Source of the DNA: Paecilomyces variotii
Lineage: Eukaryota
Assembly (NCBI GenBank): GCA_004022145.1
Contig: RCNU01000012.1
Strand: one strand, 5' to 3'
Length of the DNA stretch: 64,000 nt
The notes beneath the pieces are model-generated. The model was not told the origin of the DNA and did no database searches. It saw nothing but the letters and a program-made list of their open reading frames with translations. Of this stretch, positions 1 through 64,000 are shown piece after piece. The stretch's first letter is position 1. The number at the start of each line of letters is the position of its first letter. A program made the position numbers and the translations under genes.

Positions 1-24360: not shown

Positions 24361-26812
24361 ATGGGCCCGAAACAGAAAGGAGGAGGCTCATCCAAGAGCA
24401 ATTCGAGAAGTACTGGGGAGGAGGTGGAGGAATCGCTGCAGGCCGTTGTACGTTCTAGTTATCTCTTGATCTACGGATGACTCACTTGCAATGCGGGGCC
24501 GCTTTGGCTTTTTATTTATAAAGGACGAGTTGGTTAATCATATTGGAATGGCGACAGATCCTAGCCGATACGTTCGAAACGAGATTCCAGCCGTTCACAT
24601 TGGACACTCCTAGGGTACGTCTTTGCTGCTATTTGGAAGGGTGCTGCTATAATCCGAGAGGAAGGAGAGATCGGTTGTGAATATGGAGTCATCCTGATAA
24701 TTGAGAATCAGTGTCTGCTACCGCTCGCCAACACCCCGCTTATAGAGTACACTTTGGAGTTCCTCGCAAATGCTGGAGTCGAGGAGGTTTTCCTGTACGG
24801 AGGAGCGCATTCGGATAAGCTGGAGAAGTATCTCAAGTAGGTCGATCTGCAGGTTGGCGTGTGTCCATGTTGCACAGAGGCTGACGGCGCGCTTAGTGCT
24901 TCGAAATGGAGAGCTCCCTCTTCACCATTCAAGAAGTTGACCTTCCTCAAATCGACGTCAACGTCCGTCGGAGACGTTATGCGCGACCTGGACGGCAAGC
25001 ATCTCATCACCGGTGATTTTATTGTTGTTAGCGGAGATGTTATCAGCAACCTTCCCATTGAAGGTGCATTGGCTAAACATCGGGCACGTCGTGAGGCGGA
25101 CAAGAATGCTATCATGACTATGGTTCTTCGTGAAGCGGGCAGGAACCACAGGACCAAGGCTTCGACGATATCTCCTGTCTTCGTTATCGACCCGACAAAG
25201 GACCGGTGTCTGCATTACGAAGAGATCCAGCAACATTCAGAATCAGCCCCGTCGTACCTCACCATCGATTCGGAGATTCTGACGTCACATGCTGAAATTG
25301 ATATCCGTCAGGACCTGATCGACTGCAGCATTGATATCTGCACGCCAGACGTTCTGAGCCTGTGGTCGGACAGTTTCGACTATCAGATGCCCCGAAAGCA
25401 CTTCCTCTATGGTGTGCTGAAAGACTACGAGCTGAATGGAAAGACGATACACACCCACATTATCAAGGACCACTATGCAGCACGAGTACGGAACCTGAAG
25501 GCCTACGATGCTATCAGTAAGGATGTTGTTTCGAGATGGACATATCCGTTGTGCCCGGATACGAATCTCCTTCCGGGGCACACGTATGAGCTGAGAAGGG
25601 GGAACCTTTACCAGGAGCAAGGTGTCACGCTAGCCCGGTCCTGTGTGATCGGCCGTCGAACAGTCATCGGACAGGGTACCCGCATCGGAGACAGAACTTC
25701 TGTCAGTAACACGGTTCTGGGCAGGAATTGCAAGATTGGGAAGGATGTTATCCTCGACGGCGCGTATCTCTGGGACGGAGTTGTTGTTGGCGATGGCACA
25801 GAGATTCGCCAGGCTATTATAGCTGATGGAGCAACAGTGGGTAACAAGTGTAAGGTTGAGCAGGGCTCCTTGCTGTCATATGGGGTAAAGATTGCGGATG
25901 GCACTATTGTGCCTCAAGGAACACGGATCACGCGAGCGCAGAAGGCACCCGGAGCCTCGATTACGAATGATCCGAAGATTGTCGGCGACGGAGGAGAAGG
26001 CTACGAGTTTATTCATAGTGACGATGAAGATGACGAAGATGACGATGCTAGTGTGGCTTCGTCAGGACTCAGTATGAGAAATGCCTCTCTAGATATTCTG
26101 TTTTCGAAATTGCTAATGTTTTTCTACAGTCTACAATATGGCAAACCTTTCCTTGTCCCGAGAATCAATCTCGACGTTCTCTTCTGAGATGTCAGATTTC
26201 GTGGGCGCATCGCGGTCCGGCAGCTTTGGTACATCCTACTCGGACGAGGAGCGTGAAGATCACTTCCAGCATGATGCCTCTACCAGTGTCTACGATGGTC
26301 TGCGTGACGGCGTCACTGCAGATGTTGTACAGCTCGAGCTTGTCAGTCTGCGTATGAGTGCCAACGCATCTGAGCACCAGGTGCGACGAGCTGTGGTATC
26401 TGCTTTCATGAAGCGCATTCAACAGCTCATGGAAGAGGGCAAAGGTGCCGGTGACGCCGTCAAGGACGTTTTTACTAAGTACAAGGAGATTGTGGAACGC
26501 ATAATCTTCGACAAGGACAGCGACAAGAAGCCGGATCAGGTCGACCTGCTCCTGCTGATCCAGCAGGACCTTGTGCACCGTAACCGCGGTGAAACGGTGC
26601 TTCTGTTCACCTCCAAAGAGCTATACGATCTCGAAATCGTGGAGGAAGAAGCCTTTGAAGAATGGTGGGAGGATGAACGCTCCCAAAGCAGCGAAGAGCT
26701 CCGGAAGGTTCGTGCGCAGACGCAGCAGTTTGTTGACTGGCTGGCGAACGCATCAGAGGACGAGAGCGACGAGGAAGAAGACGAGGACGAGGAAGAGAGT
26801 GATGAGGAATGA
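24361..26812 (+). CDS. gcd6: Translation initiation factor eIF2B epsilon subunit
   Basis: LQAVILADTFETRFQPFTL..PRCLLPLANTPLIEYTLEFL, a hexapeptide beta-helix, and a C-terminal W2/HEAT domain (LYDLEIVEEEAFEEWW...FVDWLANA) with an acidic tail. Confidence 0.95.
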
Positions 26813-27775
26813 TTGAGATGATCAAAAATAATGGAATATATTCAGGGATGCCTCATGTGTACGCAATATGTAGACCCGCGGAGATAGCATCTGCGGAATA
26901 CTAGCCAAAATAAAAGCACATATACCCGTGTTAGAATGATAGACTCAATTGTTTTCCACGAGCAAATGGGTAGAGTTTCAAAAAGTTCTACGTCTACATT
27001 TAATGGAGTAATACAGATGTGTAGAAAAAATCCGAAACAAAACCAACACCCCCCAAAGTTATACTATAGAAGCCAAAAAGCCGAACGACAAGCCGAACAA
27101 AATACCGGATAAACATTTCTCAAAACCAAACACTAAAGAGTAACTAGGTTAAATCAGAGTTACACCATGCGAAAATCCCCCCGATCCCCATCTCCAATAG
27201 AAGTTGCTGACTGTTCGGGGAATATGCGTTCTCATGTTCGGATATCCCGAGCCAAGTGACGTGTTTCTTTCCCCCGGGCTGTCGGATCACGGCAAATACT
27301 ATCGTCAGCATCGTCGTCCCCGAATCCCAGAGGGGACGGAAACGGGCGGAATGAAGATCAGGAGATGATGCTTTTGCTTTTTGTGGAGCTTGTAATCAAG
27401 AAAGATCGATGGTTTCTGTATGACTGGTTTGTTGTTTTGAGGGCTTTACTTGTCCCCATCTTTCATGCTTAATTTGATTGGATAGGTAAGTTATGTCATG
27501 AAAAGAAAATATTAAATAGGAAAGGTATATTCTAACTAGTTACCGTGGGAATGGATCTGGAGATAATCAAAGGAAACAGGGATATATAAAGCTGAGGATC
27601 TGGCAAGGGGTGTCTGGTAGATCTAGAATCTAACATGTACAACGATCGTATAGCGGTTTTACATCACTGAATATCATATTACCGGTCAAACGAAACCTCA
27701 GCTCTCTCTACCTACCCGATAGTCCTCTTCAAGTGAGAGGAACAAGAAAATCATCAATCATCACTACCGCCCATC

Positions 27776-28813
27776 ATGCTAGGCAAAGTCGCGATCGAGG
27801 AGGCAATCAATCCTCCATCCGAACTGCACAAGCAAGCAGGGATGATCTCGCGTGACATCCATCCGGACCACGAAGACGAGTATCGAAAACAAGTAACCAG
27901 CATCGAGGACCGCGAGAGACGCGCTGCTCGAACCGGCGTCGGATACACGATCAATTCACACGTCTCGCCCGGCATCCAAGCCGAACGCGATCCAGCCGTC
28001 GCAGAGAAACTAGCCGTGGAAATCAACGATTGGATGTACAACCAGATCAAAGATCGGCGCGACACACAAGGAGCATTCGCAGCGCTATCGATGCATGATC
28101 CTGCGAATGCAGCAAAGGAGCTCCGTCGCTGCGTCACGCAGTACGGATTCCACGGGGCGTTGCTTAATAACTGGCAATTAGCAAATAACCCCGATGGAAG
28201 CATCAAGTTCCTCTTCTACGACCAGCCTGAATACGATATCTTCTGGGAAACACTCCAGGAGCTCGACGTACCTCTATACCTGCACCCAGCACCGCCCGCG
28301 GGACCTCTGCATGATATTCAATATGCCCAACGTCCGTATCTGATGGGGCCGCCGGCATCATTCAGTAACGATGTCAGTCTACATTTACTCGGTATGGTGA
28401 GCAATGGCGTCTTCGACCGCTTCCCCAAAGTTCAAGTAATCCTCGGCCATCTGGGGGAGCGAATCGTCTTCGACACATGGCGCATCAACCACTGGCTTGA
28501 AGACGTGAAGAAGCCGCGTGGTCTGAATAAGACCTGCAAGAAGACCATCAGACAGTACTTCCGGGATAACATCTGGGTGTCTACCTCGGGAAATTTCTCC
28601 ACTACATCGCTACAGTATGTGATAAGTATCGTTGGTGCGGATAGGGTTCTTTTTGCGGTGGATTATCCACAGGAAGCGTATGAGGATGCGTGTGGGTGGT
28701 TTGATAATGCGGAGATTAATCTGAGTGATAAGTTGAAGATTGGGAAAGAGAATGCGAAGAGGCTTTTTAGGTTGGGGAAGTATAGGGATTCGGAATCAGG
28801 TTGTGATTTTTAA
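27776..28813 (+). CDS. Amidohydrolase-2 family non-oxidative aromatic acid decarboxylase (2,3-dihydroxybenzoate/gamma-resorcylate/salicylate decarboxylase-like), intronless
   Basis: MLGKVAIEEA, FAALSMHDP..AA.ELRRCV..YGFHGAL, LDVPLYLHP, GVFDRFPK..ILGHLGE, WRINHW, STSGNFST, DRVLFAVDYP. TATATAAA at 27583-27590. Confidence 0.9.
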   Translation: MLGKVAIEEAINPPSELHKQAGMISRDIHPDHEDEYRKQVTSIEDRERRAARTGVGYTINSHVSPGIQAERDPAVAEKLAVEINDWMYNQIKDRRDTQGAFAALSMHDPANAAKELRRCVTQYGFHGALLNNWQLANNPDGSIKFLFYDQPEYDIFWETLQELDVPLYLHPAPPAGPLHDIQYAQRPYLMGPPASFSNDVSLHLLGMVSNGVFDRFPKVQVILGHLGERIVFDTWRINHWLEDVKKPRGLNKTCKKTIRQYFRDNIWVSTSGNFSTTSLQYVISIVGADRVLFAVDYPQEAYEDACGWFDNAEINLSDKLKIGKENAKRLFRLGKYRDSESGCDF

Positions 28814-29466
28814 TTAAGACACGTTTGATGGATGGGGATGTGTATGTACATACTAAGCATTGAGGGAGGTTTGGAACATGAGATGGGATCTTTAGATGGT
28901 ATAGAAATAGAACTGCTTCTCAATTTAGAGGAATGAAGATATACGTAGAAACGGAGCTCTGTTATTGACTATATGGATATTACGACTGTTTCTTTTGCGC
29001 AGCAGCTTAAGAGGAAAGCTACCTTGCGCATTTTCGTTTGAATGTGATATATGGCGTGAAGCCATAGCTGAGATTTTTTCTATTCTTATGGTAAGAGCTA
29101 TGGATGAGAATTGCGGAATCAGAGGCATCGATAACCATAGCCAGGCTTTCCCTGCAACCGCCTCCATATCTGATCATTTTAAGCCTGCTGGAGTTTGTCA
29201 AGGTGATACTCACCATTATCCGGGAAGAATAGACGGATACCCAGTCACGAGCTGATTCCTTTGCATGAGAGTCTGATGCCAATGTTTGATTCGCCAATGT
29301 GTTATGGAGGGATGGAATTTCTCATTAAATTTAATAGGTATACTGCGATTAGCAATTGAATAGTCGCCAACAAAGGAAGGTTATCTTCATATCTCTATCA
29401 GTCCCGACAAATAAATCTTTGGGGCACTACTATAGTAATGCATTACAGCTCCCCCGTCTCAATACT

Positions 29467-30903
29467 TTAGTCCTTGGTGATCGTGTCAAGGCCTAGTGCG
29501 ATCCGACACTCCTCCAAACTATTCCTTTCCATTTCTTCATACAGCAGAAACTCGTCCGATACGGTCGTTCCTAAATTCCGTTCAAAATTCTCTCGATCCG
29601 GTTTCCCTTGCCGCATAGCTGTTTCCCTCGTGTCCTTCTTCAGGTTGGATGTAAATATTCCGGCAGCGGAGACTGGTAGGAAGTCCTCGTAAGTGATGGG
29701 ATCAAAATCTAGGAGACGGTCTCTTATGAGTTCCGATACGCTCCTTGGGCTGCTATCTGCGTCTTTGGCATGACCTGATCGTTCCTCTCCTCTTGAGGTA
29801 AGTTTATATCGAACGAAAATAAGCCCCTCCGACCTGAGCTGAAGCCAGTTATCTGGGTAATTCTGGAACGAGCTTCTCAGGGCTCCATCAAAGCCATCTG
29901 AATCATTCTGTGCTTGCCGATACGCTTCAGAAAGAAGCTTGTCATAAAGCTCTCGTCCCTTGCGTGTGACTGCAGCTCCGCGCTGTTCAATCTCGCCGAA
30001 TCTGGCAGTGTGACTCCCATCGATCCAGGAGCTCTGTTGGTCAGAATAGAAACGGACACGCTCTTCCAGAGCTTTGAAGCTAGTCTGCCGCAGAAGGATC
30101 TCACACGTTCGCGGTGGAGGACCCTCGATCCGCTCTTTACTAGGAATTCCCCTTTCCACCATGGTCTTTTGGACGAGATCGATGTCCAGAGTCCGTGGCG
30201 TCAGATGATTAATGTGTGCACTCGGAAAAGAAGCGATGTCTGCAACTATTGGATGTTCTGCTTTCAACCGGTTGTATTCATCAATAGTGACTGTTGCAGC
30301 GGAGTGCCATTTGAAGGTCTTCAGCGCCTCGGAGAGCAGTTCGTCTGTCTCAGCTGCTGCGAGCCCATGGTTCCTCTCTGCCGTTTCGATGAGTTCAAGC
30401 AGGCGATCTGTGAAGAGTTTCCGTCTTGATAAAATGCCCCCAACCAGATTTCTGATTTCCTCCGACAAAAGGTCTTGTCTAAGAAGAGTGGTAAAAACAC
30501 GGAAGGGATGCTTGTTCAGAGCTGCAGTCTCCACTGGTCGAAAAGCAGTAGCATGGAGTGGAAATCCAACGACCGTAAGGTCATAATAACCCACAGGGTA
30601 CATCCCAAAGATTGCAAAAAGACGTCTAATGGTGGTAAGCTCGTATGGCGTGCCTAATCGAATCGCTCCATGTCTCTCCACTCGATGTCTCGGTGGCAGC
30701 TCGTACGGGGCCTCCGCGAGCGACGAACTTGCTCCATTTAGATGTGCTAATCGGTCTGAAACGACATTATCGTCGACCTCGTTGACAATTTCGATCAAAT
30801 CTGCGTAGAGAGGAACTTCCTGTTTGTACATGTCCGATAACGCGAGACAGAAACGAGCCCTGAGAGCATCGCGGTCCCAACTAGACGCCTGCGCATCTGC
30901 CAT
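29467..30903 (-). CDS. hglS: DUF1338 / YdcJ-type 2-oxoadipate dioxygenase-decarboxylase (hydroxyglutarate synthase, HglS-like), intronless
   Basis: LSDMYKQEVPLY, ERHGAIRLGT, YYDL...G.P.HATAFRP, PFRVFTTLLR, HINHLTPRTLDI, IEGPP.R...LLRQTSFKALEE, HTARFGEIEQRG, PITYEDFLPVSAAGIF.SNL are signature blocks of the proteobacterial YdcJ/HglS family. Confidence 0.9.
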   Translation of the reverse strand: MADAQASSWDRDALRARFCLALSDMYKQEVPLYADLIEIVNEVDDNVVSDRLAHLNGASSSLAEAPYELPPRHRVERHGAIRLGTPYELTTIRRLFAIFGMYPVGYYDLTVVGFPLHATAFRPVETAALNKHPFRVFTTLLRQDLLSEEIRNLVGGILSRRKLFTDRLLELIETAERNHGLAAAETDELLSEALKTFKWHSAATVTIDEYNRLKAEHPIVADIASFPSAHINHLTPRTLDIDLVQKTMVERGIPSKERIEGPPPRTCEILLRQTSFKALEERVRFYSDQQSSWIDGSHTARFGEIEQRGAAVTRKGRELYDKLLSEAYRQAQNDSDGFDGALRSSFQNYPDNWLQLRSEGLIFVRYKLTSRGEERSGHAKDADSSPRSVSELIRDRLLDFDPITYEDFLPVSAAGIFTSNLKKDTRETAMRQGKPDRENFERNLGTTVSDEFLLYEEMERNSLEECRIALGLDTITKD

Positions 30904-31110
30904 TATGTGTCAAAGCATGTTAGATCGTTGAATGAATGATGGCAAGTTTCTCACAAGCACCCGCTCATTTATATTCAAATGACAGCCCGAGAGTAGCCGT
31001 CCTGGTTATCCGATAAGGATGACATGGCGATGCACATCCCCGCTCGCTCCAATCGGATACAGGGATAAAACATGCAGTGTGTCATGCCTTCTTCCGAAAG
31101 TCCTGGGTGA

Positions 31111-31200
31111 TCCGACGGATCAAAGAGATGGCGTCGGATTGTCTAATTTTAGGCGATACATTGTTACTCCGGCGGATGAAGATAGGAACGATCCGATGGA
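31111..31200. promoter_or_regulatory. Three TCCRNYGGA palindromic elements (Zn2Cys6-type; identical to the yeast Lys14 UAS-LYS core) upstream of the hglS-like gene
   Basis: TCCGACGGA 31111-31119, TCCGGCGGA 31168-31176, TCCGATGGA 31192-31200. Minus-strand TATAAA at 30968-30973. Confidence 0.65.
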
Positions 31201-31509
31201 AGCAATCACCGGGCTAGCTAGTGTCAGTCGACACCTGCACGGCAGCCCTTCGGCATATTTCTTGAGGTTACAAGTTAATATATTCCTATCAGTGTTTGCC
31301 TATTGTCAGGATAGTTGACTTCCGTCTGAGCTTACTATCTGTATGCCTTGTCCCTCCAACGCTCCTTTACGTATGGTGGTGCGTATGCTCAACCAACCTC
31401 AGTCAACGACTATACAGGATGGCGTCATATTACAATGACAATAAATCCAAGCAACATGTATATTACCACCGATAGTATATGAAATAATTGTACAACCTAG
31501 AACTTCGTT

Positions 31510-31960
31510 CTATTTCTTCACTTCCCGATCTTCATGCCAATGCAAATCCTTCCCGACGAACCGCCATTTCCATGTACAGTAATTACTTTGTCCGAGCTGT
31601 TGTCCCAGATATAAAATGGTACCATGCTTGAGAACATCGACGCTAATATGGCAGCAAGGATGCCAAAAACAGTCACATAACCTGGCTCTTGGATCCAAGA
31701 GTTCGTGCAAAAGCTGAGAAGGAACCCGAATCTGGCTTCGACTAAGATAAGTATGTGCTAGTCTCCATAAAACAAGGTCGAGGACGTTACCTTCGAAAGC
31801 AGCCTGCATTACCACCGCCTCACCTGCAATAGGTCTGTAGGAGTCGAGAATGTGAACCAGACCGATATTGTTCGACTTCACTGCGGTGAAATTGACTGAT
31901 TTGTCGTCGGTAGTATAATGTATGCGAATCGCACCTCTATGTCCGACCGATACCCGATGA
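31510..31960 (-). pseudogene. Degenerate 3' remnant of a fungal MFS (DHA1/HOL1-like) transporter
   Basis: Minus strand reads NF...SNNIGLVHILDSYRPIAGEAVVMQAAFE, then intron 31790-31742, then ARFGFLLSFCTNSWIQEPGYVTVFGILAAI...PFYIW. After a 1-nt frameshift near 31605 it continues ...TWKWRFVGKDLHWHEDREV*. No intact 5' part was found. Confidence 0.7.
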
Positions 31961-33776
31961 CATACCGCGAGAAGGAGCACCTTATGGCATGATTTATGGA
32001 CTCGATATGATTAAGATCTACTTATGACCACTGTAGTGATTTCATTGTTTAATATTGAGAAACCAAGACGGTCTCAAGACAAGGGTGTTATCTCATAAGA
32101 TATGAAACTAGAAAGGACATCACAAGAATGTTTAGAAGGCGTCTTGAAAGAAAGATGGAGATTCCAGATAGTTGACTGTCCTTTCTATGCGCACGTAGTT
32201 CATTGTTGGCTTTCTCTAGTATAGAACAATCCCCGTCAGGTAAAATTACCCCGCATAGATAGAGAGCCGAGGATTTGCAGGTAGTCGTGCCTGCAGCCTG
32301 CAGTCGCGTTCCACTCCTCTTCTGCATGTTTATCCATTTTAGGAATTGCTAAGTTGCTAATAAATACTCTGTAGATAAATACGTTACTCTGGTTGACCAT
32401 CTGGGCATTCTAAGACTTTGATACTCATTGGGGCTGCTAAAGTTAGTTCAGGGTAAGGAATGGTGTTAGGGCCAACCCGTCTGAAGTCTGCTGGCGTTGA
32501 CGGTACTTATACGCAGAGTCCCTTTGTATGCTTCTTTGAAACGAGTATTATAGCTAGTCCTGCTAGGCCATTCTTTCTTCGACTGCAATATGGGTTGTCC
32601 AGTAATAATATATAATATATGATATGAATATACGCAAATAAGGCTGACAGACGGTAACAATACAGTAACTAATAATACCACTCGGTCACCCGCGCCTGTC
32701 ACGCTCTCTCTCCGCCACTGACATCTTCTTCCACAACCTTCAGCTTTCTGGCTGACAGAACTACTCTACTCTGCCATACCGATCTCATCCTCTTATGAGT
32801 GTACGTCCCCTCATATCTACTGTGAGCATCCTATCCTTCAAGTCAAGCCACTGTCTCTGTCCTGATGGTATTTATCTGAGTCGGTTTCTCTGCCTACTGA
32901 CATCATCCAGCGACAGGCACCGGCTAACTAACCACTGGCTCTCTCCCGTACCCGGTGCACTTGTCCCACTATCGTCTAAGAGCCGTCGTTCTCTCACTTA
33001 CCGCTCCACATCTCCTGCCTATCATCAGAAGGCGAACTCAGGCGGTAGAATTCCGGAATTCAGGAGTCACCATCGATGGTCGTTCCTCTCGTTCGCGACG
33101 CCCTTCGTTGCCCTCGTTCTTCTTAAGAGTATTTATCAGCCGTCTCGGCCCGCCTCCCGAAGTCTCCAGAAGACCTGACCTAATCTTACCAATCTCGATC
33201 CGCTTTAGGCCAAAGTTTGACGCAGTGCAGACCTTAGTTTAGAAGTGGCGGGACTTGCCTGGACGATCGATCACTTAGGTGCCTCCGCTATCGTGAACGT
33301 CAACCAACACCTATTCCCCTGATAGAAACGGCGAGTAGGAGCCTCCCCAGTGAGCTTTACTCGTCCTCCGGACCTCTTATTCCAGACCGGGATCATCCTT
33401 GGTGAGCTGTGACTTGTGTGTTGCTTGGGGGAAAGAAGGTCTCGACATCCGTCTCGAGGTCTTCCTTTTCCGATTCAGCACATATCGGCCATCTTGCCAC
33501 GGTCCCCCAACAGCCGTCACCACGCCTCCCCAAACGAGGAAGAGGAAGGCGCTCGAGGCGGCGATCGAGGAGAACGAGGTCAGCGCCGCCGCCCCTACTG
33601 CGGAGGCATCACGAAACACTGCGGGGCAGCGGTCGTCTAGCAAGCTACGTCGCACAAGCAACGCGGAGGACAAGGATAAGGGATCGATTTCCACAGCGGG
33701 TTCAGGGGACAACTTCCCGGTCTCACTGAGGCAGAGGGTGTCGGATCTTGCCACGCCCGCAACCACCGCCGGCAGC

Positions 33777-35515
33777 ATGGATTCGGACGATGATTTCATG
33801 AGCGATGCGTCGAGCCAGGGTTTCTTGGATACTCAGGGTAGCGATGATGAGAGTTTGGGTGATGGTAAGCTTGAGATCCCCCATTTAGTTCCGGTGGGGC
33901 TGCATGCCGGTTACAGAATACTTGCTGACGGCTGATTGCCTTTACAGATTTCGGAGACGACTTCGACGGAGGGTTTTCGAACGATAAGGACATTGTGAAG
34001 GAGTTAAAGAAGCCTTACGAGGTCGACTTCAGGGTTCTAAGTCCGGAAGATATCGAGGCGGAGCAGAATGTGCAGATCAACGAGGTTTCGGCCATACTAG
34101 GACTGCCTCCAGAGTCTTCTGCGATCCTGCTGCGATATGCCAGGTGGAACCGGGAGAAGTTGATAGAGAACTACATGGATCATCCGGAGGAGATCCTTGA
34201 GGAGGCAGGACTGGGCACAGTATCCGAGAGCACGCCTAAGGCGCAAGTCATCCCAGGCTTTATGTGCCAGATCTGTTGCGAGGACGGTGACGACCTTGAA
34301 ACCTACGCGATGCGATGCGGGCATCGGTTCTGTGTCGACTGCTACCGGCAGTATCTAGCACAGAAGATCAAAGAGGAGGGCGAGGCTGCAAGGATTGAGT
34401 GTCCACAAGATAACTGCCATCGTATTGTGGATTCAAAGTCTTTGGGCTTTCTTGTTACAGATGATCTCAAGGATCGGTATGTTTTTTCTTCGCAACTATC
34501 GGACGATAATGATGTGACGCTAACTTCCTTATCACAGATACCAGACTCTGCTCACTCGAACATACGTCGATGACAAAGAGAACCTGAAATGGTGTCCTGC
34601 ACCTAACTGCGAGTACGCGATTGATTGTCCTGTCAAGTCAAGAGATCTCAATAAGGTTGTCCCAACGGTACATTGTGCATGCAGGCATAGCTTCTGTTTC
34701 GGCTGCACTCTCAGTGATCACCAGCCGCCGCCTTGCTCTCTGGTCAAAATGTGGCTTAAGAAGTGCGAGGATGACTCAGAGACGGCAAACTGGATCTCAG
34801 CCAACACAAAAGAGTGCCCGAGATGCCACTCGACTATCGAGAAGAACGGGGGATGCAATCACATGACATGTCGAAAGTGTAAGCACGAGTTCTGTTGGAT
34901 GTGCATGGGTCTCTGGTCCGAGCATGGAACCAGCTGGTACAATTGTAATCGGTATGAGGAGAAGTCCGGGTCCGAAGCTCGCGATGCGCAAGCCAGATCA
35001 AGACAATCCTTGGAGCGATACCTCCATTACTACAACCGATATGCGAATCACGAGCAATCCGCCAAGCTCGATAAGGATCTTTACCTCAAGACGGAGAAGA
35101 AGATGACGAGTCTACAGTCGCAGTCGGGAATGTCCTGGATCGAGGTACAGTTTCTGGACACAGCGTCGCAGGCGCTCCAGCAGTGCCGACAGACGCTGAA
35201 GTGGACGTATGCTTTTGCTTACTATCTTGCACGAAACAACCTCACGGAGATCTTCGAAGATAACCAGAAGGATCTGGAGCTGGCAGTCGAAAGTCTGAGT
35301 GAGATGTTCGAGAAGCCTGTTCCGGAGCTTGCCTCTTTGAAAGTCGATATTCTCGATAAGACGGCGTACTGCCAGAAGCGGAGAGTGATTCTCCTTAGTG
35401 ATACTGCAGAGAACCTGAAGCATGGTAAGTGTTGTGCCCGTTTACTCATCTTGTCGCGCATGTGGCGAATGCTAACTTCTTTCCAGGCGAATGGACATTT
35501 AATGTGCCACTGTGA
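33777..35515 (+). CDS. Ariadne-family RBR (RING1-IBR-RING2) E3 ubiquitin ligase (Hel1/ARIH1-like); possible upstream ACG start at 33522
   Basis: Acidic N-terminus MDSDDDF. RING1 CQICC..CGHRFCVDC, IBR WCPAPNC, SETANWISANTKECPRCHSTIEKNGGCNHMTC, and Ariadne domain LERYLHYYNRY...LKWTYAFAYY. Three GT-AG introns. Confidence 0.95.
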
Positions 35516-36721
35516 CGGTACCGGGTTTTACAGTTCCCGTTGCCCAGGATACTCTGCAATGACATTTAAGACATGTCTGGTTTTTATCCGACCGTGTCAC
35601 AATCAATATACTATGTGACACATTACAATGTCAGTCTTACTGACCGACGACGACGCCATGACTACACTGCAAATGATTGATCTTTGTACCAGCCTAGGCA
35701 TAGCAAGGGCGTGACTCAGACTTGACGGCTGATCTACCAGCGAGGCCTGTGCATCATCAGCCTCCACTCTTGAGTATGTTCTCTCAGTTAACATGGTCCC
35801 GTCTACCAGCTCTCCTTTGTTTCTCCCGTGTCTTCATGCTTATAACTTTTTTCATTTCTACCTTTTTCCTTTTTTTCTGTGCATGTCCATACAGGGACCC
35901 ATGTCTGTGACTACACCTACCGCCTACCACAGCTTATCCTATAGTATAAGTATGATATGGGTCATCTTCACGCCCTGTACTGTATCCAGGTCATTTATCG
36001 GGTTCGAATCGAGAGCATATTCAATCAGCGGAGTTTTCTTCTAGCAAGCTAAACCGTTTCTTCTTCTCTTTCTGACCGGACTGTACATGAATGGCCACAT
36101 AGATAGCATAAGAAACCTAGATCATAATCTTGGCATGCGAACGGATATCTGCACTGTTGTCACTCTCGCCACCGTAGCTAATAATAACTGAAGTACTACA
36201 TAGCCCCAAGTATGATAGGAATAATAACAATAATATCAGACTATCACTGCAGCAGTTTCAAAGTCAAACCTAACTCTAATCCCACTTCAGCAGAACGCCA
36301 CATAAACCATGCATATTGCTAGCAGATTGTTATGCTCGGGACGGAAGCCCGAGACGGCCGGCATTTTGCCAGACTCGGAGGAAGTACGGGCCCAGTGAGG
36401 ACAAGGCTCGGGTTCGCGCGGTTCTTTTTTTTTTATGGGTCTAGAAGGGAATCCATTTGGTAACCAGTGCATTCCTTGTTCCTTTTTCGCTTGTCTTTTC
36501 TTTTTTGTGGTACTTTGCTTATTGGGATGAATCATGATTTGTGTGTAAAGGTGTTTATTCATAGTTGTTTCTGCGTTTTTATATGATATTGAATTTTAAG
36601 TTCTCCTGAGGAAAGAAAGAAAAGAAGTTAGCTGAGAGAATGCCGAGAATGCACCAAACGCAAAACAAAAAAAAAAAAAAAAAACCTGGGGAGCGTCCGT
36701 GGAGCTTCCGTGGCTTGACTG

Positions 36722-36730
36722 ATCTGATAA
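36722..36730 (+). promoter_or_regulatory. ATCWGATAA (SreA-type GATA iron-repressor site) about 1 kb upstream of mitoferrin
   Basis: Exact ATCTGATAA at 36722-36730. Confidence 0.45.
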
Positions 36731-37735
36731 GAAAAGAAAGGGAAGGCTTCTAGCGCTTCCAATAGTCCAGTCTCCTGGCTTCTAGGTAAAACCCTGTTGT
36801 GTATAATCGAGTCCGCTTGTCCATCCGCGCAAAGGTACTGATGCGCCGCGAATATCGGCTTTTTCTCTCTGTGGATGACTTTCTCCGCGATCTCCGAAGA
36901 GCAACTACAACGCCTGTGACGGCAAGGTAGCCCCGTTTCTTTTCATTTTTTTTTTCTTGTCTGCATTGTTTGCTCAGATCATCTAGATCAAACACAAAGT
37001 ATGTAGCTAAGACATGACATCCGCCAGAAAGATGCATGAAAGCCTGCACGACAAGTCTATAACGCACCTTTCATTACCATCCGCATTAGCCCGGACAGTG
37101 ATAATGAATGAGATCTCGCAGGCAAGGGGAGATTCCTCCGTCATCGGACATCTGCGAGACAAGAAGCAGTGATCTGATGGGGTAGTTAGCTAGTCTGGGT
37201 TTAGGCGAACTGCTGCTCCGGGTCTCCGCAGAAACATGAATATGCCAGATGGCCGTCTAGCGTAGAAAAAAAGAAGAAGATGTCTCAACGGCAAAGGCTG
37301 TAGAACTACATCGTGCCATTGCGCATTCTCCTGGTGTATCTGAACCCAGAGCATCTCTTGGTTAGAAAGGGTCCGCGAGACAGATAGGAAGAGATCAGGT
37401 CTGAGCGTCTCGGCGTCTTTGCTGCCAGACCCCGTCATAATTTTCCCATAGGCCGCCCCAGCAGGTGCCGAGCACGCAGACAGAGGAATAATACTTCCGC
37501 CAGCAATTCCTCTCTTCTCATAGCTCCGGCGGTTGACTCACAATCTTCAGTCTATCCTCTCAACTCTCCCCTCCTTCCTTTTTATTCTTCCTGCTTGTCC
37601 TGTCCTTCCGTGCGGCGACATACGTGGACCCGGGAACTGCGCTCTTCTGCTCCTCAGCTCGACTCCGGTTGCGACCAGTATTCCCCTAGCGTTTCCTGTA
37701 CAGCGCCGGCTGCGCCGTGAGCTATAGCAGCTCGA

Positions 37736-39206
37736 ATGGCGTCTCCCGACAAGGTCCCGGGTGAAGAATATGAGTACGTCTGAACCGGATTGATGCGACT
37801 TGAGCTTCCGCCCGGTCCTTTTTTTCTCGCGGACGGCCTGAGCTCGGGGAACAAAAAGAAAAGTTGGCTAACACCGAGGCATGTTTATAGCTATGAAGCT
37901 CTCCCCGCACACTATGGCTTGGGTCACAACATGTTAGCTGGCGCTTTCGCCGGTATTGCAGTATGTCCATGATTTCGGCCGGTCTTGGAGAAACCGGTTG
38001 CTCGACAGACAGCTGACTAGAAGCGAAGGAACACTCTGTGATGTACCCGGTTGATTTGCTCAAGGTACGTTGAAAAGACCCTGTTTCTCCGACCATCAGG
38101 GAATATATATTCGCATGAAATGAGAAGAACTGCAGCTGATTGAGATCCTGTGTCAAAACGTAGACCCGGATGCAGATTATCAACCCCGGAGGCGCGAATC
38201 TGTACACAGGCTTGACGAATGCCGTGTCGACCATCTACCGCATCGAAGGCTGGCGCACCCTGTGGAAGGGTGTCTCGAGTGTGATTGTTGGTGCTGGTAT
38301 GAAATGCGCGTGGAAAAAGACTGTCTGCGGCAGGATACTGATGTCTTGGATCAGGCCCGGCTCATGCCGTTTATTTCGGCACGTACGAACTTGTCAAGGA
38401 ATTTGCGGGTGGAAATGTTGATGACGGACATCACCCGATGGCAGCAGGTGTGTTTTTACACTTAGTCCCTACTGGGAAAAGTTTGGATGGACGTGGCGGA
38501 CACAATGGAAGGGACGATGCTGACAGGTGAACTCTTATACAGCCCTGAGCGGAGCTTCTGCGACCATCGCCAGTGATGCGCTCATGAATCCTTTTGACGG
38601 TTCGTATTGATACGGGTTTGATGGGAAAGTCTTGTTGCTAATCTCGAACAGTCATCAAACAGCGCATGCAGGTTCATGGATCCCAACACAAGACCATTAT
38701 GCAGTGCGCAAAGTCGGTCTATCGCGCTGAAGGCCTCCAGGCCTTCTATGTCTCCTACCCTACGACACTCTGTATGACGATTCCTTTCACGGCTACTCAG
38801 TTCGTAGCGTACGAATCTATCTCGAAGTTCATGAATCCCAAGAAGGAGTACGACCCGTTTACCCACTGCATTGCGGGTGGTCTGGCTGGTGCTTTCGCAG
38901 CAGGAATTACTACGCCTCTTGACGTTGTCAAGACTCTCCTTCAGACTCGTGGTCTCGCGCAGGATCAGGAGATCCGTTCGGCCAAAGGCTTGCTCAATGC
39001 AGCCTCTATAATCAAGCGACAGTATGGTTGGAAGGGCTTCCTGCGCGGAATGCGTCCTCGTATTATCTCGACTATGCCCAGCACTGCCATTTGCTGGTAT
39101 GTATTTCTTAATGCGGACATATTTCTGCTCCCTTGCTAACTCAACTGATAGGACTTCCTACGAGATGGCGAAGGCATACTTCAAGAAGCAGTTTGCTGAC
39201 AGCTGA
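37736..39206 (+). CDS. mrsA: Mitochondrial iron carrier mitoferrin (Mrs3/Mrs4-like)
   Basis: Spliced product: YEALP...[27 protein letters not shown]...GAGPAHAVYFGTYE...SDALMNPFDVIKQRMQ...AFYVSYPTTLCMTIPF...TTPLDVVKTLLQT...PSTAICWTSYE. Confidence 0.93.
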
Positions 39207-40467
39207 GAGAGCTTCTCCATATGCTTTCTTGTCACGTCCTCCTCCTACGAACCATCTTTTCTTGGTCTTGGAATACCTCATTCTAATGATAAAGGCCTGA
39301 AACTTCCATGTCTCAGGTGCATGGTACACGAGATGTTTTCTCTCTAGATTTTCTTCTGGGTCCATGGCGTCATGATGGTTTTTTTTCGTGTTTTCACACT
39401 CTGGCGTGATCGTTTTGAGATACCCGGTCACTAATGATCGTGGAAGCCTGACAGGGCCGTCGAAGCAGGAATCATCCCTGGCTTGTCTCATTTACTTCGC
39501 TTCTGGCTCTGTATACTTTTGAAATATTTTGGGGGCGGGTTTCGTTTCAGCTTTAGATTCCAAGGATCGTGTTGAGCGTCATCCGTCTCCGGGGGCCTTC
39601 TGCGGAGCGTCTGTCGATTCTGATATCGGCGTTCGAACGCATGGGATTCCCGGAGTACGGCGACTGTTCTCGAGGGGCTTTCAGCTCTTTCATGATTCCA
39701 ATCATGTTTCCTTTCAACCAGATGTACTCATAGATGCCATAGCAATTGGCCCGGATACTCCCAAAAGAGCTGTCATGAAACCGGAACAAAACCACCTGGG
39801 GAAGAAAAATAAGACGTCTAATTCCACTCTGATCACCCACAAAGTAATTAACTATTTTTCACATCTTCAACGGACGTGCGCTTTATATACGACCAGGACA
39901 GGGCCACTATATGCATGCATCTACAAGGTGTTTCCTCTGGAGCACGGTGCTAGTAGCAGGTGCAGCAATAGACCTCAGGCAATGCCCTCTGCTGCCAGAA
40001 TGTATTCTGTCACCAACAGTCTGTTCGGTTTCCCACAGACGACGGGGCAACGAAGCTTTACGAAAGGGACCAGCCGCAATAAGTAAAGCATGCGCTATCT
40101 CTCTCTCTCTTCACGTCACCAACTTCAGACTCCCCCGCAACGAGACGCCACGCCTGGCTGGGACCGTTATTCTTCTTCGTACTTGATGACCAGAGACTGA
40201 ATATAATGTTCCTTTGTAGATATTTATCTACTCAGTGTGCCGAGTTCATTCGAATCTCATTCTGGCTCTCTCGCTGTTCTGTTTTGCCGCAAGCGGGACT
40301 CGCTCTTCCCCTCGACAGCCAACGACGTCACGGATCAACCGACAAGCGCCCGCTTTCTCCAACTCTCTGTTCAGCACCGTCCTTGAATCAACACCTTCGC
40401 CCTGTTAATTGGGAATCGAAGTTATACGATCGCATGGCGGATAGAGGCCTGCGATTCCGTTGCGTTC

Positions 40468-43064
40468 ATGATGCGCTCAAAGCCCTCGTCTTCCATGCAG
40501 AAGACGTACGATGAGTGCTATCTGATCTGCTCCACCGCTGTCTACTTTGAAGGACAGGTGAGTTATCCCACGTTTTTAGTTCTTCTTCCTTGCTTTTTTT
40601 TTCATTTATTCGCTACTCCTTATCTTCATCATGAGGAACAAATGAAAGATTTTGTGACTGAGATTTTTTTTATGGGTCGTACCATAGAATAATGAAGCAG
40701 AGGCTCTACGATCATGGCGCTCCGCGCTCGAGACGATCTATTACCACAACGCATATCGAGTCCCTCATAACTACGTCCCCAAAACGGAGACAGAGAAAGC
40801 GCTGCAGGAGTCGATTCGTCAGCTGGAAATGCAATGTAAAGAACGGGTGCAGCTGCTAGAGGCGCTACAGCAGAGCAGAAAAGAGGCGGAGCAGGCCTCT
40901 GGTCAGGCTACTCCTAAGGGGAGACTAGAGAAAGGAAAAGGTCCGTCGACTGGATCGAGCGCGAACACTACCCCCGGCTGGATCGGGGATGGCACCATAC
41001 CGGCTGTGGACTATATGGATTTGTCGAGACCTGTGCCGTTGCCACCGAGGCCGACGGCGGCTTCGAAGAAGAGTTCGGACTCTGTCTTTCAGAAGCGCAG
41101 TGATAAGAAAGGCTCTCCGGCCAGAGACATCTCGAATGCGATCTCTGCTCCGCCCGTATTACCAGTTCCAAAGGTCTCGCCCACGGTGACGCCTCGCGGG
41201 ACCAGTCCGGAGAAGCGCAAAGGAATGCTCACGACATTGAGGACGAAGGATAACAAGAAGTCTTCGTCCAAGTCCAAAGGCTCTCCAGGGCGTAATGGAA
41301 ATCCACCGGCTGCTTCCAAAGCTGCGGGGCTTGCTTGGGGCAGCCTCTCCCATACGTCTTCTTCAGAGCGGAATCCCAGTGCTGGGGAGGCAGCATTGAC
41401 ATCCTCCAGACTTAGCATGTCAAGCGACGGCGGCCTGAGGAGAGATCAGGATGTGAAAAGCACACCAAGCGACGAATCTCCCAGACCGAGCAGAGCGCAT
41501 GATCTATCTGACTCCATTCCTAGCTTGAGTCGGCGAGAACCACAGCACGCAGAGCAATCACCAAGACGGACATCAGCTGCCACGCAGGCTGTGTACTCTT
41601 CAAGTGCTGGACGGTCTTTGCCGGAGACTCCTGGTCCTCCTTCTCCTGCAAGACTGCCCGACACAGCGTCTTCGCAAAAGCCGGTCATAAAGCCCAAACC
41701 CACAGCATTGAGGTCTTCGGTGGAAGCCAGCCGACCCCAGGCTTACAGAAAGCAAAGCTCGCAGTCACAACCGTCACTGTCGCCTGCTGAGGATCTGGCC
41801 GGGGTCAGAAATTCGCAGACCAAATCGGCTCCAGGAATTAAACCGAGCGACCAACCTTACATGTCGAACTTGTCAGGAAGTGGCGACGAAGGTATCCGGC
41901 GCTCTGCCAGGAAGACAGAGCTCAGCAGAGCCAATGCAGTCTCGCAGCCTCGGCGAAAGGTTCATTCGACTCCCCGGCAAAGGATCACCCCATCGTCGAG
42001 CGAGCACGAGTCATCTGATGGGAACCTGTCGGCTGACGAGGACACAAATATCATGAATATCATGAAACGCCTCCCGAAGGGAGTCGATCCCGCCACTGCG
42101 AGACAAATTCTCAACGATATTGTTGTTCGGGGTGATGAGGTCCACTGGGATGATGTCGCAGGGTTGGAGGTAGCGAAAAAGGCTCTCAAGGAGGCTGTGG
42201 TTTATCCATTCCTACGTCCGGACCTGTTCTCAGGGCTCCGTGAGCCTGCAAGAGGAGTGCTTCTATTTGGGCCTCCGGGGACGGGAAAGACAATGCTTGC
42301 GAGAGCAGTGGCTACAGAATCCAAGTCAACGTTCTTCTCCGTGTCGGCGTCTAGTCTAACGTCCAAGTGGCATGGTGAGAGCGAGAAGCTCGTGCGAGCG
42401 TTGTTTGGCCTTGCGAAAGCGCTGGCTCCGTCTATTATTTTTGTAGATGAGATCGACTCTTTGCTTTCGTCGCGCTCGTCTGGCACGGAAAACGAAGCTT
42501 CACGGAGGTCAAAGACGGAATTCCTCATCCAGTGGTCAGATCTGCAGCGTGCTGCAGTTGGGAGAGAAAGCAAAGATGGAGACGCCAGCAGAGTGCTCGT
42601 TCTGGCCGCCACGAACATGCCATGGGATATCGACGAGGCCGCTCGCCGGAGATTCGTCCGTAGACAGTACATTCCTCTTCCCGAGCACGACGTACGAGAA
42701 CAGCAGATCCGCAAGTTGCTCAGCCATCAGAAGCATGAACTGTCGGACGCGGATATTGAAGTTCTCGTGCGCGTTACCGAAGGTGAGTTTATTATCTTGA
42801 CGTATCATATGTGAAATTTCTCTAGTACTCACATCATATCCAGGCTTCTCGGGGTCGGACATTACTGCGCTGGCCAAAGACGCCGCCATGGGCCCTCTGC
42901 GCAACTTGGGAGAGGACCTTCTTCATACTCCTATGGAGCAGATCCGGCCCATCCGCTTCAGCGACTTCGAGGCCAGTCTATACTCCATCAGACCCAGTGT
43001 CAGTCGAGAGGGTCTTCAGGAGTACGAAAACTGGGCGAGACAGTTTGGTGAAAGGGGCGGTTAG
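40468..43064 (+). CDS. Spastin/fidgetin-like AAA ATPase (Yta6/Sap1 group) with N-terminal MIT-like helical region
   Basis: [19 protein letters not shown], Walker A GPPGTGKT, Walker [35 protein letters not shown], and a Vps4_C-like tail. Introns near 40558-40687 and 42783-42843. Confidence 0.92.
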
Positions 43065-43836
43065 ATCTGGCATCTTTCTCCTGCTCTTGTATTACCTTAC
43101 GTCGCATCTATGAGCGGTCTTTTTCTTCGTGTCATATTTCAATAACACATGACGGGCGGTCGAGTCGCTGTCTGATGAAAAGAAAACGGTTATGATTCGA
43201 TACCTTAATAAGTCCTGGGGGGACGCCGGTCGGGTGTCTCTTTTCATCCAATTTCTTGGTGGTATACGTGGTCCTTACTTGAACACAATTTCGGGTGTAT
43301 CATATCTATCAGTCTCTTTCTACATGTCAGGGAGTAGATTTATTGTTTGGTGTTTGGAGTTAGATAGGATAGGTTTTAGCGATTATTTCTGTCTTTTATC
43401 CTCCAACGGTCTATTAAGCTCTGAGTGAGTAGTAACTTAGTCTTTGTATGCAATTTTCTATAGAAAAGACAAAACGAGACGATGTATAAAAAATAATAAT
43501 AGATAATGTACAGTACATGTTTCTCTTTCCACTCCATCACTCTATCGTACGAATCATTCATAGATCCGATCCTTTCTTTCTTTCTTTCTCTGGAGGAGTG
43601 AAGAGAACAGAATAGTTCGAGCAGGAGTAGGTAGTAGTAATATCACACGGGTAGACTTGAGGGGAAAAGAAGCAGAGAGAAAATAGATAGCCTGGTCTCC
43701 CATATTTCACAGAACAGAACAGAATTTGAAAACATCAATCTCAATCTCAATCAAATCACACCCGTTCAGTTCATGGTTTGATATTGGATTGAATTCGATT
43801 GAGTGTTTTTTTTTTTTTTTTTCAATTCAAATCAAT

Positions 43837-44538
43837 TCAAACCCCAACCCTCTCCAAAATCAACCCCCTAATCCTACCCACATGATCCTTCCTCTCATCA
43901 ACAACCCCAACCTGACCATCACCACTCGCAGCTCTCCTCCTCTCCTCTCTCCTCTTGACCTTCTCCTCCCTCTTCCTCGCCCTCTCCTCCTCTCTCTCCT
44001 CCCGACTCATCACCGCCGGTCGCTCTTCCACTGGCGTCCCGAACGGCGCCACGATCCGCTCCACAACATGTCTCACGCGCCGGCTCTTCGGAGCCCCGGA
44101 TGAGAATTCAATCACGTCTCCTTCGCGGAGGGAGTTGCGCGGGTCGGAGACGAGATAGGTGGTTGTTTTCGGGTAGGTTTTGCGGATGAGCCGGTCGTAG
44201 GTCGTGTGGTGGTGGGCGACGCGGACGGTGCGGTTCATTAATCCGACGGATATCACGGTGCCGGTGCGGATGGTGTAGGGGTAGTTGCGGAGGGAGGGGG
44301 GAGGGGGGATGGTTGGTGATGGGGGTTGTTGAGAGGAAGAGGAAGAGGAAGGTGGTGGTTGTTGTTGGTGTTGGTGTTGGTCTGAAGATGGTGATGTGGT
44401 TGTTGTGGTTGAGGCATATCGGCGAGAAGTAGATAGAATGCTGCTTGGGCCTGCGTATCGAAGAATAGATAGCGAGGAAGAAGAAGAAGAAGAAGAGCGA
44501 AGGGGCATCGTGGCCCGGAGGAGAGTGCTAGGTTGCAT
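43837..44538 (-). CDS. Mitochondrial ribosomal protein S17 (uS17m) with low-complexity presequence
   Basis: GTVISVGLMNRTVRV...K.Y...TTYLVSDPRNSLREGDVI.......KSRRVRHVV is the S17 OB-fold motif. Confidence 0.85.
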   Translation of the reverse strand: MQPSTLLRATMPLRSSSSSSSSLSILRYAGPSSILSTSRRYASTTTTTSPSSDQHQHQQQPPPSSSSSSQQPPSPTIPPPPSLRNYPYTIRTGTVISVGLMNRTVRVAHHHTTYDRLIRKTYPKTTTYLVSDPRNSLREGDVIEFSSGAPKSRRVRHVVERIVAPFGTPVEERPAVMSREEREEERARKREEKVKRREERRRAASGDGQVGVVDERKDHVGRIRGLILERVGV

Positions 44539-45432
44539 TGTGTCGATTTCTCCCGCGGAGCGTTATAGCGAAGTTGGATTATGCGCGGGATCGGGATTGG
44601 AGTATTTCTCCCTTGCTCTTCGTGAGGTAAAAGTAATGCAATTGCAATCTGCAGCAAGACTATGCCGACACTCTGCTTGGTTTGCTGCTTCTCTGGCCCC
44701 GAAAATCTGCCGCGGAGGATTGTGTTGATCAAAGTCAACGACCAATGGACCCTGTCGTATAGATAGAATCTCACACACCAGTGCAGACCGATGTTGTACC
44801 ACACTGGGAACAAGGGCACAACAAAATGTCGCGGTCGGTCCTTGGAGACTGGTAGGTAGGTTGGCGTCGATGGACTGGACTGGCGATCTCAGAATTTCTC
44901 GCCGGAGAAGTTGCAAGTTGCGTGTTTGCATTGTTTGTTCGCCGGGAACCCGACTGTCAGTAGGAGACTATGAGTATAGTTAAATACTCTTTTAACAATT
45001 ACTGTACGACGAAACACATCCATTTCAAAGCATAAATATTTATTTGGCAGGAATTAGCTTGTTACCACCATCCGTGAGGACCACCTCTATCTGGTGAGCA
45101 TCATAGTCCTGTCCTTTCGTTGCCAGTCATATCCCGAAATAATCCTAATATACACATAAAACAATAATCCCATCCATCCATCCGATTAATACCAACCACC
45201 TATTGCCAAACCTCATGTGAAATGCACTGCGGAGGCGCTTTTCTTTTTTTGATGGGAAACAACAAAAAAAAAAACATGTCATGATATTACGTCGGAGCTG
45301 TAGAGTAGAGACGGAACAAGGTAGGAAAAGCCAACGGTAGAACAACTCCACCCACGCCGTGTACGCGACCATACCAACACCGTTCTCGTGTATTCATTGA
45401 AGTTTGTACCTTTTCTAGACCATGCAAATTCA

Positions 45433-47279
45433 CTACGCGTCTTGAGCCACAGAGGTTCCATTCGCCTGCGATTCGGATCCTGCGGGCAGCGCTACGGACG
45501 CCTTTCTCAGGTGAAACTTCTTCTCCGCCTGCGCGGAAATGCGAGTCAACTCAGCGACGAACGACTGGCCCCAGAAAGCGCTATCAGGTGTTAGTCTCGG
45601 TAGTAATCTCAGAAAAGGAAGAAGAACATCTTACCTGGTATATTTCGACACATACTTGTCGAGTTTCGAGAAGTTGAGCGCCTTCTGCTCGTCACTCATC
45701 GTGACCGCCTCCTGGTAGGCGCCGGCCAGTTCTTCCGTGTTCCAAGGATTGACAATGATGCTGCCGTTGAGACTCTGGGCGGCTCCTGCAAATTCCGAAA
45801 GAACCAAGACTCCGTGCTTCTTCTGCTGCGACGCAATGTACTCATATGCCACCAGGTTCATGCCGTCTCTGGTGGACGACACAATACAGGCGTCCGACAC
45901 GGCATACAGCGCGAGCAGCTCGTCGAAGTTGACGGACTTGTGGAGGAAGTGGATGGGCATAAACTCAACCGTGCCTAGCATGGTCCCAGGATTAGTTCAC
46001 GATCGTCGTCTTCGCGCAGGCCACTGAACTTACCGAACTTGCCGTTGATCCGGCCAACGAGTTCGTTGACCACCGCTCTCAGGTTCTGGTATTCCTCCAC
46101 ATCCTGACGACTAGGAACAGCCACCTGCACGAGGACCACCTTGCCCACCCATTCCGGGTGATCACTGAGAAACACCTCCAGAGCATGGAGTTTCTGCGGA
46201 ACACCCTTGATGTAATCCAGACGATCCACACCCACCATCAGCTTCACCCCCTGGAATTTCTGTTCCAGCATGGCAATCCGCTTCTGCACCTTTTCCTTCT
46301 TCAAACCCTCCTTGAACTTATCCGGGTCGATACCGATCGGGAAAGCACCGCAGGCGATAATCTTCCCTTGGAATTCGATACCATTGGGCGTCGTAGTCAA
46401 ACCCCTATCCACTTTCGTCAGCTTCTTCTGTTCTCACTTCTTTCCGATTTTTGTTCCAGAAATATCCTCACAGTAATCGCGAGCAGCTGCTCAGGAAATG
46501 TCGCGTGTAGTCGTAGGTATGGAAACCGATGAGGTCGCAGTGCAGGACACCGAGCAGCAGCTCGTTTCGCACGGGCAGAATCCGATAGATCTCGCTGGAG
46601 GGGAACGGAGTGTGCAAGAAGAAGCCGATCTTGACGTTCTCTTTGCTATTCCCGATCTCCTCGCGGAGCATCTCCGGCAGAAGCATCAGATGGTAATCAT
46701 GCACCCAGATCAAGTCTCCGTCGCGAACTTCCGAGGCCACTGCCTTGGCGAACAACCGATTTGCTTCCTTGTAGGCCTCCCAGGCGGACTCGTCGAAGGT
46801 GATTTCACCGGGATGGTAGTGAAATAGCGGCCACAGGATCGAGTCTAGAATAAAGAAAAAAGGCAAGAAGTTGCAGCCAGTCAGCCCACCAGCAAACCAA
46901 TCGCATATATATAGAAAGATGGAAATCTCTTTTGTGTTGTTCGAACAGAGAAGAAGGGCGCGCGGAGGAACTAACTAGAGAAACCATTGTAGTGCCGGTC
47001 GGCCAGTTCATCATCGATAAATACGGGGATGGCTCCGTACTCGTCCAGCAGACGCTTCTTCACATGGGGGATCTCCTCTTCGGGCACCTCCAGGCCAGGC
47101 CATCCGTACCATTGAAAGGTTGTCGATTTGGACAGTCCGCTCAGCCCACTCACCAGACCACCAGAGGACATGGAAAAGTCATATTTGCCGTCATCCGACC
47201 GCTTGATGGTGATGGGCAATCGATTGGAGACGAGCAGCAACCTCGCATCACTCTTTGTCGGACTCTCGAGCGAGGGCAT
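45433..47279 (-). CDS. tpsA: Alpha,alpha-trehalose-phosphate synthase catalytic subunit
   Basis: LLVSNRLP, SSGGLVSGL, WYGWPG, IWVHDYHLMLLP, GFFLHTPFPSSE, GVDRLDYIKG, RDGMNLVAYEY, LSEFAGAA. Five exons. Confidence 0.97.
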
Positions 47280-48169
47280 GATGGCGGGTACGGCGTGTGG
47301 GGACGCTCAGCGAATTTAGTTATAGCGTCACCAAGTCCAACTGGAGGTAAGTAGAAGAGCCAGTTGCACGACCAGAGAGGACGGTCCCAGAAGGCGAAAG
47401 AGAGAGAGAAAAAGAAAAATTCACAAGAAGAGGATGGTGAACAACGCGATGGATCGATAGATTAAGGTCAGAATTAAAGTCGAGCAGTAATGACGCTATC
47501 GGAGGAGACCGTTTTGCCGCCAACACGGAAAAACAAGGACGTGGGCGCGCCAGAGTGGGATGTGGGCGGGGGGGAAGATGTGATGAGCTGGTCTGTGTGT
47601 CTTATTTAGCTGGAGCAGAAGGGCTAGAATGGAATGCAGAGGAATACGAACGATGAGCGTCACGTCCTGCTGTTGTCAGTTAACTCATTCCAAAAAGTTG
47701 CCTCCAAAACGTCGAAGGCTTACCGTTAGTTGGTATCGAATTCCAGCTTGGAAATTGCAGCAGCAAGAGAGGGCGGCGACAGGGCTGCGATGACCTCAGG
47801 TTCCGAGAGCGATAATAATAATAATAATAATTGATGAATATTCCTCCTCCGTCAGTCAGTCACTAGAGCAGAATGCTAGCAGCAACTAATTAATTAATTA
47901 AATAATTAATGAATACTGCTAGCAACTGACAATCCACCCGGAACAAAGAAAAGGCAGCGTGGATCACAACGGACGCTGGTTGGCTGGAAGCACGTGGCGG
48001 GAGCAGCAGCGACGACGGGCGAGTTCCTCAATAGCGACGGCATGGAATTGAGGAATTCACAGGATGGTTGATATCAAGATCGATCACTCCCTGGTGGAGG
48101 GGAAGTGGAGCAGCAGGTTATATACGGATGCTCAACCAGGTGGTGTGAGCTCGAGGGAGAGTTCCCAGC

Positions 48170-48366
48170 CAGTCAGTCAATCAGTCAGTCTGTCAGTCAG
48201 TCAGTGACCCTGGAGTCGATGATGATGTTACCCGAAACGAAATGAGGGGGAAAAAAGACAGAATGAACCTTGAAGTATTACGCCAAGCACGAGGGAAATA
48301 ATAACCAGACTCAGATTATTATTAGTAGCGCGTGGTATCAAGGAATAATAATAATAATAATAATAA
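48170..48366. repeat. Simple repeats (CAGT)n and (AAT)n in the tpsA upstream region
   Basis: Imperfect CAGT/TCAG run at about 48170-48205 and (AAT)7 at about 48344-48366. Another (AAT)n run at about 47814-47831. Confidence 0.7.
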
Positions 48367-49513
48367 CTAGGAATTAACTAGATGAGTCTTTTTCTTTTTT
48401 GGCTTTGGCTTTCTGATCCTTGTCCCACCTCGGAGTAGAAAGAGCGGGGATGGACGATACAATCTTACTCTAGAGTACAGTAGTGGTGACGACGCCTGGA
48501 CGAGGCTCTCGATTATCGCTCTACTATCAGTACTTACTTGCTATAATCTCTACCCTATCGGATCCTATCCTATACTTACTGCATCGTACTTAAGAGTATT
48601 CAATGATATTGACTATATAGCATAGCTGACGTTTACTATCCTGAAAACAGACCATCTACCATGATACTCGACGACAACCTGACGTCGAACCCCAACCAAA
48701 GGAGGGGCAGCCCTAAGCCCTAAACTCAACCGCCTAAATGGGGTCACGGCAGTCTAGACCGCCCCGGGACTGCAGCGCATGCAAAGCAGATGCAACAGAT
48801 GATATTAGCCAGTCATCCATCCCTCCCTTCACCACGTTCTAGATCGACAGGATACAGAGTATCATCATCTTTACTGCATCGGATCTCCGGCGGGCAAGAA
48901 CGTCAAGAGAAACATGTGATTTCCCCAAAGGCAGGGTCTTAAATCAGGAATCGAAGAAAGGATATCAAAGAAAGAAAGGAGAGAGATCGGGCATCAGAGA
49001 TGACGGATGGATGCCAGAACACGGCCTTTTGTGTCTTCTCTCTCTTTGTTCGGGTTATCAGCAAAGCAGGAAAAACCACGCAAGTGAGGGACCGGGTGGG
49101 CTACCACGTTTGCCCCGGGCGTATCTTCGTTAAGACCCTATCAGATATTCAATGCAGGGGAAATTGGTGAGCCGGTGCAGATTACTCCGTATGAACCTAG
49201 TAGTTAGTCCCGCTTACTGGCTAGTAGTAAACATGGAAGAACCAGAGGGGGAACGTGTTATCAATCTGCGGGGGAAAACACAGGTCATAATAAGAAGAAA
49301 GTTATCCGCACCACTGGGGTAAAAAAGGGTAATAATAATATGTACTTATCGGGTATCACGCTATATAGTACTTTCACAATAGACTTTCCTATTCAGTTCC
49401 ATTCCAGGCAAAAAAAAAAGGATAATCTTAATATTAATAATATCACGCAATCCGTATCACAGTCATATTCATACTAGTCTTCAATGTAGCATGATCATAC
49501 GCACAGACAGCCT

Positions 49514-50615
49514 TCAAAGAGCCGGCCGGCCATTATTGCTCAGACTCCATCCCCCCGACTCCGCATGATGCTCGACTTTACCCTCATTCTCCAGTTTCAG
49601 CAGAATCTGCTGCACCCCATGCGACGCCGGCACATGCAGGCTTTCCGGGACATCCCGATAGATCACCCTGACCAACTCGAGCGGAGTCCACGACGCTTGA
49701 GATGTGCTCGACTCCGTCGCATCCGCCTCCACGGACCCGGTCCGGAGCACCCGCAGGACTTCCTCCTCGCGCTGCTGTCGATGTCGGATGTAGTCGGTGA
49801 TCTTGGTGCTGGCCTTTTCGATCACGGCACCGTGTCCAGGGTACGCCCGTCCCGAGACACGGTTCTGCATCTTGTGTAAACTGGCAAGATAGACCTTTAG
49901 GTCCTCAAAGACCGCAGTGCCATGGCCCAGAACATCTAGAACACACATGTGTTAGAAACTCCCAATTGAAACCAATGATATACTAGGAGTGATGAAATCC
50001 ACCCACTATCTCCACTAAAGATGGCATCCTCCTCTTCCAGGATAAACGCCATATGATCCACCGTATGTCCTGGAGTATGAAAAGCTCTCACAGTCGCTCC
50101 CTCGACCTGGAAGACCTGACCGTCTTCGATGTCGGTCTGTCCTTCGTCCGGCTGGTGCTTGTACACCGTGGCTTGTGGACAGATCTTCAGAAGATCCGGA
50201 ATACCCTTGACATGATCATGATGCCAATGCGTGATGAGGGCCTTTTGCACCGTCGCCTTCTCCTCCAGCAGGACGGATTGTAGCGAATTCGCCCAACTAG
50301 GGAATCCCTGGCCTGTGTCGATTAGCAGTCGCTGAGGGCCACGGCCAACAAGGTACGTGTTTGTGCCTGGTTCAATATTAGCCTTGTCCTCGTCCTGCTT
50401 GTCTTTTCGCAGAAGACAGAAGCATGGTTCCACATATTATTATTACCTTGTAATGTGAACTTGTATCCAGCGAATTATTAGCGTATATTCCCCCCAAAAC
50501 AAATCCAATCTCGTAGATAAAAGACACTCACCTTCCCCGGATTCCCACCCAAGATCCTCACCACAGAGGCACTCAGCCTTTCCACCTCTGGCAGCGCAAC
50601 CAGCTGCGTCGCCAT
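49514..50615 (-). CDS. Metallo-beta-lactamase fold protein, LACTB2-like
   Basis: RILGGNPGK|FTLQG|TNTYLVG, THWHHDH, HTPGHTVDH, FSGDNVLGHG, YPGHG, YIRHRQQRE. Includes a 13-nt exon at 50447-50459. Confidence 0.9.
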
Positions 50616-51508
50616 GGTAATGACAATCTAGGTGGACCTCTCCCCTAGGAATTCCTACGAGAGTGCGTCACTCGGTTCCTAGATGCTCATCCCGCTCAAG
50701 TCTCTGGCTCTGCTATATCGATGGAAATATTAATAAGAGCAGTAGTGGATGGTATGGAGAGTGGTATATCTACTCCGTTACTCGCAATCTCGTCAACGTG
50801 GGGTCGGATTGCGGAGATAAGTCCAAAGTCAAGCTGATCCTTACTAAGTAACTAGCTAACAGGCTAACTAACTAAGTCAGTTAACGAAGTTAATAATAAT
50901 AGTAGTAATAATAATTTATCTTGGACTGACTGCAACCTCGGCAGATCGAACTTTGTTTCTGCGAATAGGAAGCATGATTATGTCATTTACTCTTGCTCCC
51001 ATCCACCAGCTACAACTGAGTACATCTACATACATACAACTCGAATATGGATTAATACCAGATTCAAGACCCAGTTACAAGCGCTACGCAACCCAGATTA
51101 CGCCTACACAAGACGGGACAGGATGAACAGATGAAAAGTTTGCATGTATGCAGTCCCTAACACATAACAGTAGGAGAATAATATAAATATGACAGACTAT
51201 ATCCATGATTCCATTCCCAACGCGGAACAGACAAATGAGGCCAGTGCGCACCCAAGAGAACAAGTCAACAAAAATTTGACGCTTTGCTGCCGGACCCCCA
51301 ACTGCGCATGACCTGCGCCTTTCTCTCGCTCCCTTAGCACTTCTGCACGGGAGGACCAGCGATGCCGATTTCCCCCATGCCATGAATGTATACTTTTTCA
51401 TCGATAGTACCCGCCTCCATAATAAAACAGAAGTTTTCTAGAAAAAAACTCTCTGCATTGACATCAAAAACGTAGTAATACATTTCGGATCACCCGGCCA
51501 GAACTGAT

Positions 51509-54413
51509 TTAGTTCTGCTCCTTGGACTTGCGGGCCATGGTGTTGAGGGCAGATCCGTCGCGGAACCACTCGAGCTGGGACTCGTTGAAGGTGTGGTTGA
51601 GCTTGATGTCGAAGGTCTTGCCATCCTTGGGGTGGACGCGCAGAGTGACGGGCTTGCCAACCTCGAGCTCGGTGCAGAGCAGGTCAACACGGTCCTCGGG
51701 CTTGATCTTCTCGTAGTCGGCGGGGTCGGCGAAGGTCAGAGGAAGCATACCCTGCTTCTTCAGGTTGGTCTCGTGGATACGGGCGAAGGAACGGGTGATG
51801 ATAGCGAGACCACCGAGGTGACGGGGCTCCAGAGCGGCGTGCTCACGGGAGGATCCCTCACCGTAGTTCCAGTCACCAATAACAACCCACTTGATGCCAC
51901 GGGCCTTGTAGTCACGGGCAGTGGCGGGGACAGGAGCGTATTCACCAGTGATGGCGTTCTTGACCTTGTTGGCCTCACCGTTCTCCTCGTTGATGGCACC
52001 GATAAGCATGTTGTTGGAGATGTTGTCCAAGTGTCCACGGTACTTCAACCAGGGACCGGCCATGGAGATGTGGTCGGTGGTAGTCTTGCCCTTGCACTTG
52101 ATCAGGATGGGGAGGTCGGTGGCGTCCTTGCCGTCCCAAGGCTGGAAGGGAGTCAGGATCTGGAGACGGTCACTCTCGGGAGAAACAGCGACCTGGATAG
52201 ACTCGCGCTCGGCGGGAGGAGCCTGGTAGGTGTCACGGCCGGGGTCGTATCCGTTGGCGGGGAGACCCTCACCAGTGGGGGGAGCGAGCAGGAACTCGTT
52301 GCCATCCTTGTCCTTCAGCTTGTCGGTAAGAGGGTTGAACTTGAGGGTACCGGCAATGGTCATGGCGACGACCAGGTCGGGAGAGGCGACGAAAGCGTGG
52401 GTAGCAGGGTTGGCGTCGTTACGGCCAGTGAAGTTACGGTTGTAGGAGGAGATGATGGAGTTGGGCTCGCCCTTCTTCACGTCCTTACGGTCCCACTGTC
52501 CAATGCAAGGACCGCAGGCGTTGGCGAGGATAACACCACCGAACTCCTCGAGAGTCTGAAGCTGGCCATCACGCTCAATGGTGGCACGGATCTGCTCGGA
52601 ACCGGGGGTAACGGTGAACAGAGCCTTGGCCTTGATACCGTGGTTAAGGGCGTCACGAGCGATGGAGGCGGCACGGGACATGTCCTCGTAGGAGGAGTTG
52701 GTGCAAGAACCGATCAGACCGACCTTGAGCTCCTCAGGCCACTTGTTGGTCTCAACGGCCTCCTTGAACTTGGAGATGGGAGTGGCAAGGTCAGGAGTGA
52801 AGGGACCGTTGATGTGAGGCTCGAGCTCGGAAAGGTTGATCTCAATCAGCTGGTCGTACTCGGAACCCTCATCCTCACGGAGTTCCTTGGCGTACTCGCG
52901 GGAGAAGTCACCAATGTGCCTGCGCTTGGTGGCGTTGAGGTAGTCGTACATGCGGTCGTTGAAGGGGAAGAGAGAGGTGGTGGCACCGATTTCAGCACCC
53001 ATGTTACAGATGGTACCCATACCAGTGCAAGACAGGGACTCAACACCAGGACCGTGGTACTCGATGATGGCACCAGTACCACCCTTGACAGTGAGGAGAC
53101 CAGCGACCTTCAGGATGATATCTGCGGATCTCAAGTCAGAAATGCTAGCAAGCCACTGGGAGAAAGTATCGATAACTTACCCTTAGGAGAAGTCCAGCCG
53201 GACATCTTGCCGGTAAGCTTGACACCAATGACCTTGGGGGCCTTCAGCTCCCAGGGAAGACCAGCCATGACATCGACAGCGTCAGCACCACCAACACCGA
53301 TGGCGGCCATACCGAGACCACCGGCGTTAGGAGTGTGAGAGTCGGTACCGATCATCAGACCACCGGGGAAAGCGTAGTTCTCGAGGATGATCTGGTGGAT
53401 GATACCAGAGCCGGGCTTCCAGAAACCGATGTTGTACTTGGCACAAGAAGAAGACAGGAAGTTGTAGACCTCCTTGTTGATCTCGTTGGCACGAGCAAGA
53501 TCCTTGTCACCACCAACCTGGGCCTCAATCAAGTGGTCACAGTGGACGGTGGTGGGGGTAGCCACGGAGGGCATGCCTGCAGACATGAACTGCAGGATAG
53601 CCATCTGGGCAGTGGCATCCTGACAGGCGACACGGTCAGGACGGAGCTTGAGGTAGGACTTTCCACGCTCGATCTCCTGTCCGTGAGGGTCGTCAAGGTG
53701 AGAGTACAGGATCTTCTCAGCGTAGGTCAGAGGACGGTTGAGACGACGGCGGACAATGTCCAGGTTCTCAGACATCTTCCTACAGAGCACAATGGCATGT
53801 TAGCATTCCCGAGATCCTCGGCGCGAACGGGCGCAACTGCAACCCAACGGCAGTCGCCCACAACCAGCCAGTGGCATCTTGTAGGCGGCCATCGATAATA
53901 ACAAAGGACAATCATACTTGTAGTTGATGTAGTTACCCTGTAATAACCATATTAGCCGTCATCCTGCGTTATCACGGAGCAGCCCGTCCAGCCGGAGCTA
54001 GCCGAGGTAGGAACAAAAAATATTCACCACTCACCTTCTCCCAATTCGTCATCTCGACCTTCTTGTCGAGGGGAGAGTCGGCGACGGTGGCCAGGCTCCG
54101 AGACCCGAACATCTGCGATAGATATTGTCAGTGATCGCTCGTAAGTTGCATTTCTGCGGCCATCCCGATGGATCGCAGTTCGTAATGCAGCGGATGAGGT
54201 TGGCTTACAAGACGGGACTTGGGGCCCTGTGAGAGAAGTGTGTCAGCATGATGTCCATTATTATCGAGGTAGCAGCGTCTCCTGCTGGCATTACAGGACG
54301 CTGCTACAGCGTCGCAGGAGTTCTCAATTCTCTCCCTCGCGCGACAGTCCCTTGGGGGAAGAAAGGAAGAAACTTACCAGCGCACCCACGCGGGCAAGCC
54401 TAGTGGAGATCAT
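51509..54413 (-). CDS. acoA: Mitochondrial aconitate hydratase
   Basis: [69 protein letters not shown] 54413 encodes presequence [12 protein letters not shown]. Strong codon bias. Confidence 0.98.
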
Positions 54414-55068
54414 GATGGAAGCTCTCTAGGCACAAGACACAGAGCTCTAAGGACACATTCAAGGAGACGAAGCCCAAACAGCCAGCTCCAAGATATATGG
54501 GATGGGAGCAGGGAAGAAAGAGGAGTGGAGTGGTAGGGAAAGGGAGAAAGGTAGAGAAGTCAAGGTGACGACGGGGGGAATAAAAGAAGCTTGATGTTTT
54601 GAGGTGGGAAGATTCCGCCCACCGTCCGTTACAGCCGCTGTACGAGAACCGGAGGACAGACCGCAAGCGCCTGCTGCAGGATGACGGTATTGAACGGTAC
54701 GGCACCCGTACGGCTGCAGGCTGTTTCGGCACCGTTTCCAGCGCGTTTCCAGCCTGAGGCATGCGACCGGACACAAGGAAGGACGGCCCGGGCAACCAAC
54801 CGCGGCCCGTACAAAAAAAATCCAGCTGGCCAGTTCTCCGCCAGAGAGACCCATCTCACCGTAAGGCTGCTCGACGATTCGAAAAGCCGACACTGCCACT
54901 GGCTGGATGTCTTGTTTGGCCGTACTGCGAGTAATGCTGGTTACAATGGCCGTACGACAAGACGGAGGGGAGGTCCAGCTCATCATGACGCTCGTAATAA
55001 TCTTGGGTTTACGTTCGTCCGTCTGTGTGGTCACTCTGTGGCAAGCCCAGGCATGTGAGCCCTGCGGT

Positions 55069-55110
55069 CCAATCAGATCGCCCCTGATTACCGCACTGCC
55101 GATCAGATAA
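55069..55110 (+). promoter_or_regulatory. CBC:HapX bipartite motif (CSAAT-N12-RWT) plus adjacent ATCWGATAA in the acoA/bud20 divergent promoter
   Basis: CCAAT(55069-73)-CAGATCGCCCCT-GAT(55086-88), and ATCAGATAA at 55102-55110. Confidence 0.6.
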
Positions 55111-55639
55111 TTTACCTACCACGGCAGCTTCGAAGCACTTGGTTCAGTATTATGTACAGTATATATTGATGAGAACATTGTTCACGCTCTCAATTCGGTT
55201 GGTTACGAATTAAATGTAATATCTAAGTGGCAGTAATATCCCTCTCTGACTGCTTTTTTTTTTCTTCTCGAAGAATTCCAAATGCCCAGGGTGATTTTCT
55301 CTTCCCCACAGAGACACGGCCATGAGGGATAACCGGAAACGTCATAGATTACCATACAGCGCTGGTGGTACGGATCGGTACCGTATCGACCCACCTCCCT
55401 GCAACCAGTCCGAGCCAGAGCCGAGGCCCGCCGACGGTCGCCAGCCTCTCCCCAGCTGCCAATAACCAAAGAGGCATAAAAATTTGACCGACAGCTAAAA
55501 TCATTGAATTAGGTCGCGAGCACGCAGACCCGCAACCCGCAGGGTCCAGAAATCGAACTATCCTTCCGCTTATCGGTAAAATTATTTGCGACACTGCGAT
55601 AGAGTGCATCGTGCTGGATATCGATCCCAGACATCCAAA

Positions 55640-56126
55640 ATGGGCGCGGTAAGAAGGATCAAGACGAAGCGGATGACGAGGTATGTCGCTAGAGCCACAC
55701 ATGCAGAGTGCTATGAATAGAATCGAAGTTCTAACGATCACTCGTCTACAGGGGCTATGACCAGGTCCGCGCAGACCTTGACTCGTCCAAGCACCTCCGA
55801 CAATACAAGGCCACGAAAGATGCGGAAGATCTACCTGGTCTAGGAAAGCACTACTGTGTTGAGTGCGCCAAATGGTTTGAGAGCGAATACAATCTCAAGG
55901 CGCATACGAAAGGCAAAAACCACAAGAGAAGGTCAGTCTGGTTGATGGATTCGATATCTTTTGCGACAAAGACTGACTTCCCGTCTACTGCAGGGTGCGA
56001 ATTCTGCGCGAGGAAACATATACCCAGAAGGATGCTGAAGCAGCCGTGGGATTGGGAGTTGATAATGGCATTCGTTCCCAGGGACTAGCATCGTCCATGG
56101 ACATGGACGATTCCAACCAGAGCTGA
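55640..56126 (+). CDS. bud20: Bud20/ZNF593 C2H2 zinc-finger pre-60S export factor (missed by the ORF track)
   Basis: Introns 55681-55751 and 55932-55993 give MGAVRRIKTKRMTRGYDQV...EDLPGLGKHYCVECAKWF......HTKGKNHKRRVRILREETYTQKDAEAAVG. Confidence 0.92.
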
Positions 56127-56614
56127 AGCACAATAACATGGTGAAGGAGCATATCCGTCGTGGTCCATTATCACGGGCCCTCAAAAAAAAATAGTTTTCA
56201 ACGGGGATGATCGCCAAAATTAGACGCAACAATCTTCCGAGCCCAACTCCCAAGCCATAGTCTATTCTCGGCGACGGCACATCAGACCCTATTGGGAAGG
56301 ACACGATTGGCCATACTCAGAAAAGGGATTACGGATGGAAGAAAACTGAGGTTACCCGCTGTAACTACCGATTTCAGGCGCATTGTGCAGGGGAAGAAAG
56401 GTGCATTCTCCTGTGTATCTTCCGAGAATCGCCATAATCGAGTTCCGCAGGGCCGATCCGAAGCGGATGAATGGGTTCCGGTCCACGGATAAACGGCCAA
56501 AGTGCCGCTTTCGGAGAAAGGCTTTGCATCCTAGTGCCTGATAGTCGATACCCATAATAATAATTTCACAAAGACTTTTTTTACCCTCTTGGACTCCACT
56601 ATTGTTTTTTATTC

Positions 56615-57737
56615 CTATATTATTGATACAGGGTCATGCGCCTCTCCTAGCGGCTCCTTATTGAAGGCTTTCATAAGCCACTCGTACGTTGCCCACTGTA
56701 CAATGATGTAAGCAAATTGCACTCTCCTCGATTGGATGTCTACATACCTGTACTGCGTTTACTATGAACGCTCGCAGACTGCATACTCCGAGACCACGAT
56801 AAAAGGTCTTGAGCCCTTCTGTCTGATATGCTCGTTTCGCAATCTCGAAAGATGTCAATATCCGCCTGTCCCTTGCGGTAGACTCCAGAAGCGGTCGGGT
56901 GTCCGAAGGTACCGCCGCGTGAAAGTGACCACCTGTCTGAGCTTGTAGCTTTGTCTTGACAACATCGAGTGGGAACACAGAGGCCCATGTTATGATACCG
57001 GCTATACCGCCGCAGAGTAGGACTTTCATTGCGGTCTGAGACGCGCTCTCATTTTCGGTTGTCATATAGCGTTTCGAGAGCTCATAGGACCAGAAACTGC
57101 ATCACGGCGTCAGCACAAAGATGCGGATTGAAATGATGGCCATTCTCTCAGCGAGGCAGCCGTACTAGAACCCATAGCCCACAGAGTCCCTGACACATGT
57201 GATTACGCCTCCAAAATAGAGCCCTTTCAACCCATGTCTCTTATATAGATCTCTGAAAACTGTCCAGGACGAGACATCCGATCGTGAATTAAGCTGTGCT
57301 CGACATTTGACCAGCTCCGTCGGAGAGGAAACAATCCAGCTAGCGATGCCGCCCGCAGCACCAGCAATCCAGATTTTATGTAACGAAGTACCTGTTGGGT
57401 TTGTCGGATCCGTCACGGAGGGGTCCAGGGCCATCAATGTCCGGTTATACGCGACGAAGAGCAAGGCATTGAGAGCTCCATATCCTAGTATGGGAGCAGC
57501 GGCGCCTGTAAAACAGTCAAGTATGAATTACTGATCGATTCTCCCGTAATATTATTCCCAGAACTTACCTCGTACAAGAGAACCAGTATTCTCGAATTGC
57601 TTGCGGAGAGACCGTGGAGTTGCTGCAGCTCCCTCGGTCTGGCCTGCTTGCAATCGAACTTTGACCAGATCCAAAGGGTTGCCGATGATAATCCCAATGG
57701 CTCCGCTCAGGTAGCCAGCCCAGAAATCGGATGACAT
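56615..57737 (-). CDS. Mitochondrial carrier family protein (carnitine/basic amino-acid carrier-like)
   Basis: Three PX[DE]XX[KR] signatures: NPLDLVKVRLQ, SPTELVKCRAQ, FPLDVVKTKLQ. LRAFIVNAVQWATYE. Four exons. Confidence 0.9.
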
Positions 57738-57918
57738 AGACTGCAGTATCCTGCCTGGTAGTGGTCAATAATAGTATCCTTCATGGTGTAGATACCCTCG
57801 GAGCTCAATGATAAGTGTTGGCGGGGCGCTCCGGCGGCCCGCTGTTATCAGTCATGTGACGTCGCGGCATTTTGGTGATTAGGCTGCCAACACTGATACG
57901 CGCCGTCCACCGTATACG

Positions 57919-57924
57919 ACGCGT
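57919..57924. promoter_or_regulatory. MluI cell-cycle box (ACGCGT) upstream of rad54
   Basis: GACGCGTC at 57918-57925 and a near match ACGCGC at 57898-57903, in the short divergent promoter. Confidence 0.45.
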
Positions 57925-58060
57925 CTGAGCCGTCAAGAGTTGCAGAGTAACAACCCAAGCAAGTCCAACCACTACAGAACGACCAAGGTAGCGCAGGTGT
58001 CGTGGAGGAGACTTGGTGAACTTGGATACTTTTACTCTTGGGCTCTCTTTTTTTGATCAG

Positions 58061-60607
58061 ATGTAATTGTCCTCCGGTCTCCAAACATGTGTACTGCTTT
58101 ATCCTGACAATGCAGCAGGCATCGACCGCGGATCGCCACAGCAGAGGCTGGCGGAGCGACACCACAGAAAGCCACGCGTTTATACGGTGCCTCGAATCAG
58201 TCGATTGATCGCCTTACCAAACCTTTCAGATGTCCGGGTTCAGCGACGCCTACGAGAGCATCTGATAAGCCTACCCGCAAGAGACGCAAGGTCAACTACG
58301 CCGATGCAGATGGAAGTGTGGAAGATGGGAACAACAAGCCATGGACAAACGAAGAGCGTCTAGCGCTTGCTAACCGTGATGTAAATCGATACGGAGTTTT
58401 CAAAGTGAAGGATAAAGATACGATTTTTAAGCAACGGTTTTCTGTTCCCTTGAAAAACAAAGCAGCGGGCGGATACGATGCTTCCAGACCGGCACCTAGT
58501 CTAGGGATGAGACGAAGTACTGGCTTTATCGTGAAGCCTCTACATGATCCCAGCGGGGAATTTGCAATAGTTCTCTATGACCCAACAGTTGATGATGTGG
58601 AGGAGAATCCTGAATCGAAGGAGAAGGAGGATGGGCCAAAAGAGGACGAGAAACCGAAGCTGGACGAGCCGCTCGTACATAAGAGTCTGGCGGACATTCT
58701 TGGACTTAAAAAGAAGGTCGAAACTCGTCCTAAGGTTCCCGTCGTTATCGATCCGCGGTTGGCGAAGGTCCTTCGTCCCCATCAGGTGGAGGGTGTAAAG
58801 GTATGGCGTTTCTCATCATTTGGTCGGTTCCTGCCCTAATAACATGCACTAGTTCCTTTTCCGTGCCACGACTGGAATGATCGACAAGAATGCACATGGG
58901 TGCATTATGGCGGACGAGATGGGACTGGGCAAGACCCTTCAATGTATTACCCTGATGTGGACGCTTCTCAAACAGTCCCCGGAAGCCGGCAAAACGACAA
59001 TCCAAAAGTGTGTGATTACTTGCCCGTCAAGTCTTGTAACAAACTGGGCGAACGAGCTGGTCAAATGGCTGGGCAAAGACGCGATCATCCCATTCGCCGT
59101 TGATGGCAAGGCCACGAAAGCAGAGCTCGCATCGCAAATGAGGCAGTGGGCTATTGCCTCCGGACGCTCAATAGTGAGGCCAGTTCTCATAGTGTCCTAC
59201 GAGACGCTACGACTGAATGTCGACGAGCTCAGAGATGCCCCGATTGGTTTGTTGTTGTGTGATGAAGGGCATCGGCTGAAGAACAAGGACAGTCTGACTT
59301 GGACAGCACTGAATAGTCTCAATGTCACTCGCCGTGTTATCCTTTCTGGAACGCCCATTCAGAACGACCTTTCAGAGTATTTCTCGCTTCTGCATTTTGC
59401 AAATCCAAACTTGCTTGGATCACAAAATGAATTCCGCAAGAGGTTCGAAATACCTATTCTTAAAGGAAGAGATGCTGCGGGTTCCGAGGAAGATCGCAAG
59501 AAAGGAGATGAACGCCTGGGGGAATTAACAAACATTGTCAACAAGTTCATCATACGCCGCACCAATGACATTCTCTCGAAGTACTTGCCGGTCAAGTACG
59601 AGCACGTCGTCTTCTGCAATCTTGGAAAATTCCAGCTTGATCTCTATAATCATTTCTTGCAGAGTCCAGATATCAAATCCCTACTGAGAGGAAAAGGGAG
59701 TCAGCCCTTGAAGGCTATTGGCATTTTGAAGAAACTCTGCAACCATCCAGACCTTCTTGACCTCTCAAAGGATCTACCCGGATGTGAGCAGTTCTTCCCG
59801 GATGACTACGTCCCTCTGGAAGCTAGGGGCCGCGACAGAGATATCAAGTCTTGGTATTCAGGCAAGATGATGGTTCTCGATCGCATGTTGGCACGTATCC
59901 GCCAAGACACCAATGACAAAATCGTCCTGATCAGTAATTACACTCAGACGCTCGATCTTTTCGAGAAGCTCTGCCGCGCTCGAACATATGGTTGCCTGCG
60001 GCTCGACGGCACCATGAATGTGAAGAAGCGGCAGAAGCTGGTCGACAAGTTCAATGACCCTGATGGTGAAGAATTCGTCTTCCTGCTCAGTAGCAAGGCC
60101 GGTGGATGTGGTCTGAATCTGATAGGTGCAAACCGTCTTGTGCTTTTCGACCCAGACTGGAACCCCGCTGCTGATCAGCAGGCGCTGGCTCGAGTCTGGC
60201 GTGACGGACAAAAGAAAGACTGTTTTGTCTACCGTTTCATTGCCACTGGATCAATCGAGGAGAAGATCTTCCAGCGTCAATCTCACAAGCAGTCGCTATC
60301 CAGCTGCGTCGTCGATTCCGCCGAAGACGTCGAGCGACACTTCTCTCTGGATTCACTTAGAGAACTATTTCAATTCAAACCAGATACGCGGAGTGACACC
60401 CATGACACGTTCAAATGCAAGAGGTGCAGGCCAGAAGGGGGTCAGTATATTAAGGCACCAGCCATGCTCTACGGTGACACCAGTTCTTGGAATCATTTCG
60501 TAAACGATGGCGAGAAGGGGGCATTGGGCAAGATACAAGACTTGCTTCTGAGACAGGAAACTACAGAGAACGACGTCTCAGCCGTATTCCAGTATATCAG
60601 CCACTGA
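58061..60607 (+). CDS. rad54: DNA repair/recombination SNF2 translocase Rad54
   Basis: Rad54_N (PLHDPSGEFAIVLYDP), LRPHQVEGV, GCIMADEMGLGKT, CDEGH, SGTPIQNDLSEY, LSSKAGGCGLNLIGANRL, QALARVWRDGQKK. Start inferred as split AT|G (intron 58063-58118). Intron 58801-58852. Confidence 0.95.
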
Positions 60608-61038
60608 CGGTATTCATATGACGGAATGATTCATGGGAGTAAAGGTTTACACTTGGTCAATATGCAGAGTTTTGATAGATACGATAGATATATTCAATAT
60701 AATAAAGACTTGGGAACTCATCTGTAGCTTAAATCTGGTAGTTGTGCTGGAGGATCTGCTTGCCGCGTTACTAGGGATACCGTATTGTACAGTACGTGGA
60801 GCCGTGACAATACGTCACCTCAGCTAGAGCAAAGAGACGCATCCCACTGACAGCGCATGCTTGTAAGAGCCTCCCCCGCGTTATCTACTTGCAGGGAAAG
60901 TCTGACTTGCTGGTTTTTTCTAATTCTTCTCCGAAAGGAGCTTCGAGACTGACTGTTAGCTCTCCCCCGAACTTTCGTTGGCCATCGCTGCCGTGTCGAA
61001 CGCGCCTATTCCATTGAATACATCGGGCATCAACGACC

Positions 61039-61053
61039 ATGGCTACCGCCTAA
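61039..61053 (+). promoter_or_regulatory. Short uORF (MATA*) in strong context upstream of vac14
   Basis: ACC-ATG-GCT-ACC-GCC-TAA, ending 53 nt before the vac14 ATG. Confidence 0.4.
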
Positions 61054-61106
61054 AGACGAGACGAGTGCAGTCATCGCGATCGGAGTTTAGCATCTGATCT
61101 GAGGCA

Positions 61107-64000
61107 ATGGATCAGTTCGTTCAGCGCTTGTTGAACGACAAGCTATACGATAAGAGGAAACAAGGAGCTCTGGAGTACGCCGCATTTTGTTCTCCACCCT
61201 AGTGCAGCAGCTTTGAGACCTATCACTTACGTTATACATCCTTATTCAGGCTCGAGAGGATCGTTCGCGAAGCTGCGATAAAAGAAGACCATGAGAGAAT
61301 CCAGAAGATCATCGACCAGCTCTGCCACGACTATGCCTACGCCGTACACCAACCTCATGCCCGAAACGGCGGTCTGATCGGACTGGCCGCGGCCTCGATA
61401 GCATTGGGATCAGTGAGTGGATTGGATAATATACCGGGTCCTTATAGGGACATGAGACTGAGCTGTGCCATGCTAGGAAGGAGTAGCTCCTTATCTTCAA
61501 GAGATAGTGCCGCCTGTTCTGGCCTGTTTCACGGACCAGGATGCGCGCGTCAGGTACTATGCATGCGAAAGCATGTATAATATTGCGAAGGTGGCTAAGG
61601 GAGAGATTCTACTCTTCTTCAATGAGATTTTTGATGCGCTGTGCAAGGTGAGGATCTCGACGGGTCGTCTGTCTGCATACCGTTATACTCATGCGCTCGA
61701 GTGCTGCAGTTAGCTTCAGATTCGGAATTGTCCGTCAAGAATGGAGCAGAGCTTCTTGATCGCCTCGTAAAGGATATCGTGGCAGAATCCGCTGCTTCTT
61801 ACGTTTCTGTCCTAAATATTCCCGAGAAGAGTCTGCAGGATCCAGATGCAAGCTTGGAATCAGACGAACTATCGGCGGACCTGCCCACTGCTTTCTCCCT
61901 GGCTAAGTTCATACCACTCCTGAAGGAACGAATATATGTCATCAACCCTTTTACCCGCATGTTTCTTGTCTCATGGTTGACGCTGCTGGACACGATACCA
62001 GACTTGGAGCTGGTTAGCTACCTGCCCGCCTTCCTTGGCGGACTGATCAAGTTTCTAGGTGATCCGAACAAAGACGTCCATGTTGCTACCCAAAATCTTC
62101 TGGAGAGGTTCCTATCAGAGATCAAGCGCATCGCTCGTATTAAAAAGGGGATCGAAGAGAGTCGAAAGGGTCAAGAGAGCCAACACAATGCATCAGCTAC
62201 AAGTGACAGCGCCAGCATAGCACCTGATCAAGACCCTGACGCCGATAAGAGTGACAATGCCATTGTAGACTCTGACTCTGAAATCGACGATCACAACACA
62301 ACTACCGATGGGGATTGGATTCCAGGACAAGACGCAAACATTGAGTACCCTAAGATCCTGGAGATCCTGGTAGGATATGTCGACACGTCATTCGGTAAGT
62401 TCTATCAGGATTCACGTTGTTGTTGAATCTCCGCTGATATGTATATGGATATAGATGAAGAGATGCAATTGACTGCGCTTCGCTGGATAGATAGCTTCTT
62501 TGAAATCAGTCCCGAAGATATTCTGCAGTTCGTCCCGAGGCTTTTGACGCAGGTCCTCCCTGCTATGTCCAGCGGCTCAGACCAGGTGCGGCAGGCGGCG
62601 AACAGGGTCAACACATCCCTCATGGAGTATATTCTCTCTCTCCCTGATGAGGCCTCCCCTGAAGGCACTGGCCGGCAAGGCCCGACCTCCAAGGCACCTC
62701 CTCCAGTTGCTAAAGACGGTGGTGAGAAGAGATCGGGCACACCAAGCGGGCGACCATCTTCTGAGACAATCAGCATCGAAACAAAGGCTCAAGAATCGGG
62801 ACCGGAGACGAAAACTGAAGCGACGCCGCAAATCAGTCCTGCAGAAACTCCCCTTCCCCCGTCGGATCTCGATTACGCTGCGGCTGTGAATTCGCTGACC
62901 CTGCAATTCCTGAACGAGAACGAAGCCACTAGAGTCGCTGCTTTGTCATGGCTCATCATGCTACATCGGAAAGCGCCGCGAAAAGTTGTAGCCTTCAACG
63001 ATGGGACGTTTCCGGCTCTGCTCAAGACGCTGTCTGATCCTGCAGAAGCAGTGGTCACAAAGGATCTACAGCTCCTCTCTCAGATATCGAGAAACAGCGA
63101 AGACGGATACTTTACATCATTCATGGTGAATCTTCTTCAACTCTTTTCGACAGATAGGAGGCTGCTAGAGAATCGTGGAAATCTGATAATTCGCCAACTT
63201 TGCATGAACTTAAGTCCGGAGCGAATATACCGGACTTTGGCTGACTGTCTTGAAAAGGAAGAGGCATGTATCGATCTCTTTCTAGTAATCCATTTTCTAA
63301 CGATATCAGGATATCGAATTTGCCAGTATCATGGTTCAGAATCTGAACAACAACCTCATCACGGCACCTGAACTTACAGAGCTTAGGAAAAGATTGAGGA
63401 ACCTGGAGTCCAGAGTATGCTTGCTAAAGACACGTGTCTTCAGAATTGTCATACTAACCGAGACCACAGGAGGGCCAGATGTTTTTCGTTGCCTTATTCC
63501 GATCCTGGTGTCACAATGCGGTGTCGACATTCTCTCTGTGTCTTCTTGCACAAGCCTACGAACAGGCATATAATCTCCTTCAAGTCTTGTTAGTAGTTTC
63601 CGAGTGTGGATTGGATACATGCTTACTATTCTCTAGCGCGGAGCTCGAAATGACTGTCAACATACTAATCCAAATCGATAAACTGGTCCAACTGCTGGAG
63701 TCGCCAGTCTTCACCTGTGAGTACTCCTTTTTCTTTTCTTGTATGTCCATGAAAAGCAAACTAATTCGTCACAGACCTTCGCCTTCAGCTCCTGGAGCCT
63801 GAAAAGTACCCATATTTATACAAGTGTCTGTATGGAGTTCTCATGCTGCTGCCGCAAAGTTCGGCTTTCGCAGCTCTGAAGAACCGCCTGAACAGTGTGA
63901 GCAACATTGGGCTGCTCCATGCTGGACCCCGAGCGTACGTCAACCCTGCGATTAAGGCCCCATCCAGTTCTTCCCCGTCCCCCTTCAATAATCCTTTGAG
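61107..64000 (+). CDS. vac14: Vac14 PI(3,5)P2 regulatory complex scaffold (HEAT repeats), 3'-truncated
   Basis: LNDKLYDKRKQGALELE, ARNGGLIGLAA, DQDARVRYYACESMYNIAKV, SVKNGAELLDRLVKDIV, RGNLIIRQLC, QIDKLVQLLESPVF.YLRLQLLEP, LMLLPQSSAFAALKNRL. Confidence 0.96.

What the first reader, a model, noticed from the sequence alone, without database searches (positions are those of the whole stretch)
29467..31200. Bacterial-type HglS (2-oxoadipate to D-2-hydroxyglutarate) gene behind a triple Lys14-type TCCRNYGGA element: candidate fungal lysine/aminoadipate catabolic module
Seen: an intact, intronless DUF1338 ORF with a TATA box and three perfect TCCRNYGGA palindromes within 90 bp, 208-297 bp upstream of the ATG. 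Two spacing variants also occur (TCC-GATAA-GGA at 31009 and TCC-AATC-GGA at 31048). At equal base frequencies the motif occurs about once per 16 kb, so three in 90 bp is very unlikely by chance. Established: Pseudomonas YdcJ/HglS converts 2-oxoadipate to D-2-hydroxyglutarate in lysine catabolism. TCCRNYGGA is the core bound by S. cerevisiae Lys14, a Zn2Cys6 factor activated by alpha-aminoadipate semialdehyde. Fungi also make lysine through 2-oxoadipate. Inference: this fungus may run an HglS route to dispose of lysine, aminoadipate or tryptophan carbon. It may be gated by an aminoadipate-pathway-sensing Zn-cluster factor so that it does not drain lysine (or beta-lactam precursor) biosynthesis. 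I know of no description of such a circuit in filamentous fungi.
Basis: partly seen in the sequence, partly recalled or inferred. Interest (0 to 1): 0.85.

Follow-up and report, generated by a model that had tools for sequence, protein, structure and literature searches.

The report
Fungal HglS gene with clustered promoter palindromes
This is an ordinary, intact copy of a known enzyme gene (2-oxoadipate to 2-hydroxyglutarate) in the mould Paecilomyces variotii, and the three matching DNA palindromes in front of it may be a regulator's docking sites, but nothing ties them to a lysine sensor.

Summary
ORF 29467-30903 (-) is an intact, intronless 478-aa HglS/DUF1338 protein (Pfam PF07063, E 1e-148; P. 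putida HglS structure 6W1G, E 1e-126). The conserved His/His/Glu positions, the Arg74 equivalent and the Ser403 equivalent are all present. Three TCCRNYGGA sites lie 208-297 bp upstream, with TATAAA at -70.

The gene is not unusual. A 100% protein match names Paecilomyces variotii, and homologues occur across Pezizomycotina. Thompson et al. 2020 already noted fungal DUF1338 proteins and suggested a lysine-catabolic role.

The motif cluster is improbable for the pre-named motif (about 3e-4 per window). If any 4-base half-site palindrome is allowed, 5 of 60 simulated windows show an equal cluster (P about 0.08). The two "spacing variants" hold a CCAAT box and a GATA site. No lysine gene or Zn-cluster factor lies in the window. 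None of 4 distant eukaryote-like homologue loci carries the motif upstream.

The Lys14 link rests on motif resemblance alone, and PrtT of Aspergillus (CCGHCGG) fits one site equally well. My best reading is binding sites for an unidentified Zn2Cys6 factor, with chance as a serious rival. Earlier notes of this scan concern only E. coli ydcJ. Interest is low to moderate.

The parts
29467..30903 (-). HglS (2-oxoadipate dioxygenase/decarboxylase, DUF1338) coding sequence, 478 aa, no intron
   Evidence: colinear contigs from RNA libraries
30968..30973 (-). TATAAA at -70 from the ATG
   Evidence: sequence
31009..31019 (.). It holds an HGATAR (GATA-factor type) site at 31011-31016.
31048..31057 (.). 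It holds a CCAAT box at 31049-31053.
31108..31122 (.). Site 1, TCCGACGGA (31111-31119), inside a perfect 7+1+7 palindrome TGATCCGACGGATCA
   Evidence: the palindrome is read directly
31135..31139 (.). Lone CGGAT half-site. Together with the others this makes 7 ATCCG/CGGAT in 31008-31195, against 161 in the whole 64 kb.
31168..31176 (.). Site 2, TCCGGCGGA
31180..31185 (.). AGATAG (HGATAR) between sites 2 and 3
31192..31200 (.). Site 3, TCCGATGGA (one half-site is TGGA instead of CGGA)
31463..32195 (-). Upstream transcript in tandem orientation. It has an intron at 31732-31790 (GT..AG on the minus strand) and a poly(A) end at 31463, with no ORF above 39 aa. It bounds the HglS upstream region to 30904-31462.
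   Evidence: joint, poly-T loose end, records 7-9

Best explanation
The gene is the Paecilomyces variotii member of the fungal HglS family. HglS is an Fe(II)/O2 enzyme that decarboxylates and hydroxylates 2-oxoadipate to D-2-hydroxyglutarate. I infer that a D-2-hydroxyglutarate dehydrogenase then returns the carbon to 2-oxoglutarate, which gives the fungus an outlet for 2-oxoadipate from lysine, aminoadipate or tryptophan breakdown.

Its roughly 560-bp upstream region carries an ordinary fungal core: TATAAA at -70, CCAAT at -150, and four HGATAR sites. It also carries three everted-repeat palindromes, TCCG-N-(C/T)GGA, at -208 to -297, plus extra (A)TCCG half-sites.

The most likely reading is that these palindromes are docking sites for a dimeric Zn2Cys6 activator whose identity and inducer are unknown. 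That activator would act together with GATA-factor nitrogen control, as in other nitrogen-catabolic promoters of Eurotiales.

What is shown: the gene, its residues, the sites and their positions, and RNA-library contigs over the gene. What is inferred: enzyme activity, any binding of a factor to the sites, the inducer, and the nitrogen control.
For: Family and residues:
- PF07063 over the full profile, E 1.3e-148.
- 6W1G HglS, E 1.3e-126, over residues 11-473.
- H78, R82, H233, E304 and S412 are invariant in 120 of 120 listed fungal-type homologues. R82 aligns with Arg74, and V411/S412 align with Val402/Ser403, the residues named in PMC7286885.

Organism: a 100% identical protein carries the name Paecilomyces variotii.

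Transcription: contigs of a cDNA library (X16) lie colinear on 29095-30572. The same run shows a spliced joint and a poly-T loose end just upstream, so it does hold RNA of this fungus.

Sites: 3 of the window's 7 TCCRNYGGA lie within 90 bp. This is the only strict 4-mer half-site palindrome cluster in the real window. There are 7 ATCCG/CGGAT within 190 bp, against 161 in 64 kb. The cluster lies inside the 560 bp between the upstream transcript's poly(A) end and the ATG.

CCG/CGG half-sites as the Zn2Cys6 signature is established knowledge. PrtT's CCGHCGG shows that a CCG-N-CGG core is used in Eurotiales.
Against: - With every comparable palindrome allowed, 5 of 60 simulated windows show an equal cluster, P about 0.08. 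The loose TCC-N3-GGA form is unremarkable.
- 0 of 4 eukaryote-like homologue loci (L001, L002, L003, L005; 48-51% protein identity) carry TCCRNYGGA in up to 800 bp upstream. These are distant relatives, so the test is weak.
- No Zn2Cys6 gene and no lysine-pathway gene lies in the window.
- Four HGATAR sites in 560 bp is close to my own estimate of about 1.6 from base odds; no tool call computed that figure.
- The transcription start is not mapped. No binding, induction or enzyme data exist for any fungal HglS in the library searched.
Confidence: 0.5

Rival explanations
1. The three palindromes are a chance cluster with no regulatory role. The gene would then be driven by the TATA, CCAAT and GATA elements and general controls only.
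For: - Look-elsewhere control: 5 of 60 simulated windows hold an equal cluster.
- The loose form appears 4 times in the real window for unrelated triplets.
- The motif is absent upstream in 0 of 4 distant homologue loci.
- The window-wide count of 7 is not above the shuffle mean of 5.22.
Against: - For the pre-named motif the cluster probability is about 3e-4 per window.
- It sits in a short promoter at a typical UAS distance.
- Site 1 is a perfect 15-bp palindrome.
- The half-site ATCCG/CGGAT is about 14-fold denser here than in the window as a whole.
Confidence: 0.3
2. A Lys14-type Zn2Cys6 factor that senses alpha-aminoadipate semialdehyde binds the TCCRNYGGA sites and gates HglS, so that 2-oxoadipate is not drained from lysine biosynthesis.
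For: - All three sites fit the S. cerevisiae Lys14 core as quoted in PMC3601966.
- 2-oxoadipate is both a lysine-biosynthetic intermediate in fungi and the HglS substrate (established knowledge; PMC7286885), so some gating is plausible.
Against: - The evidence is a motif match only.
- The four C. albicans Lys14 homologues bind different sequences and none controls LYS genes (PMC4066398).
- Candida-clade LYS promoters lack ScLys14 sites (PMC4863609).
- Only 4 held papers combine Lys14, Aspergillus, lysine biosynthesis and transcription factor, and by their titles and abstract openings none describes a Lys14-type regulator in filamentous fungi.
- No such factor lies nearby.
- Lys14 activates biosynthesis, so a catabolic target would be a new role.
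- This genome's lysine genes could not be scanned because no genome is held.
Confidence: 0.07
3. The sites belong to a PrtT-like or other nitrogen/protein-utilisation Zn2Cys6 regulon of Eurotiales. HglS would then be switched on with peptidases and amino-acid catabolism during growth on protein.
For: - A. niger PrtT's deduced and ChIP-enriched core is CCGHCGG (PMC10781853; PMC8419926). Site 1 (CCGACGG) fits it.
- GATA-type sites are interleaved with the palindromes.
- The RNA-library contigs come from food-fermentation samples.
Against: - Sites 2 (CCGGCGG) and 3 (CCGATGG) do not fit CCGHCGG.
- The prtT family is described as particular to Aspergillus and Penicillium (PMC10781853). Whether P. 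variotii has it was not tested.
- Even in A. oryzae, the motif was 'not necessarily' found within 1000 bp upstream of all the genes that the paper classed as group 1.
Confidence: 0.1

Closest known systems
Pseudomonas putida HglS (PP_5260/YdcJ; PDB 6W1G/6W1H), hydroxyglutarate synthase
   Same: Same Pfam family over the full length. The alignment is end to end (E 1e-126). The conserved His/His/Glu positions, Arg74, Val402 and Ser403 are all matched.
   Different: The fungal proteins form their own clade, apart from the 20 metagenome rows presumed bacterial. The genomic context is housekeeping genes, not a lysine-catabolic operon. Activity is untested in any fungus.
Fungal DUF1338 proteins as surveyed by Thompson et al. 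2020 (PMC7286885)
   Same: This gene is one of them. The paper reports wide distribution in Ascomycota and Basidiomycota with the HHE triad and Arg conserved, and it raises a possible lysine-catabolic role.
   Different: The paper says nothing about promoters or regulators. Its Supplementary Table 1, which lists the fungal proteins, could not be seen.
S. cerevisiae Lys14 UAS (TCCRNYGGA)
   Same: All three sites match the nonamer core.
   Different: In yeast the element lies upstream of lysine-biosynthetic genes and responds to aminoadipate semialdehyde. Here it precedes a catabolic-type gene in a distant class of fungi, with no Lys14 orthologue shown and no second target promoter available.
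Aspergillus niger PrtT site CCGHCGG, and other everted CCG..CGG Zn2Cys6 sites (Pdr1/3 and NIT-4 TCCGCGGA, recalled from memory)
   Same: Everted CCG/CGG half-sites with zero or one base between them. Site 1 fits CCGHCGG.
   Different: Two of the three sites do not fit. The PDRE and NIT-4 cores lack the central base.

Membership tests
HglS / DUF1338 (PF07063) 2-oxoadipate dioxygenase/decarboxylase | Full-length match to the family profile | tested here: met
   PF07063, 495.9 bits, profile positions 1-386 of 386
HglS / DUF1338 (PF07063) 2-oxoadipate dioxygenase/decarboxylase | His-His-Glu metal triad | tested here: met
   H78, H233 and E304 align with the conserved H, H and E of 6W1G and are invariant in 120 of 120 homologues. 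That these three are the metal ligands is taken from the 'HHE triad' of PMC7286885 plus recalled residue numbers.
HglS / DUF1338 (PF07063) 2-oxoadipate dioxygenase/decarboxylase | Arg74 equivalent, which binds the distal carboxylate and sets 2-oxoadipate specificity | tested here: met
   R82 in ERHGAIR aligns with Arg74 and is present in 120 of 120 homologues
HglS / DUF1338 (PF07063) 2-oxoadipate dioxygenase/decarboxylase | Conversion of 2-oxoadipate to D-2-hydroxyglutarate with Fe(II) and O2 | not testable with these tools
   Needs an enzyme assay. No fungal assay was found in print.
Lys14-type lysine UAS | TCCRNYGGA core present | tested here: met
   Three sites at 31111, 31168 and 31192. 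The motif is as quoted in PMC3601966.
Lys14-type lysine UAS | Same element upstream of the organism's lysine-pathway genes (a regulon) | not testable with these tools
   No genome is held for this window. No lysine-pathway gene lies in the window.
Lys14-type lysine UAS | A Lys14 orthologue encoded by the organism | not tested
   No genome. There is no Zn2Cys6 signature in the window.
Lys14-type lysine UAS | Element conserved in orthologous promoters | tested here: inconclusive
   0 of 4 eukaryote-like homologue loci have it within up to 800 bp upstream. These are only 48-51% identical, and in L001 the gene sits in a different genomic place. Close relatives could not be fetched.
PrtT-type site (CCGHCGG) | Core CCGHCGG | tested here: inconclusive
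   1 of 3 sites fits (CCGACGG). CCGGCGG and CCGATGG do not.

The most novel reading that the evidence does not exclude
The triple TCCG-N-YGGA array is the response element of a so far unknown lysine/2-aminoadipate-responsive Zn2Cys6 regulator. This regulator switches on an HglS to D-2-hydroxyglutarate dehydrogenase shunt (2-oxoadipate to 2-oxoglutarate) in a fungus that also makes lysine through 2-oxoadipate. It would be the first genetically defined end of a fungal lysine-catabolic route together with its gate.
Probability: 0.1. Interest if true: 0.65.

Novelty: new member of a known kind. Interest (0 to 1): 0.3.

Why it matters
Fungal lysine breakdown beyond 2-oxoadipate is still not defined genetically, as Thompson et al. 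2020 state. I found no fungal HglS study in the held library. An HglS route matters for fungi that use 2-oxoadipate and 2-aminoadipate as precursors of lysine or beta-lactams.

This locus adds a concrete, testable promoter for that question. It contributes a candidate element, not a circuit. The gene itself is a routine member of a widespread family.

Tried and rejected
- Whole genome. None is held, so this fungus's lysine-pathway promoters, a Lys14 or PrtT orthologue and a second HglS copy could not be sought.
- Close orthologous promoters. 
- Strain variation as a test of constraint. The variant strain in X9, X15 and X17 shows 16 base changes and one 16-bp insertion, all between 31303 and 33464, and none in 28800-31302. 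The 3' intergenic stretch 28814-29466 is equally invariant, so this looks like a shared haplotype block. I do not count it as evidence of constraint on the sites.
- Transcription start. The cDNA run X16 has no contig over 30573-31462, and the random-primed runs X15 and X17 cover everything. Neither fixes a start site, and a part without cover proves nothing.
- Functional link to the neighbouring gene. The neighbour is a 2,3-dihydroxybenzoate decarboxylase (E 1e-121 to 7WJR), not ACMSD. It feeds the catechol/3-oxoadipate route, not 2-oxoadipate. No homologue of it lies beside HglS in 9 metagenome loci tested: the 4 eukaryote-like ones plus L004, L006, L037, L040 and L074. I rejected it as a partner.
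- The repeat finder on 30904-31470 reported nothing at seed 6 and length 12; the arms are too short for it.
- Neighbours of HglS in L003 and L005 (dienelactone hydrolase, NmrA-like, a class II tRNA-synthetase/DUF2156 fusion) give no pathway hint.
- Earlier scan notes. There are none for this genome and none for the words tried. By sequence, only E. coli ydcJ notes came up.

Full report
**What is in the sequence**

The interval holds one ATG-to-stop ORF on the minus strand, 29467-30903, 478 aa.
- It matches Pfam HGLS (PF07063, 2-oxoadipate dioxygenase/decarboxylase) over the whole profile at E 1.3e-148.
- It aligns end to end with the solved Pseudomonas putida hydroxyglutarate synthase (6W1G, E 1.3e-126) and with 2RJB (E 4e-121).
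- In that alignment the query's ERHGAIR, HINH, FGEIEQ and FLPVS blocks match the enzyme's. R82 falls on Arg74, and V411/S412 fall on Val402/Ser403. These are the substrate-contact residues named in Thompson et al. 2020 (PMC7286885, passages read).
- H78, R82, H233, E304 and S412 are invariant in 120 of 120 listed homologues. That H78, H233 and E304 are the metal ligands follows from the paper's "HHE triad" and from residue numbers that I recall. The paper passages I read do not give those numbers.

**The motif**

TCCRNYGGA occurs 7 times in the window, against a shuffle mean of 5.22. Three of the 7 lie at 31111 (TCCGACGGA), 31168 (TCCGGCGGA) and 31192 (TCCGATGGA), which is 208-297 bp from the ATG.
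- Site 1 sits in a perfect 7+1+7 palindrome, TGATCCGACGGATCA, at 31108-31122 (read).
- The half-site ATCCG/CGGAT occurs 7 times in 31008-31195, against 161 times in 64 kb.
- TATAAA lies at -70.
- The two "spacing variants" exist, but each contains a better-known element. TCCAATCGGA holds a CCAAT box at -150, and TCCGATAAGGA holds an HGATAR site at -113. A further HGATAR (AGATAG, 31180-31185) lies between sites 2 and 3.

**Is it more than chance?**

- For the motif named in advance, yes. The Poisson probability for a given 90 bp is 1.6e-7, or about 3e-4 for the window.
- The motif was probably noticed first and named afterwards, so I ran look-elsewhere controls.
  - Allowing any trinucleotide palindrome at spacing 0-6, three copies in 90 bp occur 4 times in the real window and about 0.9 times per simulated window over 20 simulations.
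  - With 4-base half-sites (two perfect copies plus one with at most one mismatch), the real window has only this cluster, and 5 of 60 simulated windows have at least one.
- The cluster is therefore suggestive (P about 0.08 without a prior), not compelling. Its place in a short promoter and its CCG/CGG make-up, which is typical of Zn2Cys6 sites, raise the odds somewhat.

**Whose gene, and how common**

A 100% identical protein is named Paecilomyces variotii, and P. lecythidis has an 89% identical one. More than a hundred clusters from Aspergillus, Penicillium, Talaromyces, Fusarium, Exophiala and others follow at 50-60% identity, and many are already labelled 2-oxoadipate dioxygenase/decarboxylase.

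I built a tree of 60 rows: 38 from the list, plus 21 of 22 metagenome translations chosen (one was dropped for an internal stop), plus L001's protein.
- A 100% SH-aLRT branch splits 20 metagenome rows, presumed bacterial, from the other 40 rows. Those 40 are the 39 fungal-list rows and L004, which is long-branched and sits as their sister.
- The Aspergillus/Penicillium proteins form one long-stemmed clade (100%).
- The Paecilomyces group lies in the other fungal assemblage (92%).

There is no sign of a recent bacterial import. Thompson et al. [quoted passage not shown] I could not see their supplementary table. Searches for HglS/DUF1338/PF07063 found 18 and 14 papers. By their listed titles and abstract openings, none is a fungal functional study.

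**Surroundings**

The window is a run of housekeeping genes:
- an MCRA-family protein, SprT-like, Mog1, HAUS1, COG6 and NIF3;
- eIF2B-epsilon (24841-26812);
- a 2,3-dihydroxybenzoate decarboxylase (27776-28813, convergent with HglS; E 1e-121 to 7WJR);
- then HglS, an Ariadne-type E3 ligase (33354-35618), an AAA ATPase, mitoribosomal S17, Rad54 and Vac14.

No six-frame Zn2Cys6 signature exists in the 64 kb. "Module" is therefore not apt: this is a single gene.

**RNA-library contigs**

- The cDNA run X16 lays colinear contigs on 29095-30572.
- Just upstream, the same run shows a 59-base joint at 31732-31790, whose ends read GT..AG on the minus strand, and a poly-T loose end before 31463.
- This marks a spliced, polyadenylated minus-strand transcript that ends at 31463. 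It has no ORF above 39 aa.
- It limits the HglS upstream region to 30904-31462, with the palindromes in the middle. The cluster is therefore placed to serve HglS rather than a divergent gene.

**Orthologous promoters**

Of the 80 metagenome loci, L001, L002, L003 and L005 look eukaryotic. None has TCCRNYGGA in up to 800 bp upstream. They are only 48-51% identical, and L001 is not syntenic, so this is weak evidence against.

L001 did give a side result. Its HglS lies 900 bp downstream of a Zn2Cys6/Fungal_trans gene. The named homologues of that gene are TamA/"OTam"/DAL81. P. variotii's TamA-like protein (P0197, 62% identity) is not in this window.

**The Lys14 reading**

- The nonamer is indeed the reported S. 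cerevisiae Lys14 site (quoted in PMC3601966). I did not see Becker et al. 1998 itself.
- The four C. albicans homologues bind different sequences and arrangements, and none controls lysine genes (PMC4066398). Candida-clade LYS promoters lack ScLys14 sites (PMC4863609).
- Only 4 held papers combine Lys14, Aspergillus, lysine biosynthesis and transcription factor. By their titles and abstract openings, none describes such a factor in filamentous fungi.
- In Eurotiales, PrtT has the core CCGHCGG, which fits site 1 but not sites 2 and 3.
- The motif class is thus not diagnostic of any one factor.

**Verdict**

- Gene: a routine, intact member of the known fungal HglS family, covered by contigs of RNA libraries.
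- Element: real, clustered, and plausibly an array of Zn2Cys6 sites beside CCAAT, GATA and TATA elements. It is statistically modest, unconfirmed by comparison, and not tied to lysine sensing.

I put about 0.5 on functional sites of an unidentified Zn2Cys6 factor, 0.3 on chance, 0.1 on a PrtT-like regulon and 0.07 on the Lys14-type model.

Noticed in passing
window 31463-32195 (-): A spliced (59-nt GT..AG intron at 31732-31790), polyadenylated transcript with no ORF above 39 aa lies in tandem upstream of HglS. Its 5' side faces the Ariadne gene, whose RNA contig starts by 32847, so it may be a divergent by-product of that promoter. An A-rich loose end behind 32195 is unexplained.
   Followed up: partly
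L001 1030-3105 (+) and 4013-5434 (+); In a Penicillium-like contig, HglS lies directly downstream of the TamA/Dal81 ('OTam') nitrogen-regulator gene. P. variotii's copy is elsewhere. Whether the linkage means anything is open.
   Followed up: partly
window 29467-30903 (tree): The P. variotii protein is only about 53% identical to Aspergillus and Penicillium HglS, yet 57-60% identical to Leotiomycete, Sordariomycete and Chaetothyriales ones. It falls outside the long-stemmed Aspergillus/Penicillium clade. The cause could be two old paralogues or fast evolution in Aspergillaceae.
   Followed up: partly
window 27776-28813 (+): An intact 2,3-dihydroxybenzoate decarboxylase gene (E 1e-121 to PDB 7WJR) is convergent with HglS. 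It belongs to aromatic catabolism, and I found no link to 2-oxoadipate.
   Followed up: yes
window 31303-33464: The variant strain in runs X9, X15 and X17 differs at 16 positions and by a 16-bp insertion behind 31382, all in this stretch and none in 28800-31302. This looks like a haplotype boundary about 400 bp upstream of HglS.
   Followed up: partly
window 4351-4400, 32546-32618, 62650-62692: Three other triple short-palindrome clusters were flagged by the look-elsewhere scan: TTC-N3-GAA, TAT-N-ATA and AGG-N5-CCT.
   Followed up: no
L005 5975-8809 (-): A class II aminoacyl-tRNA synthetase fused to a DUF2156/LPG_synthase_C domain lies next to an HglS homologue. It resembles the fungal sterol-aspartylating ErdS type (name recalled from memory), which is why I count L005 as fungal.
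   Followed up: no
window 102-1223 (+): The C-terminal part of an MCRA-family (oleate hydratase type) protein lies at the window's start.
   Followed up: no
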